A stretch of DNA of 64,000 bases, from positions 652,736,001 to 652,800,000 of the forward strand of contig NC_067398.1 of assembly GCF_016432865.1 (NCBI RefSeq), written 5' to 3'. The notes below the pieces were generated by a model. It searched no databases. It was not told the DNA's origin and saw nothing but the letters and a program-made list of their open reading frames with translations. Source of the DNA: Antechinus flavipes (taxonomy: Eukaryota). Positions 1-64,000 of the stretch are shown piece by piece. The translations under genes were made by a program, and so were the position numbers. Each line of letters begins with the position of its first letter. The first letter of the stretch is position 1.

Positions 1-633
1 AGTAGGAACTTAATGTTTGTTTTCTTCTTTTGTTCCTGACAAACTGGCCTTGTTAGTGCTCTGTGCACGTGATGGTCCATATTTTGCTTCTGCATAGACC
101 AGATACTCTCTTCTCATCCACCAACCCCCCCCCCAATATCTTAGAAACTGTGTCAAGTTTCAGTAAAAAGACAATGTCCTTTAAAGTGGGAGAGATGAGC
201 ATGTTAGTGAGATTACAGTTGGGAGCAAATAGGGAGAGATTGGGGACAAGTGGGTTTCATCATCCCAACAAGAAAATCTCCATCCTCTGCCTCAAGGACT
301 TTTCTAGTATAGACTTCAGAACTATATTAATTTAAGACATCTAAGGAGGCAATACAATAGTATCGTGGGAAAAGTCTTGGTTCTAGAGTCAGAAAATCTA
401 GATTTGAGTCCTGAAACTTGCTAAGTATAAAATATTTATTAGCAAGTTACTTCTTTTCTCAAGCCTCAGTATGCTCTTCTGCAAAATAGGGATAACTGCT
501 CCTGTCACTATCATCATAAAGATCAATGGCATTATTTAGACCTCAACAATCCCATAGCTGGAAGTTTCCTTGAGCAAACAAAGGCAGTGGGGCTCAGGCT
601 TGGGGGGAGGCTGCCCCTGGGTTTTACACTCAC

Positions 634-3600
634 CAGTTTGCAGTTCACCTCCATCCTTCTCAGCAAGAAAGGAAGGAAAATCTGGACAAGCCATTCTTGA
701 ACAAAACGCTTCTGAGCAAATCTGCAGTCAGACTCAAATTTCTATAAGAACAATTGGGCAACAAGCCTTTGTTAATTATTCAACTGAGAAACAAACATAT
801 ACCATGTGCCAGATACTGGGGATCCTGAAGGCAAAAGGGGAATAATTCCTGAACCCCAAGGAACTGTTGGCCTGTTTAGTCATGTCTGATTCTTCATGAC
901 CCCATTTGAGGTTTTCTTGGCAAGTATTTGTCATGGCCTTTTCCAGCTCATTTTATAGATGAGGAAACTGAGACAAAAAGGGTTAAGTGACTTGGCTAGG
1001 GTCACATAGTGACCATATTTGAACATAAATCTTTCTGCCTGTAGGAAGCACTTTAGCCACTGTACCATCTCAGTCTAGCTAGAGGAAACAAATAGAAAAT
1101 CCTATTTGTTGTTCAAAGTCCTCCATGATCTTACTCCTCACCCCGACCCTTCTGGTCTTCTTCCTTCCACATGCTCTTTGATCCAGTGACATTGGCCCCC
1201 ATGCTGTCCCCAGAACACTATCTCTTGGCTCGAGGCCTTTTCTCTGGCTGCCCCACAGTGTGTGTCTAGGGCTATAATTCAAAAGAGATATAAGGTGATT
1301 TAGGAGGGAAGGCATTAACACTGAAAATATCCAGAAAAACCTCATGTAGAAGGTGGCCCGTGGAACCCAGCCTTGATAAGAAGCAGAGATTTTAAGAGGT
1401 GGAGGTTCTAGGTGTGGGGGACAGCCAGACGAGCCTGTGGCAGGGTGGTCACAGCAAGAACAAGGGTGACGGGGGAGAGAGTGTCTCACTTTTAACACAC
1501 GCCCCTTGACCTTCTCCAGCAAGCAGAGGACGTGTCTTCGGCGAGTGGCTGAGAACACATGTTGGGCTGAAAGCTGTTGGAAGGTGTACACGGCATTCTC
1601 CATCAGCTAAGAATGGAAATATTAGAAAAGATGTGTGGATTCCCAACCTCTGGCTGCTTTTTCCTATCCCCCTCATGGGGGAAGAAAATCACTAGGACGT
1701 GTTCCATGCTTCCTTCTCACTCCTCCACCCCCCCGCCCCCCTCCCCGCCCCGGACAGGCCCAGAGCTTCACACTCACTTTCCTTGCTGACCCTTCATGGT
1801 ACCTGTTGCATGAGATCCTGAGCACTAAAGACAAGGTTTTTAGTGCCATGGAAACCAAATCTCTCCTTCAAACCCTGAAGATTGCCCCAATAGAGCTCTG
1901 CTTTCTGGTAGCATGGCTGCATCAGTTCTAAGTCCCAGGACAAATCTCCCAATGAGCCAACCTGTAAAAGTGTAGCACATGGGGAAGAAGTCATGACCCT
2001 TCCTGCTGGACCCCATCTAGTGCAGTCATTCAAAAAGAGATAATGGGGAGGGGTCCCTCACCCTTTGGGAGAGCCATTCCCTAGATTGGGAAGAGCTGCT
2101 TTTAGAGTTCAGAGACAGGATAGAAATCTAAATGCTACAAGGACACTGGCCTTGGAGGGACAGGAAGGAAGGAAGAAAAAAAGAAAGAAAAAGAAAAGCT
2201 GGGAACAAGGGNNNNNNNNNNNNNNNNNNNNNNNNNNNNNNNNNNNNNNNNNNNNNNNNNNNNNNNNNNNNNNNNNNNNNNNNNNNNNNNNNNNNNNNNN
2301 NNNNNNNNNNNNNNNNNNNNNNNNNNNNNNNNNNNNNNNNNNNNNNNNNNNNNNNNNNNNNNNNNNNNNNNNNNNNNNNNNNNNNNNNNNNNNNNNNNNN
2401 NNNNGAATTCATATTTCAATGGAGTTCAGAGCTGCTATGTACAAAGAAAATACAGATATCGCCTGCTGTCTTGGGGAGGGGGGAGAAAATTTTAGAATCG
2501 AAAATTTTACAAAAATGAAGATTGAAAACTATCTTTACATGTAATTGGGGAAAAATAGAATACTATTAAGGGGGGAAGAGAAAAAAAGCAATAACAAAGG
2601 AGACATGGATATGACAAATTGGAGTTAATCAACAAAAGGATTGGGAAAGGCCTTTTTATTCAAGGTGTAATTTTAGCTGGGATTTAAAGAAAGCCAACTA
2701 AGTGGCCCTGGCAGAGTCAGGAAGATTCACCTTGAGTTCAAATCTAGCCCCAGACACTTACTAGCTGTGAGACCCTGGGCAAGTCACTTAATCCTGTTTG
2801 CCTTAGTTTCCTCATCTGTAAAAATAAGCTGGAGTAGGAAATGGCAGACCACTTCAGTATATCTGCCCCCAAAACCCCAAAAAGGTCACAGGAGTAAGAT
2901 GGTTCTGAAAGGACTCAACAATAGCATATGCTAGGCATTGTGCTGAGCACTAAGGGTACAAAAGATTTTTGTACAAAGATAGTCCCTGCCCTCAGAAAGC
3001 TCACATTCTAATGCCAGAGCAGAAAGTGACAGTGCTGGAATTTCAAAGTATTCTGCCCACTTCAGAACATATTTGGAAGGGTCTGTCTAGTCCTAGATGC
3101 CCCACATCGCTCGAGTTCATCCCAGAGCTGCTACCATTGGTTGAAAGAACTAGGGGTTTTTAGCCTGGAGAAGATAAAACTGGGGTGAGGGGTGTCTGTG
3201 AAATTTTTCTCCAGGAATATGAGAGGCTATCAAGTGGAAGATTAGACTTGTTCCCTGTGGCTTCAGGCTGAATGGAAGTTATAAAGGACCTTAAGGTCAA
3301 AGACAAACTTTTTAACAATTAGAGCTGTCCAAAAGTGACCTAGGTGGCCTTTAGAAGTATTTATTTCCTAATTATTGGAGGTCTTCAATGCAGACTGAAG
3401 GTCAAGGGACCACAGGAGATTCTTGTTTAAGCAACAAATGCCCTTTGAGCTCCCTTCCAGCCTGAGTGATTCTTCACATCGTGGCCCTGAGAGGAAGGAG
3501 ATTTCCACATGTTTCTTATTATAACTCACTTCCCCTCTGTGCCAAGGAAGTGCCCCAAACAGCCTTCATGGTCAGCACTCTTTCTGCTATCTTATTTAGC

Positions 3601-6600
3601 TCTAGGAAATGTGAGCTCCCCCAGGAGGAGCACAAGATGTGTGATGGCAACCTACAGAACAGCTGAAGGAAGTGTGGATCAAGCCAAGGATACACTAAGT
3701 GAGAAGCAGAGAGTAACAAGAACCTTGCCTGACCACTCTTGCCCGACTCAGTCACAGTAATCAGAGACTGTGCCCTAAGCCTCTATAACTCCCTAGGCAT
3801 CCAGTTGGACAGTGTCCAGTCTAAAGATATCTATCAGACACCTTCCCACTGCAATGAGGCTTCCTGGAAAGGGAGCTTTCGGGATGAAGGGGAGGGACAA
3901 GCAATTATTAAGCACTTTCTATGTGCCTAAGTCTTTTTTTTTTTTTAAATAGCTAAACCGCAATCCTGTGAGGTAGCTGCTATTATTATCTCCATTTTAC
4001 AATTGAAGAAACTAAGGCTGATAGAAATTATGTAGCTACTTAGCTCTGAGACCAGATTTGAATTTGGGCCTTCCTCACTTCAGGACTAGCACTGATATTC
4101 ATAAAGTTAAATTGATAGATAAAAACTAAATGATATGAACAGGCCATTCTCAAAGCAAGAAATCCAAATTATCTATAATCAAATGAAATCAAATGCTTCA
4201 AATCACAAATAATTAGAAAAACATGAATTTAAAACAAAAATTATGCCTCATATCTATCAAACTGGCAAAATTGTCAGAAAAGAAAAAATAAAAATATTAG
4301 AGGAACAATAGTATAGTAAAGACATGCAACTTTGAAAGAATTAGGAACTTTCATTAACCCAACGACCAAGCCCGTTGGACTCATGATGAAACATGCTACC
4401 ACTTCCTGACAGAGAGGTCAGATTGAGATATATGTTGGGAGGGCACAGACAATTTGTTTTGTTTGACTATGTATATTCATAATAAAGGTTTTGTTTTTCT
4501 CTCAGTAGGAGGGAGGAAATAGGTTTTTGTTAATTGAAAAATAAAATTTAATTTAGAAAATAAATAATTAAAATTAAAGACAACAAAAAAGAGGAAACAT
4601 AGAAAAATATTTATAACAATTTTTTATGGTAGCAAAGAAATGGAATAAATTGGTGTCCATCAATTGGGGAATAATTGAACAAATGACAATATATGAGTGT
4701 AATAAAACAGTACTGTGCTGTGAGAAATGAACAGTCAAAGAACCGGAAAAGATTTATATGAACAATGCAGAGTGAACCAGGAGAACAAATTCAACTATAA
4801 CAAAACTGGAAAAATAATAATTTTGAAAGACTTAAAAACTCTAGTCAATCCGATGATTCACCCTAATTCCTGATGAAGAATTCTATCTGCTTTTTGACAG
4901 AGCGGTATTGAACTGAGAATAAGATTGTATAGCTTGAGAAACATATTTTTGGAGATAGCAAATATGGAAATTTTTTCCTGATTATAAGTATTTGTTACAA
5001 GAGTTTTGTTTTCAATTTTTAAGAGGGAGAAATAATAAATGTTTTCATAATTTAAAAAAAATTTTAATTAAAAAAGGGAAGAATTTAATATTTTTAAAAA
5101 GGGAATTAAATAAAAAAGGATATAAGCTGGGGATCACATGGGAAAGTCTCACCTCCTCTTTCAGCACAGCAACAACTCGACTTCTCTGAACATTTCTGAT
5201 CAGACTGTCCATTCGATGGACAAGGAAGGTGCCAATCATATCAATCCCTTGGTGAACAGGTTTCAGAAGCTCCTCCATCACCCAGGCCAGCTGAGGCTCT
5301 ACTTCCCGGCTGAGGGAGGACTCAACAGGGCCACATACCATTGCTGAGAAAGAACAGAGTGTTTCATGAGGCCCTATGCCTGGCAGAAAGCCTGGGCTGA
5401 AGCATGAAGGAGGAGGTATCTGGGATCTGGGGGGAGACACAGGGGTCACAGGTCTGTTTCCCTGACTCATCAAGAAAGTCCTGGCTCAGTCACTGGAAAG
5501 TGAGCAAACAAAGGGGAGGGAAGTGGGAGGCAGGGATTGGGGTGGAAAGGTGGCAGAGACACTTGGGAGTTGAATCTTGCCCATCTGCCAGCCTGCTCCA
5601 GGCCAAAGCAACGTCTTCCTCCTCCAACCAATTCTCACTTTGAAGTTTTTGAGCAATCTGGTTGCTTAATGCAAGCATCTGATCGGCATCGGGACGAATT
5701 TTCTTCTCCAACTCTTTCTGGAGTTCTTCCTTTTCTTGATGGAAATTTTGGAGTTCAGAGGAGACCAGCTTTAATACTAGAATATAAATTTCATCTAAGA
5801 ACTGTTCAAACAGCAGCAGCCAGACAGAGATAGATAGAAAGGGAGAAGGAAAGAGTGAGGGAAAGNNNNNNNNNNNNNNNNNNNNNNNNNNNNNNNNNNN
5901 NNNNNNNNNNNNNNNNNNNNNNNNNNNNNNNNNNNNNNNNNNNNNNNNNNNNNNNNNNNNNNNNNNNNNNNNNNNNNNNNNNNNNNNNNNNNNNNNNNNN
6001 NNNNNNNNNNNNNNNNNNNNNNNNNNNNNNNNNNNNNNNNNNNNNNNNNNNNNNNNNNNNNNNNNNNNNNNNNNNNNNNNNNNNNNNNNNNNNNNNNNNN
6101 NNNNNNNNNNNNNNNNNNNNNNNNNNNNNNNNNNNNNNNNNNNNNNNNNNNNNNNNNNNNCACAGCAGTTTTCTAAACGTTTTTTCCTTAGGCCCAAAGC
6201 TCCCAAGTGCTGACTTAGCAAACACAGTGCCAGCACATCGCAAGTATGTTGGTTGTATTTCTTTTTGTTTGCTTTTTTTTTGGTCTGGAAAGGGAAGAGG
6301 AGGGGTTATAGCATCCATTTAGTCCCACAATCCTGAGTGCTGACACCCTGAAGGCACCGAGCGCCTGCCCCACCAGAGAAGCTCTGAGAGCTGTGGGGTT
6401 TCTGCGTATGGTCTCCCACAAACCACCGACAGGATCACCGTACATTAGAATTGTTAACCTTTCTTGTGCCATGGTTCCTCTTTGGGGGTGAAGTCTATGG
6501 ATCCCTTCTTAGAATGACGATTTTAATTAATTAAAGGAAATGCTCAATTTTGGTTAGAGTTTAGTGAAAATGAAGGTGTAATTTTTTTCTCGTTCAAGTT

Positions 6601-9600
6601 CATGAATCCACGGTTCCCAGAAAGTTAATCCATGGTTAAGACCTTAAGGGTGGAGAAGCCCTGTTCTACTCTTTGGCCACCAACCCGGAGACACTGGACT
6701 TGAGCAAGAGGCAAAAACCTGTGTGGCTCCAGCAATGACAATTCTGTGCATAGGAGGAAGCAGAGTGGAGGAGTTACCTTCCTCCAGGCCCATTTCCTCC
6801 GACTTCCCACACCCCGGAGCATGGCTGGCTTCTGGGCCCGAAGCTTCGGCAACAGATCCCGCATCAGCAGATTGGTGAGAACCTAAGGCCAAAGGAAGGC
6901 AGGGGTAACCGCTCTACGGCTGGAGAAGCCTGGCTCCCCCCAGCAGTCCCTCCCTGGGCCACAGCCCCTACAAGCAGAACCCCCCCGCCATTTATCTCAC
7001 AAACCTCTGCATCTGTGCCCAAAAGGAGGCTGTCGACTCCATAAATGCCTTTCTCCTGCCTGTAAGACTTCACTGCCTCCAGAAAGGCCTCCGAGTCGGG
7101 GGAGTCTCTTCTCTGTAAAACTGAAGCCCATTTTATCCTCATTCTTCCACGCTTTGGTCTGCACGTGGCAGTCAGCTCAAGGGGGTTGCTATTGGCCCTG
7201 AAATCCTACCAAGGACATCTTCCTGATCCTCCTGGCCAGCAACCTCCTTTGATCTCAAAGAGCCTTGTGTCCCCCCCCCCCCCACATCATCAGCATTAAT
7301 TTTCTGTTTGTGTCCTATCTTCCTGGACTATGAGCTCCATGAGGTCTGGCCACTACAGCTTGCAAAGGCATTGATAAAAGGAAGCAAAGAAGATGACCAA
7401 GGGCTGGAGTCTGACACAGGAAGATTGACTGAGGGACCTGGGAATGTTTAACCTGGAGAAGAGAAGACTGGGGGCGAGTTTGGGGTATTTGAGTATTTGA
7501 AGGGCTGCTCTGTGGATCATTAGACTTGTTCTGTTTGACCCCAGAGGTGGAAGTTGTAAAAAGATAATTTAGGCCGGATGTCAAGAAAAACTTTCTAACC
7601 ACAAGAGCTGTGCTGAAAATAGAATGTGTTACCTCAAGTGGTACATAATACAGTCTAGAATTTTCCAAGCAAGTAAAGTTCAATTGTTTAAAGATATTAC
7701 CTTTTCCCCCACCCCCAATAATTTTTAAAAATTTAAGACATTTGGTCAGAATCCAAGCCCTCCCTCATTTTACAGACGGGGAAACTGAGGCTAAGTGACT
7801 AGTCCATCATGGATAGTAAATAACACAGCTGGGGAAGCAAGGAGTCTAGATCACAGGTTTTGAATTGGAGAGGACCTCAGTGGCTCTTCCACTTGACCCA
7901 TTCTCAAAGGAATCCCCACCTCTGATTGGAGATCTCCAAAGAGGGACTGGCTGATCACTTGTTAGGCATACGAGAGTGGGATTCCCAGATCTGTCATTAT
8001 CTGTGTGACTTTGACTATGTCACTTATCCTGTCTTTGTCTCAGTTTCCTCATCTGTAAAATGGGGGGGATACTAGATGGTTTCTGAAGACCCTTTTAGTC
8101 ATTCAGTCCATGATTCTGTGATTTCTCTGACCTTAGATGAAGTAGGTGCTGAATACCATGTCATCTGTTGTTGAATGCACTCCATAGTGACAGAGCACTT
8201 TCCTGAGAGACTGTCCCATCTATCAGGTGTATGTGAAAGGAAAGAATTCAAGGACTTGTCCAGACTTTGTCTGTGACAGCAGGGACCTACTCACGGGACA
8301 CAGACATAATTCTGACTGAGCCCCTCAGAGAATTCATCTCACTTGGGCTGGGCCCAGACTTACCTGTGCCCCGGCGCCGAATCCCATCTCTCAGGACAGA
8401 CTTCCAGCTGTCCTGGGATTCTACCGTGTCTGTGCACAAGCAAAGGGGCTGTCGGAAAGGGTGACAGAGATAGATGGGAAATCCCAAAGGGGGCTCGATG
8501 ATTGGATCTGGATCTTGAATGAGATGGTTCCCTGGAAAAGAGAAAGATTTTACCTTTGTCTTAAAGTCAAGAAAAAAGCTTGTCTTCAATTTCTTGAAGG
8601 ATATTCTTGATTTGTCGGAGACAAATCAAGAATATCCTTATCTACAAAGGATGGGGAATTGAGGGCCATTTTGCTCGAAAAATTGGCCTTTTATCTCTCT
8701 CCTTATGACAAGGGATCTCTAAGCCTCAGAATGCTCTTCTCTTGAGGCTGCTGAGGGAATCTAGAACCAAGGAAAGGGATTTGGAAACCTTAGGGGCACC
8801 ATATGAATGTGAGCAGTAGTGATTATTCTCTAGTAGGAAAGTCTTACCTGTTGAACTATGATAGAGACATTCCTTCCATGAGGTCACTAGTTTGTAACCA
8901 GTCAAAGCAACAAACCCCTGTGGCTCGTCGCCACATTTCTGTTCCTAGAAAAATACCCAAAGGATCTATTCAGAAATTTTCTCCACTACAAGTTATTCTC
9001 ACCCAAATTTAGGAAGATTAGCAGCTAATGAAGCAAGAACTCCCCAAAATATCCACTCATGAAACACTTTCAATGAAGCATCACAGAGGCATGGTGCTTT
9101 AGCACGGAGCTTGGAATCAGAAGACCCAATTCTAGTCGCAGACCTGAACGAAGGATTATAATTTTCTGTGTCATCTTCAGCAAATCACTCCCCAATCTCT
9201 AGATCTCAGTTTTCTCGTCTGTAAAATGAAGGGGTTGAATTAATTGGTCTAAACCCTGCCAGCTCCAACATTTTTTGCTACTGGACCCAGATAGCTCTGG
9301 AGGAAAGAGTAAAGGTAGTAACTTTGCACAGCCCTCCCTCACTTAAATCCATTGATTTGTAATAAATCACCTTCAAGAATGAAGGACAAATCACAATAAC
9401 AATAACAATTTCCCACTCATGTACACTACATTCCAGCCCTTTATTTTCCAGCCTTAGGGTACACATACCCTAAAGTGTCCCACCTCTGGATTTTTCCTCC
9501 TAGAACACCTTTGTAAATTCCTATCAATCTTTTAAAACTCAAATGCCACCTCCTGGAGGAAATTTTTATAAATTCTTCCCAGTTGGAAACGATTTCAGTC

Positions 9601-12600
9601 TTTATACGGTACTCTGGCATCAAGAACTCAATGTTAGTTTATACATCTTTCCAATGCTTTCATCATTTATTTTTAAAATAATTACACTCTGGCTAGACTC
9701 TAACCATCATGAAGGCAGAGAGCATCTTCTATTGAAGCTTCTCATCGCCTCCATTCCTCCAGATCCCAAGATCATAGAGTTAGAGCTAAATGGGGCCTGA
9801 AAGGTCCTACTCATTCATTTTACAGATAAGGAAACTGAGATGCAGGGATGGGAGAATGGCTTGAGCAAGGCTACTCAACAAATTAGTTATTGGTCCAAGA
9901 CTTGAACTTGAATCTAGGACTAAAACTAAAGATGGTAGATGTCCTGCCCAAAATCACACAGATGGAAAATGGGAGACTCAAGATTTCAACTCAGGTCCTC
10001 TACCTCAAATCCACTCTTAAAGGATTAATTAAATATTTGCCAATTTTAAATACAAGATTTGGTGTTCTGTTAACCTAAAGTTTCTATGGAGATAAGGTGA
10101 CTTGGAAATGGGGAGTGGAAGGGGATGTATGGGCAAGCCAGCTTATGTCTAGTGAAAAATGGCAGTTACAAAGATGGTGGGAGAAGCAAACTTCTTATCT
10201 GGCTGAGCCCCTCTGAGGGGCTCAGTCAGAATTATGTCTGTGTCGCATGAGTAGGTCCCTGCTGTCACAGACAAAGTCTGGACAAGTCCCTGAATTCTTC
10301 CACTTGATGGATGGGACAGTCTCTCAGGAAAGTCCTCAGGAAATAATTTGGAATTAATTATACTCTATGAACCTCTCTTTCCTACCCTGAAGTGCCCATA
10401 ACAATGAGGGTACTGCTGAGAGCATGTGGTACCCTCCACCTTTGATATAATGACATACTTTAAGCATCTATATCTTAATTGAGGTTAAATTTCTTATCAA
10501 TATTATTCAAACCAAGAAAAATCCATTAAGTAATTATCATGTATATGATACTCTACTAGGTGCTGGGAATAAAAAAAAGTGAAACATTACTTGCCCTCAA
10601 AGAGTTTATAGTCTATTGAATGTGCTGGTAGAGTCATACTATGTACATAAATTAAGCATAATATAAGGTAATTTGAAGAAGGAAGGTGTGCAAATTAATA
10701 GGAGAAAGGGAAGAAAAAAGAAGGCTTCATGGAGAGTGTGGTCCTTTCATTGAGTCTTGAAGGAAGACAAAGATTCTGGGAAAAAGATGAGGGGAGGCAT
10801 TATAAGCATGAGAGATGGATTTTACAAATGCAACAGTGTTCACTTCAGGGCATTCCCTAGGATTCAAGTTTGACTAGAATGGAAAATGAAAGGAGTGGAA
10901 TAAAATTAATAATATAAAATAGAATAGCATAGAATAAAATAAAATTAGGCTAGAAAAGTCTCCTCCTCCTTAAACAGTAGAGAGCTTCTGGAGGTCTTTG
11001 TATAGGGGAGTATATGGGCTCCAAATGCCATGTTGGTTTGAGTTACTGAATACGTGGCTCAATACAACTCCACAGAATGCTCAGTCAGTATGAACTGACC
11101 TTCTGCATAAGGCCATTCCCAGTCCCCTCAGCTGCTGGTACTTTCCTTTCCATGGTTACCTAGTGTTTGACATGTATATGAACTGTGTGGACTTATATAC
11201 ATACTATTACTTTTCCCATTAGAATATAAGCTCCTTTAAGACAAGGACTATTTCCTCTTATCTTCGTATGTACCTGGCTTATAGTAAACATTTAATAAAT
11301 GTTTATTAATTGATTTTTGGGGACTGCAAAATTCAAAATCCTTCAGAAATTATTTTAAATGGCAGAGAACTTCTAGAAAAACCAACATGACCTTTCAAAA
11401 TAGAAAATACAACCAATGACAAGAACTATTCAAATTTTCTCTTCTGTAAAATGAGGGGATTGATCAATGAGTTCTAACAGTTCTCCAGGTTCTGACTTTC
11501 TAAGATCCTGCGAGTGTTCATGTCTTCCTCATATTGGATAAGAGGAATCTAGGAACACAATGCCTGAGGCAAGGAGAAGGGGATATCTATACAATTAGTA
11601 CAAAAACCTAATGAGAGTCATAATTCATAGGATTAGAAGATAATTTATAGGTTTACAAAGTGCTTGTCTCACAAAACTGTATCAGGGCCCTCTAACTACG
11701 GCCCGCAGGCCAGATTTGGCAGCTGAGGCCATTTATCCCCCTCACCCAGGGCTATGAAGTTTCTTTATTTAAAGGCCCACAAAACAAAGTTTTTGTTTTT
11801 ACTATAGTCCGGCCCTCCAACAGTCTGAGGGACAGTGAACTGGCCCCCTATTTAAAAAGTTTGAGGACCCCTGAATTGTTGATGGTATAAGTGTGGTTTT
11901 CCCATTTTATTGACCAGGAAAGTGAAGCTTCCAGAGATTGACTTGCTCAGGGGGACACAATTGGCAATATCAGAGCTAAAACTCAAAGCCAGTGTGTAAA
12001 GTCAGAAATCAGAACTGGAAGGGAGATTAGAGGCCAGAAGTTTCCCAGAGAGGAGGTCCTCCTTCCTTTTCTCTCATCAAAGAGGATGGAGGATGGATAT
12101 TGGAGGGTTTCTCCCAGATTGTCCACTATTTAAAGATGTCACACAGAGAATCCTCTTCAGTATTTCCCACCCGGCTACTTTCTTGAATGCCATCATTTCT
12201 AGAAACTCATTATTCTGCAAGATAAAATCAACCTGGAAATTCCTATCTTTTTAGATCATTTTCTTCCATGACTACATGACTTCATGGCCCTCCTCCTTCT
12301 AGCTTCTTCCCCAGTTTGAATGTGAATTTTCAGAGGGCAGACAGCATCTTATGCCTTTGTTTGTGTCTCCAGCACTTGGCAAGGTCCCTGGCACATAAAA
12401 AGTACTTGATAAATTCATATTCACTCTGACTTCTACTCTGACATGGCTTCCCCAAGGTCATACCAGTAGAAGCTACCTCTAGCTCTATGTTTAGCATTCT
12501 TCCTTCTATTATTTCTGTAAAAAACTGCAAAAGGTCTAGAAAGAAATGTTCAACTTGACCTAAGCATTGGGATTAGGACATTGGAAGTGGCAGATTTGAA

Positions 12601-15600
12601 TGGAAACAATGGAAATAAGGCAGACACTTGTACCTCTTTACTGCCAAACCACTCTAGAGATGAGTCTCCACGTAGGATCCAGTAGCTTTCCTTCCACTTC
12701 GGGGAGTTCCCTTGCAAGTGGGTCAGAATCCCCTCATGCATCACGGCCCGGGGAGGCTTCTGAGAATAGAATAGAATCAAAAATGGCATTGCACCAAGTG
12801 ACATCTCTTTAAGAAAAAAAAAATCCAGCACCACACAGAGAGATGCCTTCCATTCTGTTCCCCCACATTCACCAGACTCCCTGGGGCTGCCACAGCTGCA
12901 CACCAGTGACTTTCCAAACACATGGAGGCTATTAGTGTGTGTGTGTTTAAAGACAGCTGAGCTAAGGACAGTGCATCTGCCATCTCTCCAGAGATCTGAG
13001 GCAGAAGCAGCAGTGCATGAAGGTACAGAACTTTCACCTGAAACTTTAAACATCCATTCCCACAACCGAAGGACAGCCCTTTGTGAGGTAATGGTTGATT
13101 TATATGCTTTTGGGGGGAGTACCCTAAAAGGGGAGGGAAGGAGGGTCTTGGTTCTCCCTCCCACCAAGGTGTTAGTTCTCAAAGAACCGCCATTTGGGGT
13201 CTTCCTGAGTCAACCTTTCCATTTGGAGGCAGGGGACTCCCATCACATCATAAGCTACACAAATATCATCTCCAACAACTTGCCCTAATCATGGAAAGAA
13301 AAGAACATTAGTGATACCAGTACTAGGTATCTACCCCAGAAGAGATCAAAGGAAAAGAANNNNNNNNNNNNNNNNNNNNNNNNNNNNNNNNNNNNNNNNN
13401 NNNNNNNNNNNNNNNNNNNNNNNNNNNNNNNNNNNNNNNNNNNNNNNNNNNNNNNNNNNNNNNNNNNNNNNNNNNNNNNNNNNNNNNNNNNNNNNNNNNN
13501 NNNNNNNNNNNNNNNNNNNNNNNNNNNNNNNNNNNNNNNNNNNNNNNNNNNNNNNNNNNNNNNNNNNNNNNNNNNNNNNNNNNNNNNNNNNNNNNCTTTA
13601 CAGTGACAAAGAGTTAAAACCTAACGGGGTGGCTAAAGAAACTATGGTATACTAATGTGTCATAAGATTGAAATATCACTTTCCTAGAAGAAATGATGAA
13701 AATGATAGTTTCAGAGGAAATTGGACAAGAGTGAAATGAGCAGAATAGGAAAACAAATCATATGACAACAACATTATAGAGGAAAATATCTTTGAAAGGC
13801 TTGAGAACATTGAGCCAAAATAATGATAAAGCTGGAGTTCACAGGCCTGAACATGCTGCTTACCTCTTGCCAGAGAAAAATGATGGGTTTAAAATGCAAA
13901 ATGAGACAAGCATAGTCCAGCTAAACAAATCCCCACAATGGCCGTGTCAAAACAAAACACATTTTTGGACACGGCCATTGTGGGAATTTCTTTTGCTGGT
14001 CTATGCTTATTTGTTTGAAGACCTTTTTTCTTTTTTGTGGTTCATCGGGTAGGGAGCAGTGGAAAGATAGATAAGAAATACTTGTAAAAAATGTTTTTAA
14101 GCTAAAAAAAAAAAAGGAATAGAATAAGTACAACTAGACACAAAATAAGAGAGTTCAGCCCAGAAGAGGGCATTCTCTTATCTTCTAAACCTCTACCATT
14201 TGAGGATGGATTTGGAGCTCCCTTACTCAGTGCTCCCTTTTCCTCTCCATGTCAGGAGACTGTGGTGGGGCTCTATGTGATCTACAGTTTCTGTGTGCTT
14301 GAAGAACCCTCGACTCAGAAAAGAGGCCCCTGGCAGAAAACCACACAGCCTGTGGCATTCTCAGGGTCGGTGTCAAAGCTCCCCTGAACCAGCACCTACT
14401 TCACTCTTCAATAGCTGGAAGCCTGGCTCTCCCTGGGGCATCAGTTCTCTTGAGATTTGCCTCAGAAAGGCCGCAGCAAGCTGCCTTCGGTAATGCGGCA
14501 TGAAGTCGTTCAGGAAAGCTTCTGTCCGGCCTGGGAAAGGATAAAAGAACAAGCACAAACACGAGCTGGTCTCCTTTCCCTCCAGCTGATCTCATTTTAT
14601 TCTGCAAGAGGTGGAAGTCCCCTCATAGGTCCCAGAGGCCATGCCCTGGGATCCAGCTTGCTTTTGACGGGTCTGCAAAACACACCTGAAGCGTGATCTT
14701 TAAACATAGTCTGAATTAGGGAAGCTAGTGATGGGCAGAACACCTTCCACCTGGAATCTGGAGGCGTTGGGTGCATGTGAAAGATAATTGTTCCCATGTA
14801 GCCTCCATCCCCAATTGTTTGTGGTCCCACAGAGATCTGAGAGGTTGGATGAAGGTGACTGGAGTTCAGACCTTTCTTCTTAGTATCCTCGAGAAGCACC
14901 ATGAGAGCCAGGCAAAGATGNNNNNNNNNNNNNNNNNNNNNNNNNNNNNNNNNNNNNNNNNNNNNNNNNNNNNNNNNNNNNNNNNNNNNNNNNNNNNNNN
15001 NNNNNNNNNNNNNNNNNNNNNNNNNNNNNNNNNNNNNNNNNNNNNNNNNNNNNNNNNNNNNNNNNNNNNNNNNNNNNNNNNNNNNNNNNNNNNNNNNNNN
15101 NNNNNNNNNNNNNNNNNNNNNNNNNNNNNNNNNNNNNNNNNNNNNNNNNNNNNNNNNNNNNNNNNNNNNNNNNNNNNNNNNNNNNNNNNNNNNNNNNNNN
15201 NNNNNNNNNNNNNNNNNNNNNNNNNNNNNNNNNNNNNNNNNNNNNNNNNNNNNNNNNNNNNNNNNNNNNNNNNNNNNNNNNNNNNNNNNNNNNNNNAATT
15301 CATTTACCTAGCTACTTGGAATCACAAAGTATTTAGGAAAGGAGAGGAAAATCACACACACACACACAAAAAAAAACAATTTTACAAAGAGTAAAGCTGG
15401 AGAAAGGAAGGAAAACAAACATTTATTAAGCATCTACTATGTGTTGAGCACTATGCTAAGCACTTTATAAATATTCTCTCATTTGGCCCTCACAGCATCC
15501 CCATGAGATAAATGCTATTATTATTTCCAATTTACAGTTGAGAAAACTGAAATAGAGATTAAGTGACTTGCCAGGATCATACAACCCGTAAAAATGTGAT

Positions 15601-17176
15601 CCCAGCTTTGAATTTAAACTTTGTGACCCCAGACTCAGCACTATAGCCACTGTACCACCTAGTTTGATTCAAATCTCAACTCCATCACCTATTCACAATT
15701 GGACAAGTCACATCTCTCTGCTTCTGTTTCTTCATCCTCTCCACTGTATGGAATGAAATATAGAAGGAAGTAAGGACTTAGTAAGCTATAAAGCATTTTA
15801 TAAGTGGCAGCCATTATTATTATTTTAATTGATTATTATATTTTATATATATATACATACACACATATATACACACAGCATAACTAGATTTGTCTCTGAG
15901 CTCAGGCTCTGTTGGTTTCTGGGCCATCATTTCCATGCCTAGCTCTCTCTCCATCTTTATATCTCTTCGTTCCAAGAACAGACCACCAGAGACAGCCAAA
16001 GAATCCAAGTGATTAGCAACATACATGTTCATTGTTGGTTGTTCATTCTTGACAGGGTGAGCTGTCTATTTAGGGCCACAAATCCCGGAAAACCAGTGTA
16101 AGCTTTAGGAAAGACCAATTAGCCAGTATCTCTCTAGCAATAGCCCCATACCTACATAATCCAATATACTCAGCTAAATGATTTGTCAAGGATGTAGGCA
16201 GGGAATTTCCAGCATACTTGCTCTACACAATCCAATATTCTCAGCCAAGTGATTTGTCAAAGATATAGGCAAGTAACTTTCTTTTTATGGGTAATTTCAT
16301 CTCCAGCACTTAGCATAATGCCTAGCATATAGTAACTTTTTAATAAATGCTTGTTGACAGACTAAGGGACTGCTAACACCCTTTCAGACTCTGAGATTCT
16401 ACGACTCCCCCCCCCCCAATACCCTTTTCTTCTGCTCAAATGATTCGGTAAAGAATTGTGATTCTCTGTCCTTTTCTTTTTTAATTAAAGCTTTTTATTT
16501 TCAAAATATATACATGGATAATTTTCAACATTCTTATAAAATCCTATGTTCTAAATTTTTCTCTCTCCCTTTCCCCCATCCCCTCCCCTAGATGGCAAAT
16601 AATCCAATATATGTTAAACATGTGCAATTCTTCTACACAAATTTCCACAAACATCATGCTGTACAAGAAAAATCAGATCAAAAAGGGAAAAAATGGATTT
16701 TCTGTCCTTTTCTCCCCCAAAGCTCTAAAACTCTAAAACGCCCTTCCCATCCATGAGCTAGTAGGGACCAGTTCAGACAGAATCCTTTGGTCCACATGTA
16801 CATGGCACATTAACTATAGTCACACCCAGTGTTTGAACTTGAAGGAATTTCTCATGTTGGGGCCAACTCCTTGCAGATAATGGGGCCCAAGGCAGTGTTG
16901 AGTAGCAGCTCTGAGTCACAGTCCAAATGTCAATGGAGGAGAAAGGAAGGGGGGAAAGAGAGGAGGAAAGAGAGATGCAGAAATAACAGAGAGAAAGGAG
17001 AGAGAGAAAAGAGGAGGGAAGGAAAAAGAGGAGAGGGACTAAACATTCACTGATTTGAGAAGGTCAGAGAACTCCAAAAATAACCTGTGACAAGAACTGC
17101 AAACTTCTCCCCTGTCCTTACCTCTCAGGTACTGGCGCCGTCTCTCCCCCAGGTGGCTTGAGCTCTGGGCCCCCAT
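634..17176 (-). CDS. NIBAN3: Niban-like protein 3 (FAM129C/BCNP1), coding exons 1-12; 3' end lies left of the window
   Basis: Exons (plus coords, all GT-AG, phases consistent, 1536 nt): 17122-17176 (MGAQSSSHLGERRRQYLR, MGxxxS myristoylation-type start), 14400-14530, 12634-12759 (KPPRAVMHEG...LEWFGSKE, PH domain), 8848-8944, 8364-8531 (FPIYLCHPFRQPLC), 7005-7120, 6778-6882, 5639-5801 (LEKKIRPDADQ), 5153-5343, 1803-1961, 1490-1606 (LEKVKGRVLK), 634-741 (KFESDCRFAQKRF). Peptides match human NIBAN3 from memory, and the position next to PGLS matches human synteny. Confidence 0.93.
893..1075 (-). mobile_element. Core-SINE (Mar/MIR)
   Basis: ttttatagatgaggaaactgagac...gggttaagtgacttggctagggtcaca. 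Confidence 0.7.
2212..2404. other. Assembly gap (N)
   Basis: Run of N in NIBAN3 intron 9. Confidence 0.99.
2405..2590 (+). mobile_element. L1 3'-end fragment abutting an assembly gap
   Basis: gcctgctgtcttggggagggggg...gattgaaaactatctttacatgtaattggggaaaaa. Confidence 0.65.
2698..2895 (+). mobile_element. Marsupial core-SINE (Mar1/MIR-type)
   Basis: gagttcaaatctagccccagacacttactagctgtgagaccctgggcaagtcacttaa...cctcatctgtaaaa...gctggag..ggaaatggca.accac. Confidence 0.75.
4095..5115 (+). mobile_element. Old L1 fragments (ORF2 end / 3' UTR, at least two pieces)
   Basis: A-rich sequence with L1 motifs gatatgaacaggccattctc, tgtccatcaattgggga, ttgttttgtttgactatg. Confidence 0.7.
5866..6160. other. 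Assembly gap (N)
   Basis: Run of N in NIBAN3 intron 7. Confidence 0.99.
7375..7680 (+). mobile_element. L3/CR1 3' fragment
   Basis: ggaatgtttaacctggagaagagaagactg...attagacttgttctgtttgaccccagagg...aagaaaaactttctaac. Confidence 0.7.
8197..8330. repeat. Left arm of an inverted repeat (partner 10211-10333)
   Basis: The reverse complement of 10211-10333 aligns over 123 nt with 5 substitutions and one 11-nt indel. Confidence 0.95.
10211..10333. repeat. Right arm of an inverted repeat (partner 8197-8330)
   Basis: See left arm; begins inside the palindrome 10203-10225. Confidence 0.95.
11683..11873. mobile_element. hAT-Charlie non-autonomous MITE, OC1 (OposCharlie1)-like, 191 bp
   Basis: Imperfect TIRs: 5' CAGGGCCCTCTAACT versus reverse complement of the 3' end CAGGGGTCCTCAAACT. 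The internal GGCCCGCAGGCC motif is typical of Charlie-family MITEs. Degenerate 8-bp TSD aactgtat/aattgttg (5/8). Confidence 0.8.
13360..13595. other. Assembly gap (N)
   Basis: Run of N inside an L1 fragment, NIBAN3 intron 2. Confidence 0.99.
13908..14008. repeat. Hairpin-forming inverted repeat, 41-nt arms, 19-nt spacer
   Basis: 13908-13948 vs 13968-14008: 37/41 complementary, with a 17-bp perfect inner stem. Confidence 0.95.
14921..15296. other. Assembly gap (N)
   Basis: Run of N in NIBAN3 intron 1. Confidence 0.99.
15413..15662 (-). mobile_element. MIR-type SINE
   Basis: atttattaagcatctactatgtg...tttacagttgagaaaactga...gttaagtgacttgcc-like core. Confidence 0.7.
16480..16700 (-). mobile_element. 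L1 3'-end fragment
   Basis: tttttattttcaaaatatatacatggataattttcaacatt...ccctagatggcaaataatccaatatatgttaaacatgtgcaatt; same family as the 33625 and 49905 copies. Confidence 0.75.
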
Positions 17177-19189
17177 TTCTCTTTTTCCACAAAGGTCCTG
17201 CTGGAAGGTTGGTGAGAACAGAATAGCTGCTCGGGGAATCCCACTCAGCCCTGAGGGCACCTCCTGATTGGCAGCTCAGAGAAATTAAATGTGTAGGGAA
17301 TTTCTCTGGGATTGAACAGCTCGAAATCAGTTCTAGCAATCTCTTATTAATGTGCTGTGACTCTAAGCCACCAGATCCTGATAGACCACCCTAGCAGAGC
17401 CAACTCTGCAACAAGAAAGACTTGCAGGGGAGCTGAACCCCTCCTTGATGGCACTAAAAAAACTGGTCCAGTCCACGAGAGAAGTGAACCTTGTGTTGTG
17501 GGTGGGGGGACTCCAAAAATTATTAATTCTCCAGAGACACGTCGGAGAGAAACGTTTAAGTAGGGGGGGCACCGGCTCTCACCAGGGGATGCTCTGGCCA
17601 CACCTGCCAACCACAGGAGACTGAGAGCACCCATTTGCTTAGAAAAAGAATTTGTGATAAAGGTTGCATTTTCTTTTGGCTTCTCAGTCTCCTTCCTAAC
17701 CCTCTTCTCTGGCTCTGTGGCTGTCTCCACTTGCCTATGGAAGCTGCAATGTCCATGAGTGACCAGAGAGAAGGGAACGTGTGATGGATGAAAGGGCAAT
17801 TTTTATTTTAAACTTAGTGAAACCGAAGCATGTTTTGGTCTCATCAGCTCCGGGGAAATGCCTCCAGCCCCACCCTGCACCTGTTTTCTGTTCTCTGTTT
17901 CAGTTAGAGATTTTCCAAGGCCAAGGTTATCTCCTCCAGCGTAGCGATCTTCCACAGGTGCACAGATGGTTGTGACCACGTGTCTATCTCGGTGGGGCCA
18001 AATGACCAGCCCATCATCAGGTGGCCTGTTGGTGAGGGGCAAAGGCCCTTGAGAGATGGGGAGAGACCAATCCAAAGCATAGGACCCATGTAATCACGGC
18101 TACAGACAAAAGACCAGGTTGTGTGTGTATATGTGTTGCCCCTGAATTAGGAAGAGGCAAAAGGAAGTGAGAGGGGAAAAGATGTGAGAAAGTAGAAACA
18201 AAAGTATCAGAATAGGAGACCAGTGAGTTGTCACTGGCTCCAGTCCACACTCAAGGGGCAAACCTGGACCCAAGCAGGGACCGAAGCTGAAACACTTCCC
18301 TTGGTATGAGTGTGCCCAGGAAAGTGAGAAGAACTCAAACGGTATTATCATGTCCACCAGCTCAGTCTTTCAAAGAACGCTGGGAATCTGTCAATGGGGC
18401 ACAAACAAACACAGCTCTGAGAACTCCAGCAGGACCAAACAGCTTAGGATGGCTCAGGGGGCTCTGGGCTTACTGCCTAACCCACCAGGACAGTACCCCT
18501 TCTGTTTGGTGACCTGCCCTGACCCCTAAAACTGTGTCTATGACCCACCCCATCTCTTGTCATGTTTTGTGACCCTCCCAGAATGACCTCCCTCTCCCCC
18601 CTCCATGTGATGATAACCAGGACAATGTCCCTTCTGTTTTGTAACTCCCCTCCTCCCTATCTCTCTCCAAGCCTTGGATCTGGATGGGTGTTCCAGCACT
18701 GACCAAAGTTATGTTATCCTTCCATTCTCCATGATGCTCTTCTGGGTCCATCTTCTTCATCACAGTGGCAAGGGACAGTACTCTTGGGCCTCTTTTCCCT
18801 CTCAGTCCCTCACTCTACAACCCTGTTCCTGGCCAAGTTTTGCCTACATAATTATCAATCAAATCCTCCCCTTTTATATGTGCTCTTTTGGCCAGTCTTG
18901 GTTTGGGCTCTGGTAATCTTTTACCTAGTTAATCATAGAGAACCAGAAGCAATCTCAGAGATCATTTAGTTCAGGATTTCTCACCTTGGGGTCTAGCAAG
19001 AGAAAAAAATTACTTCTTTATTTTCATTAACCTCTGGCTTCCTTTGTAATTTACATTTTATTTTATGCACTTAACAAACATTATTCTAAGCTTCATTAAA
19101 AATGTCAAAGGTGTCCATGATATTAAAAAAAAAAACAACTTAAGAAAATCTGGTCTATATCTCACACTCTATACCAAGGTAAGGCCCAA

Positions 19190-20470
19190 ATGAGTACATG
19201 ATTTGGACATAAAGGGTAAATATCATAAACAAAGTGGAGGAGCATGGAATATTTTATCTGCCAGATTTAGGGATAAGGGAAGAATTTATAACCAAAAAAG
19301 AGATAGAGTATTATGGGATGTAAAATGGATAACTGAAAATTTTTGCACATACAAAACCATTACAGGCAAGATTAGAAAGAAAGCAAGAAACTGGGGGGAA
19401 TTTTATAGCAAGTCTCTGATAAAGCACTTATTTTTCAAATACAGGGAACTGAATCAAAGTTTTTAAAATGTGAGTCATTCTCCAATTGACAAAATGATGA
19501 AAGATGTGAACAAGGTAATTTTCAGAAAAAAAAAATCAAAACTATCTAGAGGCATTAGAAAAATGCAAATTAAAATAATTCTGAGGTACTACTTCATACC
19601 CATTAGATTGGTTAATAGGTTAGAGGAGGGGAAATGACAAATATTGGAGGGAAGGTGAGAAAAATAAGACATTAATGCATTGTTGGCGGAACACCAATGT
19701 TCAGCCATTCTGTAGTTTGGAACAATGACCAAAAGGCTACAAAACTATGCAAATTCTTTGATTTAACAATACCACCACAAGGTATGTATGCAAAAGAGAT
19801 TTTTTTTTTTAAAGGAAGAGGACCTATGTATGTGTGCAAAAATATGTATAACAGCTCTCTTCAGAGGGCAAAGTATTAGAAATTGAGGGGATGCCCATCA
19901 ATTGAGAAATGGCTGAAATTGTATGTGATTATGATGGAATATTGTTGTTCTATGGGGGAAATAATGAGCAGAATGCTCTCAGAAAAACCCGGAAGTCCTC
20001 CATGAGCTCATGCAAAATGAAATGTACTGAGTCCAAAGTAATAGGAATATTGTGGGATGATCAGCTGTGAATGACTTTGCTATGAGCTCATGCAAAATGA
20101 AATGTACTGAGTACAAAGTAATAGCAATGCTGTGGGATGATCAGCTGTGAATGACTTTGCTATTCTCAGTAATACAGTGACCCAAGACTATTCTGACAGA
20201 CTTGTGAGAAAAAAATGCTATCCATACCCAAAGAAAGAACTATTGTATCTAAATAGATTGAAACAGTTTTCAAAAAAATTATTATTTCTGAGGATTTTTT
20301 TTTGGGGGGGGACATATATATTTTCTTCTCAACATGATTTTATGGAAATGTTTTATATAACTTCACATGTGTCTTCTCTATGGGGGATGAAGAGGGAGGG
20401 AGAAAATCTGGAACTTAAGTTTTTAAAACATTAAAACTGTTTTACATGTAACTGGGAAATATAAAAGAGC
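19190..20470 (+). mobile_element. L1 3' fragment with an internal 80-bp tandem duplication
   Basis: Degenerate ORF2 end (...tgcccatcaattgagaaatggctg...) and marsupial L1 3' UTR; duplication 20002-20081/20082-20161. Confidence 0.82.
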
Positions 20471-21646
20471 AAATAAGAAAATACTGTATTGGGTGTCATC
20501 AGGAAATAGAACTTCTAATCTCATTTGGCTAATTACTAAATATATGATTCTAAGCAAGGCACTTAACTTTTGAGTTTGTTTTTTTCATCTATAAAATGGT
20601 GACATTCATCTTATGGAGTAAATTGTAAGGATCAAATGAGTAAAGTGTTTTAAAAAAAAAAAAAAAAACAACAATCCTAAAATACCACCTATCTTGGACA
20701 TAGTGTGAGGGATAGCTAGGAGGAAAGAGTCAGAAATGATTCCAAGTTTAAGAGCATTTTTTTCCAAATTAGCAAAGTGTTGAGCAGAGGAGAGGACAAA
20801 GGGGAGGTCAGTCTAGAGCACTGAAAATTTCCTGGATTACTCTAATAGCATCTTAACTAGTGTCCCCACTGACAGTTTCTCGACTTCATCCTTCACAAGC
20901 TATTAAAATAATCTTCCTAATGCTCTGACCACGCCACTTCCCTGATGAAAGACTTGCAATAGCACTCTATTGCCTTTAGCATCAAATACAAACTTCTTAT
21001 CCCAGCATTCCAAGCTTTCCAAACTCAGGCTCCAATTTAACTTCCTCATCTCATTTCACTCTGGTTCTCTCTATGCACTCTCTGTTTCAGCCAAACTGAA
21101 CAACTAAATTCCCAATCCTACCTGTCCTCTCAGTGCTACATATGCCCCTCATCTCTCCCCATTCACAGCTTCCTTCAAGGCCTAGCTGAGCTACTGCTTT
21201 TTTCTTGAGACTTCCCTCCTCCTTCCCAACAGCCAAGAGCCTCATGTTTTTTTTCCTTCTCTCCTGTCTGAATGTCTTTCCTTTTCCTCCATCCTCTTCC
21301 TTACATCAATAAGTATTTACTTCCCTTTATTGGATGGGGGAGGGGAGCTCAGTGAAGGCCAGAACTATATGGTTTTTCATATTTGTATTTCACTCTCTTT
21401 TAAAATAAGTGACTCAAGAAGCACCTATTAGGGTTTGTCCACGTGATCCTAAGAACCCATCCCAGTGTGGCACAGTGCCCAGGTATCACCTGATGGAATA
21501 GCACCTCGAGGACCTTCTGGTGGCTAAGTAGCACCCACTGGCTGGCCAGGGCAGTAACCTCCCCCCACCAAAGCCCTTAATTTCCCCCAATCCTTGTCAT
21601 AGGTAGTCAAGAGTCTCAGAGACAGTTATGGGGCTTAAATTCACAT

Positions 21647-21652
21647 TTTAAT
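21647..21652 (-). terminator. Candidate PGLS polyadenylation signal (ATTAAA)
   Basis: Plus TTTAAT ~185 nt after the stop codon. Confidence 0.5.
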
Positions 21653-21834
21653 ATTGGTGGTCACACAAGAGAGACCATACAGAGTTCATGAGCCTGTTCT
21701 CAGGCTCACTTACTCCCTCCCCAGGAGAGAGTTCTGCTGCCCCATACCCGCTGGTCTTTGTAAAAATATCAGGACAAAGAGAAGGAAGCATGTGCAGAGG
21801 TCAACTCTGGGTCGGGCCCATCTGGGCCCATCTG

Positions 21835-24800
21835 CTACAAAATGGAATGCTTCTCAAATGGAATGGTCAACTCTTTTGCGGCGGCCTCATCCAGGAACCA
21901 GCAGAGCCGCCCGGTGTGGGGCTGCACAAGCGCAGCAGGAAGTGGATTCTCTTCGTCACCTTCCAGGATGCGCTGTTTCCCCATCCCAAGAAAAAGCTCA
22001 TGAGGCCTAAGCCCATCCCCAACTCCCATTCATTTCCCAGGAGAGGGAACCACGAGGGCACCCCAGGGTCCTTCCCCCAACCTGGATCACTCAGACATGG
22101 GAGATCCTAGGACATTGCCATACCAGAGTAAGAGGAACTTACTCTGAACAGCGCGTCTGTTCTCATCCTTCTAGGGACATCCCACCTACAGGTGTGCTCC
22201 CAACTCCCTCTCCTCATTACTATCGCAGAAACAAACTGTGACTGTTACCTTCAAAACAGCTGCTTTGCTTTCTCCAGTAGCCACAAACACAACCATTCGT
22301 GCTGCGTTCAGTACAGGCAGAGTGAGGGTCACCCTTTCAGGGGGTGGCTTTGGAGAGTCACTGATGGGGGCCACAATCTTTTCCTTTTCCTAGGGAAAAC
22401 GAGTCCAAATAGCCAGAAGAAAGCAGATGGTACCAGAGGAAATAATCCACAGACCTCAAACAAACTCTGAGTTTGGAAAGCTCCCAACCCAAGCACGCCC
22501 AGAGCCTGTAAAGGGGCTGATCAGCTCCAACCTCATCTTGGTGCCCCGGGCATCCTGGAGGTCACTGCCCAGCCCTAGGCGTAGCTCAGTAGATAAGCCC
22601 AGATGAGTCCAAGTACCAAAGCTGGCTTACCTGCAGGAGGGGGTGATCAGGGAAAAGGGAACACGTGTGCCCATCAGGTCCGATGCCCAAAATCAGGAGG
22701 TCAAAAACTGGGATCGTGTCACCCTGAAAAGCCTAAGGGAGAGAAACAAAGGGTCAGCCCCACTCCAGTTAGATGCCCAGCCAGCTCTGCCAAGTGAGAG
22801 AGTCTGATTCAAGGCCTGTGGTGCCCCAGGAGCAGAGAGTGTGGAAAGATAAGGGGCTGAGGCGCTTCTGAGCTTCCTGAATAGGATTTTCTCTGAGGGG
22901 CCCAAGAGCATATCTCAGACCTCGCACGTGAGACTTATAATCCTGCAGCCTGGGACCTGTGCAGTAATGACGCCTGTTTTACAGGGGAGGAAACCCTCAA
23001 ATGGGGCAAAAGAACTTGTTGTGGAGCTAAGACCCAACAGGGGCAATATACGAATTCCTCAGCACCAGAGCCCACCATCCAACCCACTGACATATCTAGC
23101 CTTTGAGGGCCAGGTCAAGAAGAGAGGATGTGGAGCCCAGGCAGGCTGTGCTGCTGCCTCACAACCAGGGCTGTGGGCAACCTGGTCACCTTAGTCTTTA
23201 TCAAAGAAGCAGCTGTCAGTTTTATTTATCAGTTCCTTTCCCCAGTTTATTTATTTCAATTGTTTAGATTATTCCCTCCTTTATGTATCTTTTTGGGGTT
23301 TAAGTTGTTTATTCTCTAGTTTTTTTTAACTGCATACTCAGCTCATTGATTTCCTTCTATTTTGTTAAAGCATATTTTTTATACATTTAATTTTTTTCTC
23401 TAGATCTACTTTAGCTACAATCCCCAAATTTTCTTATCAATTTCATTTTCTTTCACATGATTATGATGATGATTTGATTTTAACCCAAATATTCTTCAGA
23501 ATATCATTGTTAAATCTTAATTCCAATGGAAGGTCTTTTTCCTGGCTACCTTTAAAAATTACTGTTTGGCATAAAAACTATGAAATTAACTACTATATTT
23601 TTCAAAGTTTTAAAAAGGGGGGATTTCTCTTGAGGTAATCTATGGATTTAACCAAACTGTATTTAATTTGGCTATTCAAAAGTTCTGGGCTTTTTTCCTG
23701 AAGTGTGGTATTCTAGGTTTTTAATATATCTCTTAGGAAAGATGTGATTTTTAAGTTACCTCTGTACTTTTAAGTACTCAGTACTTGTGCCCCTATTTTT
23801 TTAAGTTTCAATATAAACTCCTGGAAAACAGGGACTGTTTCCCAGCATCCAACACAAAGCAAGAATTAACAGAGGCTTGCTTATTACAGGTTTGTTGGTT
23901 TGACTTTATGTGTACTTTTAGCTTTTATTTCTCTTTTGCCAACGTTTCTTCTACTTCTGCTTTTTAAAAAAATTCCAAATCTGTATTTTCCCATTTGAGA
24001 ACTTTTATTCTTTTAAGAGAGAGTCACCACCACCATATTTCCTATGGAGCAATACCTTACTGGGGAAAAGGGCCAAGATCCAATCTGGATCTGAGTAAAA
24101 CTAAACTAAAAATCAAAAACAAAAATAAAAATCAGTTCAGATAAGTCCCAGAGTTTCTCTGAAGTGCCTAAATCCAAAGAATTAGAATGAAAGCAGGAAG
24201 TAGGTTGCAAGAATCTCTGGAGAGTTGTTCTAGGGAAATTTGTACAGGGAGTGCCAGGGAGGCAACTGGTTGGTTCAACTTGTTTCCTCAAATCCCTGAA
24301 GTACAAGTTTACAAAATTATGTGCACAGGTTAGGCTTATACAGACTTCCAATACTGAGTAAGATCTCCAGTACATCAATTGTCTAATGTCTAGTATCATG
24401 ATAATTATAAGATGGTTTTTTTCTTATCATTTTGTGAATTCTATACTAATTATTCCAGATTTGGCTCATTACTTTATTTCTTTTGACATCTCTTGGCCAG
24501 GATCTTGTTCATTACCTGCCTCACTACTACTGAATTTCAGACTGTAAACAATCATTTTCCCATTCGTACCCATGTCCCCAAGCAGAGTCCTCTGGGGAAA
24601 GGAAGCCCAAGAGAAGTAACAAGAAGGGTACAAGGGCCTTTCCTGGGCTCCCTACTACTCACTTCTTGAAGTTTCTCTGCGTAGTCTGAGGCAGCCTCTT
24701 CCACTGGGAGTGCAGGGTTAATGGTGATTACCTGGCTCTCTGGGATAGGCAGTTTGGAAAGAAGATGAGTCTACATCAGATAAAGAAAAAAATTCAGCTT

Positions 24801-27800
24801 TACACCCACATCCAAGATACAACCACCACAATCACTAATGTCTAAGCTTCGATTCTCTGTTTCTCGACAGTGGCCAGTTTATCTCTCCTCCACTTCTGCT
24901 ATCCCTAAGGTTTTCCATTTTCCAGGCCTAGATGTACCATAGATTTGGCAGTACTCATTTTGCCTTGAGATGAAAAAATTACTATGAAAGTAACTTCCAC
25001 AGTTTACAATCTGATCATACCTAAATGAATAAATTTAAAAGTATTCATTAAGTGTTTTGTGCCAAACACTGTGGATAAAATAGGGAAAGTGAAAACAGTC
25101 CTTGCTTTCAAGAAGCTCCTACTCTAAACTAGGGAAGAGAGGATAAAAGGGACTTCAAGGGTAGAGCTCGTGGAATTTCCTGCAGTATTAAGAGAATGAG
25201 GAGGGAACAAAAGGCCAGGAGAGATCCAGGGTCCTTAGGATGAATTAGCAGGCCAGAGAATATGGCAGGAAGTGGGGCATGGGAGTGGAGATGAGAATGA
25301 CAGATCTAGAGGACAGAAGAAGCAAGTAAAGGCCTTCCATCTCATCTAAAGGATCTGAGTTGGTGACTTTGAGCAGGGTGAACATCGAGGCTACTCTTTC
25401 TAGGATTAGGGAAAGGGGAAAGATAAGGCCAGGATTACGATCCCTTTCTCCCCAGGAAGAGGCTGGCTTTTTCATGGAGCCTGAGAAGCCCAGATATGGG
25501 CAAGAGGGCAAAGAAAAGGCAAAAGATTCAACTTATTTCTCATTTTGGTCTTTTAATGACATCTATGGCTCAGTCCCATTCCCCAACTCAGTTATGCTGA
25601 CAAGGTCATAGACTTAAAAATTATTCTCTTCTCCTAAAACTCCTTCTCCTCCCACAGGCCTACATAAGAGGGGTGGCCACTTCACCAGAGGCTGAAGTAG
25701 AGGAGAAAATGGTGGAGGATGATGTTAAGGGTTTATAAAATCAGAAAAAAGGTTGTTAGATGAGGAAGAAGGAAGAACAGTGGCTTCTTGACAAACCCAT
25801 GATGTCCAGATCAGTGTGTCTAGAAGCAGGCTGATCATACAAACAACTTATATTGAGGGGAGGGAGGAAGAATGATTACTCCATCTCTTTTGGACTGAAC
25901 ACATTGCAGATGTTCTGGGATCAGAACTCAGGAATATTAGAAGACGCCAAGAGCTGGCTGCAAGTGATTTACAGCTGTCTTAGGCAATGCATCAGGAAAT
26001 ACTGGAAAGAGAAGATGAACAAGCTCCAATCAGCGGCTCAGCTATTCTGTATCAGCACAAGAATATGGCTTGGTGACCAAAGAATGTATTCGTCAGTTAT
26101 TCTGACTACCAGTGAGACAACACGGGCACTTTCAGACAGAGCTGAACTGATAAAATTCACAAAGGCCCTGCCACAACCAAGACCATGAGGTGGGGTGTGA
26201 AAAGGAGTCACTCTGGGGTGAGTAGAGGGTGGGCGAGAAGAGTGTCTATAAGTACAATGACCACGCACGGCAATTCCTATGTGACTTTATGCTAGAGTGG
26301 AACGGTGTGCTCAGGTGGTAAGGACAGGTTGGATTCAACACCGGTGAACTCAACAACGGCTCTCATACCGTTACACAGCCGTCGTAGTCTTGGAGGGTCC
26401 AACACCCAAAGGTAGTGTCTTATATGCTTCCCTAGATCACCTTAAGTGGATGTGCCTCACCTTTCAGACTAAGTCTCCAGCCAAACTCTTAAGAGTGATC
26501 CACTTGGGTAGGGACGTTACATATCAGGTCCTGACATGTATTATGTCAACATAATTCTTAGTTCACTTTGGAGCCAACAAATCTTAATGATTGAAACCTC
26601 TGCTAAGTGGACTGACAAAAGTCTTCTCGAGTCTCAAATGAAGTTTTGTACATATATAGTATAATACCTGGCTATATTGGTGAGGGAAGGGTTGGTTCAA
26701 TAAAGAGTCTTCTCCATAAGATAGAATAATAAAGAGGCTATTTTCTACCAAGTGCAATGCTAAATTGTAGAAGTTTAATTAACGCTGGAAAAATAACCTT
26801 AGAGGTATTCTATTTACCCAACAAAAGAATAAAAGCTCTAAATGGAGCCAAGGTCATCAACTGATTATAATATAAATTGAAAGCCTGAAGCCTTTAGAAT
26901 CATAAACATGACTTCCAACTGTCACCACATCCCAGTCCCTAAAAGCCTCACGAGACTTGTGCAACACAGATCACTTTCCTGTAATCAGCAGAAGATTGTC
27001 ACTTGGGGAGCCTGACAACAGCATCCTCTCCTGGGACATCTACAGGGTGGGTCTCTTTCTGAAATCGGGCTCTTGGTAAACAAACACCCAAAGTGAAATC
27101 CAGCTGCAGAAAAAAATTCCGACTAGATGATTCCTACCAGATACAGTGGCAAGACACAGGGAATATCGGGGAGCTGTTTGGCTGAATTTGGCTTCTTATA
27201 ATAACCCTAAGTGTTCCCCTCCCGGCTGAGGCGCTGACACGGTCAGAGGCCTTGGCCTAGGAATGGCTTTCCTCGTTAGAGCCAAGCTACCACAGTGCTC
27301 AGACCCAGAAAACATCTTAGCTGCCCCACCCCGGTCTTCACATGGCCACCCCTAGATGCCACATCCTGTTCTATGACAAGCCAGTCCCTGAGAAAACTAC
27401 TCTGCTCAGCTCTGGAACTCTTCCTGCGAGCGGACGCGTCCTGAGTGGCCAATTACTCCCACACATCCAGAGGCCAGGGCCATCCGCGCTCCCTATTCCA
27501 TGAAGGCATCTGGCCCTCAACCTTCACGCACGAGCGACTCCCCGGCTCTAGCGCTAGCTTCAATGATCAAAGCCCTGCCGCTGCACTAGCGCTGTGCCTG
27601 CGAGGACGTGTCCAGGGGCTGCCCGCAGGATCAAGTCACCGTCCCGGGATTCCGAGCTTAGGGCCTGGGTGTGGTGGGATTGTCGGCCTAGAAGCTCCCC
27701 GCCCGGCCCCCGCTCTCCACGTGCGCCTTCCCCCTCCAGGGAATCCAAGTTCCTCGAAGGCAGGGACTCTCATCTCCAGCGGCGATTAGCAAAGTACTTG

Positions 27801-28387
27801 GCAGGGAAAGCGCTTAATAAATGCCCTTTTATGCCTGCCTTAGGACCAGAAGACCATAACCCGCACCGTGGGTCTCACAAGCCCCCAAGAGGCCATCGCG
27901 AAGACTCCTTGTATCCAAGGCTCTCTTTTTACCCCAGGGCTCCTAATATTCCCACAGGCCCTTTCCCGGCCTCCAGGGAGCACCGAGGAGCAAATCCGTG
28001 GGTTCCCCGCCCCCCTTGTAAAGAAAGCACCCTCCCTCCTTTGGGAGCCAGATCCCTCCCCCTCTCCCCCTGTCCCCCCCGCACCCGGTACAGGCCGAAC
28101 GTGCTGTCCGCGTGGTCAAAGGGCACGAGGCGCTCGTCGCAGAATCCTAATGTCCAGTGCGCTGGGGCTGCGGGCCCGGCGGAGGCGGCGGCCGCGGGCA
28201 GCTCTTGGGCCAGCAGCTGCACCAGGCTCCCTCCCGAGAGCCCGAGTGAGAAGCGAGCCCCATCCCCGGCGCCCCCGGCCCCGGCCCGGCTCTGCGCCGC
28301 CCGCTGCACCACCAGTTGCGCCAACGACACGCCCAGTTCCTGCGGGCTCGGGAACACCGAGATGAGGCGGGAGCCTGACCCCGGCAT
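21835..28387 (-). CDS. PGLS: 6-phosphogluconolactonase, 263 aa, 5 exons
   Basis: Exons 28085-28387 ([12 protein letters not shown]...LGLSGGSL...[18 protein letters not shown]), 24663-24770, 22631-22732 ([19 protein letters not shown]), 22249-22389 ([18 protein letters not shown]), 21835-21972 (WFLDEAAA...KHSIL-TAG); 792 nt, all GT-AG; ATG in GCCGCG-ATG context. Confidence 0.97.
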
Positions 28388-28800
28388 CGCGGCGGTGACG
28401 GCGGCGGCGGCGGCGGGGGTGCGGGCAGGGGAGCCGGCGGCGCGCGGCGTGGGGCGCGGCCTCAGCGCCCGGGCGGAAGTGGCTCCAGTTTGGGCGGAAG
28501 GGGCCCCACAACGCTTCCGCACTATTAGCGGCAGCACTGAGCAGGCATAGATTTCTGCAGCTCTTGAGAGGATCCCAAGGATCGTCTCTAACCTTCATTT
28601 AACAAGGGCTTGGAGGCGCACTTCAAGTGACCGGCGGAGCCGAGCGCCTTCTTGGGACCCCCTTCCTCCACATCGCACTTAGCCCGAGGCTCCTCTCCCT
28701 TACACCTCCCCCCACCCCATTTACTCTCCTCCTCCGTCCCCTCCCAGTCGGGTGGGTTCTTTTCTGAATAAAGTTGGAAAAGCAGACCGAGAACCCTAGA
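27400..28800 (-). promoter_or_regulatory. CpG island / housekeeping promoter of PGLS
   Basis: Dense CpG over exon 1; ETS/GABP-type CGGAAG motifs at ~28474-28480, ~28494-28500 and 28514-28520 with adjacent GC boxes; (CGG)6 at 28399-28416 in the presumptive 5' UTR. Confidence 0.8.
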
Positions 28801-28860
28801 GTATTCTATAGCACAAAACCCGGAGCTTAACTTTTTTTTTTGTCAGAGCTTTTTCTCAAG

Positions 28861-28866
28861 TTTATT
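28861..28866 (-). terminator. Candidate SLC27A1 polyadenylation signal (AATAAA)
   Basis: Plus TTTATT ~1.08 kb after the stop; a GU-rich minus-strand segment (gggttttgtg) follows ~45 nt downstream. Confidence 0.6.
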
Positions 28867-29944
28867 ATTTTTTTAACTCAAAACTAAAAAATAAAATTGC
28901 CATGCCTGAAAACACTTGCAAGAAATAGCACGTACTCATCACCAGCCTGAGAAGCCCTTGGATCATCAGTTGGTCGCTACCAGGGTATCTGCATAGTCAC
29001 TACCAGAAGTGCCAAGTGTGGGCTTCTGAAGTAACTGGCAGCAGGACTGGGAGGAGGGCTTCCACTGGAGGTCAGAGATCAGATAATAGATTTCCAGTTA
29101 ACTTGGATTAAGCACAAACCATCTATGTTGGCCTGCAGCCTCTCAGGCCCGTCCACTCTTGTCCACAGGAGCACTGTCCCCACTGCTCACAGCACTGAGT
29201 AAGGGAATGGAGGCAAGTCCACTCCTGAAGCTTAAACTTGAGTTAAAAGTTAAGTAAGTACTGGAACACAGTGACTTAATGACGGAGGGTTCCTTAAGGC
29301 ACAACCAATAAAATGGGCAGGAATGGTCCCCTCTGTGCAAAAGAGGCATTGACATTGTAGCCCTGTCTGGGGCAGTATATGGTTAAAGAGCAAAGAAAAG
29401 GGGAGAAATGACCCTTGCTGACTAATTCTGGCTGAAGCAGGCCAGAGGAGACAGGGCTTTCTGGCAGCTCCCCAAACCCTGCCCCGCTCCACCATCCTGG
29501 GTTCGTCAGGAGTGCCCCAAAGGCCCGGGAGAAGAGCCGGACACATCCAAACTCAGTATCCTATGATGGGGAAACGTCCAAGGAACCACATGGGCTGAAA
29601 TGCTTAGAACCTTGTGGGCCTCTTGGCTGCAACCCAATCTTCAAATACTCCAGCAACCCTGAGGATCCTCTGCAGGATCCTCTTCAAGTCCAGTCCAACT
29701 TCAGCTCCAGCTTGGAGTGGAGCCTGGACCTGAGGGAAGGGTCAGGGAAGGGCTTAGGAAGCAATTTTGATAAATCCCATTAGGCCAACTTATGCCCTCC
29801 CTCACCACACCCATTCTTAGAGAAGGAGACTGGCTAGATCCAGGGCAGGGTGGGGCAGGGCAGGGCGGGGCTATGGTTGCTGTCCTCAGTCCCATCCATC
29901 ACTGCCAGGGAGAAAGAGGGCAAGGGATGGGGCAGCAGGCTCTA

Positions 29945-32900
29945 TTAAAGGGAGAAGGCTCCTGTGCAGATGCCATTGTAGACATTTTCATCCATGGGGA
30001 TATATCTCCCTTGCTTCAGGTCCAGGAAGAAGAGTCGATCTGATGTCTGATGCAAGTCAAATCCTTCTCGCTGAAGCCGTGTTTTCTGGATCTTGAAAGT
30101 CCCTGTGGGATTTGGAGGAAACAACTATACAACCAGCAAAGGATGATTTAGAATGAGACCCCATGACAGGGCAAGGCCCTAGAGCTAAAGAGTCACAATG
30201 GTATGAAGTGCAACAAAAGATAGGCACATACCTGTCGTGTCCACCTGAGGCAGGAGGCGTAGGAAGATGGGCCGAGCATAAGGTGGAAGTACTCTCTGAA
30301 GCTCCTGGTACAAGGCGTTGGGGTTCAGCGTAGCATGGGGGTCGGCAATAGCAGCCATTCCAGCCTTGCCCTCCACTCCTACAATGTGGTTATATGCTGA
30401 GAACATTCTCAGGCCCTTAGACTGCTCCAGGCCTTTCAATCCCCAAGTTTTCCCCAAACCACTTCCCATTTCATCTTGTTTTCCCAACTCTCACCCAGAT
30501 CCTATCCCACCCGGGCTCCTTGCCTGGCACATCCACCCCATAAACTGCCACATCAGTCTGGCCCAGAACACGGCTCAGGACGCCTTCCACCTCAGTTGTG
30601 GAGACATTCTCTCCACGCCAGCGAAATGTATCTCCACTCCGATCCCGGAAATACATGTAGCCAAGTTCATCCATCATTAGCACATCTCCTATTAGAGTGG
30701 AGATAGTAAAAGTGAGCAACTGTGGAAAACTTCTGGGCACCTTATGCCCAAATCCTTGTCCTAGGTTATTCAAGACTAGTCTCCATTGAGGGTACCATTC
30801 GCAGGAAGTATCAAAGAAGTAGGTGGGAACGGTATCTTGGGAGTATATAAGGAAGCAAATTAGGGAGAAACAGTTCCTGAAAAATGAGCACGACTTAAGG
30901 AGTACATGACAAGTACATGGGTTTGAGAGGTACCTCTGCGATAAGTTTAGCAGTACCTGACAGGTAGGCACTGTCTCCTTTCCGGAACACATTATATGCT
31001 ATCTTCTTGTTGGTTGCACTCTCACTGACATACCCATCAAACCGGCGAAGTGGGTCTTGCTGATTGATTTGCCCAACTAGAAGGCCAGGCTCTCCTAGGA
31101 ATCAGAAGCAAATGTCAGCCACAGCATAGATCTGGGATTTTGGGCAAGGGTTTAGTACATGGGGCTTCACTGGGTGTTAGAGTAGATACTCCCCTTTTCC
31201 CCCTCACCAGGCTGGCAGGGAATGCAGAGCCCCTGGGCATCCCTCAGCAATTCCATTGTATCCTCATTCACCTTCACCAAGCGGATTGGGTACACATTGG
31301 GCAAGATCCTGCTATTGAAACCACATGCGCCCACCTAGGCCAAATAGGAGAGAAAATGTGATGTCTCAAGTTGAGTAAGGGAGTTGGTGGTGGGGAGGGG
31401 AGAGAGGGGTTCTATACCCCACAGGCACTGGACTCATCTTTTATGCCAGAGTTAAATGTGTTCACCGTGATCTGAGCTCTCTCTGATCCCGCACATGCTC
31501 CATGCTCACGACCAGTCTTGCCACCATGGCCCCCTTGGTTCTCACATGCTTCCCCAGCTCTTTCTTGCCCTCCCCACCTTTCCATCTAGGTTGGCGATGC
31601 TGCAGTTGCATTCAGTTGCCCCATAGAATTCTCCGATCTGCTGGACCCCAAAACGGCAGGTGAACTCCTCCCAGATGGCAGGCCTGAGTCCGTTGCCCAC
31701 AGCTAGGCGCACATGGTGCTGGTTCTCTGCTGGGCGCACGGGCTGCTTCAGAAGGTACCGGCAGATTTCACCAATGTACTGCACCACCTGATCAGAGGGA
31801 AGAAACAGGAGTAAAACTGTTGTGGCAGGAGAGAGATGTCACTGGGAACACACAGCAAAGGGCATGAATATGGCACTAGAGATGTGGCAGGAACAAAAAA
31901 GCTAAGACACATTAATTATTGAGGGAGGGGTACCAAACATGAGGGACTCTACATTCTCTGCCAGCTTGGTGAGGGGGAAGGAAGGGAACATCTTTTCTAA
32001 CACCCAATGAAGCCCCAAACATGAACAGACACCTTCAGAGAAGAACAGTTGGCAGGATCCTTAGAGATCATCCAGTCCAATTAAAGATGGCCATTAAGCC
32101 TCCATTTGACTATTTCTAATGCCTGGAAGTTCATTATTTTACTCAAATCCTGTTCCTTTGTCTTCACTTGTTAAACAGAAGTTCTTCATATTGAGCTGAC
32201 AGATCACACAAGTAGCAGAGTCAAGATTGATTTTTGACCTTTCTCTAATCAGCTTATCTGACTACACAAATGCAACTCCTTCTGAAATGATGCCCTTATT
32301 AGGAATCAGGTCATCTCCTGTTTCAAAAGATCAACAATTTTCAATTCTGATGGATGTGGCTCTTTTCAGCAGCAAAGTGACTCTGGCCTTGTAATGGATG
32401 TGGATGTACATGGGCCATCTGCATCCAGAGAGAGGACTGTGAGGACTGAGTGTGGATCACAAAATAGTATTTTCACTTTTTGTTGTTTGCTTGCATTTTG
32501 TTTTCTCATTTTTTCCCCTTTTTTGATCTTTTTTTTTTTGTGCAGCATACTAATTGTGGAAATTTATATAGAAAAATTGCACGTGTTTAACATATATTGG
32601 ATTACATGCCATCTATGGGAGGAGGTGGGGAAAGGGGGAAAATTTGAAACACAAGGTTTTGCAAAAGTATGTTGAAAATTATCTATGCATATGTTTTGAA
32701 AATAAAAAGCTTTAATAGAAAAAGATCATTAATTCATTCCTTCTTTAAGTATTATGATGTTCTCCAATGTCATTATGTCCAGAGCTTTCCAACCCATCTA
32801 AAAGAATTCATGAATCTGTAGGATAAGCCTTCTAGGTATCCAATTTCTCAATCTCAAACTATTTTCAAAAAATGTTTTCGCCATTCTCTGCCCTGTCTAC

Positions 32901-35900
32901 CTTTGCACTGAAATCATCCAGTATATTAAATCAGAGTATATTTATACATAATTTGGAGAGTTCTGTTGCGTTCTTCATAAAGTTCTGTATTATTTTACTA
33001 CGTGCAATAAAAGTTGGAACAAAAACGATATTGTCTTCATAGGGATGTGTTCTTAATTCATTGTAAGAACCCCAACCTATCCCATGAAGCCTATGTTTTT
33101 TGTTGATTTCATTTAGGTGTATGTTTAATCCAACTTTGCCAACTCCTTCCCTTCCCTCTCCAAGGAGAACCTGTGAACCATCTTTCCTTTATGTTTTTTG
33201 GAATAATTTTCTATCATTTTTAAAAATATTAATGGACCAGTGATATGGCTGTGAATCATGGAATACTACAATGTCTAAAGACTTGAAAGTAAAGCTCATC
33301 CAGAGGGTAACTGAGAGGTACATAGTGGATGTGAACAGGCTCATTGAAATTGAGGAATTGGAAAACAAAAGATATTGTCCTAATTTTTATTTTTATGTCA
33401 TATTTTTATGTGACCAGATAAATTAATATAATTGAATGTTATAAGAAATGATGAGAGGCTAACTTCAGAAAAGCCTGACAAGACTTAGATGAAGTGATAC
33501 TAAGTGAAGTAAGCAGAACCAAGAAAACATTGTACATAGCAACAAGATTATAAGATGATTAACTGTGATCAACTTGGCTATTTTTAGCAATGAGATTATT
33601 CAAGGAAATTCCTATAGACTTTTTTATTATAATCACCTTTTATTTTTCAAAATACATGCAAAGATAGTTTTCAACATTCACCTTGTGTTCCAAATTTTTC
33701 TCCTTCCCTTTTCCTTTTCCCCTTAGCTCAAGTAATCTGATATAGGTTAAACATGTTCAATTCTTCCAAAGATATTTCCACATTTATCATGATGCATAAA
33801 AAAAAAAAAATCAGATCAAAAGGAAAAAAAATGAGAAAGAAAAAAAACAAGGAAGCAAACAATGGTTCTAGAGAGAGGACTATGGAAACTGAATGTGGGT
33901 CACAATGTAATATTTTCACCCTTTTTGTTGTTTGCTTATTTTTTTTCCTTATGTTCCCCTGCCTTTGATGTGATTTTTCTTGTGCAGCATGACAAATACA
34001 GAAATATGTTTAGAAAAATTCCACATGTTTAGCCTATATCTGATTGTATGATGTCTAGGGGAAAGTGGAAGGGGGAGGAAAGGAGAAAAATATGGATATT
34101 GAAAAGCATTTTTGCATGTACTTGGGAAAATGGAAGGAAGGAAGGCCTTTAACATATTATAAAAATGCCCTATGGTGGGTTTACAAGAGATAGCACAGGA
34201 TGAGAAGGTTGTATTTAGTAGGATAAAAAGCCACTCATTTGACTGGATTGGGTTTAGCGCTCAATTACTAGGGGAAGTACAACAAAGAGATCATACCTCT
34301 CAAAAAATCCATCATTTATGTCAACAGAGATATAAATCAGTTGCTCAAGTGGTATACCACCTTGGTCATTGGAATGTATAATTCCAATAAAAAGATCTAA
34401 CGAGTAAACTAATATTTACAGGCAATCTAAGAACTGGAATTCTTAGCATCCTCTGTCCCCCTTGTATCACTGGCTGACAAAGCAGAAAGGAGCTACTTAG
34501 GACTGAAGAAGATTTTGTATTATTTCTTTTCTTGAGTTATGGCCAAAAAAAATCCTATTTAGTAACCAATGTCTGACAGTGACTGATTAGGCAACTGTCT
34601 ATTGGAATAGTTGTTCAGCCAGCTCTGAATTCATGTAACTATCCTATTATCCAGTCCACATATCAAAATAACAATTATAAGATGTGATTTTTTTCATATT
34701 CTAGGTACTGGAAGAGATCCTAGAAATCCTTTAACCTTTTATCTAATACAACAATCCCTTCAAATGCTTTAAATGAGATTTTAAAAAAAACCTAACAAAC
34801 CCATCTTCAAATTACATTAGTTCAACATGACATGAGGAGATAGGAAACACACATAGTGGTGGTGTGGTATTCAGGAACTAATCTAACTTTACTTTCCTAT
34901 GAACATGTAGGGATGGAAACAGTATGACATTTGCTGTATCTCACTTCAGTTGCCTGTGAATGCAAAGGCGCAGCCCTGACACCTCTATTTTATGCTACAG
35001 GGTTTAGTGACAAGACATAAAGCAGAAAAAAAACACAAAATGGGGACCTATAGAATCTCAGAGCTGAAAAGGCCCTCACAGGTCCAACTCTTAACCAAAA
35101 CACAAAGCCTATTGTTGAGGCACCTTTCAACTTCTGCTTGTCAGAAAGGGATACTTTACAGTGTCATACTTGAGGACATAGTTTGGAGAAGGGCACGGGT
35201 ATGCAAATACAGTATTTGTAGACTAGCAACTGAAGACAAAGAAGCATTTTAACTGCTTGACCTTCAAAAAAAGAGGTCTAGACCTTTCCATTCCCAGAAC
35301 AGAGTGTACTAGTACTTTTCAGCTAGATTATCAGATGACTAATGAGAATATTCAAAGAATGGGTTTGTCAGTCCCCAACCTAACTGTGTACATGGTCTCC
35401 CAACTTCACATTACTTCACATCTCTGGTCCTCAGTTTGCTATCTGTAAAAGGAGGAGGACATATTGATTAAAGGAAGGATGACCCAGGAGGGCAGTCACA
35501 GAGCCAGGGGGTTGGAAGTCTCAGAGGCCATCTCACGTAGCTGTCCACACCTGACCCTGAATGTGACACATGATCCTCAAGTCTTTATCTAGAGACCTTA
35601 GTGAGTCAGAAGCAGGGTTTTTCCCTTTGGGGCAGCTCCAGTAATTAGGAATTTTTTTTGACTCTCCAGCTTCTGCCTATTTTCCTAATTCTGCTCTATG
35701 GGGATGAACAGAACTCGTCTAACACCTCTGCCAGAGAACAGCCTTTCAAATGTCTGAAGACAGCTATCAAGGCCCAGACTAAATGTTCTCTTCTCCAAAC
35801 TAAGCTTCTCCAATTTCATCAGGCAACCTATGTTCACCTCACCAACCTGGTTGCCTCCTTGCTCACAGAGAGCCTTCCTAAAATGTGGCACTGAACTCAA

Positions 35901-38900
35901 CTTTCTGGGGGCAATCTGGCCAAGGCAGAGTAGAACAGGAAGGGGAAGAGGAAAGGAACCAGTACAGACTAAACACCTACTATGTGGTAGGTAGTATGCT
36001 TACCCTTCTTTTAGCATAGCCTATTATGACATTAGCTTTTTGGATCACTAGATTATTCCACTAGCCAGGGGGAACGAAGCTGGTGAGAAAACCAAGAGAT
36101 CCTCAAGATCAGGGCCTTGGCCCCCAAAGTGCTGAGGCAGAACGTGAGGGGCTCCAGCCGCAGGTTCACTGGGGACATTCCCTGGGAGAGCTTGAAGACG
36201 TCTCTTAACTCTCTCCACACCTGCTTCAACACTTTGAGGGTCGGACTTTCAGAGCACTCCCTCTGCCAGCACAAGCTACCACCCTCCCCTCTCTCCCTTA
36301 GCAGGCACTCTTCCCCGATCTGTGGCTAAAACCATTTATGACCTGGTGGCCAACCTTTTGGTGACGAAGCTCTCTAGTCTTAGGCTTTCTGGCCTTGGTA
36401 AGATCTGCCAGAGCTGAAGGGCAGCTAGGTGGTGTCACAGTGCACAGAGGGCTGAGCCTAGGGTCAGAAAGACTCATCTTTCTAAGTTCAAATCTGACCT
36501 CAGATACTTACTAGCTCTGTGACTTAGTTTTCCCATCTGAAAAATGAGCTGGAGAAGAAAATGACAAACCATTCTAGTATCTTTGCCAAAAAGAATTCCA
36601 AATGGGGTCATGAAAAATTGGACAAGATTAAAATGACAGAGGGGAAAAAAGCCAGAATTTATGATCCATTGGCAAAGCCTTCAAAAACCTGGCACCTCCA
36701 TATTATAATGAGACACTAGAAGAAAGCTTTAGAAGAGCCTTCCTTATGTTAATTATTTTATCCATTGTCTATTTGCTTGTGGGTCCTACAAAAATGAAAA
36801 CCTTTAAAGTCCCCAAAAGGACTGACTACTTGCTTTGGAGGAGAACAGAGGAAAAGCTGAGAAGGTTCACTGCCCTTCAGGAGGGATACCCTGGCTGATC
36901 AGCAATGAGAGGTACAGTAATTGAGAGAGGAGCTGGTGGACTAATCCCTGGGCCAGATGAAAAAGTCCAATCCAGGACTACCCAGGATCCCTAGATGTTG
37001 GTATCAGCTGGTGGTCTCAGGTGCTGACAAGGAAGCATAGAAAAAGCAGGGAGGGACGAAATGGCAGTAGCCACATGCTGAGGAGATGGAAGAGACACGA
37101 AGGAATGAGCAAACGGGGTGCTGAGGGGGAAAGGGGACGGCAGAGAGAGCTGGTCGGGGACCATGTGGGCACCAGCCTGCCGGGGGCACTGACCGTGCAG
37201 TTGTACTTGATGCAGTCATCCCAGAAGCGGCTGGCTGAAAACTTCTTCCTGATGACGACGGTGAGCCCATAGAGGAGGCACTGCCCCACCCCCATGATGT
37301 TTCCTGCGGAGAGACTGGGATCAGACCCTCCTGCTCACCTCTTTTCCCCCCTCTGCCCAAGCCCACTCAGTGGCGAGCCCCCCTGCTTCCGTACCTGCTG
37401 AGTGGTACAGAGGGAGGCAGTTGTAAATGATGTCCGAGGGTTTCATTCTGTAGGCATGGTGTCCGAAGGCTGCAATTCGGTAGTACCTGGATGAGAAAGG
37501 GGAGGCGAGGCTGGAGGGTGGAGAGGACTGAAGGGGGGGAGCTAGGGGAAAGGATGAGGCTCATGCTTCGGACCGAGATCACAGGGCAGGAGCCAAGATG
37601 GACGTGGGTGGGACGGAGTCAGGGCTGGGGGAGGAGGGGAAGGATTGTGTGGAAGGGACTGAGGTAAGAACAGGGGGAAAGAGGCTTAAGTAGCAAGCCC
37701 AAGGGAAGCTCCGGCGGAGTAGGTACGCCTCCCTGGCTACGGACCCTCACTCGGATTTCGGCCCACCTGCTGTGTACTACAATCGCAGCTTTGGGCATCC
37801 CAGTAGTGCCAGAAGTGTAGATGTAGAAGAGCCGATCTGCAAGGAAAGGGAAGCATCAGGGTGGGAGGGGCCCGGAGCCCTTTGGGACTGTTGGGGGAGG
37901 TGGGACTACAGGGGTGGAGGGAGGGAGGGAAAAGGCAAACAGAATAGAACAAAACTGGAGAGGCCGGCAGGGAGTCTCGGGGAACCCCCGAAACCAGACT
38001 CACCATCCATCCCTTTATGGGGCACTTGCATCGGGGGGGCTGTGGAGGCCTCACTCAGCATGGGATCGAGGAGGTGAGTATCGGGGGTGACGCCTTCCGG
38101 CCCGAAGTCCCCCGAGCAGAACTTCACGAGGTTTTTCCCCAGCTGTATGCTCACCTCAGAAATGGCTGGAACACACGAGAAGCCCGCCTGTTAGCCCCAA
38201 GCTGGTCCCCCTCGGAGCCGCCGCCTGAGAACTTGGCCCGAAGGCCTCCTGTCCCCGGCACTGACCCCTTGGTGGCTGACATGCCTCTTCCCCTCCGTCA
38301 GCCGCAGGTTCCAGCTCCAAAGCCAGAGCTGCTTGTCAGGCCCAGCCCAGACCTACCTGCAAGTCCTAGCTTCCCAGGGATTGGGGGCCCCGGGCTACAG
38401 ACATACCTGGACGGGCGGGTAATTGTCTTTTCTCTTGAGCACCAGGCCGTCCCTCGCCCTTGCCCAAACAGTTCAGCCAGGGAACGCTTTGTAAAGCTGC
38501 TCGGTCCGGTCCAGCCCGCTTCCCTCCCCGCCAGGACCCCACGGACCCCCGATCCCTCCGGTCGTTCACCAGGTGGGCCATGGTTCCCCTCCTCCTGCCT
38601 CTGAAAGTCCTCCCCCAGACCCTGTGCCATGTTACTGTGGGGCCGGGCCCCCAGTCTCACCGGCTGCCAGCTCCCCCCCAAAGATCAGGGCCTTGGCCCC
38701 CGAGGTGCTGAGGCAGAAGGTGAGGGGCTCCAGCCGCAGGTTCACATTGAGCAGGGCAGCCTCCACGCCTGCTTTGGCCAGGCCGAGCCACAGTCCCACA
38801 AACTCGGGCCGGCCTTCCAGGAACATGGCCACCACGTCGCCGGAGCCGAAGCCAAGCTGCAGGAACAGGTTGGCCACGGCGTTGGAGTACTCGTCCAGCT

Positions 38901-41885
38901 GCTGGAACGTCCACTGCCGCCCGCTGACCGCGTCCACCAGGGCCACCTTCTGGGGCTGCCGGGTGGCCACCTCCTGGAAGACGGAGGGAATGGTGTGCCT
39001 GGCCTGCTGGTGCCGCCGGAGCTCGTAGCGCACACTGATCAGCACAGAGAGGCCGCTGCAGGGGGAGAAGAGACCGAAGGAGCCTGTAACAGAAGCCCGA
39101 GGGGCAGCCGCGGAGCCCCCGGCCCGGCAGCAGCGAGGCGGGGGGGGGGGGGGGGAGGAAAGGGAGAGGCGGGGGGAGGCGAAGCGAGGGCCACCCACAC
39201 GCATTTGCCATGGGACCCGAGCAGCTTCTGCTTCAGTTTTTTCCTCTGGGAACTGGCCCATCTTGTGGGAGTAATGAGGCAAGGAAAAAGGAAAAGGAAC
39301 CCTCATATTCCAACAGAAAGCAAGTTCCCTAAAGGCAGAGAGTCTCAGTTCTGTTGCTGTATCCTCGTACCTACTACAGGCCCATAGAGAAGGCATTTAA
39401 GAAATACATATTGATTGACCCATTGAACAAGTTTGGGTAGATATATAAAATTTTAAAATTGTATATAATACCTTATATTTTGATTAAAATGTTTTGATAT
39501 GAAAAATGCAAAAATGTTTTCAATACAAGATATATATTGTGTGGTCAAATAGTACCTATTTAGCATATTCCTACTCAAAGAAAGCTTCATAATATAATTT
39601 CTAATTACATACAACTCAAGGTATTATGTTCATGTAAATCTCAGAGAAGAGTCTTACCTTCTGGGACTCACAAAGGCTCCTTTATAGTTTACTTAGTGTA
39701 ATTAAAAATGTCTTCTCTTGTTTAGTTAGAACCCATTCAGTCCAGAAGATCCAATTAAACTAAGAGGTACATGGTTCTGGTTCTCACACTTAGTGTCTCC
39801 AGAGGACAAGCTTCTAAACTACAGTACGGGAAGATTCAGCTCTCTTGACTCTCTGTAAGGATGTATATAAGGTTAAGTCCTCAACTCTTAAAAAAAAAAA
39901 AAGTCATGGACTTAAATGACAGTTGAATGGTAGGGAATAAAGGAGGTCTGACCAAGAAAGAGGAATATAAGGATAAATGCGAGGAGGAGGAGGAACAGGA
40001 GAGTGGGACATTTTTACCCAAATAGTCTAGAAGACATTGTGAAGGATAGATTTCTGAGGATTGAATAATGGTGTTTCTAGTTAAACCAAAAAGTATAAAG
40101 GTTATATTGGGGATATGTACTGTTCTGACAGATGCATCCCCAAATACAGGATTAACCTGTTCAGCAGGGAATCCATGCTACTGAGCTTCTATAAATACAA
40201 CCACCAATGATCACTCGATTTTCTGAGATACTATGTTGGTAAATTCCTATTTTAATTGGTCATGATGCACCTTTTTTTTCTCTTTTGAGTCATGAAGAAC
40301 ATACATTCCCACTTACTTCAATGTATGTAGAAAACATAAAACTAGAGCAAAATTTCTAGCTCACTGACTGAAATAAATAATACCATAACTGCTGAGAATG
40401 AGGAGAACAGCAAAGGAGGACTAATTACAGGAGGGAGGGAGACGGCAATCTGGGAGACCATGCCTTGGATCAATGAAAGCTGGAAAGAAGATGGTACAAG
40501 GGCTAAAAGCTATCTACAGGTTGGGGTAGAAGTGGGCCATGGGGAGCAAAAAAAAAAAAAAAGTCCACAAACTGATTAAATATTTGATGAGGAAGAATCA
40601 AGTTTTAAAGGCTCTGAAAGAATAAAGATACTCTGCGCTGTAACATGAGCACTCAGAGGGCTGTTATTTTGGGAGACCTAAGGAAGCTCCCTTGCCTTGC
40701 CTCCTCCCTCCTGCCCCCCAGCTTCGGCCCTCCCCTGGCATTAGCTCCGCTCTCACTCTGTTCACGCTCTGCCCTCTCCTTCCCAAGTCCCGCCCGCCAT
40801 CCCCTCTCCTGCTTCTCCTCTCTGCCTTTACCCCTTCTTCCTTCACCCCCAGCTCCATCCCATTTTGCCCCAGGCCAAGCATCCCTGAGAGCCCAGAGGA
40901 AGCAGAGGGCCCAGGAGGGGGATGGGGGGGCACTAGCTCATTCGAGCGACTTGCAGGCCAGGTCCTAACTTGTGGCGTTGGGGCCCCTTGCTCTTCGGGG
41001 AAAGACGCAGCATCTGCACGCCGTGTTTCTCTCCTCTGCCCGGACTGTCTGTTCCTCTCCTCGCGCTCCTTTCCCTCGCGGCACCCGATGGAAGGGCAGA
41101 GCCGCCAGGAGGAAGCCGGGGTGGGTTCTAGCTGAGGACAGCGCCTGTGGCGTCGGGGGCGGCCACTCCAAGCCTCGGAGTCCGGCCTCCTTGCCCCCGC
41201 TTGGGCCTGCCCTTTCACCTCCCCCCAGAGGGAACAAGCTCTCTTCAGATCTTCACTCCCAGTCGGAAGGGAACCATCTGCTCGCATCAGACTCCCAGGG
41301 ACTGCCTACACTCCTTTGTAGTGGATAAAGGAACCTTTCTCTTGCTCCCTGGCCCAGCCCCAGACATGTTTCACCCTCCTAGTCGCTTCTTCCAAGGGCA
41401 GACTCCATTTTGAAAAAGCCACAGTGTCTCCGGGAAGCTATGGGAGACAAAGCTCACCCTGCACATCTCCCCCAACGGCACCAACTTCTAGCTAGATGAA
41501 GCCCCTATATTCCGTGGGGGCGGGAGAAGCGCTACAGACTCGGGCAGAGCGAGTTGTACAAACTGCGCCCACTCTCTCGAGGCCATGGAGCTAAGTGTAC
41601 GCCACAAGCTATCCCAGTGCCGTCCCCGCCTCGGGACCCACCACCACCGCCCCGCTCCCCAGTGTCCCCCCCACTGCTCCTCACAGAGCCCCTTGGCGCC
41701 TCACATGTCTCCACTTACAAAAGGTCCCTCAGTGCTGTCTTGAAAATAATGCGCAGGAAACGCCAACCACCGGTGCCCACATAGATAGTCAGAGCAGCTG
41801 CCAGACCCCAGGACCAGGGCAGTCCCAGGAATCGGAGGAAGCCCACCGAGGCCAGAGAAGCGGTACAGAGACCCGCAGCACGCAT
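29945..41885 (-). CDS. SLC27A1: Long-chain fatty acid transport protein 1 (FATP1), 646 aa, 12 coding exons
   Basis: Exons 41719-41885, 38661-39055, 38004-38165, 37767-37836 (AMP-binding [12 protein letters not shown]), 37395-37486, 37194-37303, 31578-31787 (IGEFYGATE), 31208-31334, 30957-31094, 30524-30688 (FATP signature [19 protein letters not shown]), 30232-30378, 29945-30102 (TAA, followed by TAG); 1941 nt = 646 aa + stop, same length as human. Intron 10 has a GC donor. A splice acceptor (ctctctcctag|G-ATG) sits 1 nt before the ATG, so an upstream exon must exist. Confidence 0.97.
32370..34160. mobile_element. Cluster of marsupial L1 3'-end fragments (both orientations) and a short RTE-like piece in SLC27A1 intron 6
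   Basis: Plus copy ~32370-32722 (ttgtgcagcat...ttgaaaataaaaagc), minus copy ~33625-33850, plus copy ~33860-34160; RTE-like tggctgtgaatcatggaatac at ~33245-33360. Confidence 0.7.
36105..36169 (-). pseudogene. 65-bp ectopic copy of part of SLC27A1 coding exon 2 (38681-38745)
   Basis: 62/65 nt identical, same orientation; encodes [21 protein letters not shown] vs [21 protein letters not shown]. Confidence 0.9.
36419..36640 (+). mobile_element. Marsupial core-SINE (Mar1/MIR-type)
   Basis: gggcagctaggtggt...aagttcaaatctgacctcagatacttactagc...gagctggagaagaaaatgacaaaccattctagtatctttgccaa. Confidence 0.75.
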
Positions 41886-41999
41886 CCTAGGAGAGAGACG
41901 GTGAAGAATCATTACCCTAGGCCATAACTGGGGGAAGGAGTCAGGGGGAGAGAGAAGAGAGCCAGTAAGGTCAGGGAACAGGTATCATTGGGTCACAGG

Positions 42000-43580
42000 A
42001 CTTAGAAAAGGCCTGGGAGGCAACGGGACAGAGGAACAAGAAGACGCAGTGAAAAAGAGACGTAATGGAGAAAATTAGAGACAGAAGAATCATGGGAGGC
42101 GGGAGAGAATGGAGGAGAAGTAACAGGGGAAAGTTCAGGGGAAGAGAGGGCAGAAAGGGGAAGAAGAGAAAGTGATAAAGGAAGGGAGGGAGAGAAAGAG
42201 TAAGGGGAGAATGACAGGGCTAGCAGAACAGATGGAAAAAAGGTGAAGGAGGACAGGAAGAAAAAGAGGGAAGAGTTGAGGGAAAGTCAAAGAAGGTATG
42301 AAGAGAGCGGGGGAAGAGGGGAGAGTGAGAGGGGGGAGGGGGAAGAAGGAGAAAGTAAGAGATGGGGAAACGTTGAAGGGAGAGACAATTAGGAAGGAGG
42401 TAGTGAGAGTGAAGAACATGACAAGGGAAAAGGGGGTGACAGGGAAATAGTGAAGACAAAATAATGAGGGGACAGTGGAGGACGGAGAGTGAGGGGGAAG
42501 AGAAAGTGGAAAAAGTTGCATACACAATGAAGGGGGGACAATGAAGGAGGCAGCAGGGAAAGGAGAGGAAGGGGAGAGTAGTGGGGGTAGAAGTGAGCGG
42601 AGGCAGAGGGACAATGGGGAAAATGGGGCATGAGGGGCAGTAAGGACAAGGAAAAAGGTCAATGGGAGAAAACACGGATGATTTGGAGGTTCGGGATGGT
42701 ACAACAGTGGCCTCTGAAATGTGTGTTAACTTTTTTAGTGACTACTGGGACAGGGGGCAGGAGAGGGAAACGAGTCAGTGGAGGGGTTCTTTTGGTTCAG
42801 GTTGGAATATCTTTGGTCTTTTCTAACTGATTTAGTCATGCCCAATCATCAGTATCACTGATCACTGATACCGTGGGGGGACAACAAGGGGAACAGTGAG
42901 GGGAGAGTGAGGGAGACTGTGAAGGAGAATTGTGAGGGGACAGTGGAAAGGGACTGTGAAGGGACAGTAAGCAAACAGTGAGAGGATGAGCAAAAGGGTC
43001 AGGGAGGAGGAAGTGAAGGGTCACTGAGGGGGTGATAAGAGGGATGTGGGAGAGCAGTGAGGGGCAGTGGGGGGAGAGTGAGGGAGGACAATGAGGGAAT
43101 AGCTTAAAGGGACACTGAGGGGGACAATAAGAGGGATGGTGGGAGAGCACTGAGAAGGGGCGGTGAGGGAGGAGGGTGAGGGGACAGTAAAAAGGGGATA
43201 ATATATGAAGGGGATAATAAAAGGGGCAGTGGGAAAGTAGTGAGGGAAGAGGGAGGGAGGGCAGTGGGGGGATAGCTTAAAGGGACACTGAGGGGGACAA
43301 TGAGAGGGATGGTGGGAGAGCACTGAGAGGGGCAGTGGGGGGAAGTGAGGGGACAGTAAAAAGGGGATAAAAAGGGGCAGTGGGAAAGTAGTGAGGGAAG
43401 AGGGAGGGAGGACAGTGGGGGGCCAGCAGGAAGGAACTTGGGAAAAGGAACGCGAGGGGGGACAGGAAGAGGGACAGGGAAGGCAGTGGGGGGAGGGGGA
43501 GTAAGGAAGTGAAAAGGAACTGTGAAGGGACAGTTAGGGAGACACTGAGGGGACAGTGGGAGGCACCAGAGGAGGAAGAG
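42000..43580. repeat. Polypurine (plus) low-complexity / degenerate minisatellite tract
   Basis: Repeated gagggg(g)acagt-like units; a larger internal direct repeat starts at 43099 and 43272 (period ~173). Confidence 0.85.
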
Positions 43581-43849
43581 TGAGAGCGGGACAGTGAGGA
43601 GACAGGAGCTTCTGGTACACGGTGGACTAGGTGACCTCGGAGGTTCCTTCCCGGCTGGATGGTGACCACAATGGCTTCGGGGGGTGAGGGTGCGGGTGGG
43701 ATCTACAGGGGGTTCTTGGAAACAGGAAGGGAGGACAGCGAGGGTGAGGAGGATCGGTGAGGGGGTGGGGAACAAGGGGAGGATGGGAAGGGGCATCAAT
43801 GAGGGAACAATGAGAGCTTTGGAACAAATAGTGACACACATAGTGTCAC

Positions 43850-46500
43850 ACACACCGAGTCACGCGCGCACACACACACACAAACACGCACGCGTGCACA
43901 CGTACCTCACTCCCTGGTCCGCCCCCAGGCCCCCCACCCTCTCCCTTCCCCCTCTTTGGCTTCCGGAGGTCCGGACCATAGAGCACCTGGGGGGCCAGAG
44001 AGGCCGGTTCCGAGATCCGGCGGCTGGAACAGTCATCCTGCAGCTACCCTTCGTCTCCATGGCAACCCGCCGTCAGACAGGCGCCGAGGTGGGGGAGGGT
44101 AAAAGAGGGAGCCTCTCACGTGAGCTGAGAACCGGCTCTCTCGCCAGCCCCCTCCCCCTTCCCCCGCAGGGCAGATATGGAAACTGAGGCCCAGAATGGA
44201 CGTTTATCTGACGTCCCCGGACTCAGGCCGCCGGATCCGATCCCCGTGCGGGGGGCCGGCACGCTGCGGGCGGCCGCCCCCTAATGCTTGGAGAATGAAT
44301 GAACCCGTGTGTGCGGAGGTGTGTCCGCTTGGCCATTCGGGCCGCTCCGCTCGGGCCTCCCGGACAGCCCAGAAGCAGCGGGCCCCTACTCATGCCCAGC
44401 ACCCCGCCCGGGGTTGGGGTAAGTCCGTCCTCCTTGACCTCCCTGAGCGTGCCACAAGCGACACCCCCTGAGCGCTAGATGTCCGATTCCCAGAGCGGGA
44501 GCCCGGGGACCATCCGGCCCCACCGAGAAGGGGGACCCCAGAGGGTCTGCGGAGAGATTTCCGGACGAGAGGGGGGAATAGATCTCGATTTTCACTAATT
44601 TCTCCCTGAAGTGAAGCGTTTCCTTAAGTTACTTAAAACCATTCTTCTGGCTTCACCAGACTGCCCGGGAGGTCCGCGCGCTAAAGCCGACCCGCGTCGG
44701 AGTCACCCGGGACTTGCTTGAGAGCTCTGGGAAGAGGGAAGCATCGTTTCTACGGGGTGACTCCGGGAGCTTGGCTCCCCCCACCCCGGCGTCAATCACA
44801 GGCTAACCCTATGCTCGGGAGGATCACGGAGCGGGGCTACACATGTTTTACGATTTGAAAGGAGAAAAGGGCCCGACTGAGGGGTAGTCCGGGCTCTGCT
44901 CCGTCCTGCCCCTGGCCACTCTCAGTGTAGCCCTTGGGCCCTGGCTCTGCTCGGTTCTGGGTCACTCACCTCCTAGAAGTCCTCCACAGCAGCTTTCATG
45001 GAAGGTCAGGCGATCTGAGGCCCTGGGTGCAGAAGGCCGTCCCAGCCGCTGAGAGGTCAGGCCTTCTGCTCGCGTTATCGCCCGGATCTTCGGTACTGGG
45101 CTCTGGGCGGCTGCCCTCCAGGCCACACTGCGGGCGATCTGGCTCCGCCGGGCCTCGGTGGGTAAGCAGTGCGGGCAGAAGCGGCGCGGGGGCCTCAGAG
45201 CCTCCGCAGAGGAAGCCTGGGCTTCGGCAGAGGGCACGCGAAAAGCTCCATCTCCGGTCTCTGAGCGCGGCCAGCCTGCTGAAGAAGGGCACACTCTCAG
45301 CTTTCCCAAAGAGGATTTCAGTGCTACCACAAGCGGATGCCCCCAAGCCACCGCTCAGATTCCGCCCCTCGTAGGGCCTGGCTAGATAAATCGCCCTTCT
45401 AGCAGCTCCTGGGATGCTCTACCAGGCATCTGGGGAGGGGGTGGGGGGCACCCCGGCGGGCCCAAGCACCGGCCCCAACTCTGGGTGCCGCCTGGCCTGG
45501 AAGAGCCGCTGAAACTGGGAGAGCCTTTCCCCGCTCTCACGCCACAATTTCAAGTTCTCTGGCCAAGTTCCCTGGGCTCCTCTCCCCCAACCCGCCCCTA
45601 CCCCCGCCCCCCCAGCTCCGCCCCGATCCTTTGGATGCTTGTTTTCAAACAAGATCTATGACCTTTCCCCCACTTTCCCTTCCGGGGGAGGCAGCCTTGG
45701 CCTTGGTCCAGTGCCCTTCAGAGAAGGGGGCTGACAGGCACACACTTTATAGCCTCCTATTGGTCCCTCGAGTGTGGGCAGCTTAGCTTGAGGGAGGGGG
45801 GAGGGGGGAAAATACATGGAAACTGTTGCACCGAGTGCCCCCTCCTCCCCGGCCTCCACAAAATAACGAAACTGAGCCTGGCAAAAGGCTCGCCCAACAG
45901 CCCCTCCTGGCGGCTTGAAATTGTATGCTCCTGTACTGGCCTCACAGCCCGAGTGCCAGGAGGGCCCTGGTCCAAAAGGGTCACTTAGGGCAACCCCCCC
46001 TCTGTGATCCAGCGATGGGCCCCACAGGCAGTGGGTGACAGACGAGCGCTGGAACTTGGGGCTTATGACTGAAACCACCTCCTCCATTCCCTTCCTCGAA
46101 TCCCTCCTGGCAGCCCCTTCCCAGTGCCCCCAGCCCTCACCACCCCTTCACTGAGCCTGTATTCCTGTGCAAAGGCGTTTCCCCCCCACGGAATGTAAGG
46201 CCCATCAGTAAGCACTTGTCCTGGGCTGAGCCTGGCGGCGGAGAGCAAGCCCCTTCCCCAAACGCCGTCCCTGCCCTTAAAGCGCTTCCACTCGGACGGG
46301 CAGGGAGCCGTACAAGGGGGGAACTAGGAAGGGCGCCTGCCGAGGGAGGGATGCCGAGAGAGGAAGCCAGGGATGCTGAGAAATGGAGAGCCAGGCCCCG
46401 CACTCCCCTCGGTGCTGAGGTTAAGCCAACTGGCCAGGAAGGCCCACTAGGTGGGAGTATTCGAACCCGGGTCTCCCGCACTCTTCACAGCAGATAGAAT
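43850..46500 (-). promoter_or_regulatory. CpG island / upstream promoter region of SLC27A1 with candidate non-coding or alternative first exons
   Basis: High CpG density; RFX X-box GTCTCCATGGCAAC 44053-44066; E-box TCACGTGA 44116-44123; GC boxes ~45590-45625; minus-strand TATAAA 45746-45751 and CCAAT 45759-45763; minus-strand donors GAG|GTACGT (exon end 43906) and GAG|GTGAGT (exon end 44970). Actual TSS use is inferred. Confidence 0.7.
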
Positions 46501-46574
46501 CTCCCGGGTGAGGAATAGCAAGTAAACCTGTATGGCCAGACCTTCGGGTGTGCGGGAATAATGGGTATGAAGCC

Positions 46575-47045
46575 CGGAAACATCTAGGGCCGGATCATGA
46601 AGAAACTGAACTGCCAAACAAATGTTTGTACTTGATCTGGAGATAACAGGGAGACATGGGAGTTTGGATGCGGGTGGGGAATGGCTGGGAGGGAACGGGC
46701 CTGGATCAGACCCACGGTGTAGGAAACCATTTTGGCAGCCGTGTGAAGGACAAATTGAGGCAGGAAGACCAATTAAAACATTATAATCTAGATGAGAGAT
46801 AACAAAATTTGGCAAATGATTGGATCTAAGGAATGAAAACAGACACACGGAGTGGGGGAAGCGGGATGAGGAGGAGAATGAGAGATTGAGAGTATCTGGA
46901 AAATTTGGGAGAGAGGGAGGCTCTGGGGGAATGGTGAGCTTAGTTTTAAGGCTATGTTGCATCTGAAGTTGCTGGAGAAAGATGAGTTCACTTTTGGCCA
47001 CGCTGAGTTTTAAACATCCATTTTGAAAGTTCCAATAAGGCAAGT
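46575..47045 (-). mobile_element. L2 LINE fragment
   Basis: ggaagaccaattaaaacattataatctagatgag...atgagttcacttttggccacgctgagttt (L2 minus-strand signature). Confidence 0.6.
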
Positions 47046-47812
47046 GATGGAGAGTAAGCAGGATGAGCTATACCAAAGTGGGAATCATCAGCATAGAGAT
47101 ACTGAATGCATGGGAAATAATGAGATCACTAAAAAAAGTGGAGAGAGAAGAGAGTCCAGGACAGAGTTGGGGTGGGGGGGACATCCATAGTTAGTGGGCG
47201 TGACATGGATGAAGCTCAGACAAAGCTTTTCATACTTAAGAGCAGGGACTGTTTCATGTTTTGGCTTTGTAATCCCTGTACCTAGCAGAGAGCATGGCAC
47301 GGCCAGCTCAAAGACTGACTGCTCTTTTCAAGAGGCAGGAGCAGTAGAAAGGGTGCTGGATTTGCAATCAGATTTTGCTTCAGTTCCCACCTCTGGCACT
47401 AATTACCTCTGTGACCTTGAATGTCATTCACTTTTATGAGTCTCAGGAACCTCAGTTATAAAATAAGGAACTTGGTCTGGACTCTAAGGAGTCCACCTTC
47501 CCCCTTAAATTCTGTGATATTATTTGACTCTCTCCTGTCTCTCCACTCTCCACCCTCTCAGCATAGTCAGGCTGGCTCCTCACTGACTTCCCAAAGGATC
47601 CAGATGAGCACCAGGAATTTTCTTCTGGCCTTAGCCTCCATTCCTGCCTCTATTAATAACGACAGACAGCACTTACCCAAGGGAGGTGATGGGCTGGGCA
47701 TCCCTCACTGCACAGGGCCATAGCCCTTAGAGCATGACGAGGATCCAGGCCCAGCCCTCCAAAGAGGGCTTCCATTTGCTTTGCTGCCTCATCGCCACAA
47801 GATTCCACCCTA

Positions 47813-48362
47813 TATATGAATGTTATGGAATATTATTGTTCTGTAAGAAATGACCAGCAGGATGAATACAGAGAGGACTGGCGAGACTTATATGAACTGA
47901 TGCTAAGTGAAATGAGCAGAACCAGATCATTATACACTTCGACAAAGATATTGTATGAGGATGTATTCTGATGGAAGTAGATTTCTTTGACAAAGAGACC
48001 TAACTGAGTTTCAATTGATAAATGACGGACAAAAGCAGCTACACCCAAAGAAAGAACACTGGGAAACGAATGTGAACTATCTGCATTTTTGTTTTTCTTC
48101 CCGGGTTATTTATACCTTCTGAATCCAATTCTCCCTATGCAACAAGAGAACTGTTCGGTTCTGCAAACATGTATTGTATCTAGGATATACTGCAACATAT
48201 CCAACATATAAAGGACTGCTTGCCATCTAGGGGAGGGGGTGGAGGGAGGAAGGGGAAAAAAATCGGAACAGAAACGAGTGCAAGGGATAATGTTGTAAAA
48301 AAATTACCCTGGCATGGATTCTGTCAATATAAAGTATTAAATAAAAAATTAAAAAAAAAAAA
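47813..48362 (+). mobile_element. Young 5'-truncated L1 (ORF2 C-terminus + 3' UTR + poly-A) with 14-bp TSD
   Basis: Starts in the ORF2 tail (YMNVMEYYCSVRNDQQDEYRE); AATAAA ~48340 and an A-tail; perfect TSD AAGATTCCACCCTA at 47799-47812 and 48363-48376; CpGs retained. Confidence 0.9.
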
Positions 48363-48734
48363 AAGATTCCACCCTAGACCCTCTTCTCTCTCTGTAGTGA
48401 CCTCATACCCTCCTAACTTCAGTTATGTGCCCATGTAGCCAGCTGACTGTTTTTCTGGTCTCAGCTCCTCCCTAGACACCCAGTTTGAGAATACTTCTCC
48501 ATTAGAGTCAGATGAATCCCTCAAATTCTAATGCTACTGCAAGGAATAGTTGAAAGATTGTAGGAAATGGGAGGGTATCTCCCTTATCATTATGGGAGAG
48601 CAACTGCCTTATTTTCAAAAAACAAAGAGCCATCAGCTGAGCAGATGTCAGTGAGCTTGGTTCCAAGTTTGGGGAAATTTCTAGGAGAGATAAGAAGCTA
48701 ATTGATGGACTTCTACATTCAGCCAGCCAGCATA

Positions 48735-49860
48735 GCCTCATCATCAAGAGCAGGTCATACCAGACCAGTCTCATTTCCTTTTTTTGACCGGATTACTAAA
48801 TGGTTTGGGGAATGTTAGGGATAGTTTGTCTAGATTTTAGTAAAGTTTTTGATAAATATCTCTTTTTATTCTTATGGGAAAATGGATGTGGACTGGATGC
48901 TAGATGGACTCAGAGCTGACTAGATAACTGTACTCAAAGAATAGTTAATTGTTTAGAGTTAAGGCATCTGGAGGTCTTTGGTAAAATCTTCCAGGGATTT
49001 GGGACTGGCCCTGGGCTCTTTAGGTTTTAAGTGATGCTAAAAGCATGGAGAAATGTTTGCCAAATGTTCAGTTGACATGATGCCAGGAGGAAGGCAAACA
49101 TGGAATGACAGAATCAAGATCCAGAAATATCTTGACACAGGTAAGATTGGGTTAAATCTAATAAGATGAAATTTAGTGGGGATAATGGTAAAAGTCCAGC
49201 ACTTGAAAACAAAATATTGACGTCACCACTATGAGATGAAGATCCATGGTGAGGTAGCAGTTTGAGAAAAATCTAGGGATGTTTGTAGCTTGTAGGTTCA
49301 ATGAGTCAGCAGTGTGATGTGGCAGCATCTTGGGCTGCATTAGGAAACATACGGCTTCCAAGAGATGATAGTCCCATAGTACTGGTCAGACCCCCTCTAC
49401 CAATAATTACTAACACTTTTATAGTGCCTACCATGTACCAGACATTATGCTAAGCACTTTAAAATATTTGATACAAAAACCCTGGGAAGTAGGTACTATT
49501 GTTATCCCCATTTTACAGATGAGGAAACAGATTGACTTGCTCAGGTTGACAGATAGGAAACGTCAGAGTTTGGATTTGAATTCAGGTCTTCTGTGACACT
49601 AATTGCAGTACTCAACCCCCCTGTGCCACTCAGGCACCTCATCTGAGCATTATGTTCTGTTCTGGACATCACAGTTTAATAAGGACACTGATAAGTTGAT
49701 AGGACAAAGTCCTTGAGCCCATGTATTTTGAAGATAAGTTGAAGAAGCTGGGAATGTTTAACTTAGAAAAGATTCCAAGTACATAGTAACTATTAAAGGG
49801 TTATTGTTAAGATTTATTCTATTTGGTGCTAGAAGGCTGAACATAGAGCAATAAAAGTTG
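48735..49860 (+). mobile_element. L3/CR1 LINE RT-region and 3' remnant (with an inserted MIR)
   Basis: ccagaccagtctcatttcctttttt...tctagattttagtaaagtttttgataaa (YLDFSKAFD-like)...gggaatgtttaacttagaaaaga. Confidence 0.72.
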
Positions 49861-49904
49861 CAAAGAGACTATATCAGATAAAACTTTTTTAAAAAAAATT
49901 TTGA

Positions 49905-50885
49905 AGTTTTTTTTTTTTTTCAAAACATATGCAAGGGAAAAAAAAAAAGAAAACATAGGCAAGGATAATTCTTCAACATTGATCCTTGAAAAACTTTGTG
50001 TTCTTTCTCCCTAATGCCTCCCTTAGATGGCAAGTAATCCAATATATGTTAAATATGGTTAAAAAAAATGTTAAATTCAATATAGGCATACATATTTATA
50101 CGATTATTTTGTTGCACAAGAAAAATAAGATCAAAAAGGAAAAAAATGAGAAAGAAAATAAAATTCAAGCAAACCAGAACAAAAAGTGAAAATGCTACAT
50201 TGTGATCCACCTTCATTTCCTACAGTCCTCTCTCTGGGTATAGATGGCTTTCATCATAAGATCATTGGAACTGGACTGGGTCATCTCATGGCTCAAAAGA
50301 GCCATGTCCGTCAGAATTGAACATCATATAATCTTGTTGCCGTGTACAATTCATTTCATTTGGCATCAGTTTATGTAAGTCTCTCCAAGCCTCTCTGTAT
50401 TCATCCTGCTGGCTATTTCTTACAGAACAATAATATTTCATAACATTCACATACCACAATTTATTCAGCCATTCTCCAATTGATGGGCATCCGTTCATTT
50501 TCCAGCTTCTTGCCACTACAAAAAAGGCTGCCACAAACATTCTTGCACATGTGGGTCCCTTTCCCTCCTTTATGATCTCTTTGGGATATATGCCCAATAG
50601 AAACACTGCTGGATCAAAGGGTATGCACAGTTTGATAACCCTTTGGGCATAGTTCCAAATTGTTCTCCAGAATGGTTTGACCCATTCACAGTTCCACTAA
50701 TAATGTATCAGTGTCCCAGTTTTCCCGCATCCCCTCCAACATTCGTCATTATTTTTTCCTGTCATCTTAGCCAATCTGAGAGGTGTGTAGTGGTATCTCA
50801 GAGTTGTCTTAATTTGCATTTCTGTGATCAATAGTGATTTAGAGCACCTTTTCATATGACTAGAAATGGTTTCAATTTCTTCTGA
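49905..50885 (-). mobile_element. L1 3' fragment (ORF2 C-terminus and 3' UTR)
   Basis: ORF 50286-50606 LLGIYPKEIIKEGKGPTCARMFVAAFFVVARSWKMNGCPSIGEWLNKLWY is the L1 ORF2 end; T-rich tail at ~49905-49920. Confidence 0.88.
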
Positions 50886-52212
50886 AAATCAGACAAAATA
50901 AGAACCATCCCAAAGTGGAGTGAGCTGTTTTTTAGAGTAGCTTGTCCCCACTCCTTGTTGTCCCCACTCCTTGGAAGTCTTTAAGCACAGACTTTTAAGT
51001 TCTAGGAGGGATTCCTTTCTGGCATTGGACGAGTTGGTCAATGATGCCCTTCCAACTCTCAAATCCTGTGATTCTAAATAGCACCCTCCCAGATGTGTCC
51101 TTCCAACTTCTGTCCTAATACTGATGGCTTCATCATTTCCCCCATCTCCCTGGTTCCTAACCTTGGAACTAACTCTGAATCTTCTTATGGTACACTGAAC
51201 ACATCTAGTGGGTTGCCAAGTCTTGACATTGTTGCTTCTATAATTATCTCAGGTATCCAGTCCTTTCTACCACGTCTGCCTCCCCCAGCCCTACAGGCCT
51301 CTGTCTCTCCTTACCTAACCTAGTATTATAGCTCATTAAACTCATCTCCCTGCTGCATTTCTTTCTCCAGTTCATCCTTCACTCATGCTCATTAATCATT
51401 CCAATGTACCTCATGATTATGAGATGTCTAGTCAAAGATTTCAATTTCCAATCCTGGCAGTTAAGGCCTTCCACAATCTGGTTTCAACCTAAACATCTAG
51501 CTCACATACTCTTGTAGTTAAACTGGATTCTTTTTGGGTCCAGTTTCTGTCCACATGACTTTGCTCATGACATTCCTCATACTTGAAAGATTCCTCCTTA
51601 CCTGTTTCTGTTAAGTATCTCTCCTTTCCTTTTGAGAACCAGGTCCCTGATACCCCCATTGCTCCTTCCTCCAATTTGTCATTGTGCTTTACCTCACCTC
51701 TACCCCACTACATACTACCCTGGACTGTGTTAATTTGGACCTCAATTAGAGACTAAGCTAATGAAGGAAATGGATATCATTTTCACCCTTAAATGCCGAG
51801 TCCCTTCAGTGCCTTGCCCAATAGTAAAAGTTCAGTAAATGCGTGATGAATCACATTGCATTGAAAGTTAACATTTTAATGATCAGGACTTTGTGGTTCT
51901 CTGGGGTTGGATGGCTGTACCAATTACCCTTTTATATCATTGAATCAGAAATTGCTTTCTGAAGGACAAGGACTTAGGCTTAGCAAGTTTGACCCAGTTT
52001 GGGCTCTCAGGAGCCCAAAAGGAGACAGGGACTGACCTGGGAAAGGAGGGTTCACTGGAGGAAGAGAAGAGCCCAAACTAAGGTGTTTACTGGTGCACAG
52101 GAGTAAAAACTCAGTTCCACTGCTGCTGATCATCCCTTACCATAAGTCCCTCTTCCCTCTAGATCATAAGAGCCTTTTCTACCCTCACTTAGCTAGAGGT
52201 CAGAGGTTTAGG

Positions 52213-52220
52213 GGGATTAA
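52213..52220 (+). promoter_or_regulatory. CRX/OTX2 (K50 homeodomain) site in the NXNL1 proximal promoter
   Basis: GGGATTAA (reverse TTAATCCC) ~175 nt upstream of the ATG; variant GGCTTA at 51977-51982. Fits photoreceptor expression, but short motifs also occur by chance. Confidence 0.5.
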
Positions 52221-52390
52221 CCTTGCAGAGGACTTGCCCTCCCAAAGCCATTCTATTCATAGAGGGGCCCCTACCAAGCTCCTGAAAAACTACCTCAGAT
52301 CCTACTCCTTGCTTTTACCCACAAGCTGCTTTGGCAAAAATTCAGTCGGGCCTGACTCAGAGCTGCCGGGGAGAGCCCAAAAGGACAGGA

Positions 52391-52720
52391 ATGTCTTCTC
52401 TGTTCACGGGAAAAGTCCTGATAAGGAACAACAGTGATTGGGACGAGGTGGACACAGAGCAGGAGCTGAGCATCAAGCTGGACAACAAGGTGCTGTTGCT
52501 GTATTTTGGGGCTGGGGAGTGTCCTGAGTGCCAGGCCTTTGCCCCCATCCTCAAGGACTTCTTTGTGAAGCTCACGGATGAGTTCTACGTGAATAGGGCC
52601 TCACAGATTGCACTGGTGTACATCTCCCAGGACCAGACCCAAGAGCAACAGGAGTCATTCCTCAGAGATATGCCCAGGAAGTGGTTGTTTCTGCCATTCC
52701 AGGATGAGCTGAAAAGGTAA
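52391..52720 (+). CDS. NXNL1: Rod-derived cone viability factor (RdCVF) short isoform, 109 aa, by intron retention
   Basis: Reading exon 1 into the intron gives AAA AGG TAA, a stop after R109. This is the architecture known for rodent/human RdCVF. Expression of this isoform cannot be shown from DNA. Confidence 0.8.
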   Translation: MSSLFTGKVLIRNNSDWDEVDTEQELSIKLDNKVLLLYFGAGECPECQAFAPILKDFFVKLTDEFYVNRASQIALVYISQDQTQEQQESFLRDMPRKWLFLPFQDELKR

Positions 52721-53640
52721 GCCTAGTAGCTAGGGGCCCTTGTCAGGGAGGGAAAGCCAGGCAAGGACGCCATGCTGGGGCAGGGGCCAGAGTGGGCCCT
52801 TCACACGTCCCCTCCCCCCAGTGCTGCCCTGCCCTTTGTCCCTTCATAGCCCCCAATAGAAGGCTCAGGGAGACAGAAGTTTCCTGAAGTGAGGCTGCCA
52901 GAATCAGACCTTTTATCAAAGTACGCTGAAGAATAAGGCATGGGGAACAGAAAAGAGACCAATATTTAACAATTTATACTGTAGGACCAAGGGATTAGAA
53001 CCTAGGGTCCTGGCCCTAGAGCAGAGAGCTTCATATTTATGGCCCAGTAATATAGGGCCAATCTAGCCTCTTCCCCTGCCCTGCGCTGCCCTACCTAGCA
53101 TCTCCTAAGAGGCATGGAGGCCATGCTCCCTTCCCACCCTCTTTATAAGGGCACAACTAGGAACCCAGAGGTCCTGCCCTCCCCTTCTACCACCAGCAGC
53201 TCTCTTGTTTGAGAGGTGAAAGAAAAGGAGGCCTTCCTCTCACCACAGGGCCCTGTTATAAGGAGGAAAGGAGCTTTTGTTGTATCTGTCCTATCCTGTC
53301 TCACTCCTGACACGAGGCCTCCCCCCGACTTGTTTGCAGGGACCTTGAGCGGATGTTTGCTGTGGACCACGTCCCCATGGTAGTAGTGCTGAAGCCTAGT
53401 GGTGAGGTGGTCACCAGGGATGCTGTGGAGGAAATCGGCCGGCTTGGGCCCGCCTGTTTCTGGAACTGGCAGGAGGCCTCCGAGGTCATAGACCGAAACT
53501 TCCTATTAGCTGAAGACTTTGACGACTTGCCATCCAGGAGCTTCACTGATCCCATCCGACGACTCAAGTACAAGATTGAGAAGGAGCCTTCTAAAGATGA
53601 TTCAAAAGAGGAGGAAGACGGGGATAAAGCCTTTTTCTGA
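52391..53640 (+). CDS. NXNL1: Nucleoredoxin-like 1, spliced thioredoxin isoform RdCVFL, 208 aa
   Basis: Exon 1 52391-52716 (MSSLFTGKVLIRNNSD...GAGECPEC, C44-x-x-C47; LTDEFY), GT-AG intron 52717-53339, exon 2 53340-53640 (DLERMFAVDHVPMVVVLKPSGEVVTRD...KAFF-TGA); 627 nt in frame. Confidence 0.96.
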
Positions 53641-53662
53641 GCCCACTGAGTGGGCTCAGAAA
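53634..53662. repeat. Perfect 29-bp palindrome overlapping the NXNL1 stop codon
   Basis: TTTCTGAGCCCACT-G-AGTGGGCTCAGAAA; 14-bp arms, 1-nt spacer; TGA stop at 53638-53640 lies in the left arm. Confidence 0.95.
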
Positions 53663-54150
53663 TGGGCCCTGGCCAGAAGGTGCCAACCCTAGAGGAAATT
53701 GCCTACTGACTGCTAGATGTTTGGGCTCCTATAGAAACTTGCAGGAGGAGAGGCACGAAAGACACTGAAGGGAGGAGCAAACAGCGGATCCATCTTGTGA
53801 ATGAACCTTGAAATCTCAGGGGACAGTCTTCCCTTCCTGCTTGTCTCTGTCCTACCTGCTCTCCTCAGGATTGGGCCCCAAAGGGACATGACTGTTCCTA
53901 GGGAGATACCTGGAGCTTCAGAGGCCACAGGCTGACACTCCAACTTCTATGTATAAGTCGGACTCATTTATATTTATAGAGAAGGAAAAATACTGGAAAC
54001 AGTTCTTAGAGATGGCTAAAACAAAGGTTAACAGTTCTGCAAAGAGCACAAAGACCATAGTCACATCATAATAGGCCCAAAAAAGAATGGATACAACCTG
54101 AGGGATATGCGAGCAAGAACATCAGATAAATCTTCTAATTGTTTAAGACA

Positions 54151-54156
54151 AATAAA
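54151..54156 (+). terminator. Candidate NXNL1 polyadenylation signal (AATAAA)
   Basis: AATAAA ~510 nt after the TGA. Confidence 0.4.
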
Positions 54157-54594
54157 TGAATGATACGTGCACTCTATTCTTCATATCAGGACCCATACAA
54201 CCACAAAGCTTTTGACCTGGGGACTCTGCCATTCCATCCGTAATTCAGTGGTTTTACAAATGCTATCAAGTAATAATGCTAAAAAAGTGTAAACTGGTTT
54301 CTTTCCCTAAGACTAGTACAGTATAGAAAATTGGCTTAAAGATGGGTTCTATAGCCTTCATATGAACATGAAATGTCCCTAAAGACAAACAGTTAGTTCA
54401 TGGCAGAAGATGAGAATGAAAAAGCAACACAAAATCTGCAACACCAGCCTTTAACAACTCTGTACATGGCACCATCTGCAAGAGCTGTCCAGCCCACTCT
54501 ACAGTCTACGCACTTTAGCAGTCACTTAACTGTGCCATTTCAAGAGGAGCTAAGTCACTAGGAGAGTGAAGAACATGAGATTGTAGGGAACCAA

Positions 54595-54945
54595 ATTTTG
54601 GAATTGCAAGGGACCTTAATGGTAATTTAATTCAACCCATACCTGAATCAGAATCTCCTGGACAAAGTACCTGCTAAAAAATTTTCTAGCCTTTGAGGAC
54701 CTTCTCCAAAGGGGAGTCCATCCCACTTGGGGAAGAGTTCTGAATTTCAGACAGTCTTTCTTGACATCAAGCCTAAAGTTGATCAGCCACTTTCTAATTT
54801 CTACCCTTTGCTGCTCATATAGTCTCTGGGGACAAACACACCAGATGTCTATGAATAGCCCTTCATATACCTGAAATGGTTTCGTCTCGTTGCATTGAAT
54901 TTTGTGAGTAGGGGCCAGAAGGAAATGCTCCACTCTTTCTCTCTT
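54595..54945 (-). mobile_element. L3/CR1 3' fragment between NXNL1 and MVB12A
   Basis: gggaccttaatggtaatttaattcaaccc...ttcttgacatcaagcctaaa...ctctggggacaaacacaccag. Confidence 0.68.
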
Positions 54946-55007
54946 GAGGGGTATGAAGGGCATAGCAGACTATCAAAGACAGGAAACAATGGCATCAAGA
55001 AGCTGTT

Positions 55008-55013
55008 TTTATT
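55008..55013 (-). terminator. Candidate MVB12A polyadenylation signal (AATAAA)
   Basis: Plus TTTATT ~420 nt after the stop codon. Confidence 0.55.
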
Positions 55014-55434
55014 ACTAAGAGCAAATTGAGCCAGTCCTGCAGGCTTATCACCAGAAAAAGTCCAAGGCACACATTTTGCTCCCTGCCTCCCAGAGCCTCT
55101 TCAGTTTAAGGCCCTTGGGGGCAGGGAACCCTCTGAGATCCCTGTGCCAGAGCATAACCTCTGACACTTGGCAGAAGAGCTTTAGGACCCCTCCTTTCCC
55201 ACACCTTCACCAGGCACCTTCAGTGGCAAACTCTCAGGCTCCTGTTAGGGGGCTGAGCTGCCTGTCCCAGATGCTGGGACAGGCTGTAGACTTCAGACAT
55301 CAGAAGGGACCGTGGAATGTAGTGTCACCCAAGAGGCAGAGAAGGCAAGAGGAAGAAGAAAGGCACTGGGTCATCAGCAATGCACCGCTGTGCCATCCCA
55401 GAATGTTGAAGGCTGATCCCTCTTCCAGCGGGAG

Positions 55435-58400
55435 CTAACAGACACTGGGAGGCAGGCGAGCTGCTGCCGTCCTCTCCACCACAAAGCCATAATTGTACTG
55501 GAATGACATACAAAATGAGAGATGAGGGGCAGCTTCAGGGCCACAGACACGGGAGCTCTAACCTCAGCCCCCGCCTCCCACAGTCTCCCGGAACCTTGAA
55601 GACCTGGCTGTGGGACCGAGGAGCAAAGGGCTTACCTCCTCCTCGATGTCCGCTAGAGATTTAATGGTCAGGTCTGCAAAAGAAGAGAAGCCCTGGGGGA
55701 AGGGCCAGAGAAGAGTCAAAACCAAGGCAGGTCGAGTTCTGTCTCTGAAAATCTCAGAGAACACAAGAAAACCCAGAACTCTTTGGGAGTCACAAATGCT
55801 GGAGCACAGATCTAGAAGACTGGCTGTTCTCTGTCTCCAGTGAGCCTGCCATAGGACTCTTTTTCCCCTGTCCTCAGGCTATCCTGCAGAGCCCCCAGCC
55901 AGCCCAGGGACCCCAGATTTTTTTCATACCTTTCAGAGTTTCCCTGACATCCTCCACACCCACCCATCTCAACTTTCTTTACCCTTCGCCCACTTCCACT
56001 GGCCAAGGATCTATGAGGTGACACTGATGTGAGCAGGGGAAAGGGGCTGGGGTCACGTGGCATGGGGGTGGGTCATGAATGCAATGGTGAAGGGCCTGGT
56101 GAGATCTCATGATACAAGGAGAGTTGGGGGTCCGGCAATAGTATTAGTGCTTGCTTCATGGGATGGAGGAGTTTAATGCAAAACTAGGGCAAGTCTCAGC
56201 ATGAGTGCCCATCACAATATATTGTAAGCAAAGTCCTTTTAAAATCCTTAAGTGTTACATGCTTGTGGGAGTATCACCAAACTTATTAATGAATAGTTAA
56301 CCCAACCATGTGGTTTGCTTCACTCCTGGGGGCCCACTCACCGTTGGACCATTGTCTCTGCCTTCAAACTTGGGGTGCAGGGTGAAGGGAACCCCATCCA
56401 TAGCTGAGAAGAAAGACTGCCAATGAGCTAAAGGATAATGGCAAGAAAACCAGAGCTGCCCTCCCGCTCCCTGAGGATGCTAAAACTGGAAAGGACCCAA
56501 GGTATTCTTTGGTCTAAACCCCTTGTTTTACAGAAGGGGAAAGTGAGGAACCAGGAGGAGTTGGGGGGGGGGGGGGAGGAGGAATGCTACAAAGTGGGCA
56601 AGCAGCAGAGCCAAGACTAGAACTCGGGTTTTTCCCAGTTTAAGGCTTTTTTCATCCAAAAGGTACTGCCAGGTGCCTTTTCAACTCTGCTACTATCCAG
56701 ACCCTGCCTTCCCATGGTCCCATCTCTGCACCTTTAAAGTTGAGTAGGAAGGCAAAGTCTTATTTACCTGAGATGCCATATAGACTAGAAGCCTCGTAGA
56801 TGGAATCACTCCTCCTGATGGTCCCTTGTCTTGAGCTCAATGTGGAGTGCTTCCCTGGGCTGTCACTGTGGGGTGCCACAACCCATGCCCATGTAGAGAG
56901 CAGGGATGGTCACCCCTCAACCTCCAGTAAAATGCTGTTTCTTGATCCCTCCTCCCCTCCAGTCCAGGTCTTGGTTGCATCCCCATTTCCTGCCATCCTC
57001 ACCTGGACTTATCCAGGGACAGGCCTCTCATCTCCAAGCTGATGCTCCGAGGCTTAGGAAGGGGTTTGGGCTTGGAGACTTTACCTTTCTTACACCAAAC
57101 TGCAAAGCCGCCTATTTCCCTAGAGAGCAAGACATGTTTTAGAAGAAACTCATCATTGATGATCACGCCTTAGGGACCCAGAAGTAAGGGTTCACTGCCT
57201 CCTGTTTGTGGGCAAGGGGGGGATGTGAGAGCACCTACAGAGACGATTAAAGGATCGGATATGAAAAGGGCTAGTGGGGTGGGAGGGTTGTGCATATGGG
57301 ATCATGTTAGACAGGGGAAGCAGGGGTGGAAGGGGGCTTGGGGGCAGCTCTACCCAACACGTATGTATCCCGGCACCACTTTGCTCTTGCCACTCAGCCG
57401 GACATCAAACACAGCCATATCAGCCACTCCGAGGGGGACCAGCTTCATGCAGACCCGTTTCTTTTTTGATACTGATGCCTCTGGGCAGGAGGGGAAGGAG
57501 AACAGAGGTCCATATCGAACTCCACTGGGGCAACTGACTCCCTGACTCGTCGTGGCACCTACCCTCCCAAGGTGATGAGGGCTCAGGGGTCACGGTGTGG
57601 CTGTCGCCCCAAGTGTGCCTGACGCACACACCCAAAACCTAACGGAGAGAAGGCCCTTACTGGCATCTAGGAACTCGCTGATGTAGGTGAAGCCCACGGG
57701 AAGAGGCGTTTTCTCATTTAGGATCTGGATATCTGTGACCACATTTTCTTGGAGAGTCTGTGAAGGGAAAAGAGGAGCAGGGAAAAAACTAGGAATCAGC
57801 CAGCCCAGAGAAGGGAGAACCCACAATTGGTCTGTGGAAGGAACTTCTGGAAGGGGCAGCAGAGGGTCCTGTAAAGCTGTAATTCAAAATCACTGGCAGG
57901 GCAAATTTAGGCGGAGAAAAGGCAGAGGACAAAGGGCCGCCTGAGCAAAGGCCGGTCACCCGGGAAAGGGGCAGTCCAGCAACGGGACCCTGGCAGCTTG
58001 GGTCTAGGAAAGGCCGTGTGGGGGATGCCACAGGGAGAAGGAGCCATGCCTTTGTCAGTGAATTTCAGCCAGGCTAGGTGGAGCCACGCGAGTTAGGTCA
58101 CCTAGACATGGGCTCTGGGGCCGGCTCTCATACCCACTGGTTAGTAATCTTAGACAAATCGCCTCTCTAATTTCTCCATCTGCAAAAGGAGGGTAATAGC
58201 TATGTTTCCCACCCATGATTGCTGGGGAAAGCAGACAGTAAACTTCAAAGGTCCGGGGAGCAGGGGCCGGTATTATCATTCCTTACCTCACTGCTGTTGC
58301 CACTGCCAGCCCCGGTCTCCCCAGGACTGAGGCACAGGAAGTAGCCAGACTTTTGTGCAAATCCCTTCCCGAAGTTGGCAGGTGTCCCCTCCACTGTGCT

Positions 58401-59268
58401 TGTGATCTAGGGGGTCAGAGGAAGCAGGTCACTGACGTGCACCGTGGGGGAGGAGCACTAGTGGGCCAAGCCTGGCTTCCGTGGCTTTTTCCCACCAGTC
58501 AAAAGAATCTTGCCCTTGGCCGCCACAGGCGCCAGACATCGGCTCCCCTTCTGCCCTGGACAAGAATACTGAGACCTGGAAGCTCTGGGGCCGGCCTTGG
58601 AGAAGAAGCCCATGGGGGGAGGGGCAGGGCAAGGATGCCACAGGGGCGGGGGAGAGCGGGGACAGGCTGGGGAGGGAGTGGGAGATGCTGGGAACGGAGT
58701 GAGGGGCAGGGTGGGGAAGCCAGAGGCAGGCCGGATGGCCACTCAAGTCCCTGCAAAGATGGGGACACAGGGAAGGAAGAAGAGGGGACGAGTGAGAATA
58801 GGAGGCGAAGTGATGGGGGCGGGGCAGAGAGCCTGGGAGAGAACAGATATGGGGGCCAGGGCAGGATGAAGGTACAGGCAGGTGTGAACGTGGGGGAAGG
58901 GGCAGGAAAGGGGAGGAAGTCCGAGGCTAGAGGGAAAGGGACAGAGCGGGGGGAGCCTGCTCGGGGCACTGAGGGGGAGGGGCAAGGATCACTGGAAAGG
59001 CCAGAGGAGACACGAAGTGGAAGTGGAGGGACAGAGGTCAGAGGGGTCGGGGGAAAGAGGTCATTGGGTCACTGAGGTGAGAAGGGGGCCCGCAGGGTCG
59101 CGGCACAGGGAAACTGAGGCCGGAGGGAGTGGAGGAAGGGCCAGGCCAGGCCAGGCCGGGATTCACTGGTTCACTCACCGCGCTGTAACCCCGGGGCGGC
59201 ACAGCCGAAGCCAAAGCCCAGCCCAGGCCGGCTATGGGAGACCCGTCAGGGGCGGGCCCGAGATCCAT
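55435..59268 (-). CDS. MVB12A: ESCRT-I subunit multivesicular body subunit 12A, 276 aa, 9 exons
   Basis: Exons 59179-59268 ([30 protein letters not shown]), 58287-58406 ([12 protein letters not shown]), 57661-57757, 57354-57480 ([12 protein letters not shown]), 57003-57119, 56768-56865 ([16 protein letters not shown]), 56342-56403 ([13 protein letters not shown]), 55636-55692, 55435-55497 ([23 protein letters not shown]); 831 nt, GT-AG, MABP and UMA domain motifs. Confidence 0.96.
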
Positions 59269-60100
59269 CGTAAGGGCTGCGGATCGAGGCAAAAGGAAGC
59301 GGAATGAAGAGGTGCAAGAGCAACCGAAGCGAGAGGCTCGTCACAAGAGGGACCAAGGCTAGGGCTCCCGTCCCGGGCAGGCGCCCACAGTTGGCCGGAC
59401 TTCGGACCCGTCCGTAGCCAGGGGAACTACAGGCACCAGAAGTCAATTCGGCGAACTGAGTGCGCCTGAGCAAACACTCATTCCCATAAGTCTGCGGTGC
59501 TTGCCTGCGAGGTACGGCGACCACCCGAGCCAAACGGTAGAAGTTACTCCCGGAAAAACTCGTTCAGAAAGCCCAACTCTGGCAGAAAGCGTCCTGCGCG
59601 TGCGCAAGTTCCTGGGACGTCGACGTGTTAAAGTTGTGTACGAGAAGAACTACGTTATCCAGAGATCCTTGCAAAACTGCTTGCCCGCAGGCCGCCCGCC
59701 CTCCCCTGGAATCCGAGGCGCGGCCGGAGACTGAGTCGGAGCAGATCCGCCCGCGGCATTTCCCTCAGCAGGTGATGCGAGTTCCCTCCGCCTGGGCGGT
59801 CAGGCGCGCCTCACCCCTTGCCCAGTGGTCCCCGCCTCCAGTCCCGCTCTGCCGGGAATATGCACCCTCCACTCAGCTGCCAGAGAGCGACGCCGAGCTC
59901 TGCGCCCCCGCTCCCTATGGCCCGGGGGCCGGAACAGACTGCTTTAAGTTATTACCGAGGACTCGCCCGCAGATTCCGTCCGAGCGCCGCCCGCTGCTCT
60001 CCACTGCAGCCAACACCCGCCGTGTTCTCCCCATCTAAGAGTTAACCCTGGCGGCCGTGGCTGATCAGCCATTAGGAGCTCGCTATGTTCCAGCGCAGGT
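58950..60100 (-). promoter_or_regulatory. CpG island / promoter of MVB12A
   Basis: CpG-dense region over and upstream of exon 1; NRF1-like TGCGCGTGCGCA 59595-59606; several ETS-like GGAA cores; GC boxes. Confidence 0.78.
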
Positions 60101-60399
60101 CGGGCACAAATAAAATGAACATTCGGGGTATGACTGCTCACACAGTCTGGGTATTAAATTGCGAGTCAAACATTATTCTCCTTTTAGGAATCTTCCTAAA
60201 TCTCAGCCTAAACCCCTCCTCTCCTTCTCTCCAGAGACTTCCCAGGAAAACCCCACATCAGAGCTGGGCCAAGAACCCACCGGTCTGGCCATCGGCAATA
60301 GGGCTGTCTGCAACAGGTACCCCCCTCTCTCTTCTTAAATCCCTTATCATCCGACTTCTGAATCCCTCCTTCCACCAAAACGGCTCTCTCCAAAGATAC

Positions 60400-63060
60400 C
60401 CATGATCACTTAGCTGCCAGATCAGGACCTTTTTTCCACCCTCATTCTCCTCGACCTCTTGGCTGACTTTCTATTAATCATAGCTTCTCCTTGATTCCCT
60501 CGCTAGGTTTTGGGACCCACTGATCTGGTTGTTCTCCTCCCTGATTCTTCTGTCTCTGTCGCCTTTGCGCTTTTTCCCTTTCTAGATCATGCCCTCCAAT
60601 TATCTCAAGGTTCTGTCCTGGGCTCTCTTCTCCATCTCTGTGCTGTTTATTCCAAAATCTACCCATTCTGCCCCAAACCCTGCTGTGCTCCAGTCTTGCA
60701 TCTCCAGCTGCCTTTTGGAAATCTCAAGCTGGAAGACTTGTTTGCTTCTTAAACTCAATATACCTAAAGTAGACTCTTAACTTACCTCATAAACTCCCCC
60801 TCTTCTGCCTTCTTTCCTACTGTAGAGGCCAATACCATCCTCCCAGTCCCCCAGGCTCCTAATTCTATCTTTCCTGTTGTTCAGTCATTTAAGTTTATCC
60901 TACTCTTTGGTGACTCCATTGGGGATTTAGCGGTTTGTCATATCCTTCTCTAGCTGATTTTTACAGAGGAGAAACTGATGGTTAGGAAGTGTCTGAAGCT
61001 GGAAGATGAAATCTTTCTAACTTCAAACCTGGTGCTCTGTGCACTACAGCATCCCCTTTCTCCTTGTTTTTCTCTCTTGATTTTAGTGTTTTCCCTCTGC
61101 TGATTTCCTATAATTATTTTGTATATAATTTGCTTTGTATATATTTGTTGACATGTCTCTCCCATTAGACAGCAAGCTCCTTGAGGGTAGAGAATCAGGA
61201 TATTTATTCCTCTTGCCTTTAGACTCTCCTACCACCATCACTCAGCAACCTCTCCTCTTTTTGTTTTGCACTATTCAAATTTATCATCTAATCTTTATCC
61301 TGGGAGTTATTATCATCATCCCAAAGGATAAATTCTAAAGAATTCTAAAGATAAAATCTTTTCCAATGAGTCCAATGCCAGCTCATCATCTTTCTCTTTT
61401 CCCTAATTCCTGCTTTCGTGTTAGGAGCTTTTAACATACTCAAATACTTTTAAATTCTCAGTTCTTCACTTGACCTAATCCTACAAACCACCCTTTGACC
61501 AAGATGATCATGCCCTTGAACCCATCATTAACCATGGGTTCCAAGTTATTTTTAATCATTCTGAAATTATTTCATCTAGTCATAACCTTCTATTACTCCT
61601 CCTCTCCCTGTGCTTCCAACCTGTTGTTCCACACCATGATCTCCAACTTTTATGTCCCTCAGTTTTTTGCTAGGCTACACCATATTTGCCAGCTACACTC
61701 TCCTGAACCTTGGTGAATCACTGAACCACATGCCGCCTTGTTCTGTTGTTGATCATGTCCAAACTCCAGGACTGGATTACCTGAACCATCTGACTCCTTC
61801 ACTCCTATTCCTGATGAACATAGCTAGAAAAGTCTCAAAAATGTTGACTGTGTCTACTGTAAATCTGCTACATACACTAATCTTAATTGGCCTTTTCTTT
61901 TTTTACATCTAATATATTCACTCTCTCACTCCTCATAATGAGTACAATCTATGTAGTTATAGTAAGTAATCCTTCTGATTGCTCCTTCTCAGTCTCATTT
62001 TTGGTTGGCTCTTCATTCACATCATACCTGCAAACTGTAGGTGTTTAAAGCTCTGTCCTGGGCTCTTTTCTTCTGTAATAGTTTCCTTGGTGATCTCATT
62101 AGCTCATGTGGGTTCAAATATCTTTGTATGCTATGATTCAAGACCTAGACATCTAGTCCTAACTTCTTTGCTGACATCTGCCTTCATGTCACCAACTGCC
62201 TCTCATTTATCTCCTAGGAATCTATCTAGACATCTCCAATTGAATCTATCTGAAATGGAATTCATTCTTTCTCCCCAAACTCTCAAATTTCCCTATTATT
62301 GTTCAGAACACCACCATCCTCCCAGGCAGGCTCAACATCCAGATGTCATCCACTCAATGTGTTTCTAATTGGTTGCCTAATCATGCCATCTCTATTTCAA
62401 CATCTCTCAAATACATCTTCCATCTTCATTTGGTAGATTCATAACCTCATACCTTCATCATTTCAATGACTTTCTAGCTGGTGTTTCTGCCTTGTCTTTC
62501 TAAAGTCTTTCCTCCCCATAGCTGTCAAAATGATGCTCAAAGTACAGGTGACCACATGACCCCTTTTTTAGGAACCTCTCTCCCTGCCCCCCCCCCCGGC
62601 TTCCTAATATCCCCAACATCAAATATAAAATCTGGTGACTTTCAAAGCTCTTCACAACTTGGCCCTTTCCTAACTTTGCGGTGGTCTTAGACTTTTCTTT
62701 CCTCTACAAATTCTGTGATCCAGGGACCCTAGCCTTCTCACTGTTCCATTCTCCCAATCCAGTGACTTTTTACTGGCTGTTCTCCACATCTGGAGTGCTC
62801 TCTCTTCTCACCTCTGCCTACTGGCTTCTTTACAGATACAGCTTCTGTCAAAAGCCTTTCCCAGTCCTCCCCACTGCTAGTGTTTTTCCTTTGGGATTAT
62901 CTTCCATTTACACTATATCTTATATGCACTGTTATATTTATACTGTTTCCTTCTGAAAGCATGAACTCCTTGGGGAAAGGAACATATTTTTTTCTTTATA
63001 GTCCTAGCACTTAATACATTTTCTGGCACATTATGTTTAATAAATGCTCATTGACTAAAA
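60400..63060 (+). mobile_element. Degraded L2 LINE fragments with inserted SINE pieces
   Basis: ctcaaggttctgtcctgggctctcttctc (PQGSVLGP-like), tagacatctccaattgaatctatc, gtagactcttaactt, L2 3' end ...gcacttaataca...tttaataaatgct. Confidence 0.65.
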
Positions 63061-64000
63061 CAGAAATCATCAGACCTTTATCATTTGTTCCCTTCCTACA
63101 ACCTCTACATCTCTGCCATACTGCTGAACCTTCCTATATATACTGTCTCCCCCCCCCCCCAAAAAAAAAAGATAGGTGCATAGATTATAAATTTCTTGAA
63201 GGTTTGGACTGCTTCATTTTTATCTGAATTTCTATCACCTTGCACATTTTCTTGATTTGAAATAATAAATTAGTTTTTTGTAGGCTTCTTTGTACAAGCC
63301 CCTTCAAATATTGGGAAAGGAGCCAGCTCAGGTTCTCAACCCTACTCCAGTCAGCTGTAGACTCACACTAACCATCCTGACTACTGCTCTGCCTCTCTTC
63401 CCCTCTCCAGTTATGCTGTGAGTCTACACTATCTTACTCAGGTTCAGAGCAATTCAGATAAGCACTGACATTCAATTTGACCATTGTTAGTACATGCCAA
63501 AGAGAATCACTATCAATTAGCTTGCCCACTTCTATCTTTGTAAGAGAAGGTGGGAAAGCCGGGCTAAGTGAGGGGGCCAAAGACACCCATCAATCATAAG
63601 AGAAGACTCAGCAAAGGCAGAAAGGAAAAAAGCTTTGGAACTTTATTCTCTTTGATAAACTTTCAACTGAAAATGGTAGATTTTGTATCAATATTTCCAG
63701 AAATGCACAAACCTATTCACAGGGAAGTCTGAATTTACAAAGACATGAAATTAGAACTACATGAAACAATACAAGATGTAATTTTCTACTTAAGAATAAA
63801 TCCCAAAAAAGTTTTGGTAAAGTTATGTTTGTTTCAGGTCAATTAGCTCAGAATTCACAGTATGAATCTGAATTAACAGAAAAATTTATTTCCCTATACA
63901 AAATTACAATACACAGAACGTGTACAAGTACAATACAGGTTTAAATTGTTAGTAACTATCACCTAAAACAAAAATCTCATAGTAAAAAAGGACATGAAAA

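What the first reader, a model, noticed from the sequence alone, without database searches (positions are those of the whole stretch)
8197..10333. Young non-TE inverted repeat brackets exactly NIBAN3 exons 4-5: candidate circRNA / exon-skipping switch
Seen: 8197-8330 and 10211-10333 are reverse complements (123 aligned nt, 5 substitutions, one 11-nt indel). I do not recognise the arm as a SINE, LINE or MITE and saw no third copy in the window. The loop holds only exon 4 (8848-8944) and exon 5 (8364-8531), which encode the C-terminal part of the PH domain. The downstream arm starts 34 nt after the exon 5 donor. Established: complementary intronic sequences flanking exons promote back-splicing and skipping, and long dsRNA is an ADAR substrate. 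Inference: a 265-nt exon 4-5 circRNA could form, and skipping both exons (265 nt, not a multiple of 3) would frameshift and trigger NMD. That would be a lineage-specific RNA-structure switch on a B-cell-associated gene. The arms could also mediate DNA inversion of the two exons.
Basis: partly seen in the sequence, partly recalled or inferred. Interest (0 to 1): 0.72.

Follow-up and report, generated by a model that had tools for sequence, protein, structure and literature searches.

The report
Backwards intron copy brackets two exons
A 127-base piece of NIBAN3 intron 5 was copied backwards into intron 3 in this dasyurid lineage, so exons 4-5 sit between complementary arms; this is a DNA-copying scar, not a transposon, it has drifted like ordinary intron, and no RNA data could be obtained to show that it alters splicing.

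Summary
Arms 8193-8330 and 10211-10337 are reverse complements (121 matches, 6 mismatches, one 11-nt gap; E 4e-46). No third copy occurs in the window. They enclose only NIBAN3 exons 4 and 5 (minus strand).

Comparison with Tasmanian devil and fat-tailed dunnart settles the origin. The intron-5 arm is ancestral and collinear in both. The intron-3 arm is missing from an identical empty site in both. The insert has no target-site duplication, no poly(A) and no terminal repeats. It has a 9-nt stutter, an 8-nt filler and 5 extra bases that complete a perfect 23-nt palindrome. This indicates a local template-switch (templated) inverted duplication, not a transposon pair.

It is not very young. The arms differ by 4.7%, about as much as either differs from the devil orthologue. 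Changes are spread evenly over both arms, so nothing suggests selection for pairing.

In silico the arms pair (-238 kcal/mol; 123 bp in the fold of a 2.35-kb pre-mRNA segment). Skipping exons 4-5 would shift the frame, with a stop at codon 17 of exon 6. It is an ordinary member of a known mutation class that happens to bracket exons.

The parts
8193..8330 (-). Source arm: ancestral segment of NIBAN3 intron 5, starting 34 nt after the exon 5 donor
   Evidence: Collinear orthologue with both flanks in devil (L003 10867-11004, 95.7%) and dunnart (L002 10036-10167, 87.7%). In Gracilinanus the homology runs from the exon 5 flank across the 8330 boundary until an N-run starts.
10211..10337 (-). Derived arm: inverted copy of the source arm inserted in intron 3, 1,267 nt upstream of the exon 4 acceptor; carries an 11-nt deletion relative to the source
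   Evidence: Absent at the orthologous site in dunnart (L002 about 8094-8101) and in both devil assemblies (L003 8584-8591, L004 8576-8583); flanks align on both sides.
10338..10345 (.). 8-nt filler at the outer junction; with the arm's first bases it forms a 9-nt direct 'stutter' (10323-10331 and 10335-10343)
   Evidence: Not present in the empty sites of devil or dunnart; repeat read directly from the sequence.
10203..10225 (.). Perfect 23-nt palindrome at the inner junction; bases 10206-10210 differ from the ancestral target and mirror the end of the arm (snap-back or quasi-palindrome correction)
   Evidence: (D4).
8848..8944 (-). NIBAN3 exon 4 (97 nt), inside the loop
8364..8531 (-). NIBAN3 exon 5 (168 nt), inside the loop
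12634..12759 (-). NIBAN3 exon 3 (126 nt, ends in phase 0), upstream of the loop
7005..7120 (-). NIBAN3 exon 6 (116 nt, starts in phase 1); read after exon 3 it stops at codon 17

Best explanation
The repeat is the scar of one local DNA-copying error in this dasyurid lineage. The error happened after the lineage split from those of the Tasmanian devil and the fat-tailed dunnart. About 127 nt of NIBAN3 intron 5, lying just after the exon 5 donor, was copied in reverse orientation into intron 3, 1.9 kb away. It replaced about 14 nt of the target. The junctions show short microhomology, a 9-nt stutter, 8 nt of filler and a 5-nt snap-back. This points to replication or repair template switching (FoSTeS/MMBIR or polymerase-theta-type templated insertion), not transposition. 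Shown: the presence/absence pattern, the direction of copying and the junction anatomy. Inferred: the enzymology. Since then both arms have drifted at about the intron rate. The pre-mRNA can in principle form a roughly 125-bp stem that loops out exons 4-5. Some back-splicing into a 265-nt circle, or frameshifting skipping of exons 4-5, is therefore likely at a low level as a by-product. Nothing indicates that it is a selected switch.
For: The intron-5 arm has orthologues in devil and dunnart, while the intron-3 arm is missing from an identical empty site in both. Two independent devil assemblies agree. No other copy occurs in 227 kb of window plus four marsupial loci, and the only other match in the window is a 20-nt piece at the junction. 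No target-site duplication, poly(A) or terminal inverted repeats are present; stutter, filler and palindrome are read at the junctions. Differences between the arms, polarised with the outgroups by reading the alignment: about 3 on the source arm and about 3, plus the 11-nt deletion, on the copy. Divergences: arm-arm 4.7%, source-devil 4.3%, copy-devil 4.7%, introns window-devil 6.7%. Duplex energy is -238 kcal/mol against -58 +/- 7 for shuffles. In the MFE fold of 2,351 nt the arms form 123 pairs and the exon 5 donor stays unpaired. Inverted repeats of 30-40 nt suffice for circularisation in minigenes (PMC4201285).
Against: The counts behind the neutrality argument are tiny (6 differences), so weak constraint cannot be excluded. 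Error-prone synthesis at the time of copying could account for some differences and make the event younger than it looks. Genome-wide copy number of the arm was not measured.
Confidence: 0.75

Rival explanations
1. Selected RNA-structure switch: the stem is maintained because it drives a functional exon 4-5 circRNA, or an NMD-coupled skipping event that tunes NIBAN3 in B cells.
For: Strong predicted long-range stem bracketing only exons 4-5. Skipping shifts the frame, with an early stop in exon 6. The repeat has persisted through a divergence of about 4.7%. Flanking complementary sequences promote back-splicing (PMC4201285, PMC8516420).
Against: Both arms accumulated changes at about the intron rate, including an 11-nt deletion, and there are no compensatory changes. 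The sister lineages lack the repeat and keep the same gene structure. No expression data were obtained.
Confidence: 0.08
2. Two oppositely oriented insertions of a low-copy interspersed repeat (SINE/MITE).
For: Such pairs are the usual source of intronic complementary sequences (PMC8516420). Copy number was checked in only 227 kb.
Against: The source arm sits collinearly in three dasyurids, and the didelphid sequence crosses its inner boundary. There are no target duplications, poly(A) or terminal repeats. The copy is about as close to this locus's source arm (4.7%) as the devil orthologue is. No other copy was found. Rfam gave no hit.
Confidence: 0.03
3. Same end product but RNA-templated: a fragment of NIBAN3 intron 5 RNA (pre-mRNA or lariat) was reverse-transcribed and captured at a double-strand break in intron 3.
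For: The source is transcribed intron. The insert has no target duplication and no poly(A), as described for templated sequence insertions (my own knowledge, not checked here).
Against: The stutter and the snap-back palindrome at the junctions fit a DNA polymerase switching templates nearby. The source is only 1.9 kb away on the same molecule.
Confidence: 0.1
4. Assembly artefact: one arm is a mis-joined or duplicated read segment.
Against: The arms differ by 6 substitutions and an 11-nt gap and have unique junctions. Artefactual duplicates are normally identical. Runs of several organisms hold 29-86% of the region's 31-mers, though which words they hold is unknown.
Confidence: 0.03

Closest known systems
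Template-switch / templated inverted duplications (FoSTeS/MMBIR, foldback and templated insertions at breaks; short-range template switching in ape genomes, PMC7954356; yeast templated inverted insertions, PMC11724301)
   Same: An inverted copy of nearby unique sequence with the source retained. It has microhomology, filler and stutter at the junctions, a palindrome at one end and no transposon hallmarks.
   Different: At 127 nt copied over 1.9 kb, it is longer and more distant than the 5-34 bp inverted insertions reported in the yeast abstract. Here the two copies happen to lie in different introns.
Intronic reverse-complementary sequences that promote back-splicing (ZKSCAN1/HIPK3 minigenes, PMC4201285; TE dimers in opossum, rodents and primates, PMC8516420)
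   Same: Complementary arms in the two introns flanking the exons. The longest perfect runs, read from the alignment, are 42 and 34 nt, at or above the 30-40 nt shown to suffice.
   Different: The arms are unique sequence, not SINEs. In opossum the dominant dimers are SINE1 elements. No back-splice junction has been observed here.
Other local inverted duplications noted in this same genome by this scan (s1-204770 REG exon 5, s1-183202, s1-189057, s1-189897)
   Same: The same size class and the same reading (backwards copy of nearby intron). One of them also brackets an exon.
   Different: These are AI notes on other loci and were not checked here.

Membership tests
Template-switch / templated inverted duplication | The copy is derived: absent from the orthologous site in outgroups while the source is present | tested here: met
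   empty site in dunnart and two devil assemblies; source arm collinear in all.
Template-switch / templated inverted duplication | Inverted orientation, source nearby on the same molecule and retained | tested here: met
   1,880 nt between the arms, reverse complement.
Template-switch / templated inverted duplication | Junctions with microhomology, filler or stutter and no target-site duplication | tested here: met
   8-nt filler, 9-nt stutter, 5-nt snap-back giving a 23-nt palindrome, about 14 nt of target replaced. The exact breakpoints are ambiguous within a few bases.
Transposable element pair (SINE/MITE) | Further copies elsewhere in the genome | tested here: inconclusive
   None in 227 kb. 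A genome-wide count is not possible with these tools.
Transposable element pair (SINE/MITE) | Target-site duplications and terminal structure (TIR or poly(A)) | tested here: not met
Transposable element pair (SINE/MITE) | Both copies are insertions relative to an older empty site | tested here: not met
   The source arm is orthologous in three dasyurids, and didelphid homology crosses its inner boundary.
circRNA-promoting intronic complementary pair | Complementary arms of at least 30-40 nt in the introns on either side of the exons | tested here: met
   threshold from PMC4201285.
circRNA-promoting intronic complementary pair | Back-splice junction (exon 5 donor to exon 4 acceptor) in RNA | not testable with these tools
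All listed runs were contigs only.
circRNA-promoting intronic complementary pair | Loss of the circle when one arm is removed | not testable with these tools
   Needs a minigene. Devil and dunnart are natural arm-less controls.
ADAR-edited long intronic dsRNA | Clustered A-to-G mismatches in RNA reads over the arms | not testable with these tools
   No reads could be laid.
Niban family gene, paralogue NIBAN3 | Sequence match of the exons to Niban proteins, with named NIBAN3 orthologues as best hits | tested here: met
   PGLS-like exons lie nearby on the same strand; the NIBAN3-PGLS neighbourhood is recalled from the human map, not tested.

The most novel reading that the evidence does not exclude
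A single non-transposon template-switch duplication was enough to create a new exon 4-5 circRNA and/or an NMD-targeted skipped isoform of NIBAN3 in this lineage. Devil and dunnart serve as natural arm-less controls. This would be a clean natural experiment on how circRNAs are born without transposons.
Probability: 0.3. Interest if true: 0.5.

Novelty: new member of a known kind. Interest (0 to 1): 0.3.

Why it matters
Most complementary sequences credited with circRNA birth are young transposons. Here the origin of a strong exon-bracketing pair is resolved to one dated, non-transposon copying event, and two related species lack it. That makes the locus a usable natural test of whether such a pair alone creates back-splicing or skipping. 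The earlier notes of this scan suggest that such local inverted copies recur in this genome, which may be worth a systematic count. As it stands it is an ordinary neutral-looking scar.

Tried and rejected
No depth, junction or editing data were obtained. After that, no query to any search tool contained 8029-8071; queries ran beside it (8072 onward, or up to 8028). One local script used the whole window file as a BLAST subject. One search masked the places.
2. A word search with the 100-aa ORF over exon 5 and the arm edge found nothing. Raw ORFs of vertebrate contigs are evidently not in that collection.
3. The wombat protein P0001 had no gene on record.
4. The Gracilinanus locus L001 has an N-run starting 47 nt after the exon 5 donor. 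It hides the didelphid counterpart of the arm, and it was left unfilled.
5. Rfam gave no family on the arms, only a sub-threshold miRNA-like hit on the intron-4 hairpin.
6. Literature: no paper links NIBAN3 or FAM129C exons to a circRNA.
7. The transposon-pair and assembly-artefact readings were considered and rejected, as given under rivals.
Exons were searched one by one by reference. The joined search step was left out.
Full report
OBSERVATION. The inverted repeat is real. The repeat finder reports two adjoining blocks: 8242-8330/10211-10299 (89 nt, 97%) and 8193-8229/10301-10337 (37 nt, 92%). Gapped blastn joins them into one alignment of 138 columns with 120 identities and one 11-nt gap, E 3.6e-46. 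A global alignment gives 121 matches and 6 mismatches. There is no third copy in the window. Among only ten inverted pairs with E below 1e-10 in the 64 kb, this is the most similar once its gap is set aside, and it has just two copies.

GENE CONTEXT. The gene runs on the minus strand with canonical splice sites.
- Exon 3 is 12634-12759, exon 4 is 8848-8944, exon 5 is 8364-8531 and exon 6 is 7005-7120.
- Exon 5 matches Niban 2 residues 148-192 of PDB 7ctp. Exon 3 matches the start of the Pfam PH model.
- The best full-length relatives are named NIBAN3 in wombat, koala, dunnart and devil.
- By eye, the exon 4-5 peptide differs at 2 residues from dunnart NIBAN3 and at 4 from devil NIBAN3. The window is therefore a dasyurid that is neither of these two.
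I did not verify that.
- Exons were searched one at a time by reference.

ORIGIN. I fetched the NIBAN3 loci of the fat-tailed dunnart (L002), the Tasmanian devil in two assemblies (L003, L004) and Gracilinanus (L001).
- The intron-5 arm (8193-8330) is collinear with its flanks in devil (95.7%) and dunnart (87.7%).
- In Gracilinanus the homology runs from exon 5 across the arm's inner boundary until an N-run begins. I left the N-run alone.
- The intron-3 arm (10211-10337) is absent from the orthologous site in dunnart and in both devil assemblies. Both flanks align, and the empty sites of the two species are identical.
- The intron-3 arm is therefore a derived, inverted copy of the intron-5 segment, made after this lineage separated from those of devil and dunnart.

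JUNCTIONS. About 14 nt of ancestral target were replaced by about 140 nt (10206-10345).
- At the outer end there is an 8-nt filler (10338-10345). With the first bases of the arm it makes a 9-nt direct stutter (10323-10331 and 10335-10343).
- At the inner end, five bases (10206-10210) differ from the ancestral target and mirror the arm's end. This gives a perfect 23-nt palindrome (10203-10225).
- Short matches between target and source (up to 6 nt at one end, 3 nt at the other) are possible microhomologies. The exact breakpoints are ambiguous by a few bases.
- There is no target-site duplication, no poly(A) tail and no terminal inverted repeat. No other copy occurs in 227 kb of window plus loci.
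- This is the anatomy of replication or repair template switching and templated insertion (PMC7954356, PMC11724301), not of transposition. The enzymology is inference.

AGE AND SELECTION.
- Substitution divergences are: arm-arm 4.7% (6/127), source arm-devil 4.3%, copy-devil 4.7%. For introns 3-5 as a whole they are window-devil 6.7% and window-dunnart 8.3%.
- I polarised the differences with the two outgroups by reading the alignment. About three changes lie on the source arm. About three, plus the 11-nt deletion, lie on the copy.
- The event therefore dates to a large fraction of the time since the split from the devil lineage, roughly 0.3 to 1 times that time given six events. Error-prone synthesis at the moment of copying could make it younger.
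- The arms have drifted symmetrically with no compensatory change and no homogenisation. This is what neutral intron would do, although the numbers are small.

WHAT IT COULD DO.
- As RNA the two arms form a duplex of -238 kcal/mol, against -58 +/- 7 for shuffled partners.
- In the minimum-energy fold of the 2,351-nt pre-mRNA segment they make 123 pairs and leave the exon 5 donor unpaired.
- Read from the alignment, the longest uninterrupted matches are 42 and 34 nt. That is at or above the 30-40 nt that suffices for circularisation in minigenes (PMC4201285).
- The loop holds exon 4, intron 4, exon 5 and 1.27 kb of intron 3, and no other exon.
- Exons 4+5 total 265 nt. Exon 3 ends in phase 0 and exon 6 expects phase 1, so skipping gives a stop at codon 17 of exon 6. 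That position makes it a candidate for nonsense-mediated decay.
- In opossum and eutherians such pairs are mostly young SINEs (PMC8516420). Here the pair is unique sequence.
- All of this shows capacity, not activity. No back-splice, skipping or editing evidence exists.
- The five annotated dunnart isoforms all keep exons 4-5. The dunnart lacks the intron-3 arm, so this is only the expected baseline.

VERDICT. The functional reading is plausible by mechanism but untested, and the evolutionary pattern gives it no support. The most likely account is a neutral template-switch scar that may leak some circRNA or skipped transcript.

Earlier notes of this scan describe several similar backwards copies in the same genome, one of them bracketing a REG exon (s1-204770, s1-183202, s1-189057, s1-189897, s1-211375). 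Those notes are leads, not evidence. They do suggest that this is one member of a recurrent class.

Noticed in passing
window 8597-8639 (intron 4, inside the loop): A perfect hairpin with a 20-bp stem and a 3-nt loop (-28 kcal/mol, z -6.1). Both stem halves are invariant in devil and dunnart while the loop differs in each. About 4 changes would be expected in 40 nt on this tree. Rfam gives only a sub-threshold miRNA-like hit (E 0.45). It could be a constrained intronic hairpin, or a palindrome kept perfect by template switching.
   Followed up: partly
L003 8486-9112 (devil intron 3; the same in L004): The devil carries its own rearrangement at the same place. The 286 bp matching window 10136-10545 (without the arm) is inverted. 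Next to it lies a roughly 200-nt element with terminal inverted repeats that has another copy at L003 20955-21157, and looks like a hAT-type MITE by my recollection of such ends. A short stretch matching window 10556-10577 is also duplicated in inverted orientation. This part of intron 3 seems prone to rearrangement in dasyurids.
   Followed up: partly
window about 22186-22374 and 27929-28537, minus strand: ORFs that look like exons of 6-phosphogluconolactonase (PGLS), judged by eye. That would fit the NIBAN3-PGLS neighbourhood known from human. No search was run on them.
   Followed up: no
protein P0030 (bilby NIBAN3 isoform X2): This annotated isoform lacks exactly the 42 residues of exon 3 (126 nt, in frame). 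An exon of the PH domain is thus annotated as skipped in another marsupial without any link to the repeat studied here.
   Followed up: no
L001 (Gracilinanus) and protein P0002: The locus holds 6,348 N, including a run starting 47 nt after the exon 5 donor. The 534-aa gene model departs from the other NIBAN3 proteins right after exon 5, probably because of these gaps.
   Followed up: no
window 7762-7795, 9159-9235, 9809-9885: Fragments of a common marsupial SINE-like repeat lie in both orientations in introns 3 and 5. They give only weak cross-intron pairs (25-34 nt) next to the 127-nt pair.
   Followed up: no
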